Source of the DNA: Eledone cirrhosa
Taxonomy: Eukaryota
Assembly: GCA_964016885.1 (NCBI GenBank)
Contig: OZ024742.1
Location: 88,722,001-88,786,000, forward strand
Reading direction: 5' to 3'
Length of the DNA stretch: 64,000 bases
Shown here: positions 1 through 64,000 of the stretch, one piece after another
Numbering within the stretch: position 1 is the stretch's first letter
How the letters are laid out: each line of letters begins with the position of its first letter
Notes under the pieces: generated by a model
The model's database searches: none
The model's input: the letters and a program-made list of their open reading frames with translations, nothing else
Told to the model about the DNA's origin: nothing
Position numbers and translations under genes: made by a program

Positions 1-261
1 TTTGTATGTGTATATGTGTATAGGTATATACCTTTTTCTTTGTATGTCTGAGTTGTGTGAGAGTGTAGTGGTGTTTGTATGTATATACCGATATATGGAT
101 GCGTAAGTATTTGCGTGTATGTATGTATGTATGTCTGTATGTATTTGTGTGTATATATAGGTATGTATGTGTATATCTGTATGTATATAAGTATGTATGT
201 ATATGTGCGTGTATGTGTATATATATGTGTGTCTATATATGTATGTGTGATTATATGTGTA

Positions 262-294
<33 letters not shown>

Positions 295-382
295 TTATAT
301 GTATGTGTGTATATGTGTGTAGGTGTGTATATGTATATGTTTATATATGTGTGTGTATGTGTGTTCTAAGTGTAGATGTGTG

Positions 383-442
<60 letters not shown>

Positions 443-445
443 TAT
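1..445. repeat. Degenerate (TG/TA)n, (TATG)n microsatellite field
   Basis: Visible directly; it explains the YI/VC-rich ORFs here. Confidence 0.95.
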
Positions 446-1068
446 ATTTTCTTGATATATTTCTTTTTTCTTTTTTCTTTTTCTTTTCTTTCCTTTTTAA
501 TTTTTATTTTTTTTCTTAGTTTATAGATACATCTATAAATAAGCAGTCTGCCCAAACCGTTGAATACTGACCTCTCCCCCCCTCCCACCTAATTTCTGTA
601 TCTTGATCTAAATGTGTGTGGCAGTGTTTATGTGAGTGAATTAATATCCATGTGCTTATGATAATATTATATGCACATATATATATATGTGTGTGGGGGT
701 GTGTCTGCGTATGTATGTTCGTAATTATGTGTATGTTTATGCATATACGCGCGCGTGTGTGTGAGTGTACGGATATGTGTGAGTATGAGAATATGTGTAT
801 ACACTTATTTCATATTTATGTGTCTATACGCATCTTATCTGTGCATTATAAACTTACAGAGACATTAACCTTGACATTTTGTATTTGCATGCATCTTTTT
901 GGCATGCGTATGCATGTTGAGCATACATCTTTTTATAAATATGTGTACGGGGTAGTTACATGTATATACACACGCCAAACTGCATAAAACCTTTTGTATT
1001 TTCATTGGTCAATTTTGTTCCCAAACGGACCTGAAATTTTGAATTGTTGTTATTATCAATAAATATAT

Positions 1069-1223
1069 TTCATTATTTCTGAAGACGGCGTATATGTGTG
1101 TTTGGTATGTATATTTAATCTTGATAGTTTGTATAATTTTGTATAATTTTGTACATAGATCTGTTGAATATGCATGCCAATTCTAACACATATATATCCT
1201 AGAAACGATCGTTAAATAATGAA
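1069..1223 (+). ncRNA. Type I hammerhead ribozyme-like motif with long stem II
   Basis: Stem I ttcattattt (1069-1078) pairs with aaataatgaa (1214-1223). Core CTGAAGA at 1079, imperfect stem II tatatgtgtgttt...aacacatatata, GAAAC at 1202, palindromic stem III AACGATCGTT, site GTT. The base of stem II is degenerate. Confidence 0.65.
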
Positions 1224-1467
1224 CTTTTTTTGTTTAATATAAGGAACTGTTTCATTGTTTTATTCATTATTTGTTTAATATTTTATATATATATATATAT
1301 AAACGGAAAAAATGAAACGGAATTTCATTTCTCACTCTTAGTACGGCTGTTACTTAAATATAAGTATGTATACGTACATACATATATGTATACAGACGTA
1401 CAGTAGTATGTATATTTATATATATATATATATATACATACATGCACATATATATATATATACATAT

Positions 1468-1577
<110 letters not shown>

Positions 1578-1695
1578 GTATGGATTCACCGAACATTTAT
1601 TATAATACTCGGTGTGTTTGTAAACAAACATCCCGAATTAACCCGTACAGTGACTAGCAACCATCGTTGCTCACTTGTTAAACACTGACAAAGGA

Positions 1696-1738
1696 GCGCT
1701 GTACTAGTTTCAAGCTTATTAGCTATCGTCAGCAACGT
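1696..1738 (-). ncRNA. Minimal type I hammerhead ribozyme (family A)
   Basis: The reverse complement reads cgttg-CTGACGA-tagctaataagctt-GAAA-ctag-TA-cagcg. Confidence 0.75.
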
Positions 1739-1967
1739 ATACCTTCCTGCCAGATGGTTGAACGTCTGAAAGTATATACTTTCCTTATGCATATTAACGA
1801 CTGAGCAGCCTAATTTGCATATCGAGTGAGTTAATCGGCCGGGGTACCAAAAACGATAAACGGAAAATATAAAACAAAATGTCATCTATCACTGTTAGTA
1901 CGGCTGTTACTTAAATATAAGTATGTATACGTACATACATATATGTATAGAGACGTACAGTAGTATG

Positions 1968-2001
<34 letters not shown>

Positions 2002-2267
2002 CATACATGCACACATATATATATATGTACGTATGGATTCACCGAACATATATTATAATGGTCGGTGTGTTTGTAAACAAACATCCCGAATTAAGCCGTA
2101 CAGCTAATAATCTTGAAACTAGTACAGCGTTCCTTTGTCAGTGTTGAAGAAATGAGCAACGATGGTTGCTAGACACTGTACGGCTTAAATCGGGATCTTT
2201 GTTTACAAACACATCGAGCATTATAATAAATGTTCGGTGAATCCATACGTACATATATATATGTGTG

Positions 2268-2363
<96 letters not shown>

Positions 2364-2587
2364 CTACTCTACGTCTGTATACATATATGTATGTACGTAT
2401 ACATTCTTATATTTAAGTAACAGCCGTAGTAACAGTGAGAAATGAAATTTCGTTTCCTTTTTTCCGTTTATCGTTTTCGGTACCCCGGCCGATTAACTCA
2501 CTCGATATGCAAATTAGCTGCTCAGCTAGTAATATGCACGAGGAAAGTATATACTTTCAGACGTTCAACCAGTTGGCAGGAAGGTAT

Positions 2588-2630
2588 ACGTTGCTGACGA
2601 TAGCTAATAAGCTTGAAACTAGTACAGCGT
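2588..2630 (+). ncRNA. Minimal type I hammerhead ribozyme (family A)
   Basis: acgttg-CTGACGA-tagctaataagctt-GAAA-ctag-TA-cagcgt. Stem I is 6 bp, stem III is the palindrome ACTAGT, and the site is GUA. Confidence 0.8.
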
Positions 2631-2752
2631 TCCTTTGTCTGTGTTGAACAAATGAGCAACGATGTTTGCTAGACACTGTACTGCTTAATTCGGGATGTTT
2701 GTTTACAAACACACCGAGAATTATAATAAATGTTCAGTGAATATAAATACAT

Positions 2753-2909
2753 ATATTAGACATGCGCAACCGGTAAAGCTTAAAACCAAAGCTGAATACT
2801 AACCAATAATATTACTAATTTTTGCTTATTCCTAATTAAACTATTTTTCACTGGGAACATTTTGTCAGCATTTTCTTTTCCTTTTACCAATATATCATAA
2901 CTCGTGTTT

Positions 2910-2949
<40 letters not shown>

Positions 2950-3177
2950 TGTTCGTTTACGTTTAGGGTGTACACGTGTGTGTTTCTATTTCTTGGTGTG
3001 AGTGTATAAAATACAAATTCCAGGTTTTAATAGCAGTTACTACAAGTGGAGACATTCATGACACTATATAGTTTATCCCTTTCAAATGTGCTATCGTCGA
3101 CATTTTGTTACAGCTAAGGATTTTTTTGCCGATAAATTGCAGATTGAAGAAATGCAACATTTCTTTTTAAGCCAATA

Positions 3178-3261
<84 letters not shown>

Positions 3262-3945
3262 AGGAAAAGAGTCAGGACCCCGACAGCTGAGCTCCGACCG
3301 CTTTGACAGCTAAACCCGAAACTGTTCGGATTTAGCTGTCGTGGCATTTTTCCTAGTACACCATCTGCTACCCTAAATATCGTGTACTCATGTGCGTTAT
3401 AGTCCACCTGGTTCATTACCACATTTTCTTTGTTGTGTATATATATATATTTATATATGTAGCAGCGTAGCAGTAAATAGTGACCAGAATGTATTATCAC
3501 GTAGAAAAACAGCAGCCAATGCCATGACAAGAGTGGAAGATGTATTTTGAAGGTGTTTTTTGACGATAAAACTCCAGTGAAAAAATTTGCTCCAAAAGAA
3601 CCCCATGTGTCGAAGGAACCTGCAGCCGTAGAATCAGCCAGATCCATACAGTGATCATGTCTCGAGCTACCTGTCAGCGAAACAATCGTAACACGCAATA
3701 AACTGAGTCCAGATATATCACTCATTTTTCGTTTTCTTATACTATTCACTCTCTGCTCTGTAAGAATATTGAGTGGTAATTTTGGCATACCGCCTATGGA
3801 AGCACCCTAGCTACCATTATACACAAGTATATATATATATATATATATATTGGTAAAAGTTTAATTAGGAATAAGTAAAAATTAGTAATAGTATTGGTTA
3901 GTATTCAGTTTTTTTTAAAGTTTTACCGTTTGCCCATTTCTAATG
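2753..3945. repeat. Diverged ~85 bp inverted repeat pair (2753-2842 / 3858-3945)
   Basis: gctgaatactaaccaataatattactaatttttgcttattcctaattaaact matches the reverse complement of agtttaattaggaataagtaaaaattagtaatagtattggttagtattcagt. Confidence 0.75.
3260..3435 (+). repeat. Short GC-rich hairpin-bearing interspersed repeat (family H), copy 1
   Basis: Homologous to the reverse complement of 34872-35072 (aggaccccgac..gagctc; tgtgcgttat.gtccacctggttc.ttaccaca). Flanked by (TA)n. Confidence 0.75.
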
Positions 3946-3987
3946 CTTTTCAAAAATAATTTTGAGATAGAGCGCCCGTGATGTTTG

Positions 3988-4552
<565 letters not shown>

Positions 4553-5221
4553 CATAAATCATGTCTATAGAATCAATCAGATATTAAAATATATACTATT
4601 TCTTCCTCTAATTAGCATAATTAACCATATACATAATCAAATCTAGCAAGCTTTAAGAATAAATTTTTCTTACGGGGAAATCCCTGACAAACAATTGATC
4701 GTAGCCTCTTCGCGGCAGCTCCGTTCCACTATTTATCAAACATTTCGGCAGCATGCGGAATCCGATCAAATATACCATCAACCGCACATAATTAGTAATA
4801 AAATTAAACCTAGAAGAAATGCGCACATACTGTAATTATATCCCTACCATGGTTTCTTCCTTATTTAGGACATCCAGATAATATGGAAATACCCTGAGTT
4901 AGGTTTCATCAGAGGATAAACTCAGAATCAGACATTTATTTTCTCAATCCGACCGCGCAAATTTAGATTCAAAAATGGCTAAGATCGCTATGTAGCTGTG
5001 TACCAGCCAGAGATAAAGCGTGTGATTGGTTGCTTACGGCGGGTAGGCTTGCTGCTAGAAAGCGCAGCCATATATCGCCAAATTTAATCTCAACCAATTG
5101 GGAGATTATGATATAATGCTCTGATTTTTAGATTTTAATTTATTAATTCTTCATTGAGATTAAAAGTGAACAGTTGCAACATATATATATATCTTTGATT
5201 TAATTTTATGTATATGATAAC

Positions 5222-5300
<79 letters not shown>

Positions 5301-5505
5301 TGTTATACTTGGGGAGGGTCATATTTGTGTAATATTGCCAGAAGTAATAACAGAACACACTCACTGTTTGGTTGGTTTTCGTTTTTTGCTTCTGTGTCTT
5401 TTATATCGGTAATCTAATTTATTCGGTCCTCAATGTTGCCATTGACTGACCGACAGTCAAAAATAATACAGATACAATATAGACACAAACACATATATAT
5501 AGTTT

Positions 5506-5547
5506 ATCAAAGTTCTTTCGTTGCACATCTGCAACATCGTCAGTGGT
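5506..5547 (-). ncRNA. Minimal hammerhead ribozyme-like motif (PLE terminal remnant)
   Basis: The reverse complement reads acca-CTGACGA-t-GTTGCA-gatg-TGCAAC-GAAA-gaac-TT-tgat. Stem II is a perfect 6 bp and stem I is weak. Confidence 0.6.
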
Positions 5548-5856
5548 GCCATTTTTTCCTCCCGTTACATTAGTCTGTCTATATATTTATTTATTTATTT
5601 ATTTTTTAATTTTAATTTTATTTTGTCTTCTATATGTATATATATATATTACGTTTCTGAATTTGTTTAGCAAGATTCTTTATCTGAAATCGTGCGTTGA
5701 AACCGATATTGTTATACTTTGGGAGGGTCATGTTGCCAATAAGAAACACATGCACCAGTTGCTTTCACTCCAATTTATTATATATTTATAAATTTATAAA
5801 TTTATAAATTTCTGGTTGGTTGGTTGGTTCCACAACCAGATAGTTGTTTATATATA

Positions 5857-5899
5857 GTCATAGTTCTTTCGTCACACACTCTGTGACCTCTTCAGTGAC
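5857..5899 (-). ncRNA. Minimal hammerhead-like motif in the inverted PLE arm
   Basis: The reverse complement reads gtca-CTGAAGA-g-GTCAC-agagtgt-GTGAC-GAAA-gaac-TA-tgac. Confidence 0.65.
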
Positions 5900-6306
5900 A
5901 GGGGATTCCTTTCTTTGTTTATGTGCCTCTCCTTTGTTCTGTCCTACGCCATTTTGTTTCTGTGTGTGTGTTGTGTGCTCAGTCAGCGCATGTGCCACAT
6001 CCGGGAGTCTGTGTGTGTTTATGTTCATTTATTTATTTGTTTAATTACATGTTACTGGTTGGTTGTTTGTTCTATGTGTGTGTGTGTTTTCATTTTGTCC
6101 TTAATTGTAAGTTCCACTCATATTTTCTATTTAATTTTGGTTGTAATTCTTTTATGTTAAATGCCTCTGTAATTTGTCTAAACATTGCGTTTTTCTGTGT
6201 GTAGATTCCATTTTTATTTCTATGTTCTCTAATTTACCCTTGTGTTCTATCTTAGCATGTTGGTAGAGTACAGATGATTCTTTATTATCGTGAAGGTCTC
6301 TCCGTC

Positions 6307-6734
6307 AAAAAATACTTATTAGCAAGACATACCCTTTTCAAAGACCCTCATGTATAGATAAGAAATGTATAACCTGTAAAATAAGCCCCCATATTAACTG
6401 TAAAACTAGAAATGTAGTGTATAGCATAAGATGTACTGAAGGACAATGTAGAGAAAAAAATATAGTGTACATAGGTGAGACAGCTCGTAGTGTAGGGGAA
6501 CGGATAAATGAACACTGGAGAGACCTTCAAGATAATAAAGAATCATCTGTACTCTACCAACATGCTAAGATAGAACACAAGGGTAAATTAGAGAACATAG
6601 AAATAAAAATAGAATCTACACACAGAAAAGACGCAATGTTTAGACAAATTACAGAGGCAATAAACATAAAAGAATTACAACCAAAATTAAATAGAAAATA
6701 TCAGTGGAACAGCAACATCACAACTTACAATTAA
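6307..6734 (+). pseudogene. PLE GIY-YIG endonuclease domain (5'-truncated ORF)
   Basis: CIDKKCITC..CKTRNVVYSIRC...VYIGETARSVGERINEH...LYQH...H...RQITEAINI...PKLN. Confidence 0.9.
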
Positions 6735-6980
6735 GGACAACATGAAAACACACACACACATAGAACAAACAACCAACCAACAATAAATAAATAAATACAT
6801 AAACAAATAGATAAATGAACAAACAACCAACCAGTAACATGTAAATAATCAAATAAATAAATGAACATAAACACACACAGACACCCGGGTGTGGCGCATG
6901 CGCAGACTGAGCACACAACACAAACAAAATGGCGTAGGACAGAACAAAGGAGAGGCACAGAAACAAAGAAAGGAATCCCC

Positions 6981-7025
6981 AGTCGCTGAAGAGGTGACAT
7001 AGTGTGTGACGAAATAACTATGACT
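6981..7025 (+). ncRNA. Minimal hammerhead-like motif in the PLE 3' UTR (degenerate)
   Basis: agtcg-CTGAAGA-ggtgacatagtgtgtgac-GAAA-taac-TA-tgact. Confidence 0.55.
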
Positions 7026-7150
7026 ATATTTAAACAACTATCTGGTTGTCGAACCAAACAACCAACCAGAAATTTATAAATATATAATAAATTGAAGTGA
7101 AAGCAACTGGTGCGTGTGTTTCTTAATGGCAACATGACCCTTCCAACGTA

Positions 7151-7186
<36 letters not shown>

Positions 7187-7209
7187 TGTGTGTGTGTCTG
7201 TATATATGT

Positions 7210-7330
<121 letters not shown>

Positions 7331-7344
7331 GATAAGAAGATATC

Positions 7345-8150
7345 GTTTAAGTTAATTTTATTTATATGTTAAAGATTCTATGGTATGTGTGTGGTTTATG
7401 GAAGTGATTATCGATTAATTTAAAGAATATAGAAGGTAGGTTGGTCCTTATAAAGGAGTTGAAAATTAGATTGAACCACAAATACTTCTTAATTCTGGGT
7501 TTCCTAACATACACCGTAACATCAGACACAAAACGCAACCGCATAACAGCATCACAATCACCCGCACGTCAGTATGTCACAACAAAACACCAACAGACCC
7601 AAATCCCAGCATGTCTCAATCAACATATCGAACTACGACGAGGAACCTGCACATAGGAAGGCCTCCAAATGTAACTTCCACCTTCCTGATAAATGCCCAC
7701 TACGGAATAGATGCCTGGTGTCCAGTATGGTATACCTATGCACTATTAAGTCTGGCAATCTGGCATGTCACTACATATGTTGTACGGATGGTGACTTCAA
7801 GAAACGATGGTATGTGCATCGACACTCCATAAAAAAACGAAAACTCAGTAACAAAACAACGCTGGCCAATAAAATCTGGCGGCTTAAGGGCAATAATCAA
7901 AGATATGAAATTAGCTAGTCGAAGTTATCATATGCAAAAGCCTACACGAACGGGATGTCCCATTGTGGACTCTGCAATATGCAGCTACTCCATATTCTAC
8001 AATGTAACAAAATGCTGCTCAACAGCAAGATCGAGCGGGCAATTTTCTGTACGCACAAACCTTCACTATATTCTCTAACTACAAACCAATACGAGCATGA
8101 TTCGATCCGGCAATCTCACTATCCATACAAAACTACCCTGATTTAAAACA
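7345..8150 (+). mobile_element. Penelope-like fragment: GIY-YIG (+) with an inverted upstream segment (-)
   Basis: ORF 7574-7918 reads KCNF...KCPLRNRCLVSSMVY...HYICCTDGDFKKRW..HRHS....TTLANKIWRLK. Minus ORF 7362-7544 (YLWFNLIFNSFIRTNLPSIFFKLIDNHF..PHTYHRIFN) resembles VLWFHPPYS..SNIPRIFFEALEKNFPPNHRYRKILN in the 23.5-26.8 kb PLE. Confidence 0.85.
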
Positions 8151-8552
8151 TCTGCTTTACTGACGCCAACAAACCAATTTTACACATCCTTACTATTATT
8201 GACTATCAGTTGACTAAACGGACATTAAATCAATCGACGCTCAGCTTTTTTATAGACACACCCTCTCATAAACAGCACTACCATCAATCTACACTTCCAT
8301 TAGGATAATACTTTCGAAATAGTCCAACCTTATTCTCACCCGTTTGTTATCATTATCTTTTTTTATTTTTTTTTTTATTTTTTTTTTTTTATTTTATATT
8401 CCGCTGATTCATCTATTTAACCCATCTCTCCCCCCACATTATTTGAATGTCACCACTACCCGATCATCCCATTTTATTACTCTGACCAGTATCCCCCTTA
8501 TCATATCATCTCTTCATACCACTTCCCTCACTTTCTCCATTCTATTATTATA

Positions 8553-8695
8553 CCGCCGAGGTTAACTTTGCCTTTCATCCTTACGGGGTCGTTAAAATAA
8601 AGTACCAGTAACGCACTGGGGGCGATTTAATCTTTCCCTTCCCCCAAATTGCCGGCCTTGTGCCTAAATGAGAAACAATTAATGTTATTATTATT
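8553..8695 (+). mobile_element. SINE, 5'-truncated (MetaSINE-like core)
   Basis: ccgccgaggttaactttgcctttcatccttacggggtcg..aaaataaagtaccag is shared with ~10 other copies; TTA tail. Confidence 0.85.
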
Positions 8696-8927
8696 GTTGT
8701 TGTTTTCATTTATGTCATCCTCCCATGTATCTATAAATACTAGCGCATTGTATCATGTACACAAATCAGTATTCTGACTATTTTGTCAGGTATCGACTGT
8801 AATTAAAGTCGAGTGACGTGACTTCTAACGATCAGCGACTTATAGATACACCGGACTAATGAAACAATTGTTAATACATTAAATAAACCTTATTGTACAG
8901 CCGACCATGTTATTCTTCATTCTTTTA

Positions 8928-8928
8928 C

Positions 8929-8979
<51 letters not shown>

Positions 8980-9100
8980 GTGTGTGTGTATGTGTGTGTG
9001 CGTGTATGCGTGTGTGTGTGTATGTGTGTGTGTGTATGTGTGTGTGTGTGTGTGTGCGTGTGTGTGTGTCTGTTTGTATGTATATATATATATATATATA
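8928..9100. repeat. (TA)n-(TG)n compound microsatellite
   Basis: Visible directly. Confidence 0.95.
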
Positions 9101-11847
9101 CTTATACACTATATACATACATAAATTGGCGGTATTTTTTTAAGCTATTTTGCGTCATAACAAACTAGTGAAACTAAACTTGATAAAAGGCATTCTATCT
9201 ATAGACTAACTTTTCGATATATGTGTGTGTGTGTGTATGTGTGAGTGTGTGTGTGTGCGTGTGTGTGTGTTTTCTTTAGGAGCACAATGTTGCCAATTAA
9301 AATACATACACATTTATTTTTAATCAATTGTATAATCAACTAATTAATCTTTACTCTGTGTCCTGAATCTCCCCTGACATTCACTCTATAACACAATGCT
9401 ATTTGAATCAGTCTCTCTCTTTTTTAATACAATGTAGGCGCAAAATATTCCTTGAATATAACCTGTTTTTGTTTATGTTACCGAGGTTAGCTGGTCTTTC
9501 GTATTAATTCTAAATTTATTGTACAATCTTTAATTGCACATTAATTTAAATTATATCTCCATAGATAATTTTATTTAGAAAAAACATGTCATTACCTGGC
9601 TGTGTATTCTATGTGTAGCCCTTTCTTATGCAAGTCGTTTTACGTTAATTACATTATTTTACTATACGAACAGATACATAATAAACAAATTATATATATA
9701 TATATATATATGGAATTCCGATTACAGGCGAATGCACTTATGTGTATTTCACTTCTTAGTGGTAGGATCGAAACAAAATCCAAGTGCTATTGCTTGTGAT
9801 TGTCAAAAACAAATATCTATACAATTTCTAGAAATTATGTATTAATCTGACAAAAGTAATTTGTATGCAAAGGGAAGATTTCAGTCTTTCACTGATATCA
9901 ATGTTATTGATTAGTATGTACCCATTACATTCGTGGTGAGTGCATTGACGATGTAGTTCATTATGTGTAAATTGGATTGTAAAGAAATGACTACAGTGTG
10001 ATTTATGACAAAACATCTTCGAGTGTTATTTTCATATCTTATTTGCTGATAACATAACCCTGATTAAGATTACAGCAACCATAGATATAAAAGCGTTATC
10101 CTGTAATTAACCATATCTAACATAATCTGATGACACATTTTTTGTCGGTGGCTGCTTGAGGATAAATGTAAGTGATTATTATTTGAATGACGAAATACTA
10201 AGTAAACGGTGGCAGAATTTCAAACCAGAACGTGAAGTAATGTACTTTAAAAAATCACAAGATATTTTGTTTATCACTCTTCAAATGTTATGACTTCTGC
10301 AATCCAAGCAACTTTTGAATTGTAACCAATAACGACAACCATTTACATCTAAGTTGTTTCAATCAGACGTGACAAATGTCCGTATACTAATGCGCCGTCT
10401 GGAGTAGATGATGAAATGTAAGCTGTTCGATCAGCAGGCCGACAGTCTTCCGCTTCGATTATAGTTATCTGATGAATAGACTATAACTCAGTATAACGTC
10501 ATTATGTCATTGTTCGTGTTGCAGCAAATCGGCTGATAGTGTCTGTCATCAATTAAACATTAGATGTTTTAGTAAGGAAACAGTCTGATATTTATCTAGG
10601 TAGCAGTTTCTCACTCTTCAGGGATTTTGAAACACGGGGGACGGCGTTGTGTATATATCAACTCTAAACAAATTGCTAAACTCTAATATTTAGAATGTGA
10701 TACTTTTATAAGTAACTAACCAGTCTGAGAAAAATTAGGTTCCTCTGTAGAATGTAGTTTATTGAATTTAACAAAGATATAGTAAAATTATGTATGAGTT
10801 CATGTTGAATATGACGCTATGGTTTATTTCATCTTGTTTTTATCATAATTTTCGTATCTTTGCAAGTGGGAACTTCAAACATTCGTAGCATTTTTAATGA
10901 ATCATAGATAACATTTATCATAAACAAGATCAAATATCAAATAGAATATATTATGTGTATGGGATAGAAGAAATACCCAGTAAATCAGTCAGACAGTGGT
11001 AGTTAATTTGAGATTCGCGAAAGAAAAAAATACAGTGCAGCAAATTGGCAAGAACATTTGCCAAGTGAAAAAATAAGAATGAAAATAAGCTGTTCTTGCC
11101 CATTAGTTTATTTTATTCTCTCAACTTCTTTTGTTTACAAATATATTCTATGCACACATACACAAGATGGATGCCATCCAATGTGTATATCGCCCTACCT
11201 CAGAGTTCCGTTTATTGCTGTGGTTGTTGCCGTCGTCTGTTGTAATCGTTGTTGTTGTTAGCGGGGTATTACTATCACTACGACTGCTACGGCCAGTGTA
11301 GGTGATGTTGGTCGGTGTTTCCTGTAGTTGTCGTTATTGTATTTGTATGAGTTGTCTTGAATGTGGCGGTCAACAAAATATATACCTCACCATCCCTCAG
11401 AATTCCGTTTATTGCTTGCACTATCTACTGGATTCTGGCTACACATAAATATTGTTTGATCAACACAACATACTTGAGGGGTTACCTTTCTGCTAATTTG
11501 CGACCTCAATTCCGTGGGGGATGCGTGAATCCTGATTTCGCAAATTGGCACGAGGATATCACTTTACTCCAGTAAATACGAATGCTGGGACACCCTTTCC
11601 GGAACTCATATGTCTGCTGGATGCACAAGCAGAAGGACGTGTATTTTTTTCCTGCCGGCGGCATATCACAACATCGAATTCCATCTGAGGATATCGCTCT
11701 AATAACAGCAACCGTTGGAATACTTATAATGAATAAACGATTTATGTAACATCAGCATGCTTATTAATGTTATTATTATTATTAAATATATATATATATA
11801 TATAGTGACGAAACATAGTCAATTGCATGAACTCATAATCTTTTATT

Positions 11848-11907
11848 TACTGCTATATATATTTCGATGATACCCATTGAATGGCTGTAACCTCATTAGG
11901 CTGTTAG
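11848..11907 (-). ncRNA. Degenerate hammerhead-like motif
   Basis: The reverse complement reads acagc-CTAATGA-ggttacagccattcaatgggtatcatc-GAAA-tatata-TA-gcagt. Core G5 is mutated, so it is probably inactive. Confidence 0.4.
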
Positions 11908-13189
11908 TCAGTTCTTAGATATGCCAGTTCTGTGTTTATAGTGTTGGTGGTATCAGAGCCTTGGGACATATCATATATCATATATACATATATATATAAA
12001 TATTCAATATATAGAATAGTAGGTAATAATAGTACACATTGCGTAAATTGGCGTAGGACCGTCTCATCAATTGGAGGTCGCCTCCGCGTTTAGGAAAGAC
12101 ACGAAATGGCGTGCTAAGCTCTCAATTTCTTGTGGCATGTGATAGTAGCAGTAAACCCTTTAGTGACACATGACCTCACATAAAGAGGAGGTCAGCCATG
12201 TCTGACCAAACAGGGAATCGCGTTGGCAAAACAATTCACATCGGAAATTATGATTATTGCCACAAGCACACAAGCAGTGTGTTTTCAAAGAGAAAAAATA
12301 TTCAGCAATAAAAAATAAATTGTAGTAATTAAAATAACCCTATATTAATTCAATACATGTAAGTGTGGTAAAGATTGATTTTACATGGATAACGATTGAC
12401 AGAGACTTCGAAGATTCACATGTCGGTCACTTCTAGCGTAGGACGAAGCCTATTAGAGGCGAATTTCCATATTTACTGCAAAATGTTATTCTTGTAAAAA
12501 ATATCGATGTTTATAATGGAGTAATATAGAGAGAGTCGTGTGAAAAATATAGATTTGTGTGCATTGTATGCATCAGTGTGACTTTGTGACGGCGTCTGTA
12601 TGTATGTGTGCGTGTGCATATGTGTTCAAGAGATGCAAAAGAACGAAATTAGTCCGGAGGATGTGATTTCATTAAAAACGTGAAAATGGACTGAATCACT
12701 TCTCGGAAAGCAAATTAAAACTGACAAATAAAAAAATCTGCCAGAAATCATCTTTGAATTTAATCTTCTTAAACTGAGGGAGAATGCTTCAGAGAAATAT
12801 TCTCGACTCGTGCTCGTGTGGCTGTATGTATATTAAAGATATACACATACATGTGTGTGTTATCTGTGTTCGTGTGATCATATATATATATATATATATA
12901 CAGACAGACACACGCGTGCATACATATATCTTTATCATATATAGGAAGGTCATCTACAGGATTAAAATTGTTTCGTTCGTATGAAATCATCAGGAGGAAA
13001 AGGAATGACAGAATGAGTAACAGAGAGATAGATGTTATTCAAGTATATAGTATGATACCACCCCACAAGCTCATGAACATAAACAATATATCCCTTGAAA
13101 TATTATCATTACTTGAATATATATACACAAGTAATGATAATATTTCAAGGGATACATCGTGTATTTTCGTGATATTATTAAACTTTCAC

Positions 13190-14080
13190 TTCGTCAATAA
13201 AATGAGCACATGCAACTTCACATTTGAGCTGAAGTCTCCCCCATTCTTGGAAGACCAGCTCCTCGTCCTTTTTCTGCAGTCGAATCAGGAATTTCGACGA
13301 TGCGCCCTTCAGATACTTTGTTGACTTGAATCTGATTCCCTGCGGTTGTTATTTATTCATGCCTGGGAACAGGAGATATGTCGAAGCTGTAGGATAGATT
13401 TTTAACCACTTTTATTCCGCAGTTGGCCATCCCGATATTGGCGTATAGTATGTAGCCTTTCCTTCCACAACTCCACCCCTGAATCGTTTCAGAACTTCGG
13501 GGTAATACTACTTATTTACAGTTTGAATATCAGGAATACATTCAATGTGAATGAACCCATGGGTGTCAAAGAGAGAAAGAATTATTGCCTTCTATTGTGA
13601 CCTATTCATATTTGCCTCTTTTCGCCTGGTGAGGAAACGAGCTTCCAATGTGCACTTAGGTGTTTACTCTCAGGTGAATACATAACTCTCGTCACAATTC
13701 ACAACCTTATTCAGGAAAACAGAATCAGCCTCTAGCATATCGAGAATGTCAGTGTAGCATTCCATATGAAACTCCTCTGGGCGTTTGGCACATACATTGT
13801 GAATTCTAGACCTCTAGATCTTTGATTAGACTTTTTCTCCAATGCCAATACTAGTAACAATAGCTTCAGGCATCATTGTATCGGTAGTTTGAGGGTCTTG
13901 CATCAGTACTTATCTCATTTCCTCAATGATTTCCTAATGTCCTGCGCTGTTCGGTGCTCCAAATCTGCGTTTTTCTTCAACCTCTTCATTTCCTTTAGAA
14001 AATCGTTTGAACTATTTGTGAAAATTTGTTTTGCTCATCTAAAATTCCATGGATTTCTTGCTTGGTTTCATTGCGTTTAA
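13190..14080 (-). mobile_element. Degenerate mariner-type transposase relic
   Basis: Minus-strand fragments VVNCDESY (cf. VTGDESW) and GIRFKS...VFQEWGRLQLKC; many stops and frameshifts. Confidence 0.65.
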
Positions 14081-15443
14081 CAAAAAATTAGGTGCCGTAA
14101 TGCTGCACTATGTTTTCACCCTTCCTACATTGTGGTGAGTAATCAGCGAATCGAATCACACTGGTACTACTACATACACCGCTGCGCTCCCACTTCGGCA
14201 GTTAGAAAGTTGCTACTTAATCACTTTATACCTTATATGTAAGTCTACTGTACCACGAAGTAGCATTCTAACTGCATGATATTTAATTCCTTTGCATCAT
14301 CTTATACTATCCTTTATATTTACTTGTTTTATTTTATTTATTTTTTATTATATTTTACTAAATTCTTTCGGTTTTCCGCAACCTATCACTCTTCCACAAC
14401 CTATCACTCTTCTAAGTTATATACTCACTTAGTATCCATGCTTTTATACCCTATATGTATTTCTTATTTACACTTTACGTCCCGCTATATATTTGCAGTT
14501 TTCCCCAACATTCTAATGAAGCTTAAAGTAATACATAAATTTGTTTAGACTATAGTTCAAATACATATCCCTAAATAACAACAAAATACTACTAAACAAC
14601 CGTATACTAATTCATAAAACATGTAAGATACCAAAAGAATAATGATTGTCACTATACCTAGAATCTTCCTCATATCACATACTACAACGTTGTATATGGC
14701 CGTAAATATTGGATAACGATATCATAGATAATATAATTCTCAACAAACAAAAACACGGGATAATTATTACTATAGGGCGATCACAATTGACCGCGCTCAT
14801 ATATGACTAAATTACAACATCTAGTCATCTTTATCATTTCTCTATATCCATTTCGACATTCTAAACACTGCTGCTTATTTCATTTCTAAAAATTGATTAT
14901 AAACAAATATTATATGAATTGCATTCTATCACCAATGGCCATTTCGTTATCGCCTGGAGAGCCATTACGCAAGAAAATATGTGAGAACCTGTATAACATA
15001 ATCACATCTTACGCGCCGCACATACTATTTGCTTGAATACATGAAGGAAACATTGGATAATGTTTTCCAAGATATCCTACAGCTGGGATGCGGGCGATAT
15101 GTATGGTTTTTGTGAGAATGATCTTGTCGCCGAGAGAAATATGAATAAATCGTAGTCACAAAATAGGAATATTTAAACAGGAAATTCACGGATTTCTTTA
15201 TCTTCTACTGTACATGTAAAATAAGAGCTGCTAGACAGTGAAGAGGTAATAACATGACTGAGTAGACAGTTCACATGACTAGTTTCATTGCTGGAACATT
15301 TCTTCGTGACCATATGGTATATATATATTCTGAACAGGTTTATGCTACGAACACCTATTTCCTCAGTTAGACTAAACCACAGTCACACACAGACACAGAC
15401 ACACACACACACTTACATACATATATATATATATATGTATATT

Positions 15444-15479
<36 letters not shown>

Positions 15480-15483
<4 letters not shown>

Positions 15484-15678
15484 AATGAATATATGATATG
15501 GATAAACACTAATACCAGTATGTAAGTGTTTGTATTGCAAATGACCAAGTTAGCTAGATTGAAAAAATACTAATTAATATTTAATTAGTATTTTTCAATC
15601 TAGCTAACTTGGTCATTTGCAATACAAACACTTATATATTTGTATTAGTGTTTATCCATATCATATATTCATTTGTAT
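15480..15678. repeat. Near-perfect ~200 bp palindrome
   Basis: acaaatgaatatatgatatggataaacac...tactaattaa followed by ttaattagta...gtgtttatccatatcatatattcatttgt. A single arm recurs at 28880-28970. Confidence 0.9.
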
Positions 15679-15754
15679 TACACGGCTCAGAAATATCTCT
15701 TTCTTTGGGCTATTTAATTGTAAAAGACTGTTTGAGTTTATAACTCTATATATA

Positions 15755-15794
<40 letters not shown>

Positions 15795-16017
15795 CTATGT
15801 ATATATATATATATATATGTACATATATATGTACGTACATACACCCACACACACTCAGACATATATATATATAAAAAAATAGAATTGGAGCTCTGAAATA
15901 GCAATATATATATGAATGTATATATAATGTATTTTGCAATACACTTTATGGTTAAGTAAAAGCATTTTGAAGACCGTATGCTATTGTTTTAGAGTAGTGA
16001 CAAACTCACTTACTTTA

Positions 16018-16110
16018 ATCTCAGCAAACAGGGGAGATAACCCGACAAGGCCTTGTTTCGCATTTATTGATGCTTATCAAGGCTAACTACTCCCTCTTGT
16101 CTACTGAGAT
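16018..16110 (-). ncRNA. Type I hammerhead ribozyme, U3-A8 core variant (family B unit 1)
   Basis: The reverse complement reads ..tagcc-TTGATAA-GCAT-caataa-ATGC-GAAA-caaggccttg-TC-gggtta.. Stem III is the palindrome ACAAGGCCTTGT; stem I extends via atctcagtagaca/tgtttgctgagat. Confidence 0.75.
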
Positions 16111-16335
16111 CACTGATGTTATATTCTTATAGAATTCTAGTAAATAATCAGGAACTGATTATACAGAGCGGTTGCCGGTCAGGCAGAAATTAAAAATTAG
16201 AATTGGAGCTCTGAAATAGCAATATATATATGAATGTATATATAATGTATTTTGCAATACACTTTATGCTTAATTAAAAGCATTTTGAAGACCGTATGCT
16301 ATTGTTTTAGAGTAGTGACAAACTCACCTACTTTA

Positions 16336-16428
16336 ATCTCAGCAAACAGGGGAGATAAGCCGACAAGGCCTTGTTTCGCATTTATTGATGCTTATCAAGG
16401 TTAACTACTCCCTCCTGTCTACTGAGAT
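16336..16428 (-). ncRNA. Type I hammerhead ribozyme (family B unit 2)
   Basis: Same motif at +318. Confidence 0.75.
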
Positions 16429-16653
16429 CACTGGTGTTATATTCTTATAGAATTCTAGTAAATAATCAGGAACTGATTATACAGAGCGGTTGCCGGTCAG
16501 GCAGAAATTAAAAATTAGAATTGGAGCTCTGAAATAGCAATATATATATGAATGTATATATAATGTATTTTGCAATACACTTTATGCTTAATTAAAAGTA
16601 TTTTGAAGACTGTATGCTATTGTTTTAGAGTAGTGACAAACTCACTTACTTTA

Positions 16654-16722
16654 ATCTCAGCAAACAGGGGAGATAAGCCGACAAGGCCTTGTTTCGCATT
16701 TATTGATGCTTATCAAGGCTAA
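16654..16722 (-). ncRNA. Type I hammerhead ribozyme (family B unit 3, distal stem I cut by the inversion)
   Basis: agcc-TTGATAA...GAAA-caaggccttg-TC-ggct core is intact. Confidence 0.7.
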
Positions 16723-16829
16723 GCATAAAGTGTATTGCAAAATACATTATATATACATTCATATATATATTGCTATTTCAGAGCTCCAATTCTAATTTTT
16801 AATTAGAATTGGAGCTCTGAACACTAAAT

Positions 16830-17480
16830 AGCGAAAAGCTTCTGTTGAATAACCGAAAGCATTGAATGCATTGGTTTTTCTTTGGTGAGCAACGAATTGA
16901 CCAGGATTCTCCCAAAACAGACGATTATGCAGAGATCCTAAAGATCTACGCACAGAAAGTTTCCTGCAACTGTGATCGATTTCTGAGTCATAAGCAACGA
17001 GGGAGATAACACAACTCCTCACTTCTTACCTCGCAGTTGATGTATCAATGCCCCTAATTATAATGATGCGTTGGAGAGGCTTGTGAGGCCCTAGATAAAG
17101 TGGTTGAGCAAAAGAAGAACATAAACCAACCATGAATTGTGTCCCGTCCCATATTGCCAAGACCCCCAATGAATGGCTGAGTTATAACCTTCACTACCTT
17201 GTTACCCTAAACATATAGACGTCTATATCTTTGGGCCTGAATCCGATTGACTATTACGTATGGGGCTTACGGGATAAGGAGATCAATCAACGTACACATA
17301 ACCCTATAACAATTCTGAAGTCCACCGTAATCAACATCATAACCAAAATAGATAAAGACCAACTGATTTTTGAGTGTCAATGTTTAAATCATGCATTGAA
17401 GCAGTCATCAATGCTAACGTCAGATTCATTCAATAAATGCGTCAAGAAGAGTTTAAAAATTATTCTTGCTTCTTTTGTTC
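16830..17480 (+). mobile_element. Degenerate Tc1/mariner-superfamily transposase relic
   Basis: GLNPIDYYVWG (cf. SPDLNP.DY.VW) followed by INQRTHN.ITILKSTV... Confidence 0.65.
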
Positions 17481-18365
17481 TGAAATAAATGTCTTCTTGC
17501 ATAACATTTGCACTTTTTACTAAATTCTTGCTAATGTCCTCAAGGAAAATACCAACAATGCATACGCTACAGACGTTTTCTTAATTTATTTTGTATGAAT
17601 AACTGTACATGCAGCTATAAATATTGGGCTTACGCAGTTTATTGCTAGCGGATATTATTATGTTAACTATCATAGAATTTCTGTGATTTAAATATTAATG
17701 ACTTTTCATCAAATCTTCATATTTCGTGACTGACCACCGCAAGTTTGTATGCCTTAAATATATTCGTTCCCAGTATTTTAGTATGCAGGCTCTTCCCTGG
17801 GCCAGTTTCATCAAATAAAACGGCTGTGTATCCTTGCTAAACTTAAATGTATATAACTGTGTTTGTAAGTTTTCCAGCAAGAGTGACCATGTGTACGTAC
17901 GGTGTCAATGTGTGTATTCGTTCGACTCTTGGAACGGGTTATATTAGAAGTGACGGATTTTCAGATACATGATGTACACAATTCCAAATGAAAATATTTA
18001 CGTATGTGCACGTTTGGATTTGGAATGCTCGTCTCATTTGTGTATGCTTGTTCTTATTAAATGTGTAACACAATTACTGTGAATTTGTCTGCTTACGAGA
18101 TTCAGTAAAACTTGTGAAAGTTTGTAAAAGCATGTAATTGTATTGCTCTACTTTAAAGGCTTGTGAATCTTTTCAACGTAATATTTTATTAGTATTCAAT
18201 CTTTTACTATGCGTCATTTGTATTTCAACATCAAATTATCCATATAGAATGTGAGAGATAACATTAGATATATATGATATATCTATAAAGGCAAGTTTGA
18301 AAATAGTGGCGTTTTTTTATCACTGTAGATATATATATTATATATACTTATATATACATATGTAC

Positions 18366-18538
<173 letters not shown>

Positions 18539-18574
18539 CTGAGAAAGAGAGAGAGAAACATAGTGAGGAGACAG

Positions 18575-18840
18575 AGAGGGAGGAAAAGCGAATTAAGGAT
18601 AGAGAGATAGTATGTGTGTTAATGTGTTTGTGAGGCTATCCCAACATTGGTCGTTAAATTGGCTGACAGCATTGAATATTAAAGAAATTGAAGATTAAAA
18701 GTGCGAGAGCGTTTTTGTTTTCGTATACGTATATAAGCATATATATATGTATATATGCAATGTTGGGATAGCCTCACAAACACATACACACATTCACACA
18801 CATATTATCGCTCTATCTTAATCCTCTTTTCCTCCCTCTC
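18575..18840. repeat. Inverted repeat, ~75 bp arms around a ~110 bp spacer
   Basis: gagggaggaaaag...tgtgtttgtgaggctatcccaacattg pairs with caatgttgggatagcctcacaaacaca...cttttcctccctc. Confidence 0.8.
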
Positions 18841-18975
18841 CCTCTCTCTCCCTTTCTCTCTGCATATACATATATATATATATATAAGTATATATACTAC
18901 ATACTACATCTGTACACATAAAAGATGCCACAATTTTCAAACTTGCGTTTATAGATATATCATACATATCTAATA

Positions 18976-19081
<106 letters not shown>

Positions 19082-19299
19082 TATACACATATATATATAT
19101 ATGTGTGTGTGTGTGTGCGCGCGCGCGGATGGCGGCGAAGCAGGACTAAGATACGGTGTGTATGCGTTTATATATATATATATACATACATTAAGGGTGA
19201 AAGCAGCGATTCTTTGCTTAAACTTTAATGTGTTATTTTAATAAATATATATATATATATATATATATAAGATCAAAAGATGGTTAAAGGAGTTCCATG

Positions 19300-19370
19300 T
19301 ATTTTATTATGCGCATTTCAAAAACAAACATCATCATGCAATAATATTTGTGTTTTCATCAGATAAAACA
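19300..19370 (-). ncRNA. Type I hammerhead ribozyme, left arm of the palindrome
   Basis: Reverse complement of the motif at 21419-21489. Confidence 0.72.
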
Positions 19371-21418
19371 GGAGAACATGATATGAAGGCTAAAAAACAC
19401 TTGTGGATAGTGCAGTTTTAAATCAACATACGAAAAGTAGTTTTAGATTGATGTGTGATATTGGGAAAAATATTTTATTTAGAGAGGGGGGTGGAAAGGA
19501 TCAAAGAAGGGGAGGAGATGAGAGTGAAGGTGGAGAGGGAGAGATGGGTGATAGAGAGAAAGAGATATTTTTTATAACTGAGAAAAGATATATTGTTTTA
19601 CATAGAGAGGTTGAGAACCGTTGGAAGATAATGTATAAATTAAAAGAATTTGAAAATTAACGAAGGGAAAGAGAGGGAGTTGATATGTATTGAGATTAAA
19701 AAGTTTGAAGATAGAGAGAAAAAAATAATAATTGCGGATGAATATTCTAACGTCAAAAAGGTGTATGTTTATAAGTATTATGGCAATTTCAAAATTAACG
19801 AAGAGAAAAAATGATTAAGGTTTGTGTGTTGAAGTTAAAGTTTGTATATTGAAGGAATTGATTATATGTGCGAATAAAGAGTTAATATGTATTAAAATTA
19901 TTAAGGTTTGTGTATTAGATGATTTGAGAAAAATAATGTGAAGTTAAGGTATTTATATTGAAGGAATTGATAATTTGTGCGAAGAAAGAGTTAATATGTA
20001 TTAAGAATGAGTTAGTTGATGGGAAGAAAAAAATATATTATTAAGGATGAATATTCTAGCGTCAAAAGAAGGAGAGGGAGTTAATGTATTGAGATTCAAA
20101 AGTTTGATGATGGAGAGAAAAATAATAATAATTGCGGATGAATATTCTAACGTCAAAAAAACAAATGTATATGTTATGAAGGATTTTACAAGGTGAAGAT
20201 AGAATGAGAGTAATGAGTAAACAAGTATTATAGAGTGTATAATGCCCTTTGAAGTAAGGTAGGAAGATGGGTATATTTTAAAGAGGTGTATGTATATGTG
20301 CCTTTGAGAAAAGATTCTAAATTGATAATGAATTGAGAATTTAGAATTAGGAATTTAGAATCTTTTCTCAAAGGCACATATACATACACCTCTTTAAAAT
20401 ATACCCATCTTCCTACCTTACTTCAAAGGGCATTATACACTCTATAATACTTGTTTACTCATTACCCTCATTCTATCTTCACCTTGTAAAATCCTTCATA
20501 ACATATACATTTGTTTTTTTGACGTTAGAATATTCATCCGCAATTATTATTATTTTTTCTCTCCATCATCAAACTTTTGAATCTCAATACATTAACTCCT
20601 TCTCCTTCTTTTGACGCTAGAATATTCATCCTTAATAATATATTTTTTTCTTCCCATCAACTAACTCATTCTTAATACATATTAACTCTTTCTTCGCACA
20701 TATAATCAATTCCTTCAATATACAAACTTTAACTTCAACACACAAACCTTAATAATTTTTTCTCTTCGTTAATTTTGAAATTGCCATAATACTTATAAAC
20801 ATACACCTTTTTGACGTTAGAATATTCATCCGCAATTATTATTTGTTTCTCTCTATCTTCAAACTGTTTAATCTCAATACATATCAACTCCCTCTCTTTC
20901 TCTTCGTTAATTTTCAAATTCTTTTAATTTATACATTATCTTCCAACGGTTCTCAACCTCTCTATGTAAAACAATATATCTTTTCCCAGTTATAAAAACT
21001 ATCTCTTTCTCTCTATCACCCATCTCTCCCTTTCCACCTTCACTCTCATCTCCTCCCCTTTTTTCATCCTTTCCACCCCCTCTCTAAATAAAATATTTTT
21101 TCCTCGTACATATTTTTCCCTTCGTTAATTTTCAAATTCTTTTAATTCATACATTATCTTCCAACTGTTTTCAACCTCTCTATGTAAAACAATATATCTT
21201 CTCTCAGTTATAAAAACTATCTCTTTCTCTCTATCACCCATCTCTCCCTCTCCACCTTCACTCTCATCTCCTCCCCTTCTTTCATCCTTTCCACCCCCCT
21301 CCCTCTCTAAATAAAATATTTTTCCCAATATCACACATCAATCTAAAACTACTTTTCATATGTTGATTTAAAACTGCACTATCCACAAGTGTTTTTTAGC
21401 CTTCATATCATGTTCTCC

Positions 21419-21489
21419 TGTTTTATCTGATGAAAACACAAATATTATTGCATGATGATGTTTGTTTTTGAAATGCGCATAATAAAATA
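21419..21489 (+). ncRNA. Type I hammerhead ribozyme, right arm of the palindrome
   Basis: tgttttat-CTGATGA-aaacacaaatattattgcatgatgatgtttgttttt-GAAA-tgcgca-TA-ataaaata. Stem I is 8 bp, stem III is the palindrome ATGCGCAT, and the site is AUA. Confidence 0.72.
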
Positions 21490-21610
21490 CATGGAACTCC
21501 TTTAACCATCTTTTGATCTTATATATTATGTATACTCCAGTCCTACAAACTGTAGAGTGCTTCTTATCCGATATCTGCATTGCTTTATTGTACTACAATA
21601 AAACTCACCT

Positions 21611-21642
<32 letters not shown>

Positions 21643-21645
<3 letters not shown>

Positions 21646-21689
21646 AATAGAATGAAACGAAATTTCATTTCTCACTCTTAGTACGGCAG

Positions 21690-21692
<3 letters not shown>
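21643..21692. repeat. Short fragment of family A
   Basis: atgaaacgaaatttcatttctcactcttagtacggc matches 1312-1348; it lies between (TA)n tracts. Confidence 0.8.
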
Positions 21693-21773
<81 letters not shown>

Positions 21774-22168
21774 CCATTTAATTTTTAATTTGTCATTTCC
21801 ACAATTATTCTAAAAATATTTTCTTCGTCTATTTTTCAATCGATCAGATAGAATAAGACAAATTTTCATCAGGAATTGTAAGATGACTTAAAAGTTGAAG
21901 AAATGATTTCCCAAGAGGGTGCTGGAGGAGAAAAATGAAGATTAAAATAGTGGCTTGTTTATAACACAAGTGGATATGGATGACAATTTATGGAAATAAA
22001 AATAAATTGCGATGAGTATAAGTGCATAGAACAAAGGTTCAATTTCCTATTTTAGATAAACATTTCAGTGCATATATGCTGCCTATTACACATTCCTCGT
22101 TCTCTGTCTCACTCTCTCTCTCCCTCTCTCTCTCTCTTTCTCGCTCTCTCTCTCTCTCTCTCTACATA

Positions 22169-22273
<105 letters not shown>

Positions 22274-22446
22274 ATTTGTACTTTTATGCATTTTAGTCAT
22301 TATACTGGGGCCATTGTATTTACTCGTCGAACATATAGACTTCTGTGCCTTGCCTTTTAAATTGTGTTTTACTGATATCAATACGTCGAACTGACAATTT
22401 ACGCGAGACGGAGTGACTGTAAACCCCAAAACACACACATGATTGC

Positions 22447-22514
<68 letters not shown>

Positions 22515-23273
22515 AAAGGAAAAGATTGACTTCACTTCTAGTTCTAAACAATTTGATTTAATTTCATAATATATCTGGTAAGTTCTTTGTTAATTTCGGT
22601 GGGAAGACTTTTAAAGATTCCTGGTTAACTTTCCTGGAGAACTTTCTCACATTCGTCGTTTGCGATTATCAAACTGGTATCATGTTGTGTTGTAATGTGT
22701 GTCTCTATATAGAAGAGAGATTTGCGTATGTCTGGTGGGGTGGTTGTTAATGAGGGTGGGAGTGAAGGAGTATTGATGAAGACTTAAAGGAATTAAAGCA
22801 TATATATATACACACAAGGGCTGAAAGAAAATAGTGATGGAGAGTGATGTTGGGAGGTGCTGTGGTGTTTAAGGACTGTTTCTTTTAAAGTCCTTGTGAA
22901 AGTTCTCTCCATTTCAATAAACGAACTTTGGTGGATTAATATAATGGCCACTTGCTTTTCAAATTCTTTCTCATAGCTGAATGAAATATCTTAAATTTGT
23001 AAAGAAAAATTTCAATAATTTTCTGTATTGAAGATAAATTTGGGTATGTCTGTGTGTGAGGGGGTGGCGGCGAAGCATGACTAAGATATATGTCTTTTGA
23101 TAAAAAGACGATGACAGCAAAGAGAAAATAAGGTTACTTTTGGAATATGTGTTGATAGAAATGACTGCCGTTAATATTGGTTTGGGAGGAGAGATGGGGA
23201 TGGACCAGTCTAGCTTACATATTTACTTCCGTACATATAAACATACTTGCATCCCATATACATATTCTAGTTC

Positions 23274-23351
23274 ATACATACCCATATATATACACATGCA
23301 CAAGCACTCACACATATATACTTATATAGACATACACATACAGACATTGAT

Positions 23352-23397
<46 letters not shown>

Positions 23398-23469
23398 ATG
23401 TCTGTATGTGTATGTGTATATAAGTATATATGTCTGAGTGCTTGTGCATGTGTAAATATATGGGTATGT
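23274..23469. repeat. Palindrome centred on (TA)n
   Basis: catacccatata..acatgcacaagcactca..cagacattga-(TA)n-tcaatgtctg..tgagtgcttgtgcatgtgt..tatgggtatg. Confidence 0.85.
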
Positions 23470-23546
23470 ATTTTTTTCTCTCTCTCGATACGTAAATACT
23501 ATATTACCGTGCTCCTTGTGTAGAGCACCTCACTTTATTTGCCATA

Positions 23547-26330
23547 ATGTTAGAGAATCAGCCGTTACCCATGTCTCTCAAGTGTATCCCCTTACCCAGC
23601 CGAAAAATCTACCTCAAACAACTTATAGACGCTACTAACTCGTTTATACGGAGAGTCGGATGGAAGGCCTACCACCTAGATAAGAACACCCGTAACCTTC
23701 CTGAACCTAAAGACAGGTATGACTTCAACACATACAGAAACCCACCGCACAACACCTTACTAGACTCCTTTGAGGAGGACCTGCTGAAAATGATCAGAAA
23801 CGTTAAGTTTAAAAAGAAACACCGATGCAGCAATCCATTCTTAACGTCCCTTGATACGCTCATCACTAAGATCAAGAATGACCCACACCTCTTCGTCACC
23901 TCCGACAAAACCAAGAAGCTGTACAAGATAGACGCGAGCAAGTATAAATAATTCATTTATAAAGAACTACACAAAGATTACAAAAAGACACCCATTAGTA
24001 CCCTAAATGACATAACTAAAGTAGGGAAGGATAGAGTTACCAGCTTAGAAATAGAAAAGTACTAAAACCCGTACGTCCCTCTGACGCCTAGATTCTCCCT
24101 TAAGGATCACAAATGTAACTTCAATGAAAGCCCCTCTATTATACTAATATGTCCCTGTACATCTGATATAGGTAATATAAGTAAAGTGATCCTCGATAGA
24201 GTACTATTGGAGCTTAATTGAAAGGCTAAGTTCTGCCTCTGGGGCAACACCGACCAAGTCATAAATTGGTTCACTGATTTGCCTGATAAAGCGACCCTGA
24301 AGTTCATCTAGTTTAACATAGATAGTTACTACGCCTCTCTCTCCCCCATACTCTTAAATAAGGCACTCATATTAGCTAAATCTAAAACTAGCCTCACTCA
24401 CTAAAAAAGAAATAGACATAGTTCTAGCGGCGCGTAGAACCATTATCCAGTTCGAAGGCTCCCACTGGACCAGAACCAACCGTCCTGATGATTTCGATAT
24501 CACAATGGGGTCCAGCGACTCAGCGCAAGCAACTGACTTGGTCGGAATATACCTCCTCCATAAGCTTAGGGACGAGATACCGGCCCTACAAGGAGGTGTA
24601 TATTGGGACGACGCCCTGTTTACCGTGGGGAACCATAGCCCTCGTAGGATAGAGAACCTTAACAAACATATACACAGGTTCTTCAAGTCATACTGCCTAT
24701 ACGTAACTATAGACCTCAACCACCATGTTGTCAACTTCCTGGACGTGACCCTGGAGTTGAGTGGGGTCTATACAAGCCATACCATAAGCCTGGAGAGAGC
24801 CTTTCTCATATTAATTATGCCTCCAATCACCCTAGGCAGACTCAAAACTCCATAGTCTATAGCATCTCACATAGGATCTCGAGTCTCTTCGCCAATGAGG
24901 ATATCTTCAAACAAGCGGCAGAATACTACAATAGGGCCTTAATAAGCGATGGCTTTAAACGAGAAATTTACTACATCCCTAACGCTAGCTCCAGAAACCA
25001 CCGCCCTCATAAGACGAACATTATAGCAAGCCATACCTATAACCGATCACGCGGCGACCTCATAGGAGTCGGATGTAATAGTATAGATAATCGCACTAAG
25101 GAACACTGCCGCAACGTTAATTACACTGGCGATAGTATAGGTAACATACGACACAATAAGGATCACGACCACGGTGGCAGTGACCACTGAAGCCTACTTG
25201 AATTATTCCCCTACTATAAAATCAACAAATGCGACGGCCTACTGTCAACGCCTTCCAACCAACATCTTCCTGTACATAAACATAGAAGAAGGAAGAAGAG
25301 TGCACCCGAGCATAAAGTTAAAGGGACACGGTAACGGGCTACAGCGCATCAACATGCATAAGAACGGTCACCCTGGTGGAACCGCCCGTAGCAAACGTAC
25401 AAGGACACGTAATCACCACCGTAACGTCCTATGGTTCCATCCTCCCTATTCTCGGAGTGTAGCCTCCAACATACCCCGGATATTCTTCGAAGCCTTAGAG
25501 AAGAACTTCCCACCCAACCATAGGTATAGAAAAATCCTTAATAGGAACAATATAAAAATATCCTTCACTACTACTCCTAACCTAGCAGACATAATAGGAA
25601 CAACTAATCACAGTAATATAACCAAGACACAGCACCTTAGCACAGACGCACCTACACCTGACCATAACTATATCGGCCTTAACGACTCCCTAGCAGCACC
25701 CAATAGTGCTGGCAACAGCCTCTACAGACGCAACCAGCATAACCGCGACATGACTGGGGAACATGCAGGACATGACGTGCGGAAATTATAATGGTACCAC
25801 CCCGCGCACAGTGGTTTATGATGGTGCTACCGACAGGTGCGGGAGCGTTGGTAACAACGTAGATAGCAATAATGGTAGCCTTACCGTGGGAATTAGAAGG
25901 GACCGCGACAGAAATTGCAACTGCCGAGACAGGGAACACTGCCCCCTTAGGGGATACTGCTTGACTGATAGGGTTATGTATAGGTGCACAGTAACTAGCC
26001 ACAATTACTTTAAACATTATATAGGGGCTATCTCAGGCCCGTTCAAAATTAGATTTCGAAATCATCTCGACTCTTTCACAAATAAGAAATTAAGACACTC
26101 CACTTCGCTCGCGGACTACATCACATCATTAAAATAATTAAACATCAGCTTCCCCACGCACTGGGATATTGTCGGCATGGCTGCACCGTACAACTTCAAG
26201 AAGAAGTGCGATGTTTACCTCATATAGCTCTGCCACATCATAACGGCACCCGACGAGCTCATCAACAGCATAGCTGAAACGACGATCAGCTGTACCCAAC
26301 GCTTAAAAAGATGGGATAAGGATGAGGAGT
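23547..26330 (+). pseudogene. PLE polyprotein: reverse transcriptase + GIY-YIG endonuclease, with stops and frameshifts
   Basis: FIRRVGWKAYH; SDKTKKLYK; LKDHK; FDITMGSSDSAQATDLVGIYLL; GGVYWDDAL; VNFLDVTL; WFHPPYS; CNCRDREHCPLRGYCL..VMY...YIGAISGPFKIRFRNHLDSF. Confidence 0.92.
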
Positions 26331-26706
26331 GAAACCGTACACCGGGTCTCCCTGCAACAAGCTTTAACACCCCAGCGGGTAGGCGCTGCAAAAAAACATC
26401 CGGAAACTAATCATGCATCCCAGACCCACGTTCAAATGACCCAGGTGGACAGGTGCAATTAACAAACGTCTCAAAACAAACGTTGCTTACCTGAACCTGT
26501 GCGTATCAACAATGCTAAGGTTGTAACCACATCTTGTAACGGATAGAAAATTTGACCGGGAAAGACTGCCCTAACAACGGCCAGAGTTACTTCCCTTTAC
26601 CTACTGCAAAATCAAAACACGCTTTTTTTGCGAAGAATGACTCTGACGTGAACTTACCTCCAAAAACACTTTCCGGGACATGTAATGAACACTCTTAGTT
26701 ATTTAT

Positions 26707-26745
26707 GCCCTTGAGAAGCCCATCCGGGCGAAACGTACGTAGGTG
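26707..26745 (+). ncRNA. Minimal hammerhead-like motif (U3-A8 variant) at the PLE 3' end
   Basis: cc-TTGAGAA-GCCC-atcc-GGGC-GAAA-cgtacg-TA-gg. Stem III is the palindrome ACGTACGT and stem I is short. An AATAAA follows. Confidence 0.65.
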
Positions 26746-26958
26746 CTGTTATAAATAAACATATATTAACGGCCTGTTATCCTATCTTACTTTTCCACAT
26801 TCTTACGCTCTGCTAATTCTCTCGCCCATTAATATTAACACTTCCAATATTTAACACTGCCGGCACTAGTGTTGAGAACCTTCTGCATACGCTCTTTGGC
26901 AAATAACCGCATGTATCACCTATCCTTCCTTTTTTACTCTCTCTCTCTCGATACGTAA

Positions 26959-27745
<787 letters not shown>

Positions 27746-27768
27746 TTATATATATATATATATATACC

Positions 27769-27811
<43 letters not shown>

Positions 27812-27887
27812 CTACATATACATATATATATATATATTTACCTACATATACATCTATATCTATATATATCTATATATACATATATAC

Positions 27888-27964
<77 letters not shown>

Positions 27965-28005
27965 TATAAGTATTAATAAAATAGATGTTCTTTTGAACAA
28001 TAACA

Positions 28006-28058
28006 TTTTATTATACATATTTCGAATGTACGACAGTACGTCCTCATCAGACAAAATA
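28006..28058 (-). ncRNA. Hammerhead-like motif, isolated
   Basis: The reverse complement reads ttttgt-CTGATGA-ggacgtac-tgtc-gtacattc-GAAA-tatg-TA-taataaaa. Stem I is imperfect. Confidence 0.5.
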
Positions 28059-28151
28059 TAATGATACATGACATACCCTGCGATGTTAAATGGTTAAGAT
28101 TTAATCACGGTAGTGATTAACCTTCTTTGGCAGAATATTGTTTAACAATTT

Positions 28152-28198
<47 letters not shown>

Positions 28199-28808
28199 CT
28201 AATATATTTAGCTCTAGACCTAGCTATTGACCAGTTAATTTTATTGTTCATTTTTTGTCGATTCTATTAAATAATGAATAGCTCCTGTTTATTTTAACAT
28301 GTCTATTGAGCACTCTTATTCGATATGTGTATTTCCCCATTTTCCCGAAGATTTTTCGCGGATATAGAGGTTATCTCCCTTGCTGAATTCCATGTGCGTA
28401 TTTAGCCTGGGTTATGCCTTTTCATTCGTTTGGACAAAGCTCGTTGAGGAAGTAAATTTCCCGTCCGCTGGCATCTAGAATTCTTATATATTTTTATGTG
28501 AGCTGATAGAGGACAGTTTAAGGATTTACAGAAACCCAACAAGCTAGATTTACCATCTTTCTAGCGTGTCCGGGTATGCTTTTTACATTCATTTGATTTA
28601 TTGATTTATTGATTTTTTATCTGAGTGTCCCGAATCTTCCAGATCGCAATTTTTCGGTTGTATGGTTGATTATAGACTTGTTCTATGTGTGACGGTTTTT
28701 AACGATAGGTATAGCTCTGATGTATCTAAATTATTGAGCCCTCTGCCGCTCATATCGAATTTTGTTTATCGTGAACTCGTGCGCCGATTTTTCGATACTC
28801 GATTATTC

Positions 28809-28882
<74 letters not shown>

Positions 28883-28988
28883 TAATGAATATATGATAAA
28901 CACTAATACAAGTATATAAGTGTTTGTATTGCAAATGACCAAGTTAGCTAGATTGAACAATGCTAATTAAGTGTGTGTGTGTGTGTGC

Positions 28989-29035
<47 letters not shown>

Positions 29036-29038
<3 letters not shown>

Positions 29039-31320
29039 GAGAGACTATAATATAAGACGCTGTTTACCCGAGCTCTGCGGTTGGACTGAATCAGAATCAC
29101 ATGCTTCAATATCGAAATCTTGAAGCACAGAAATATGGCTAAACTCGTGTGTATTCTCAATGGGATAGCCTTTGGCGGGCATTCCTCTAAGCTCGTTAAC
29201 ATAAATATTTCATTAGATATAAACTGACACGGATTTAATCGATTAAACATCACTCAAAAACAATATGGTTGCCACACACACTCATCTATATGTATGTATG
29301 CATTTGTTTATAATCCTTGTGTGTACATGTTTATGTGGGAGTGTGCAATAATATATTCCTTGCCAGATATTTTAATAACGCTATGCATTTTTCGATAGAT
29401 ACACGTACGAAAATAAGAGCTCCATCCATTTGATGTACCCAAGCGGCAGAGTTATATCACTATAATTTAAACATAAAATAATAAAAATATTATAGATCTA
29501 AGAACATGGACACTCATATATTACATACCAAATTTATATTATCTTGATCTAAATCATACTATCACAACCAACAGGTGTGTAATGTATAGAGAAAGCTGAA
29601 TCAGAAACCGATGTACTTACACATTCTAACAAATCTTTCCAGCGTTTTTACAAATTTTGTTACCTATGTATAATATACGGATATATAAATCTTCTTCATA
29701 TAACTCCATTTTAAACAATGCTGACAGCCTAAAGAATCAGCAATATATTTTTAGATAAACATGAATTAAATCTATTCGGGATTAAGACCAAACCTATCGA
29801 GAAATATTATAATGTTTGAATGTAATGAAATTCAAACTCAGTTAGAATTGTACGAATATGCCAACCGCATAATGGTTCCGAAATGTGATGAGACAATGTG
29901 AACATTATCCATGTTGATGGATATAATTGCAAATAAAATACTTAACAGAAAATCTAAATATACTGCATCAACGACAGAAACAAAGTATATCATAACTGAG
30001 TGTACTGAGTCAGTTTAAAAAGAAATTCATTTAAATCTGATGATGTAGACAAGAGAAAGCGAAATTTATTTTCAAATTCTATACGGCAAATCATTGGGCT
30101 ATGGTGTAGTTATCTTTATCTATATCCATGTATTTAATTTGATCATGGTAACCTGCTCTATATAATGCATTATTATAGTATCTAGCCTTACTATAAAAAA
30201 ATTCTAATAGGGTTCCACAAATAAACTCTAGACTAATAAGCACATTTTTTATAGTAAGGCTAGATACTATAATAATGCATTAAATAGAGCAGGTTACCAC
30301 GATAAAATTGAGTACATGGATATAGATAAAGATAACTACAGCATTGCCCAATAATTTGCAGTATATTTAGATTTTCTATTACGTATTTTATTTGCAATTA
30401 TATCCATCAACATGGATAATGTTCACATTGTCTCATCACATTTCGGAACCATTATGCGGTTCGCATATTCGTACAATTCTAACTGAGTTTGAATTTCATT
30501 ACATTAAGAAATTATAATATTTCTTGATAATTTTGGTATTCATCCCGAATAGGTTTAATTCATGTTTAACTAAAAAAGGTTGCTTATTCTTTAGGCTATC
30601 AGCATTGTTTAAAATAGATTTATATGAAGATATTTTATATATTCGTATATTATATATAGGTAAGAAAATTTGTAAAAACGCTGGAAAAAGCTTTATTAGA
30701 ATGTGTAAGTACATCTGTTTCTGATTCAGCTTTCTCTATGCATTCCGGGTTCTTGGTTGAATGATATAAGTAAAAAATGAACTACGCACATGTTGGTTGT
30801 GTTAGAAGGTTTTAGATCAAGATAATATAAATTTGGTATGTAATATATGAGTGTCCATGTTCTTAGATCTATAATATTTTTATTATTTTATGTTTAAATT
30901 ATAGTGATTTAACTCTGCCGCTTCGGTACATCAAATGGATGGAGCTCTTATTTTCGCACGTATATCTATCGAAAAATGCATAGCGTTATTAAAGTATCTG
31001 GCAAGGAATATATTATTGCACACTCCCACATAAACATGTACACACAACACATATAAACAAATGCATACATACATATAGATGAGTGTGTGTGATAACCATA
31101 TTATTTTAGAGTCGTGATTAATCGATTAAAACTGTGTCAGTTTATATGTAATAAACTCTTTATGTTAACGAGCTTAGCGGAATGCCCGCCAAAGGCTATC
31201 CCATTGAGAATACACATAGCGTTTAACCATAGTTGTTTGCTTCAAGATCTCGATGTCGAAGCACAGGATTCAGGTTCAGTCCCACTGCATAGCTCGTCTT
31301 ATAATATAGCCTCTCCTATA
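29036..31320. repeat. ~2.28 kb diverged fold-back element
   Basis: Ends: taggagagactataatataagacg / cgtcttataatatagcctctccta. Centre: tatagtatctagccttactataaaaaa..~40 nt..ttttttatagtaaggctagatactata at ~30225. Confidence 0.93.
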
Positions 31321-31329
31321 TATATATAT

Positions 31330-34078
31330 TAGTGTGTTCCACAAAAGTGTTTTTTCTTAGCTCCCTATGCATTTTCACATGGCATTTTGTATAGTATCAA
31401 TTTATAATGTAATGTTGATTTTTTTCAGACTAATTTAAGCCTTGTCTAATAATTGCAAATTGGCAGAATTATGGCGGAAACAAGTGGGCCTAGTTGTGGC
31501 TACTTGCTCAGTTGTGATAATCGAGAAATATGGCTCCTGGGGCAATATGTTACATCCTTTTCACCAAACAAAATACCAACAAAGGGGGATGTTCTAAGAT
31601 ATTTCTTCTACCTGAAAGAAGGTACTATGTAGCACGAAAAGCATGCGAGCTTCAATGGTGCTATTGCAGATAGGCTTGTGAAGGAAGTAGTTAGTCAGTG
31701 GGAAAAAACTGGTGTGGCGACTCAACGAAAAGACAAAGTGAAACTGAAAATTATGAACATGTACAGTGAATACAGAAATTTTCAAAACAAACAGAGATTC
31801 TAAGTAAAACAAAGAAAAGGAAGCTATATTTATTTCTGAATTGGATTAGTATTCCTACATTGCACATACTGATGCTGAAAAGAACATTTGGAAAGACCGT
31901 CCTCGTAATAATGAACAGAAAATGGAAGATGCTAAATTTCTCGAAGCCCTGCGTTGCCAGAAAAGAGTATCTCTGGGTGCTGAAGAAAAGGGTGATCAGA
32001 AAAAGGTATCATCAAAGTTTAAGTGTGATCAGGTTTCTGTGGCTCGTCGAGAGTCAGAGAACTATAGAAAGCGTTTGTCAGGATCTGTAGCAGCACAACT
32101 TCCACGTAATGAACTGAGTGATTCAAGTTCAACCAATTATGAAACTGAAGATGAACAGGATCCTCAATTTTAGGCCTCAAACCCACCCAGAGACAGCTCA
32201 AAATCAGACAAGAAACGAAAATCCAGCTGGAACTCCCAAAGAATCCATTTCAAAGTCCAAAAATGTATCTAATGGCTAAGCGTTTAAACTTGACACTGGG
32301 CCAGACAACAGCATATATGGCATCGATTATTTCTGAGGGTGGTACTGACATAGAGACCACAACTCTCTCCAAGAATAGTAGCAGACGTGCAGCTAAGAAG
32401 ATCAGAACTGTGGGGGCTGAACACATAAAGGAACATTTTGCTGTACCAGACTTTGTTACCTTGCATTAGGATGGAAAAATAATTCCTGGAGACCACGTGT
32501 GCTAGTTGCTGGAACTCCGGACTTCAGAGTAGGTAAACTCCTCGGTGTTCCCATAATTCCTGATGGCACTGGAACCACCCAAGCCAAATCATCATTTGAT
32601 CTTGTTAAAGATTGCAATGATGATGGGTCTGTGGTGGGCTTGGTCTTCGACACAACTGCTTCGAATTCTGGATGGAAAAATTGAGTCTGCGTGAAAGTGG
32701 AAAAGATGCTCAACAAAAAGGTGTTTTATTTTGCTTGTCGGCACCATGTCATGGAGCATATCGTGTGCAGTGTGGCAACAACTATTCGGAGCAATGTCCA
32801 GTCCAGACACCCCAGAGTTCAAGTTCAAAACAGATTGGGTGTCACTCACGGACAAGACCAACTTTAAAACATTGAACATTGTCGACCGGAGACTCGAGCG
32901 TCTGTGTTCTGAGAACATCAAGTTCCTCCAAGATTTGCTGACATCCAACGATGGGAAAATGAGTTTTCTTCCACAGGACGACTACCGAGAATGTGCCGAG
33001 TTGATGTTGATCTTGCTTGGTGTCACCCCTCCACGTGGAATTAACTGGATGCTGTCTGGTGCACATCATAACGCTCGCTGGATGTCCCCAATCATCTATA
33101 GTGCAAAGATGTATGCATTTGGTGAGCGATTCAATTACGATCAAGCTAAAATGGAAAAGTTGCGCCGGTTCTGTATGTTCAATGCTCTGTTGTACGTGCT
33201 ATACTGGCTGACAGCCGTCTAATGTGCTGATGCACCATCCAATGACCTTCAATTCTACGTGGAGTTGACACAGTACAGTAGGGTCGACAGAGATCTCTCG
33301 CAGGCAGCCACTACTGCTCTGAGCAGGCATCGTTGGTACCTGACGAAGGAAGCCATTCCGTTAGCGTTGTTTTCAAGTCGGGTCCAAGAGTCCGAGTAGA
33401 AACAAATAGCCCAACGTCTTGTCAAAACGAAAACATCTGGGCCTCTCGGCCGTGGTGCTCCAGTATTTCCCGAGTTGAAGTCGTCCACGAAGCTGCCTCA
33501 TCTAGTAGGGAAGAAATCAAAGCTTTTGTTCGATCTCCTTAGTCTCGACGATGCTTGGTTTGAGCTGTCACCTGCAACATGGTCATCACAAGCGTCATAT
33601 CAAAATGCCTGTGCACAATATCAAGGTAGTCAACGATCTGGCGGAGAGAGCAGTCAAGTTGATAACTGATTGTGTTGCCATCACCAAGAATGAGGAGGAG
33701 AAGCAGTGTGTTCTTCAAGTAGAGGAAGCTCATCGTTGCAATGTCCCGGATTTCAAAAAGGAAACTCTGAAAAAATATGACTGGAGTTAACTTAACTGAA
33801 CTTGTTTCTTCCTTGTACGCCTTTATATTCAAAGCTGGTCTACTAAATATAATGGATTAATACAATAAACAATTATTGTATGGTCATATTTGGTTTCACA
33901 TTTTCATGATTTCATGCAACATGATCACACTTTCCACTATAATTACCATGATATAGGCAAGACTCAAAATAATTTATTTTATACAGAATATGTTTTATTT
34001 TACCAATTTGGACATTTATAATGGGAAAATACACAGAGAACGTTAGTATTGTCACGTTGCTTTTTATGGCACTCTCTA
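31330..34078 (+). mobile_element. hAT-related (hATm-like) DNA transposon, full-length but decayed
   Basis: Imperfect TIRs TAGTGTGTTCCACAAAA / (rc) TAGAGAGTGCCATAAAA. The 8-bp flanks atatatat and atatttat are TSD-like. A transposase relic lies inside. The family label is from recalled motifs. Confidence 0.75.
31471..33790 (+). pseudogene. DDE transposase pseudogene
   Basis: IPTKGDVLRYFF; VTLH*DGK; VFDTTASNSG; FACRHH; HNARWM; RHRWYL; KVVNDLAERAVKL; multiple stops and frameshifts. Confidence 0.88.
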
Positions 34079-34779
34079 ATATTTATATATATATATATAT
34101 ATATATCATCAATTAAATGAAAACTTTTAATATATATATACATATATATATACATATATATATGTATATATATATATATATATATTTCTGCGGGTAGAAA
34201 TTAGCGAAAAGCAACGTCCATATTGTGCAGACAAGCGCTCCATGAAAATGAAGAAGATACCAGAGCTATAAACATAAGTTAAAATGGTCATACACGCTGA
34301 GACGATGGTTAAGAAGCCATTAATCACCATAGCCAAAAAAGCGAACAAGCTAAACGGGTCAAACAAATGAGACATGATTGAAATATTTACCCGGACACAC
34401 GGGGAAGATGGAATACTCGGAAACTGGGTTTCTGCAACATCTAAATCAATAATACTGCCTGCTTATAAAAAATAAGCTTTTGGTATAGTGATCGAACAAG
34501 GCATCGCTTTCTCAACAGGTTTGTGTTCTTCTTGCGCCAGAATCTCGCAGGTTATGAAAGCACATGTGAGATTCTAAGGGGATAAAACCCCTATTTTGGC
34601 CAATGAAGTCAACATGTGTAGTTATTGCAAAAATTGGCAAAATGCACAAAACGAATTAACATCTCTACCGAGTTGGTTTTTAAAATAAACTTAAGCGATT
34701 AATCAGTCAATAGAATTAACTAAAAAGACCAATATATATATACCTTATATATATATATATAAATATATATATATAAATA

Positions 34780-34871
<92 letters not shown>

Positions 34872-34875
<4 letters not shown>

Positions 34876-35072
34876 GAAGGAAGTGTGGTAAGGAACCAGG
34901 TGGACCATAACGCACAAGAGTACTCGATACTTTGGGTAGTAGAGTGGGTAATATGAAACAGATCAGGACCCCGACGGCAGAGCTCAAGCCGTATCAACGG
35001 CTATTTCAGTCCAGAAATAGCCGTCGAAACGGCGTGAGCTCTGCCGTCGGGGTCCTTAACTTGTTCCTATAT
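34872..35072 (-). repeat. Family H copy 2 with a 92-nt near-perfect hairpin (34965-35056)
   Basis: aggaccccgacggcagagctc...acggctatttc-agtcca-gaaatagccgt...gagctctgccgtcggggtcct. Confidence 0.85.
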
Positions 35073-35074
35073 AA

Positions 35075-35125
<51 letters not shown>

Positions 35126-35155
35126 TGTGTGTGTGCGCGTGTGTGTGTGTGTGTA

Positions 35156-35271
35156 TGCCATAAATTAAATGAACACCTTAAAAAGAGTCCAAAACCATTG
35201 CCTGTTGACATAATTTTCGATTTCACCTAACAGATTCTGATCACTACTAGATTATCTACATATATATATAT

Positions 35272-35334
<63 letters not shown>

Positions 35335-35430
35335 TGTGTGTGTGTAGATAACCTAGTAGTGATCAGATTTTGTTGGGTGAAATCGAAATTTATTTCAACA
35401 GGCAATAGGTAATCATTTAATTCATGGTAT
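35156..35430. repeat. Inverted repeat centred on a (TA)(TG)n microsatellite
   Basis: ttgcctgttga..ttcgatttcacc..ctgatcactactag.ttatctaca-[microsatellite]-tgtagataa.ctagtagtgatcag..ggtgaaatcgaa..tcaacaggcaa. Confidence 0.85.
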
Positions 35431-35439
35431 GGGTAATAA

Positions 35440-36630
35440 AGGCCTGAATTAAGGTTTAATGTTATGTCTAGGAAGTTGACTATTCTATTATTATTTTATA
35501 GTTCAATTATTATTTTAAAATTTTTAAATTCAATTATTATTTTCTTTTTCCTGTTAAGGGCGCAATTATTATTGTTAATTAACGTGAAAAGATCATCATT
35601 GCGGTACAAACCCCTACCAAGTTCAGGTAATCTTCTGTTAATTAGTTTAAGGATAAAATTTCAACAAGGTCTGTGACCTGACCCGAGTCTGTGGCTTCTA
35701 TTGTGATCTCGAAGCTGCAAGATCAGTCAGATCTGGTCCATAATTCTTCGTTCAAATCAATTATCGTCTTCCTCGCCGTAATAATAATATTAACTTCCTC
35801 ACTTGAACGGTCAGTCCATTCCATTGCGTATATTAAGGCACTATTTAGTAATGTTGGTGAAATAGAAGAATAGTAGCTAGTTATCTCCATTTGTATAAAT
35901 TTGAATGAACCAATCAATAATGTCATTGGTTCCATTCCATAGTTTAAGTTGGGTTCGCAGTTTTAATGTACGTATGATTCTGTCTAGAATGCTCTTACTT
36001 ATAATTCCTAAATCAGATTTATAACCGGTAGCTTCGATTCAAAGATATGTTTATTGACTTTAATATTTATTGCCAGTGTTTTAGGTATGAAAGGTTCAGT
36101 GCGGTGTTGGATCCCAAGTCTGGTGACAATTTCATTTGCTTCTTTATTGATAGACTCAAAGTTTTCCTAAGTTGTTTTACAGTAGTTTTTTTTCTAAGTT
36201 CTCTGATTATTTATTTATTTTACGCATCTTTATCAAGACTATAGAGGTTGTCGGTTTTGTCAGAGTGCGCTGGATTTTGGGGGTTTCTTGGAGTTCATTA
36301 ATTTTCTACCTTAGGTTTTTTAGATACTCCTGACCGCTCTATGGGTCTTTCTTAAATGTTATGCCTTGAATGTTATTGGCTAATTCATTTTCAAATTCCG
36401 CTAGATATTTTTTATACAGTGGGTTTTTCCTAGACTTAATTATCCATTCGAGACTGTTCTTAACTGAGTTAGCTTGCTTTTCATTTGTGTTCACGTCAAG
36501 GTGATAAGCATGCCACCACATTCTTCTTACAAAGAAATCAGTGTTGTCGATTGATTGCTTTGTAAACTCCCTTTCCATGTATTGGCATATCTATAAGGGT
36601 TGAGAAGATATTAAAGCATTCCATCCTTTT
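35440..36630 (-). mobile_element. Penelope-like element 5'/RT fragment (decayed)
   Basis: FFVRRMWWHAYHLD..KNPLYKKYLAEFENEL and YYSSISPTLLNSAL..IIITARKTII are homologous to the 23.5 kb PLE. Confidence 0.85.
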
Positions 36631-38067
36631 GGTATCTGTTATAGAAGAAAGTGCTCACAAATGATATGAGCATAAATTTGTTCAATTAGAGCGAGTTCGT
36701 TGATTTATAATCAGCCGACATTTATATAACATGCCAAGCACTCAACGGTATATGTTTATCCGGGGTATTTTTATAATAATGATAAACAGAAAAGACAGTT
36801 ACTTCAGACCATCCCTATTTATTTTATTATACGTATTTCCAAGACGTATAGCCTATGTATAACATGCTCATGTATATCATGTAACTTCTAAATTTATAAA
36901 AAGGTGGTATAACCATCGCCACTCGTTGAAAAGAAACGATAAAAGATTTAGCACGGTCCTATCAAAATTGATTTGGTCACTTAAAATTAATAATATGGAA
37001 TTCTCCCTTTCTTGGCGGAAACTTTCTCATGTTTTTCCTTATGAAAATGCATCTTTATCTAAAGGGTGTGACCTCTGTACTACAGAGATTCGGCTCTTCA
37101 AATAATTATAGATAAACGCCTGGCGATGTGTAACTCTTGTCTTCACAAATTCACCAAGACATTTCATAGAGTATTTAGTTAAAATTTAAATAAATCTAAA
37201 TAGACTATGAAATAAGCAATACAATTTTTTTTTTATATTTAGTTTCAAGCTAATGTATTGTTCAAATGTAAATAAAGCTAAATAGATTATGAAATATGTA
37301 ACATAACATTTCTTCATTATAACATCAATCTTATATTTTTGAACAATATCTAACATAAATTGATAAAATAGGCTACAGTACATACATCTTTTCCTTTGAA
37401 ATAATTGATAACCCGGTAACATGATACCCTACCCAGTTACAAAAGTAACAACGCCAACTGTTAAATAAAATTTCCCCTTATATATATCTACTTTAATACG
37501 AAATTAGTATTTTAATATTTACTTTAATATATAGTTACATTATAACTATAGCATCTTTGAATAAATATCTAAATTTTTGGAAATAGTATCTAATTTAATC
37601 TAGCATAAGTGATGAATAGATAGACTAACAGTCCATGTTTGTTTTCTTGTTATCTATTTGACCAATCCGGTAACCTCATACTCTAACCAGTTCAAAAACT
37701 CCAACACCAACTGTAATATTTTTCCCACTCATGCAATATCTTGTGTGTGGAGGTTATTTCCAAGCATATGCTTGCCGGCCACTGAACTCAATAGCTCGTC
37801 CGACCACCTGCATATAAAATGATATCTACATCTCCAGTGGAATTTATCTGAAGAGAACATGTTTTGACTTAAGTAATACATAAGCTATACATCTTCGAAA
37901 TACGTATGAAATAAATAGGGATGGTGTAAAGTAAGTATCTATTTTGTTTATTATTATACATATACGTGTGTGTGTGCGTGTGTGTGAGTGTTTGTGTATG
38001 TGTGCATGTGTATATATATACGCTTATATATATATATACAGACACATTTATAGTCACATATACATAT

Positions 38068-38138
<71 letters not shown>

Positions 38139-39621
38139 ACAGTGTGCGTATCTCTTTATACAAATATAAGAGCGGAAGAGTGCATATATGCACCCTTGTT
38201 TGTGCCTCTAAAAATAAAAACAAAAATTATATTTTTTACATTGGTAAACAAATTTGACACGAATATCCGAAGGCAGTGATACATGGTGACAATCATAAAT
38301 GTTTTCTTAGAAAAGTACAAAATGAATTTTATTTTCTTTAAAAAATTATATACATCTGTGGCTCTCCTTTCTCCTACGCCCTACCTACACCTTATTCATT
38401 TCCTCGCCCTCCTTTATAATCTATTTTTTCCTTTCTTCTTCTAATGATGCTTCCATTTCATTTTCTCTTTCTTTTCCCAATGTTTCTCCCTCAATCTATT
38501 TCACTTTCCCTCCATCATTCACAACACCACATACAATTCCACCTCCACCTCCTTATATCACCTAGTTTCCCATTTTCAATTACCACTCTTCAAAGCACTC
38601 AAAGAAAACTGTAAATAACGATACCAACCAATTTTATCTGATCTTTCTGGAGGGTTTCATACGAATGAAATATGTCTTTTCCTGTAGAAGTCATTCCTGT
38701 ATATAATAGAGATGCGTATGTTTTTTAAATATCTTTTTAACCGTGGTTACCACACAATACCCATCGAAAATATATGCTTATTTATATATATATTAATTCA
38801 TTAGGAGTGTTAGGTTGTTACATTTTAATACGGCAGCCAATTCTGTTTCTGACATATCCCGCTAATGTTTTTAATTTAGTATGTCTCAATTTGTAGATAC
38901 TGTATTGTGATGTATTTTCTATCGTACAATTGTGTAATTCAAAGATCTAGCTTTCTGTAAGTTTTGAATGTTTCCTTTTAAAATTATAGCGGAAATCTTA
39001 GTTTCCGTTTATAAGCATATGTCCTCCTTCCCTCGCTCAATTTAAAATGCCGAGTATATTGTCAGATTCTCACTGTGTAACGTCGGGGAATATATCAACG
39101 AAACTTGAGTTTCAAGACTCATAATCATTTAAATGAAATAAAGGGAATTTATATAGACATAGAAACCGGTGTTAATCCAAGGCAATATTTAAGATACTAT
39201 ACCAATTATATTATAGAAAGTAAATGGCTGGTTCAATAAAAGAAGTTATTACTCGCATATAACTAAAAAAATAATATTAATTACACTAGACATACATATG
39301 ACCCAAGAGAAATAAAAGTATACATTGTACGTTATTGATAATGACCCCACAACATGTGTATAATCATCTGAGGTATGACGATTTGTATTCTTCATTGCTT
39401 GCGCGATAATCCCATTCAAACAGTCTTATCTGTTTTTGCCTACTGTTTCTGTCACTATTCCTATTGGAAAAATATATATTCGCCCTTCCCTTGTTAAGAA
39501 GCTGCTAATTTAAATTAATATGTTTAGCAAACAATTTAATTTTTAATATGACAGGAATTTTGAAGTCATACACTTTAATATGTTAAATTTCTACGAAACG
39601 ACCACGTTTAATTTTTTAAAT

Positions 39622-39804
39622 AATTGTTTCTACTTTTGGCACAAGACCAGCAATTATCCAGTAGATTACTGGTACTTTATTTTATCGACCACGTAAGGAT
39701 GAAAGGCAAAGTTAACCTCGGCGGGATTTGAACTCAGAATGGCAAGGCCCGTAACTCTATACGTCAAAGCATGGCGTCCGACCATCTACCGAGACTGCCA
39801 ATTC
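39622..39804 (-). mobile_element. SINE (tRNA-headed, MetaSINE-like)
   Basis: Reverse complement of the family core, including box B-like gagttcaaatccc. Confidence 0.85.
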
Positions 39805-40877
39805 AATGATTGAATTAGATGTAGAGTGAGAACAAGTGTATTTCCTTTCATTGATTACTGTTGACTTTCACCAAAAGAATATTTAGGTTGAATTACGATT
39901 TCACTGTCCAAGAACGGGACGCAAACAAGATTCCACCAGATTTAGCACATATGCTGACAAAAAATATTACGGCCTCCGTATAGTAACAAATTTCACACGG
40001 AAAATGTTATAATTTCAGCATGTGTAATTTTATAGTTAGCACAATATATGAAATAATCAATACATTCAATAGATATTTGTAAACAGATAGACACTTTGTA
40101 AATATATAAATTGAAAATTGATACAAATTCTAAACAGATTAAAAACTGTGAAAACAGATTCAAATATCGATTGATAACATTTTTTTTTTTAAATGTAAAC
40201 AGGAATATATTTTGAAATTAATTTCACTTGCACTGTTTCTCATCGTCTTTTTTTTATTTTCGTTTATTTGCTTTTACTAATAATTATACTTCCACCTTAT
40301 TTTTTATCGTAGATATATTTGGTATTTATTTTTTTTTCTTACATATCGAGATTTAAAGCTAAAACAAACCTAAAAGTAGAATCAAATGCATGGATTGATG
40401 CAATACATATTTTCTTTGATACCAGGTACATAGGATTTATACGGCAGATGGAAGTATTGCTGGGGGAACTAACATCAAAGTCGATACTGGTGCAATACAT
40501 TGATAGAATATAAAATGGCACAATTAAATAATATAAAACATTTACCATCCATCATATACGTGTATTCTACACTAGTGCCCTTGTTTTGTATTTTCAAATG
40601 ATATGGAAGGTATATATTATATATCCATTACATAATAGTATCAAATATATTGATTACCTTATTATGTATTGATGATATTTATCCCTTATATCTAGCTTGT
40701 ATGTCGTAGACCTCTGATCAAACACATATATACCAATAACATTCTTCCCTTTTGCAGGTTTGATGTAACCAATTTTTTCTCATTTACTCAAATAACTATA
40801 CGTTCTCTTAATTTACTCAACATTGCCATTCTTCTTCTTCTACTCCTACTTCTTCTTCTCATTATTAATATTATTAA

Positions 40878-41108
40878 GAGCGGTGGATTGGCATTACCGG
40901 TAGATGGTCGGATGCCATGCTTTGCAGCATAGAGGTACGGCCCTTTATGACCTAAGTTCAAATCCGGCCGAGGTTAACTTTGCCTTTCGTCATTACGGAG
41001 TCGATAAAATAAAGTACAAGTCACGCACTGGGGTCGATATAATCGACTTCCCTCTCACCCCAGATGGCTGGCCTTGTGTCAATATATGAAACTATTATTA
41101 TTATTATA
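40878..41108 (+). mobile_element. SINE
   Basis: Box A-like tggcattaccgg, box B gttcaaatcc, core, TTA tail. Confidence 0.88.
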
Positions 41109-41109
41109 A

Positions 41110-41333
41110 GGGCGGCGGATTAGTAGTATCGGTAGAGGGTCGGACACCATTATTCGCAGCATATAATTACGGCCCTTTATGATCTGAGTTCAACCCCCGC
41201 CGAGGTTAATTTGCCTTTCGTCTTTACGGGGTCGATAAAATAAAGCACCAGTCACGCACTGGGGTCCATGTCATCGAATTTCCTCTCCCCCAAAATTGCT
41301 GGCATTGTGCCTATATAAGAAAACATTATTATT
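41110..41333 (+). mobile_element. SINE in tandem with the previous copy
   Basis: Second head-to-tail copy starting in the previous TTA tail. Confidence 0.88.
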
Positions 41334-44300
41334 GTTCTTTGTGTCTCAGTCATTGATGTTAGTTAACTGGAAAGTTTGTTGAAATGAATATCAAGCCACT
41401 ACCTGCAGCCTCAGATATTCAGGACCTATCGGAGGGTTCTTGCTGTTCCAAGCAGGCATGCCTTAAAAGCGTTCCAAAAAGCGTGAAGGGGCCAATTTTC
41501 TTTAACCATCCCTGGAAACATTTTGAGATAGTCCCTAGTGCGCCTACGACAATCGGGATCACTTTGACTTCATGGCAGTTCCAAATCCTTTTTACCTCCC
41601 ACTTTAAGTCCTGGTATAGGTTAAGTTTCTCCCTCTCCTTCTCTTTCACTCTCGTGTCGAATGGGCAGGCCACATCCACAATCAGGCACGATCTTTTTTC
41701 TTTGTCCACAAACACCAGGTCAGGTCTATTGTGTTCCAGTTTCTTGTCCGTCTGTATCCTAAAATCCCATAGCACCTTCAGCTGATCGTTTTCTATCACC
41801 GACTCTGGCTTATGCTCATACCACTTCTCAGAATGTGGTAAATTGTTTACTTTGCATAGGTGCTAGTGGATCACCCTGCCTATCACAATCATGTCTCCAG
41901 CCCTTATAGTGAGTCTGGGCTAGGTGTTTATACTCGGATACAATGTGAGCCACAGTCTCCTCTCTCTCTCTCCACAGATCCTGCACAGTGGGCTAGCCTC
42001 CTCCTTGTAAATATGGTGTTTCAACCACTTCGTTTTGAGGGCCTGCTCCTGCGCAGCCATTAACATTCCTTCTGTAGCCTTTTTAAGGTCTCCTCTTTTC
42101 AACAAGTTCCATGTCTGTGGATCTCTAAATTCAGTTTTCTCAAAGAAGGTACTATGAAGAGATTTTTTCCTGAAGGCTGCTCTTTCTCCTTGATGTTATT
42201 TCCTCCTTGGACATCCCCTGGTCTATTGTCCCCTCCTTCAGTACAGTTCTAAGCATTGGCTCCTTACTATCAGTCACGTATTTGTGTAGGTTGTTTTTCT
42301 CCATCTGAACACAGTCCTCAATGCTGATAAGACCTCTTCCACCTTCAGATCTCCTTAAGTAGAGTCTATCGACATCATTACTCTTGCGGAACATGTTGTA
42401 GATAGTTAATAGCTTCTAGTTTTCCTATCCATTTATTTTTGTTCAGCAAGATTCCATCTCAGAATTCCCGCGTTGTATCTAATAATAGACACAGCTCGGG
42501 AATGTACTGCACTTATGGCATTCCTACTGTTCAGATGTGACTTTAATACGCTCCTTACTCTCCGAATGTATTCAGTTCTTATCAATTCCTTCATTTTTTT
42601 ATTCTTGATGTCATCTCCCTCCAGAACACCCAAATACTTGTATCCTTCTTCAGAGTCAATTTCCTTTATCATCTCACCTGTTGGTACCTGGATTCCGTTA
42701 CTTCTGCTCAATTTACCCCTCCTCATCACAATGACTCCACACTTACTAATACCAAATTGCATACATATATGATTGCTGAAAATAAGGAGTGTCTCAACAA
42801 GCACATCCAACTCCTTCTCACTCTTCTCGAAGAGCTTAAGTTCGTCCATGAAGAGGATGTGATTGATGGTAAGCCCTCCCTTTCCCAACCTGTATCCTGC
42901 TCTCACTTTTCGCAGTACACTAGTCATGGGAATCAGGGCAAGGACAAACAACAGAGTGGACGGACAATCTCCCTGGAAGATACCTTTCTTGATCTTCACG
43001 CTTCTCAAGAATTCTCCAGTTGATGTTAACTCTGTTTCCCAGGACTTCATACTTTTGCCCAACAACTGTCTGATGTTATCTGCCACCTTGAAGATCTCCA
43101 GGCTTTTGGTGATCCAAGAATGAGGCACCATGTCAAATGCCTTTTTGCAGTCTATCCATCCCATGGCAAGACCAGTGTGTCTCCTCTTGCAATTACTCAT
43201 TACCATCTTATCAATAATTAACTGGTCCTTTGTACCACGGGACTTCTTTCGGCATCCTTCCTGTTCGTCCGGTAACAAGTTGTTTATGTGGAGGTTAACA
43301 ATGCTTGTTAACAGTTTCCACATTACGGATAGACATGTGATAGGTCTATAGTTGGTATCATCATTAACCTTGATTCGGTCTTTCATTACCAGAACTGTGG
43401 TACCTTTTGTCAACCTCTCTTGTACCTCACCTGACATTTTGGGTGGAGGGATGTTATATTTTTAATCCAATACCCCTGCACACCATCTGGGCCTGGTGAT
43501 TTCCAGTTGGTTAGTTGTTTGGCCTGCTCTTTGAGAGTTTCAACTGTGATACTCAAATAAGTTTGTTGGTGTGCCTGTTCACTAATCTCCTTCTGTACTG
43601 TCTCAATCCACACTGTCTGGTCATTATGTTTAACGTCCTGCTCCCATATTCCTCTCCAGAATGTTTTAGTTTGTTCCGCATCAGGGATCAAGTCGTTAAC
43701 TCTTTCTTTCCCTTCAAGCTGTCCAAACAGCATCTTCTAGTTGTTGTCGAACATGCAGTTCTGTCTATACTGACTGACTATGTTCTCGTATCGCCTGATT
43801 GTTGCACTCTTTGCTACAATGCGTTGCTTCAGTTCCTATATGATAATATTTCGCTTTTTCCTCCTAGTTTTGTACTTTATTTCCAGTCTATGTTTAGTGT
43901 CTATATTTTTTAGTGTCCCATTCAGTAGGGACTCAAGCTTTCCAATGTCATTTCTCATTTCCCTGATTTGACCACTCAGTCGTTTCTTCCACCAAGGCTC
44001 TGATCTTTCTTGTCTGTTGTTTCCTCTCGCTTTTATACCAAGTAGTTTCCTCACCGTATTTGCTGTTGCTTTGAGGATATTGTTGCACTGGTGAAAGCTC
44101 CTCGCCTCAAAGTATGGGATGACTTTGTTTACCTTAGCTGTTGTTTCTTTTAACTTTTTCCTGTCTACAAATCTTAGGTTCATAGGTTTCCCACTATCAT
44201 TGTTCAATTCATCTACCACTAACTTTAGGATATCAACCAAATCTTGTCCTAGCCCGTCAGCATTCATCTCCTCAGTGGCCGTATCTCTGTTCCAGGTATT

Positions 44301-45019
44301 CAGATCATTGTCAGCTTCTGTGGTTCCTCCGTTCTCTCGACCTCTTCACCTTCATTTCCCACTGGCTCGTTTGCCTGGCATACTCCTCTCTCCATCTCCA
44401 AGCTAATCTCTCTGCTCAGTTCCTCCAGTTCCAGCTCGCTTATCCACCCATTAGTTCTTATTACCCGAGTCTGCCCGGCCAATTTTTGTTCATCTTATTT
44501 AAATAGACCAATTTCGTTCCAGATGTTATGCATCCGTTTTCTATAGCCTTTCTCCTTGGGGTTACTCTTCAGGTAACATTGCATAACAGTTCTATTCAAT
44601 TCTTTCGTCCAGTTGGTTCTGGTCCCTTTCCTTCTTCTTCTTCCTCCGACACCAGCAGTGTTTTGTTGACAGCCAGGTCCCTGCTGCTGAGCCAGGGAGC
44701 ACCTGTTGGGTGAGAGTCTGTCACATGACATTCTAGTCTCCATTTCACCGTTATTCGAACTGTTTAGGTTCGACATTTAAACACTCTTATCGAGGATTGG
44801 TGAATGTATGGTTACATAACCACCGGTGATTTCGTCACTCCCCTTGATTTTTGTGCGGCATTATCACGCTGTAGACGAGCATAAATAAACAAACATACAA
44901 ACAGGCAAAAAAAAACACCAAAAATGAATAAGCATAAGTTTCATTGTAATGTAACGTTTGAATGTCTGACTTAGTTTGTCCCTTCCCTTCTCTGTCCGTC
45001 TGTTTGTTTTTTCTCTTCA

Positions 45020-45021
<2 letters not shown>
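41334..45021 (-). mobile_element. R4/Dong-clade non-LTR retrotransposon (RT + RLE), near full length
   Basis: Single decayed ORF with TTA repeats at both flanks (41326-41333; 45022-45073). The 5' boundary is uncertain between ~44850 and 45021. Confidence 0.85.
41419..44776 (-). pseudogene. RT + CCHC + restriction-like endonuclease polyprotein, frameshifted
   Basis: WTKELNRTVMQCY..GYRKRM; WKSPGPDGVQGYWIK; NYRPITCL; DCKKAFDMVPH; GIFQGD; HILFMDELK; YKYLG; PLCRICGE; HNRPDLVFVDK..IVDVACPFD..K...YQDL..IPIVVGALG. Confidence 0.93.

Positions 45022-45073
<52 letters not shown>
45022..45073. repeat. (TTA)n microsatellite
   Basis: Visible directly. Confidence 0.95.
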
Positions 45074-45089
<16 letters not shown>

Positions 45090-45280
45090 TATAATCTATG
45101 TTTTCCGAATATTAATCATAACATTCGATTCGTTTGCAATTATGCAAACAAGCCCCAATTTTAACCATGTCAGTAGAATGAACCCTTCAATCTTGCTCTT
45201 GTTTTGGCATTTGAACAGAACTGCAGGCACTAATGTTTCTCAGTATCACCCTTCATCTGTACAGCTCACTGTTCACCTGC

Positions 45281-45392
<112 letters not shown>

Positions 45393-47304
45393 TATATATA
45401 TATACCATACATTCATGGACAATGTTCCAATCGTATAATTTAAATCTCTACACTATTTGGCAATAAAATATATAACACTCAGACTTTTATCCAGTAAATC
45501 AACTGTCGAGTAAATGTTTTCAAAATGGCCCCAGTATTTAATACAGAAATCAATATTTGCTGGCTACATAATATTTATTTGTAATAACTGCTTGTATTGA
45601 AGGTGTATTCTGTCATAGCTATTTGGAATAAAGAAATTTGTAGATGAAGATGGGATGTCAGCTGGAGATGAGCGTGTACTATATCAAAGAACGAATGAAT
45701 ATAAATGAGAAGTAACAGATATGAACAAAATAAATGGAGACAAAATTAAATATATATAAACACAGTGTGAGAAGAAAAGAGAAAATAAAGTAGATTATAG
45801 AATGAAAATTCATTGAATAGCGTTGGAAACAAAAGATAGAGTGAAGGAAGAAAGAAATTGACATAGAGAATAAACGAGATGAATATTGACAAAAGATGAA
45901 AATCACAAAACTGACAGTATATGTGAGAGGGAGCATCATGTGATTGTGTGTGTATATGTGGGTGTTTTTGTATGTGCGTGTATGTTTGTCACAACACGAG
46001 AAATTTGAGAGAGGGTTTAGAATCTATAAAGAAAAATACATGTGAAGAAAATGGCAGAAATTAAGAAAGAAAAAGAATAAGGAGGAACATGATAAAACAT
46101 ACAGAAAGAGAAAAAACACAGAATTCAAAATGACAGTGAGAAAGAAAGAAAGGAGTAAAGAAGCGGACCAATGAGAGTAATAAATAAATGAATATAGAAA
46201 CAATGATGCAAAAGAAAACTAGAACAAATTCAACAAATGGAGAACGTTACATGAAGAAGAGAGAGACAGAAAATAGTAACTATAAAATTGGAAAGTACAA
46301 ATCACATATACTTGTAATCATACATATGCACAATTATATAAACACATGGACACACATTCTAACATGCATAAATATGAAAAGAAGTAAATTCTAAAATAAT
46401 ATCTACAGAAGGAACTAGAACAATAGCAGCAATAAGTTGAAAACGTATAACTGTGTGACTACAATAAAGAAATGGATTGGAAGCATTCGTAAAAAAAAAA
46501 AAAAAAAAAAAATGACATCTAAAAACCTTCTGGAAATAAACAAAGGAAAAATCAAAGAATCAAAGTCTAACATCAGATCAAAGCAACATTTCCGCCAGAG
46601 AAAAATAATCTCCATAATACAGCCATATGAGAAATGAAGTGTACTACGTTAAATATGTATAATGATATGTAGGTATGTCTTCTAGCATTCTGAGTTCAAA
46701 CCCTACCTTCTCATTCAAATCCTAACTTCTCTATGCCAATATATTTTATTCTCCATTCTATATTTTGTTTCCATCGCTATTCAATTGGTTTTTATTCTAT
46801 AATCTGCAATATTTGTTTCATTCCTTCTTGGTTTCATAAAATAAACATCGCTTTACCAGTGCTATTGACTCAACAGTTTCAACTATGAATGTGTGATCTT
46901 TATGAATGATGTGAAATATTTTGGTGTATCAGAAACAGCAGGGATTGTAGTAAATAGATTGTGAAGTTTACTCATGTAACATAAACATTCTGCTTGTAAA
47001 TCACAATGCAGTCGAATTTGCAGTACGAACGTCAAATACAGCTAAAATAATGTCTAGGATAGAGAAATTAAATAGGAATTGATGCCGATTAAAATCATTA
47101 ACAAGCTTCTCTGCAAACATATTCCTGTGGTGTCTACGTAAGTAATTAGAGCATCAAATAAATACCACATGGTGTGAAGTTTTGGTTATTTACCTTCTGT
47201 GTTCATATTCTGCTGTATTAATTTATTACAAGGATCATTTTAATTAAATAAATATATAGTCCTCATATATAGGTGTGGTCCTGTGGCAATATTATGAATG
47301 TATG

Positions 47305-47487
47305 TGGATTGGCAGTATCGGTAGAGGGTCGGACGCCATGCTTTCCAACATAGTTACGTCCCTTTACGATCTGAGTTCAAATCCCGCCATAGTTGACTTT
47401 GTCTTTCAGCCTTACGGGGTCGATAAAGTAAAGTACCAGTAATGCACTGGGTAACTGCTGGCCTTGTGCCTAAAGTAGAAACAATTA
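47305..47487 (+). mobile_element. SINE
   Basis: Family head and core, with an internal 3' deletion. Confidence 0.85.
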
Positions 47488-47579
47488 ATGATTAATTCTC
47501 TCAATCTCCTATCACCACGAATAAGGTCTACTACAAACATCAGTTATAATATAACCACAGAAAAAATTCAATATATACT

Positions 47580-47764
47580 TCTTTCTACTTTTTGTACAAG
47601 GCCAGCAATTACCCAGTACATTACTGGTACTTTATTTTATCGACCCCATAAGGATGAAAGGCAAAGTTAACCTCGACGGGATTTGAACTCAGTCCATAAA
47701 GGGACGCAACTATGCTAGAATGCATGGCGTCCAACCCTCTACCGATACTGCCAATTCACCGCCA
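47580..47764 (-). mobile_element. SINE
   Basis: Reverse-complement family copy. Confidence 0.85.
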
Positions 47765-47808
47765 ATTTATAATGATACTAAAAATGCAACGCGTTCAAAT
47801 TGCATGCA

Positions 47809-47884
<76 letters not shown>

Positions 47885-47949
47885 TGTGAGTGTTTTCTGT
47901 GTGTGTGTGGAGATTCTTCAGCGCAGCAGTTTATGCTTCAGCTGTTAAA

Positions 47950-49356
47950 TGATGCGCGCGAAAAAGGCTGAGTCTGGCGCCGGATGGTCAGAGGACCTCA
48001 TGCATCAAACAAGAGATCTAAAATGCTATCCGAGTAATGAAGGGGACTTACAAATCTTAGCTTGGAAATACGTTTTCCTTTTTGCACTTGCGGTACAAAC
48101 AGGCAAAAATAATCGCAGCAGAGAGAGTACAGGCGTCCAAAGATAAGACATGGGAGGACTTTGGGGTTAAGGTGGAATCCGACTTCAGATCAGCAAATAA
48201 AGTATTCCGGCAGACCAGCCGTTAATTGCGTAATAAGTGTTTCCCCTCTCTTCAAATAAGTGCATCCTCGCGAGATGGAGAGAATACTTTCCTGGTCTCC
48301 TAAACCCGATCAGAACAACATATTTTGATGTATACGAGGTGCATATGTGAGAGTTGATTAATCTCTCAGAGGCTGATGTTGCAAGAGCAGATAAAGAGAT
48401 CAAATGTGGCAAGGGCCCTGAGGAAGATGAAATAAAGCCATAGATATTTTAATCCTCAAATAGAGAAGGTGTTCTTACGGCTGCTGCTTGCGTGCGAGGT
48501 GGTTTGGATGGCTGCAAAGGCACGTAAGCACGCAAAACAGCCGGCTAAGTGTTCACACTGCGACAGGTCTTCGTGAAATCGTGGAAGTATAGCCAAGGTG
48601 TATATTCCTGTTTTGTAGAACTTGAAAAGCCATATGACCGCGTTCCTCGCACCTGCACTGGAAAGTTCTGCAGGAGTAATTTGTCGATGGTGAGCTCCTT
48701 ATTGAATTAAGTGCAAGAATTGCAGGAGCTGGTGCAGTAATGCGTCAGCTTCGTCATTCAGTAATTAGAAGGGATGTGGATGTAAATGCGAAGCACTCTA
48801 TTATCAATTCGGTATTCGTGCCAACCCTAACCTATGGTCATGAATCTTGTGTAATCACCAAATGAATACGATCATGAATATAAGCGGCCGAAATGTAGTT
48901 CCTCCGAAAAGTCTTTAGAGTAACGTTACTCGATAGAGTGCGTAGCTTGGAGATCAGAGTGTTACTCCAGTTACGTCCGCTACACCTCGCAGCTCCGATA
49001 CTAGGGGCATGTGGTAAGAATATCGCAGGGAAGAATCGCTGGAAAGCTTTTACGGGCAAAACCGACCGGTAGGATTTCCAAGGGTAGACACCGAGCAAGA
49101 TGGTTGGATAACAACCATGAGCTTGCCTTGTTTCGCTTGGGCATCTAGTAGAATCAGTTGGAGCCGGTTGTTTCTGACAAGATCCACTGGAAGAAGTGTT
49201 TGAAGACTCTGCCCTCACGACCGTCCCAGAATTAATTGGGCAAAGAAGAAGAAGAAGAAGAAGAAGAAGAAGAAGAAGAAGAAGAAGAAGAAGAAGAAGA
49301 AGAAGAAGAAGAAGAAGAAGAAGAAGAAGAAGAAGAAGAAGAAGAAGAAGAAGAAG
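47950..49356 (+). mobile_element. Degenerate RTE-clade LINE 3' part with a (GAA)n tail
   Basis: GKGPEEDEIKP; CFVELEKPYDRVP; SVFVPTLTYGHESC; AAEM*FLRKV..VTLLDRVRS; (AAG)n at 49242-49356. Confidence 0.7.
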
Positions 49357-50254
49357 ATCCACCAATAACAACAATACAACAACAGCAGCAACATCGGTGA
49401 CAGCATATTTTAATATTTTCGCTAAATAATCACAGAAACAATGTAACCCTAAATGCTCTATTTTTGAATAACTGATAAAATGATCCCGGCTTAACATCAT
49501 TGATCATAACTCTGTAAACTCCAGTTTTACCTGTACAACAGAGTGCATTTTGAACTAAAATATCAATCCTTAATAGAAGCAATTTCTTTTTATGAACAAA
49601 AAATAAATCCGTCGATGCTATTACAGTGTGAAATATTAAGGATAGAAACGACAGCACATGAAAACCCAAATCCTCAAGAAATGCTGCTGCTGAGCCAACG
49701 AAAAAAAAACACATTCCAGAATGATATATTTGAACATACAACCACGCATACGAATTTTTAATACACAAATTACAAAACTTCGTGTGAACATCCTCAGGCG
49801 TAATATACCATCAAAAGAAGAAAAAACTGAAAAAAAAGTATCAAAATACAAATGAATTTATAAAGCGTAAAACAAAAAAAAAGCAATTTTTTTTGGCATT
49901 TATATCTCCACCCTCATCCTCTATATTTCTGAACCACACATAAAATCCCTAAATAACGTAATTAGTATCATGAGCATGAACTAATTCCAATAACCACCAG
50001 AGTATATCACAAGACGGATTAACAACATCAAACAAACAAGAACCAAGTGCAGCAGCAACAAAAACACCAAAAGCAACAAAAACAACCCATCTGCTAACAA
50101 CAAGCAAATAATGTTACTAAAAATGTATTTTGGAAAATCAAATATGAAAACAATTCGACATGAAAAATCATATATGCTGCCAAAGGACAACTGAAGCACA
50201 GCCAATCATCAACAGCAATGAATGAGCGCTACTATTGCAAGCAGTACTACTAAT

Positions 50255-50472
50255 GTTGTTTTCATATTTAGGCACATGGCCAACAATTTTTAGGGAGAAA
50301 AAGTAGATTAAATTGACCCCACTGCATTATTGGTGTTTATATTATCGACGAAGTAAGGACGAATAGTAAAGCTTTGCCTCAGTGGGATTCGAACCCAGAA
50401 TGTAAAAAGGCTTAAATATATAAGCAAATCATGTTATCCAAAGTTCTACCGTTACTGTCAATCTATCACCCT
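50255..50472 (-). mobile_element. SINE, diverged
   Basis: gggattcgaacccag (reverse-complement box B) plus a degenerate core. Confidence 0.7.
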
Positions 50473-50487
50473 AGAATTACTACTAAT

Positions 50488-50658
50488 AATTGTTTCTACT
50501 TTTGGCACAAGGCCATCAATTACCCAGTATATTACTGATACTTTATTTTATCCACCCCGTAAGTATGAAAGGCAAAGTGAACCTCGGCGGGATTTGAACT
50601 CAGGTTGTAACTATGCTGGAAAGCATGGTGTTCGACTCTCTACCGATACTGCCAATCT
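50488..50658 (-). mobile_element. SINE
   Basis: Reverse-complement family copy. Confidence 0.85.
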
Positions 50659-50779
50659 ACGGCCCTTACTACTACTAATAATAGTAGTTGTTTCTGACCT
50701 GAACAGTACAATTCTCTCCTGATTCTTTCTTTATCTGCCGCACAAGGATTAAAAGAAAAGTAAATATCAACAGAATTTA

Positions 50780-51250
50780 AAATAGTCGGAAAAGTATAGA
50801 AATATATGCAATATGGCATATTGTATGAGAGGCATAGGATTCTGTTTTTTTCCAAAAGAACTGTAACTGTAAACATGCCCACTAAGGAGAAACGTGCCCG
50901 TATAAAAATACAATATACAACCATGAGTTTAATTCCAACTCGGATACATATAAATATATCGGAGCAACCCTCAACATTTTTCGAAACGTCTATGTTTACA
51001 TATATTCATTCACAAGCCCGAATATGCAGAATTCAACCGAACTTCCAGAAATCAATCGAGCTTTGAAAATAATCTAGCAGTTAAATCAGGTTTAAATTAA
51101 CTACAAAATGTCCTAGTTCATCATACAATCTGCTAGACCCTATCAGGAACGACTTATTAAACTCTAGAAACGACTGGATCTTTAATTGTCAACACAAAGA
51201 ATAAAAGACATTCACTAAATACAATATACCTGTGACCCAACGCTCTAATA
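50780..51250 (+). mobile_element. Highly decayed PLE GIY-YIG relic
   Basis: KNCNC..CPLRR and HSFTSPNMQNSTEL, compared with CNCR..CPLRG and SFTNKKLRHSTSL in the long PLE. Confidence 0.5.
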
Positions 51251-52344
51251 AATATTAATATGTTCGTCAGTCATTAGCTATAATACATCTACTCATCCAC
51301 CCAATCTATATTTCTCTCTGGCTACACTTCATCCCTAGTTAACCTACACAGTACGTTCCAAAACCATACGCTATAAATAAACCCTATCTACTTCCTCCCA
51401 CCACATTTGTATCTAGAACACTAAACATAAATATGGATAACCTTTAAACCTAAATACTTATGCATTTGCCCCATAGACATATAAGATAATGTTAGCCCCA
51501 AATATGGTTTTTCCACGAATACGCCTCAACAAAATTTGAACTCGTCTTCTCCTCATACACATCCAATACGATACATACGCATAATCGCAAACCAACACAG
51601 CACGAAACATTCCATATATCTATACATACCAATCCTACATAGTCACTACTATAATCTTACTTCCCCAACAGAATTTAAGTTATCTTGATCAAGACAATAT
51701 AAAAACCACATATCGACATACATCAAAGGTGAAACGACAATTCTGGTAGCCCTCGTGTCAGAATTACTAATAATTATAAATAAACGAAATATTGAACATC
51801 AATATTTACGCCTCAGTGACTTTCTCACATTTTTCTCTATATATATATGTGTGTGCGTGCGTGTGTGTGCGTGTGTGCATGTATGGGTGTATGTGGTCGT
51901 GGTATTTTTGTATTTTGAAAGATCGTTATGTGTAACCATCTGCGTCGCCAATATTTTTATATTTTATGAAATTAATTTGCCAATACGTATCACATGCTAC
52001 AATTTTATTTAGAAATGTTACATCAAGTTACTGTGGCCTTATGAATGGAATGTTAATTTTCATATGGCTTTTATCCCTCTTATTATTTAATGGTCCCAAG
52101 CCTAATCTATACGTTGTTAATCAAGTGTGTATTATTATGTTACTGATTTGCTTTCAAGGTTCGTTTTTTATTTCCTTATGTATTGACATAATTATTTATA
52201 ATTTTAATGTTAACAACATAAGATTGTATGTATGTGTTTGTCTGTGTGTTGCATGATGCTTCTTTTTTGGATGATTGTGTATGGTTGCCTTTAGTTGAAA
52301 TAACCTTATTTTATTATCATTATGTTATCGATCGGTGTATAAGT

Positions 52345-52565
52345 GTATTGGACTAACCGTGTCAATATAGAGTTGGGAGAAATGCTTGCCAGCATATATC
52401 TAAGTTCCTTTACGTTCTGACTTCAAATCCCACCGAGGTTAGCTTTGCCTTTCATCCTTACGGGGTCGATGAAAGTAAAGTACTTGTAACGCACTGCGGT
52501 CGATTTAATCAACTTTCCCCTCCCCGAAAAAATGTTATCCTTGTGCCTATATCATAAACCATAAT
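52345..52565 (+). mobile_element. SINE, diverged
   Basis: ttcaaatcccaccgaggttagctttgcctttcatccttacggggtcgat. Confidence 0.8.
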
Positions 52566-52757
52566 TTTATCTGTGCATTGATGGTAGATTCCGCTGCTGA
52601 AGGAGTTGTTAAAACCATTATCATATTTACTGAATGAGCGTGTGTATTCAGGTTTTTACGAAATGTTGGATCAATTCGTTATCTGGAAAGCATTTTATAT
52701 CAACATTGTATATTGATCCAGTATTTTATTGTATGGCATGTTGATAGAATATGTATA

Positions 52758-53590
52758 TACGAGGTGCGTCTAAAAATAGCAGGGCTTAGTGTGCTGAGTT
52801 ATATATGAGTGGTAGAGGTATATAAGGAAAGCGGGGTGGGGGGTAAAGATTAGCGGATTGTGTCACTTTATGACATGATGGCCAGGGAGGCTATAACTGC
52901 GATCTCAGCTTTCTGCAGCCATTGTATATTTTCTGGTGTGTTTGTGTTAATAACTACTCGAATTTAAACCGTCGAGCAATGAACACAGACCAACAAACGA
53001 GCCTGAAGTATCTGGTCCACCGTTAGAAGCACTTCGAAAACCGTAGCAAATGTACAGAGATGGGATTATGTCACGCTCATGGAGTTCGAGAGGCACAAAA
53101 GATCTAAAGAAAAACGAGGCCGTTGACATGACTCATAGTAATGGAGGCCTTCAACGAGCAGGCCTGACGACAATGTTGAGCGTGTAAGGTAGGTTATGAA
53201 TAGTGATGGTCGGCTGACTGCCTGATCGCAAGTGGGCTGAGTATGAGCCGCGATCGGCAGCTCACAACACCATGAGAATCCAGCAGTTCCTGGACGAAAA
53301 GAACATCGCCGTACTGGAACTACCTCTTTATTCACCTAATCTTGATCCGTTTTCTTTTCCCCATGCTCAAGAAGGTCATCAAGGGAACCCGTTTTGAAGG
53401 CTTGGAGGCCATCAAGAGGGCCATAACAAAGGAGCTGAGTGGTATCCAAGAAGATTCCTTCCAGCAGTGCGTAGAAGCATGTAAGAGAAGGGTGAAAAAG
53501 TCCGTTAGGCTTCAAGTGGATTAATTTAAAGGGGAAATCATGTTGTTTGTTGTTTGGAATTCAATTACACCTGGGATTGTTTTACCTAAA
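52758..53590 (+). mobile_element. Internally deleted mariner element
   Basis: Starts TACGAGGTGCGTC (mariner-like end); LYSPNL..FLFPMLKKVIKGTRF....IKRAITKEL..I....FQQCVEA.KRRVKKSV. Confidence 0.75.
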
Positions 53591-53779
53591 TATGTTGCGG
53601 TAACCCCCCTGCACTGACTATCTATGTATCTACTGATGTACAATTGCATGTATATATAAATGACACTTAACACAATAATCCCAAGTACAAGTGAATATGT
53701 TTGTGATGGACAGAGTATTTGAAATGCCTCCATTTTATGACAAAAACATTCTCACAAAACTGTAGTCTTTCCGTGATCT

Positions 53780-54520
53780 GATACGTTCCTTTTCTGTTCA
53801 CTGGATCGAAAGCTTTAATCATGTCAACGAATTCTACGTGCATACATTTATTTTGCTCTCAACACTTCCCTTGGTGCTGCCTAAGAAAAGCACCATGTCT
53901 GTGGTCCTCCTGTTGATTCAGAAGCAACGCTGGCTCTCAGGGAGTGTGTTTTTTCTGCTATTGTAGTTAGTTAGCAACATCCTTGCGAGTATTGTTGCAG
54001 CGACAGTGAGCAGAGTAATTCCCCGGTAATTTGAGCAGTCTGAATTTTTCCTTTGATCTTGTACAGTATGATGATGACTGCATCACCGAGATTCTGTAGC
54101 ATTCGCCCTGCTGCTAGCAACATAAGAAAAGCTAGTTGAGATTTGCGTGTAGTGCTGCCCCCCTCCCCCCATGCTTAAAAATATCGGGTGGAATAACATC
54201 GATTCCTGCTGCATTATGCCACTCCTTAGCGGCTCCATTGCTTTGGTGGTCTCTTTATTGATGAGCAACTCACCCAGCTTCCATTTTAGTGGTTTGTTGG
54301 GAAATGCAGAGAATTGCTCATTACTGCGCTGAAGACGGCCTGGAAATATTCCGGGCAACGGCTTAGGATGAACGCATATGTCTCCCCAAATGACTCTAGA
54401 AAGGATAGGTAATGTCATATGCCATTTTTAGGGCTTCTTAGAAGCTCCTAATGTCTCCAGTGTCCGTGCACAACTGAGTTCTCTCACCGAGGTTGGTCCA
54501 CATACATTTACACCCTCATT
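53780..54520 (-). mobile_element. RTE-type LINE RT fragments (decayed, interrupted)
   Basis: The minus strand reads DAVIIILYK and DCSNYRGITLL..AATILA, plus a QCGFR/TTDMVL-like segment. Confidence 0.6.
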
Positions 54521-54607
54521 AGCTCTCAAACCAGCAAAATTGTTTCACACGATTTAATTGAGAGTACCATTTTAAAAAGCTGTATCATGCAACAGAAAAA
54601 GAAATCT

Positions 54608-55337
54608 GTCTGCTGGTCTCTGTCCTCTGAAGCATATTTGCCCATATTTGACAGCATTTAGCTGTTTTAACCTCTGTTCTAGCGATGAGTTTTCTCATTT
54701 TTATATTTATTCAATCGAATACATACTTGCTTCGTCTCGATCAGATATAACATTGTTTTAATTTTATCACAACTATGATTAACTTCCTATCTAAGACAGA
54801 AACCAAAGGTTGCGGTCCACTATCCCATTATGTTATATTCTTTGTTTACTTTCGTTCTTCTAATTGTGTTAATTGTATTATCACACACACTCACATCATA
54901 CCAGCAGAAAGCTTTATTTTGTTGGTGCACGATCCAGCATTTCAAAATTAAATCGTGGGAAACCATTTTGTTGGTTTGAGAGCTGATGAGGGTGATGGTG
55001 TGTGTGTATTTGTGTGTGCGTGTGTGTGTGTGCAAACATGTCTTGTGCATCGGCATTCATTATTTCCTTCTTCCAGTCACTTCTGTGTGCACTTCTCCTA
55101 GTACTCCTCCTCCTTCAATCTTTTCTATATTGCATCTGCATATCACCCAGTTTGTTGATTGACTTTCAGATGAACACTGGCTGCTGGTCTCTGTCATCTG
55201 AGGCATTTTTGCCCATCGCTGTCTTTGACAGCATTTAGCTGTTTTAACCTCTGTTCTAGTGATGAGTTTTCTCATTTTTATATTATTCAATCAAATACAA
55301 ACTTGTTTCGCCTCGATGAAAAACAATATTGTTTTAA
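54608..55337 (+). repeat. Diverged ~170 bp direct duplication (54608-54762 / 55180-55337)
   Basis: ctgctggtctctgtc.tctga.gcat.tttgcccat..tttgacagcatttagctgttttaacctctgttctag.gatgagttttctcatttt occurs in both. Confidence 0.85.
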
Positions 55338-55409
55338 TATATATGTATGTATGTATATACTCTTGAGAATTAGAGGCAATACCAACTAGTAATATATTAC
55401 AATAATCTA

Positions 55410-55632
55410 GGGCGGTAGATTGGCAGTATCGGTAGAGTTTCGGACGCTATGCGTTGCAGCAAAGGGTTACGGCCCTTGATGATCTGAGTTCAAATCCCGC
55501 CGAGGTTAACTTTGCCTTTCATCCTTACGGGGTCGATAAAATAAAGTACCAGTCATGCACTGGAGTCGATTTAATCAACTTTCCCCTCCACCAAAATTGC
55601 TGGCCATGTGCCTATATAAGAAACCAATATAT
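55410..55632 (+). mobile_element. SINE, full-length
   Basis: ggcggtagattggcagtatcgg (box A), gagttcaaatccc (box B), core and 3' end. Confidence 0.9.
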
Positions 55633-55685
55633 TAGAATAATCAAATTAACTCGAAAAATCGAGTTTTGAGGAGCGAGTGTATTAG

Positions 55686-56036
55686 AATTCTCAGGAAAAT
55701 GGAAAACCTCTGCGCATGGAAGCCGTTAGAAGCAAAGTACCGTCGAAGTGACGTTGGGTGAAATATTAACTCCAAGGACAGAGATCAGCGGCTCGGTGTG
55801 AGTTGACCAAAGGAAAGAAGAGAAAATAGGAAGAAAGAAATAGAATGGATGGATGAATGAGTACAGGTCATAATCATTTCTTTGTTCCTATCTTTTCTTC
55901 ACTTCGGGTCAACTCACACCGAGCCGCTAATCTCTGTTCTTCGAGGTAATATTTTACCCAACGCCGCTTCGGCGGGCGGTACTTTGCTATTCTAACAACT
56001 TCCATACGCCGAGTTTTTCCGTCTTTCCTGAGAATT
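55686..56036. mobile_element. ~350 bp fold-back / MITE-like element
   Basis: aattctcaggaaa..agcggctcggtgtgagttgacc pairs with ggtcaactcacaccgagccgct..tttcctgagaatt; arms ~150 bp. Confidence 0.8.
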
Positions 56037-59000
56037 ATATTAGAATACTCCTAATTTGAAAACATCATTCACTTTATACGATTTATGAGTAGTTAGTTCC
56101 CCGCTTGTCATAGCATTTGATATGCAGGCTGATTTTGAATTAAAATTACATGAAACTATGGCTCTTGAATTTTGTAGTGAAAACATCCCCTACATATTAA
56201 TATTAAAGTCATTTGTCAGTGTTATTCCAATCAACAGACAGATTGAGAGAGATGTGTGAGAGATAAAAAGGAGAGACTGTATCTGTGTGTTTGTGTGACT
56301 GTGTGTGAAAGACGATAGTAATGATTAGAGAGTTGCAGAGCAATTAGGCACTAAATTAAGAATTTAGTCTGTACTAAAGTGATTAATTATTGAAGAGAGT
56401 GATGTCTTGGGAGACAGTTCATTTTATCAGGATTGATTATTGCCGTAACAAGAATGTGGTTTAAAAAATTAAGGTGGAGTTATTAACTACGTTTTTGAAG
56501 ACTTCGTTGAGAATAAATTAAACAAGTCCACTCTTAACCTGAAACATTCTGCATTAATGGAAATATCACTGATGATGTTTGAATAAATAATCGAGTAATT
56601 ACAATTAATGTTCACTTGATTATGTGATTATATGAGAAAGAAACATCTTCATATATAATGTTAATCCTCTCCCCTGTTTACCAACGCCTCCTAGCATTTG
56701 ATCTGACTCTCTCCATCCAACTTGTATCTTCATCCAATATCCTATATTTACGGTATTATAGATCAAATCATACCACATGGTGCGTTATTCTACCATCGGC
56801 CAATTGATAGGTTTGATATAGGAATTAATGCTTGATACGCTCGTCTGCAAGGGCAATGGCTTTTACTGATTAAGTTATGTGTTTGATATCTGCTCGGGTG
56901 TTTTCAGTATGTTTCCAACCCTCCCAACCTATGAAACTTCCAACACCATGTGAAAACAACAACTGTGCTGCCGAAATAAGGTTTTCCTTTTCTCTCGCAG
57001 CATTTGTTCAAATACTACTAGTTTCTGTATCAACGGATGAAGTTATAACACCTATATTGCTCTTTCCAGGTTGACGAGATAATTAGATGTCCCATCACTC
57101 TAAGTCTCTGGTGTTTTATGATATAGCCTCTTTTCTTAAGGCAACTTCGTAGATTATTTTCAGCGTTGAAGATCTGCAGTACCTCGAAATGTTGACGTTT
57201 CTAGAGGAATTTTACAATTATTTTAATCGAACCCCACCGAAGAGGGCAGGCAGATATAAAACGCCAGATTCTGTCATAAGCATCTTGAACTCATTGATGC
57301 TTACCATATATGCATCCAGTGACCAAAACTTGTTAATCAATTATCCTGCAGCCTAGCTGACCATAGCTAACAGAATTTCTTGATGTATTGAGTATTCAGT
57401 CTAAACCGATATTTCCCACTACTTCAATTTCTTTATGCACATCTTCAGACTTGGCATTTTCTATGCCTTTCCTACTCTGGAAATGTTACAAACATTTACC
57501 TTCCTTGATTTATATACAAACGTTCATGCTGACCTAAAAATAAAAAAAAAATAAAAACTTTTATTTCAATAATTGTGAGCATATTGCTTTAAAATCTTTA
57601 CTTTAATGAGAAGTATTAAAATTATTGCGAATCTTAACTTAGAATTATATTTAACGAGTTACATCATCTGCAGCTGACATTGGTAAACACTTCACAATGT
57701 GCTGTAGGCCTAGAAGAGGAGATGTCAAGAGTTGCATTACGCTTAGATATTTGAAAACCAAGCAGTAGTACAAAGTGAGCTCTTCATGAAAAGCTTGACA
57801 AAGTCATTTTTTTATATTTTTCGTAAAAGTACAAATAAAATTCCTTTTACGTCAACGGTTAACTTTTTCAACCGGATTTTAACTTCTTAAAACGCATTGA
57901 CTTTTTTTTACAATAGCGACATATAAAGCTAGCTACGTTCTGCATGCAGACAATAAAGGAGAAAATGGCACTTCAAAAGTTGCTGTGATGAAAAAATCAA
58001 TTAATTATAAAAGTAGTTTTCGGAATATTGTGTAGTTCAATAGTAGAGACGCAAAATCAAAGGTACTTTTTTAACATATTAAAATCGTTCTTATGAATGA
58101 CATTGTTTAAGTGCGCATAGCGTAAATAATGTTATCAGAATCTTTTGTGAATTATTCGATTATTGACGGGAGCCTCCGAAAGTTTTATAGTCAAGAATTA
58201 TTCGCTTGGCGTAAAATATAGGTCTCACTCTGCAGAACATACGTATGTTACACATTGCCGTTACAATATCATAGAATTAGTGAGCCATCCCTTAATCAAA
58301 TTTATTTTCTATTCTCTGTTTGAGTTCGCCGTAATCTTGTTATCTGGTATAACTAGTTTTGCAATCCACTCCACACCTGATGGAATCGCTAAAGTCTTCC
58401 ATCATGATCGAATGATGTAACTAGCCCATTGAAATACATATATTGTTTTCGCAACATTAAAGAATGTTTCCAGTCTGGCCTCTCAGTTGATTGTCAATTT
58501 ATATACATATAACACATAGTTATGATTTTCTTCGTGATCATAAGGACCTTGGTTAGTTTCCATTGCAAGTCATCCTCGGAAAGTATATTTTACCACAAGC
58601 TAGAGTGAACCTAAGCATTGTGAATGAAGATTCGATCAATGGAAATCGGATCTAAACCCATTGGTAGGATTGACCATACAATTTAAATGTTCAGCATTTT
58701 TGCCCCTTGTCACATTATTTTGGTCGGAGGAGTTCGTTCAGATTAGTCAGAAAGCTTAACCTCTTGGGTAAATACACTTGATGGCTGGACAACTGTGAAT
58801 TCATCGTTGAAATATATTTACTAATAAAATTAGTATAAAACATTGTAGATTTAATTTAAGTCACTATCTTATCTATTACATTACTGTGTGATTCTGCACA
58901 AATATATCTACCTGTTTATGCATCATGATCGATTACTGTGGCATCGAATATAACATCAAAGAGTTAGGTTCTAGAAAACTCAATTTGTTTTCTTTTTGTG

Positions 59001-59729
59001 TGTGGAAGTGAAAGGTTTATTTATGCAGTGGTTACTATTAAATTATATATGATATTTCTTATATGATTTGAAACTTTCAACTTGATATGAACGTTATGTG
59101 ACAATGTTAATTGTGCTTCCTTGGTCGATATAGATAGAAGGATGATACAGTTGTGGATTGTAGCTACTACAGTGTGGCTGTCCAACTAGAATCATTTAAA
59201 GCTAAAATTGTAGACACGTATTTCGAAATTTCAACTCTAAATAATCCAATAAATGTTTCGGCAAACACTGTTGAATGTCAACTAATAAAATAATAAATGA
59301 AACACTGACTAGTTTAGAATACTATTTCATGAAGCTGAACATGTTTAAATAGATAATAAAATGAGGTAAACACTGGAAAGAAAGAAAATCATATGAAATT
59401 TCACGAAAAGAAAGTAAAAATTTATCTGCTGAAGTATAAATAACATAAAAAATAATATGACATTAGATTGAGCTACAGTGCTGATGCGACAAATGTGTGG
59501 CAGGAATAAGGATGAACATATTAATGCATTTACTGGTGATTGTATCGACCCAAGTTTTTTACTCGCATATATTTTGTCAGAAATAAATATTAGTAAATAT
59601 TGACCTTATCAGAAATTGCATTCACAGAGCTTAATTTTCGATTTGAAAGTAGTTCATAATAAATTTCTTACCAATTTTAACCCTACGCTTTGCATTTAAT
59701 ATATCACAGAGGTAATAACAATAATAATA

Positions 59730-59846
59730 ATGGTTTCTGATTTATGCACAAAGCAAACAATTTTCGGCGAGGGGAAAATCGATTAAATCGACACCACTGC
59801 ATTACTGGTACTTTATTTTAGCGACCCTGTAACAAGGAAAGGTAAC
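59730..59846 (-). mobile_element. SINE 3' fragment
   Basis: ggggaaaatcgattaaatcgac..actggtactttatttt. Confidence 0.7.
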
Positions 59847-60449
59847 GCTAATAATAATAATAACAATCATAATAATAATTTCTGTATTGGCCACTATGGG
59901 TGAAAAATAAAGGACAATATAAATGAACAGGGATAGTAGCGATTACATGTAATAAAGGAACACAGGTAAAGGTCAACAGCAAATTAATAACAAAAGAATT
60001 TCCTAATTGGTGGAGTAACAATCTGGGGTAATCTAGGAACCCCACATATACGAAACCACCCTGATCATCATGGTCAGAATAGAAAAGAACACGTAGTGGT
60101 CCAGAGAGAAATCTTCCTTACCTCGAGATCCGATTTAGTCTTGTATTATACAGCACTTCCACACCACCTCACATTCCATGTAGAACTCAACGTCGTCGGA
60201 AATGGTGGCTAATGTGAGCATGAAGGAAATCCGGGCCTTGTTGACGGCTATTATATTTATAGCTACTCACCTAAAGTCGTTGAGATAGCGATCTGGCATA
60301 CAGGACTACTCTAGTGCACGTTCACTTATGCATCCCACTTTTAAAATTGTCATGTCAGTCAGAAAGAGTTAAAAGGATAAAATGAGGTCTACTTACCATC
60401 CCAGTGTTGTTGAAGATCAGCTGTTTTGAGCTTGTATAGAGTTGGTGAC

Positions 60450-62600
60450 CCTTTACGAACTATTTAAAATCCTCCAGGTGATTTTTTATTTATTTTAGGG
60501 ATCCCAAAGTCATATATATATCTCTTTTCTGATTTCATATATCTCAATTTTTATATAACTTCGAATTATTCTTCAATCTGGGGAATACTCAGACCACAAT
60601 ATCCACAGTCATCGACCTTTCAATAAATTCGCTGAAAGATAGCATGTCCCTCTAAAATCTCAATTTCCTCATCGAGCGAAACTTCAAAAAATTCTATGCG
60701 GGCTTATGTAAACAGAATAGTGTCTAAATTTAGCTCATTTAAATCCTATTCTCTTTTAGAACATGCCTGGCCTTCTGGATCAAGCGAATGCATCACAATG
60801 AAATCCACAATAGTCTCAGCTAATAGCGGGATGTGTCTTACACGGGACAGCAATGATCAGGCAACGGACATATAGATGCATGTTGCACAGTCTCAGACGA
60901 CAAAACTTCTGTGCCTCTTGAGCCCACTCTAAACTGGAAATCCCCTTCCTCTGTATGTAATACTGTTTAAGCAGGGATTACTGGAAATTATCCTTGTACC
61001 GTGGACTACGGGTTCCCTGAAACAGACTAGCCATTAATGTTTGTGGCAGTCGGAGCTTACGCAAGATGTAGTCAACTTTACCTGCCACTATCCTCGATAG
61101 AATGCCAAAGTCCCATTTCGGACTTCGTTTTTCTCAGGAGTGCAGCCCTGTGAAAGAGATGAGATTGTGAATGTTATTGTTGACACAAAGCAGCATCACG
61201 TGTTCAGAAAATTCAAACGAGCAGAAGCTCCATACAGGCTAGATGGATAGGGAGCAAGGTAGGACAGTCAGGCTGTAATAGATGACGAAGACGCTGTAGG
61301 CAGAATACGATAAACTACTGACCTTTCTGGCCATATCTGTGTGAGAAATTTCCGCTCTACGGGTCACATTTCTTTTCCACAGGAAACTCTGAACCAATGC
61401 AAATCTCAAGGAATTTATCCAGTTCGTCCTTACAGTGTTACACAGTACGGTTGGACGATATAGGCCAGTATCTCTTACTACATAGCTGGAGGACCATTGA
61501 CGTTGCCTTTTCTATTGTGATATCTGACTGTACCTGGTACCCGTTCAGACGGAGGCTCACCTTGCCAATATGTTCGGGGACATCAACCACACATGCTTTT
61601 CGCAGATGGATACCCATCAACGTTTCTCTTTTCTGTAGTAATTGCTCAATAATCAATATATACAAAACAAAGGGAACTTACTTAAAGCCCAAGTGCGTGA
61701 TAATGAGGAGTCATCTTAGATGGCTTTTTACACTGTAATTCGCGCAGACTTTTGTCTATTATGCAACAATTCACCGCCTAAGGACAGTGAGAAAACTGTC
61801 GCTATAAGTACATACATTTGTTCGGCCATTTCGAATGATTTTTATCTAATTAGATAAGGAACCCACACGTTTCACCTTCTTGCTGGTTGTTACAGTTGAT
61901 ATTTGTCAAGATGTCGGCAAACAAGTCAGACAAATGCATACCTCGTTGAGTAGACACTCTAAATATGATGATGTACCCATCCTACTTTTAGACTTCGCTT
62001 CCTATAATTCGATAGATATTTTCGAGTTTTCACAATACTACTTCTATAGGAAATTGGTGCAGGCTATCAAGAACTGCATTCTGCAATCCGGCCAGTCACA
62101 CCCACCGACAATTTGGGCAAACGCAACAGAAAAACTGCATAAATTTATTTGGAATCGAATAGCACGCGAACATCAGGAAGCGTAAAAGCACAATTTGTGT
62201 CTTTCTTTCTAGAATTTGCCTCCGTCATTAGGACTTAGCTCAGCTTCCCTTCCTTCTTCTCTTAGCACACGCACCTTAGATCTATCAATGCATCCTTCGT
62301 GCTTCGTCTTGAAGAATTAGTTTACAACAAATCTCCTGGTGATGCCTTTATTAAAAGCCTCTTCCACCTAGGTTTCCCTCTTATCTAGATATCTCTATCT
62401 GTACTATCATACTATCATACTAATAGCTATCGATTCTCTTGTAATTGTAGACATTCAGAGCGAAACACGCTATGTCATTGACGATTTCGACAACTTCCAA
62501 ATCCGAACTCAATCATATTCCCGTTCCCGAGTTCCTGCCTGTGAAGCGTATCTAGGTGTCTTGTTACATATATTAAAGTGAATCTACACTACTCTTGTCT
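60450..62600 (-). mobile_element. Possible very old L1/Tx1-type LINE relic
   Basis: Minus-strand HEGCIDRSKVRVLREEG resembles the L1/Tx1 EN-RT linker (G..IRSR....EEGE). The rest is fragmentary and the boundaries are rough. Confidence 0.35.
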
Positions 62601-64000
62601 ACTGACATATAGAATGCCTCATCTCGATATATGGTGGTAGTGGTGTGGATGGGGGTGCCAGCGGCGGCACTGGGGTTTATTGTTTGAAGTTTTAAGTTTC
62701 TTTCTATTGACTTTTTGTGTAGGCGGAATTTGTTCAGTTTATTTATTTACTTGTTTTTTGTTTTCTCTCATTACAACTAAGATAACTCAATGATTAAAAG
62801 TGGGGAATAGCATGTGCTAAGGCCTTATTTTGTGGCTGAAGGATTCTGATGAGGATTTTGTATAAGTTGGTGTTGATGATGTTGCAGCTGTTGATTTACC
62901 TGCGGCTGCCCTTTATGGATGCTGTTGTTGGTCTATTTCTAAGTTCAGGTTACAGATGTCGCTGCTGCTGCTATTTTCATTGTAATAATTTCCAGGTTTA
63001 CTTTTGAGTACAAAATTATAATTTTCAATGAAAAATCGTTTTGGGCAATTCTTTACAGTGAGGCAATCTGTTCTGGTTAATTCTTCTTGCACATACGGTT
63101 TGACGATATATATTTATTTATTTTATTAAACGAAAAAGGTATGCTTGTATTTAAAATACAGATATTTTCCCCAAAAGAGGAATATCCATGGACACTATCG
63201 TGGTATAAGAAGCTGGATAGTGTAGTGTCCGACAATTTAACAAAATTATAACAATATGTGTTGTAATGAAAGGAAGTAATAAATGACGCATGGAGCGGTA
63301 ACGAGATGTGTTGAAAAAAACATCAACCACAATAATAATACAGAAAATATTAGAGGCCAAAAAGATGGGTACGCATAGACTAGCACTCTGCATTTCATAA
63401 CGTAAATCTAACATCACCAAATTAGAAACAAGTCATTTTAAGCAAATGAAATAAAATCCCTTTAAACAAAACGCCACATGGAAAAGCTGATAATATTGTC
63501 ATACTACCCGTATGGCCCTTTTATTATCATGGAAAGCATATACGTTGTCTCAGTGTTTTATTACCATTGAAGAATCATGCATGCAAAATGTGAACTTAAA
63601 AGAGGATTTTCTATGCAAACCACTAAATCGAAGTAGAAAAACGCAGTAGGTTTGAAGGTTATTCCATTATTACAATTTAAGGTTTATACGATATACACAC
63701 GGAAATATGTAATAAGAATAATGCACAACAAAATAAAGCGAAATTGTAAGCACGCCCGAAAGAAAATTGTAGGAATAATCTTGAAATAATTTATGAAACC
63801 CTCTACTATCCTTCTCGTCTACAATATAAAACTGCTATTGGCCTTGCCCGGAGATTGAATATATAAATAAGTAAATCATAGAGGCGAATTTTGAAGAGTG
63901 AATAGCATGTAAACACGCGACGATCATAGTCCCGTAATAGAGAACAAAACAAAAACAAAAAAAGCAAAAAAAAAAACATGTCTTCTCAAGAGGTTCACTC

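Follow-up and report, generated by a model that had tools for sequence, protein, structure and literature searches.

The locus described here raises the question of whether a short tandem repeat with a hammerhead-like motif in each unit is a retrozyme and, if so, from what template and by which enzyme it was written into the genome. The repeat lies in a 64,000-nucleotide stretch of Eledone cirrhosa DNA (the window), in which TRF reported a tandem array at 15874-16722 with a period of 318, 2.7 copies, and 97% matches, in agreement with the near-identical 318-bp units that an earlier note on this DNA had described. We consider it probable that the repeat, termed family B, belongs to the retrozymes: its non-coding tandem units are dispersed, preserve a type I hammerhead fold of the U3-A8 variety, and are bounded by Penelope-type ends. 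It is likely non-autonomous, a small RNA circle serving as its template and a Penelope-like element lending the enzyme.

At the window locus, the unit is 318 bp long with a GC content of 33%, and its longest stop-free frame is 52 aa. The array and its surroundings comprise the following features (monomer positions are numbered from the predicted cut site):

15747..15870, no strand: TA-rich microsatellite target flank
15871..16722, minus strand: main arm, made of a 43-nt 5'-truncated piece, two full 318-nt monomers, and a 173-nt terminal piece
16679-16362 and 16361-16044, minus strand: the full monomers of the main arm
15878..15903, minus strand: 26-nt "tail" between the short 3' end of the family (~130-140, internal AT run) and its long 3' end (~166-171)
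16165..16180, with a second copy at 16483-16498, minus strand: 16-nt motif in a small hairpin directly 3' of the long end, common to the superfamily
16680..16722, minus strand: hammerhead 1, with its core at 16716-16710 and a cut predicted to follow 16680; only ~5 nt of the 5' stem I strand are left
16332..16431, minus strand: hammerhead 2, with its core at 16398-16392, the palindrome at 16374-16363, and a cut predicted to follow 16362; stem I is long and interrupted
16014..16113, minus strand: hammerhead 3, with its core at 16080-16074, the palindrome at 16056-16045, and a cut predicted to follow 16044
16720..16804, plus strand: second, inverted arm of 85 nt, 100% complementary, monomer positions 90-174
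16801..16821, minus strand: 21-nt fold-back closing the second arm, monomer positions 147-167, atypical for family B

In sense-strand order, the main arm reads [276-318][1-318][1-318][1-173] and then (TA)n, its terminal piece stopping at the long 3' end of the family, inside (TA)n. The two arms overlap by 3 nt at their junction, and the second arm ends in the right flank (16822-17350), not in (TA)n. This flank gave no Pfam match, and by its motif it resembles a decayed Tc1/mariner transposase; a likeness of 16996-17015, inside the flank, to stem I was taken as chance. No target-site duplication was discernible in the window, the targets being (TA)n, and no flanking LTR pair was found in the 26 family B insertions. 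A separate inverted repeat of 88 bp (15479-15678, 97% complementary, 24-nt spacer) lies between TA runs. The 16-nt hairpin motif is a possible enzyme-binding or promoter signal.

Compared with the family majority, the window copy showed 9 counted singleton differences, plus one at position 3, and a one-base deletion common to all three units. Because 22 of the 26 family B insertions have one extra base, the usual family B unit is 319 nt long. The window locus is a slightly decayed family B copy (roughly 1%). The earlier note had regarded this array as the best retrozyme candidate; the retrozyme identity is well supported by the dispersal and covariation described below, but the window locus is not the best copy to test because of its ~1% decay and its atypical second arm.

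Each unit carries a type I hammerhead on the minus strand, with cores UUGAUAA at 16716, 16398, and 16080 and predicted C17 cut positions (GUC) after 16680, 16362, and 16044. Each core is accompanied by stem II GCAU/AUGC (loop CAAUAA), GAAA, a stem III formed by the 12-nt palindrome ACAAGGCCUUGU, and GUC, so that the variant hammerhead proposed in the earlier note was present in all three units. Private mismatches were observed in proximal stem I, namely A.C at 16401 in hammerhead 2 and G.G at 16041 in hammerhead 3. The core variant UUGAUAA has U3-A8 replacing C3-G8, which is a tertiary Watson-Crick pair, and laboratory ribozymes with U3-A8 retain activity. A motif descriptor, composed after the motif had been seen, gave exactly 3 matches in the window compared with a mean of 0.017 and a maximum of 1 in 60 local Markov shuffles. 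Rfam listed no hammerhead among 119 matches at E ≤ 1. A canonical minimal hammerhead is located at 28050 (minus strand) of the window, and this type is also present in loci L003, L012, L018, L031, and L036.

The distribution of the repeat was then considered across the 3.0-Gb genome, which is rich in TA microsatellite. The best full-unit matches were 95-100% identical and lay on many contigs (40 scored of 1650 candidates), and the exact 42-nt ribozyme had 130 dispersed copies (control, 0), so the array is not a single-locus satellite, the outcome that the earlier note had named as fatal to its proposal. The 30 family B loci analyzed, chosen as the best full-unit matches, represent 26 distinct insertions, and UUGAUAA occurred in 57 of their 63 ribozyme-region matches. 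Three features of non-LTR retrozymes were found, namely a dispersed multi-copy family, a run of two or more adjoining tandem units that each contain a type I hammerhead (here with the variant core U3-A8), and a unit within 150-450 bp with a GC content below 50% and no protein. An older sister subfamily of B (285 pattern matches) retains U3-A8 and shows double changes in stems I, II, and III together with a different, still perfect palindrome, ACAGAGCUCUGU. The 16-nt superfamily motif, common to B and further subfamilies, had 18,746 matches genome-wide. Within this superfamily, family C is very young and has a 310-bp unit, family D carries U3-A8, and families E and F have canonical C3-G8 cores. 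In addition, the older B subfamily forms a long array of more than 10 diverged units that all point the same way (L037-L039; G000:C1, ~82.39 Mb), and a family C insertion was observed with arms of ~7 and ~17 units and one rare variant in all of them (L179; G000:C3:225226000-225235500). Related sequence was also seen at a small share (22 contigs) in a sequencing run, of unrecorded kind, from organism B, and is given no weight in the argument.

The conservation of the fold was assessed in an alignment of 26 ribozymes from 18 of 25 sequence clusters, the 7 clusters without a core-pattern member being left out. On the proposed structure, 91.2% of the cells were paired (slid controls, 33-43%), and changes on both sides were found in 20 of the 26 base pairs (0 of 500 shuffles), figures that are inflated by the core-pattern filter and by relatedness. 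Every helix contained some double changes, with 9 of 12 pairs affected in distal stem I. The 3-8 pair was U-A in 16 ribozymes, C-G in 8, U-G in 1, and another combination in 1, and these double changes across subfamilies bear out the earlier reading of U3-A8 as compensatory. Double changes in every helix would be hard to explain without selection on the RNA fold, and their presence at 20 of 26 pairs, including C3-G8/U3-A8, argues that the fold was selected. Templated repair between inverted repeats could also give covariation without selection. On a tree of the non-ribozyme parts, in which 3 of the 23 inner branches were well supported, 3 changes were counted for C-G and 5 for U-A, and the C3-G8/U3-A8 switch may have a single origin.

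The insertions themselves have a defined architecture. Two back-to-back arms were present in 20 of the 26 family B insertions, and in 14 of these 20 one arm ended at the short site (~130-140 past the cut site, in the internal AT run) and the other at the long site (~166-171). The remaining two-armed insertions were long plus long in 2 (the window insertion and L029), one fixed end plus one other in 3, and complex in 1, and short plus short in 0. In family C, short and long ends were combined in 10 of 10 two-armed insertions; L137 is left out of these end counts. A tail of 26-31 nt was found at one end only in 14 of 20 B and 10 of 10 C insertions, the window's insertion being an exception. Both B arm ends run into microsatellite, nearly always (TA)n, a frequency counted within the insertions themselves. 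The inner junctions of 45 arms were scattered over the whole unit, with 4 lying within 10 nt of the window junction where ~3 were expected. The inversion in the window does start inside stem I, as the earlier note had stated, but because inner junctions are scattered in this way, its position there is attributed to chance and not to a special role of the stem.

Penelope-like elements are described in the available text of PMC8557442 with partial tandems, an inverted 5'-truncated copy, a 30-40-bp one-end tail, and a (TA)n bias. The inverted 5'-truncated second copy of such elements is the configuration seen in the 20 two-armed B insertions, and this inverted end, together with the TA targets and the fixed positions of the 3' ends, is the footprint of a Penelope-like element. 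Elsewhere in the window, a large inverted element with its axis near 20340 and an internal 218-bp duplication at 20897-21323 occupies 19290-21520; a minimal hammerhead with the canonical CUGAUGA core lies at each of its two outer ends, at 19362 (minus) and 21427 (plus), and the element looks like another two-armed Penelope-type insertion.

RNA folding indicated a possible difference between single and tandem units, in a fold model that ignores tertiary contacts and Mg2+. In a single B unit, the 5' strand of stem III is engaged by the first residues of the core and those preceding it, and the active fold is predicted to lie 4.5 kcal/mol above the minimum. For the circular B monomer, the predicted probability of the blocked state was 0.97 and that of the active state 0.00. 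With two copies, unconstrained folding gave a double hammerhead in which stem III comprised 12 bp and both cores were free (-97.3 versus -86.0 kcal/mol), and the predicted probability of this form in cis two-ribozyme RNAs was 0.82-0.84 at two other loci and 0.70/0.84 at the window locus. The blocking helix is retained from family E (one copy) via old B to young B with its letters changing, and an in silico swap to a C3-G8 core lowered predicted blocking from 0.97 to 0.32. Double hammerheads were predicted in 11 of 15 young B, 12 of 15 old B, 9 of 14 C, 5 of 7 D, and 0 of 15 F sequences. Families C and D are without the blocking helix (0.07), and the palindrome is imperfect in E and F. Family F, with a canonical core, is predicted to be blocked (0.99) and has no double form, yet it has spread, so fold predictions may not reflect activity. 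On this modeling, cleavage is predicted for double and not for single hammerheads, and we put forward a dimer-on/monomer-off ribozyme switch as a real but tentative possibility. A fuller version, which we offer more tentatively still, is that U3-A8 belongs to a co-evolved switch in which the circle would be locked off through U3 and its neighbours pairing with the 5' strand of stem III, a tandem pair would form the double hammerhead, and a Penelope-like RT would copy the circle round and round from two fixed sites onto both strands of a (TA)n break. If true, the switch reading would mean that rolling-circle reverse transcription has left its trace in the genome, and it would account for the escape of these animal circles from self-destruction.

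The arms also carry information about the template. None of 46 arms stopped at the cut site, and 18 of the 20 shorter (less selected) arms crossed it; two apparent 5' ends at the cleavage site both extended upstream on inspection. Because the priming sites lie 140-170 nt past the cut, a cleaved linear monomer would give arms stopping at position 1. Arms cross this site and none stops there, and the template was therefore either ligated or uncleaved. In the variant survey of family C (11 insertions, 36,372 bases compared), 14 variants were found in all units of both arms, one insertion having a rare variant in 24 of 24 units, and further variants were found in all units of one one-armed insertion (1) and in 24 of 25 units (1). 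Thirteen singletons were counted, of which 8 were the same junction base at the short end and 5 were true. Such a pattern would be expected if a single monomer had been copied in a rolling manner onto the two strands, and the family C variants point to one monomer template, likely a circle. Family B showed 202 singletons in 20,206 bases (1.0%), and of its shared variants 10 occurred in every unit and 9 in a subset; because its own single-template signal is weak, the case for a circle in B draws mainly on the homologous family C. Overall, we regard a monomer-circle template as moderately likely.

The alternative that survives best, although we judge it unlikely, is a Penelope-mobilized non-autonomous repeat copied from long, uncleaved linear multimers of homogeneous arrays, with a hammerhead that is weak or otherwise used and a circle that is unnecessary. 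Uncleaved RNA would account equally well for the reading-through of the cut site, and long potential source arrays exist (L037-L039 and L179, described above). The predicted inactivity of the B monomer fold and the 9 "some-unit" variants in B also fit it, as does the inactivity in vitro of 8 of 9 Xenopus dimers in the portion available of Li et al. 2026. Homogeneous source arrays could mimic the family C pattern for one generation. Against this alternative, however, family C has many haplotypes, each carried by every unit of the two arms, and variants confined to part of an array are essentially absent, which argues for a monomer bottleneck per insertion, and the core and stems have been preserved through double changes across diverged subfamilies.

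The enzyme proposed for the circle-templated retrozyme has candidates in the same genome, which contains abundant RT plus GIY-YIG elements with a CX4CX2C linker. By the linker motif of PMC8557442, as given in its available text, and not by a tree, these appear to be Neptune/Nematis-like. Two families were examined: P1 is the older, whereas P2 (L168-L178) is young: in 5 copies compared, its 784-aa frames share 98.9-99.8% identity. This RT-endonuclease frame of P2 is overlapped by an upstream frame that reaches 455 aa. Long and short ends were combined in 5 of 5 two-armed P2 insertions. Both P1 and P2 carry a U3-A8 hammerhead-like motif with stem II GCAU/AUGC upstream of AT-rich ends, and this motif resembles the B core over 26-28 nt; the P2 motif has GCAA where B has GAAA, and the P2 tail is ~40 nt compared with 26-31 nt in B and C. 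Beyond the 26-28-nt core, no alignable homology of the B or C unit was found to P1 (30 loci) or P2 (11 stretches), and no autonomous partner homologous to the B unit was found among the P1 and P2 elements examined. Unit positions ~40-140 could be aligned with the P1 end at 65%, but the alignment is AT-rich and was treated as compositional. Taken together, the sequences strongly indicate that B is mobilized by a Penelope-like protein, and a retrozyme with Penelope-type mobilization is an identification that we hold with high confidence. In the window, Penelope-type ORF-like fragments were seen at 6294-6734, 7547-7918, and 23496-26137, with a Pfam match only at 6294-6731 (GIY-YIG), and a 342-aa reverse transcriptase fragment at 42433-43461 (minus strand; RVT_1, E 8e-21) is probably from a non-LTR retrotransposon.

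The two-ended footprint and the similar U3-A8 core in P1 and P2 would also be expected if an autonomous Penelope-like element had left the arrays behind as mere truncated pieces of its pseudo-LTRs. The unit, however, is repeated head to tail without an ORF and lacks the RT plus GIY-YIG frame of an autonomous element, and the ends of P1 and P2 are not alignable to it. No ORF ran into the ribozyme in 30 F-type loci and 30 variant-motif loci, no RT or GIY-YIG frame led directly into it in the B-young, B-old, D, and F loci examined, and the Penelope fragments in B, D, and F loci were unrelated neighbours. The pseudo-LTR remnant reading is thus largely refuted already, and we consider it very improbable. 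Equally improbable is a DNA-level satellite or rolling-circle DNA (Helitron-like) repeat in which the hammerhead-like motif is only a passenger. Identity within arrays can arise by rolling-circle copying of DNA or by array homogenization, but the 3' ends, two in number and fixed for each strand, the random truncation at the 5' side, and the inverted joining are as in the retroelement P2, and the covariation, with G-U tolerance, follows an RNA fold on one strand.

The retrozyme copied by a Penelope-like enzyme can be formulated as a cycle. Some arrays would be transcribed as minus-sense multimers, in which neighbouring ribozymes are predicted to pair by the 12-nt palindrome so that the double hammerhead cuts after GUC and releases 318-319-nt monomers. 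By analogy with other retrozymes, a host ligase would close the monomer into a circle, in which the 5' strand of stem III is predicted to tie up the ribozyme core, a state that would protect the circle. In keeping with the footprint seen in the insertions, a Neptune/Nematis-like RT-GIY-YIG protein would then nick (TA)n, with priming on the AT-rich sites ~140 and 166-171 nt past the cut, one per DNA strand. The enzyme would read round through the ligated cut site, and two 5'-truncated cDNAs would be joined back to back. The window copy would be such an insertion, ~1% decayed, with a short and folded-back second arm.

The element class, the U3-A8 variant (PMC4209133), and the link between retrozymes and Penelope are already in print. 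To the extent of the literature covered, with supplements and most subscription papers outside its scope, nothing was found on family B or on two-armed retrozyme insertions, no paper on cephalopod or octopus hammerheads covers family B, and nothing was found on a double hammerhead with an alternative conformation. U3-A8 hammerheads were found there only in the available text of PMC4209133; supplements may list U3-A8 retrozymes or inverted arrays.

Non-LTR retrozymes were defined in PMC7229834 (Cervera & de la Pena 2020), whose accessible text reports cleavage and circles in coral, mussel, and axolotl and proposes Penelope-like RTs as the copiers of the circles. Family B shares with these metazoan elements the dispersed non-coding tandem units of a few hundred bp with GC below 50% and one type I hammerhead with a long stem I per unit. 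It differs in its U3-A8 core and in its two-armed, fixed-end inverted insertions, the latter undescribed in the text available to us. The B monomer is predicted to be blocked by self-pairing, whereas most metazoan circles are predicted there to leave the ribozyme unblocked and active. Axolotl retrozyme ribozymes cleave better as dimers according to the same source, and the available text of PMC6155905 recounts a dimeric newt ribozyme. Metazoan retrozymes in PMC7229834 are known from expression and cleavage, whereas family B is known from sequence and folding.

In the available portion of Li, Clavereau & Pollet 2026 (10.64898/2026.07.22.740005), retrozymes are regarded as non-autonomous Penelope derivatives from pLTRs, and in vitro cleavage was obtained for 1 of 9 predicted retrozyme dimers. 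The Xenopus retrozymes resemble family B in being tandem hammerhead repeats that co-occur with Penelope-like elements. They show pLTR homology, whereas here homology is confined to the ribozyme core and the link is drawn through the insertion footprints. The Penelope pseudo-LTR hammerheads of PMC4209133 (Cervera & De la Pena 2014) share the U3-A8 covariation and the palindromic helix III with family B. As far as its available text goes, that study reports U3-A8 in ~1,300 Schistosoma mansoni Penelope-type motifs, proposed action as dimers via palindromic helix III, and a proposed circular template for more-than-unit copies. Those hammerheads are minimal and mostly single motifs, whereas in family B helix III spans 4 bp, stem I exceeds 20 bp, and the units are purely tandem. 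EN+ Penelope-like elements of the Neptune/Nematis type, as presented in the part of PMC8557442 at hand, share the partial tandems, inverted truncated copy, one-end tail, and (TA)n targets; family B differs from them in being without an ORF and in having a tail of 26-31 nt instead of 30-40 nt.

In their available text, PMC7229834 names as open the route by which animal retrozymes return to DNA and the means by which their circles escape being cut again, and PMC8557442 calls for an in vitro system for tandem and inverted Penelope structures. The superfamily offers a natural substrate of 310-319 nt with mapped priming sites, a C3-G8/U3-A8 subfamily series for core swaps, the very young sister family C, and an intact co-resident RT-endonuclease, and the questions of retrozyme write-back and re-cleavage are therefore directly testable.
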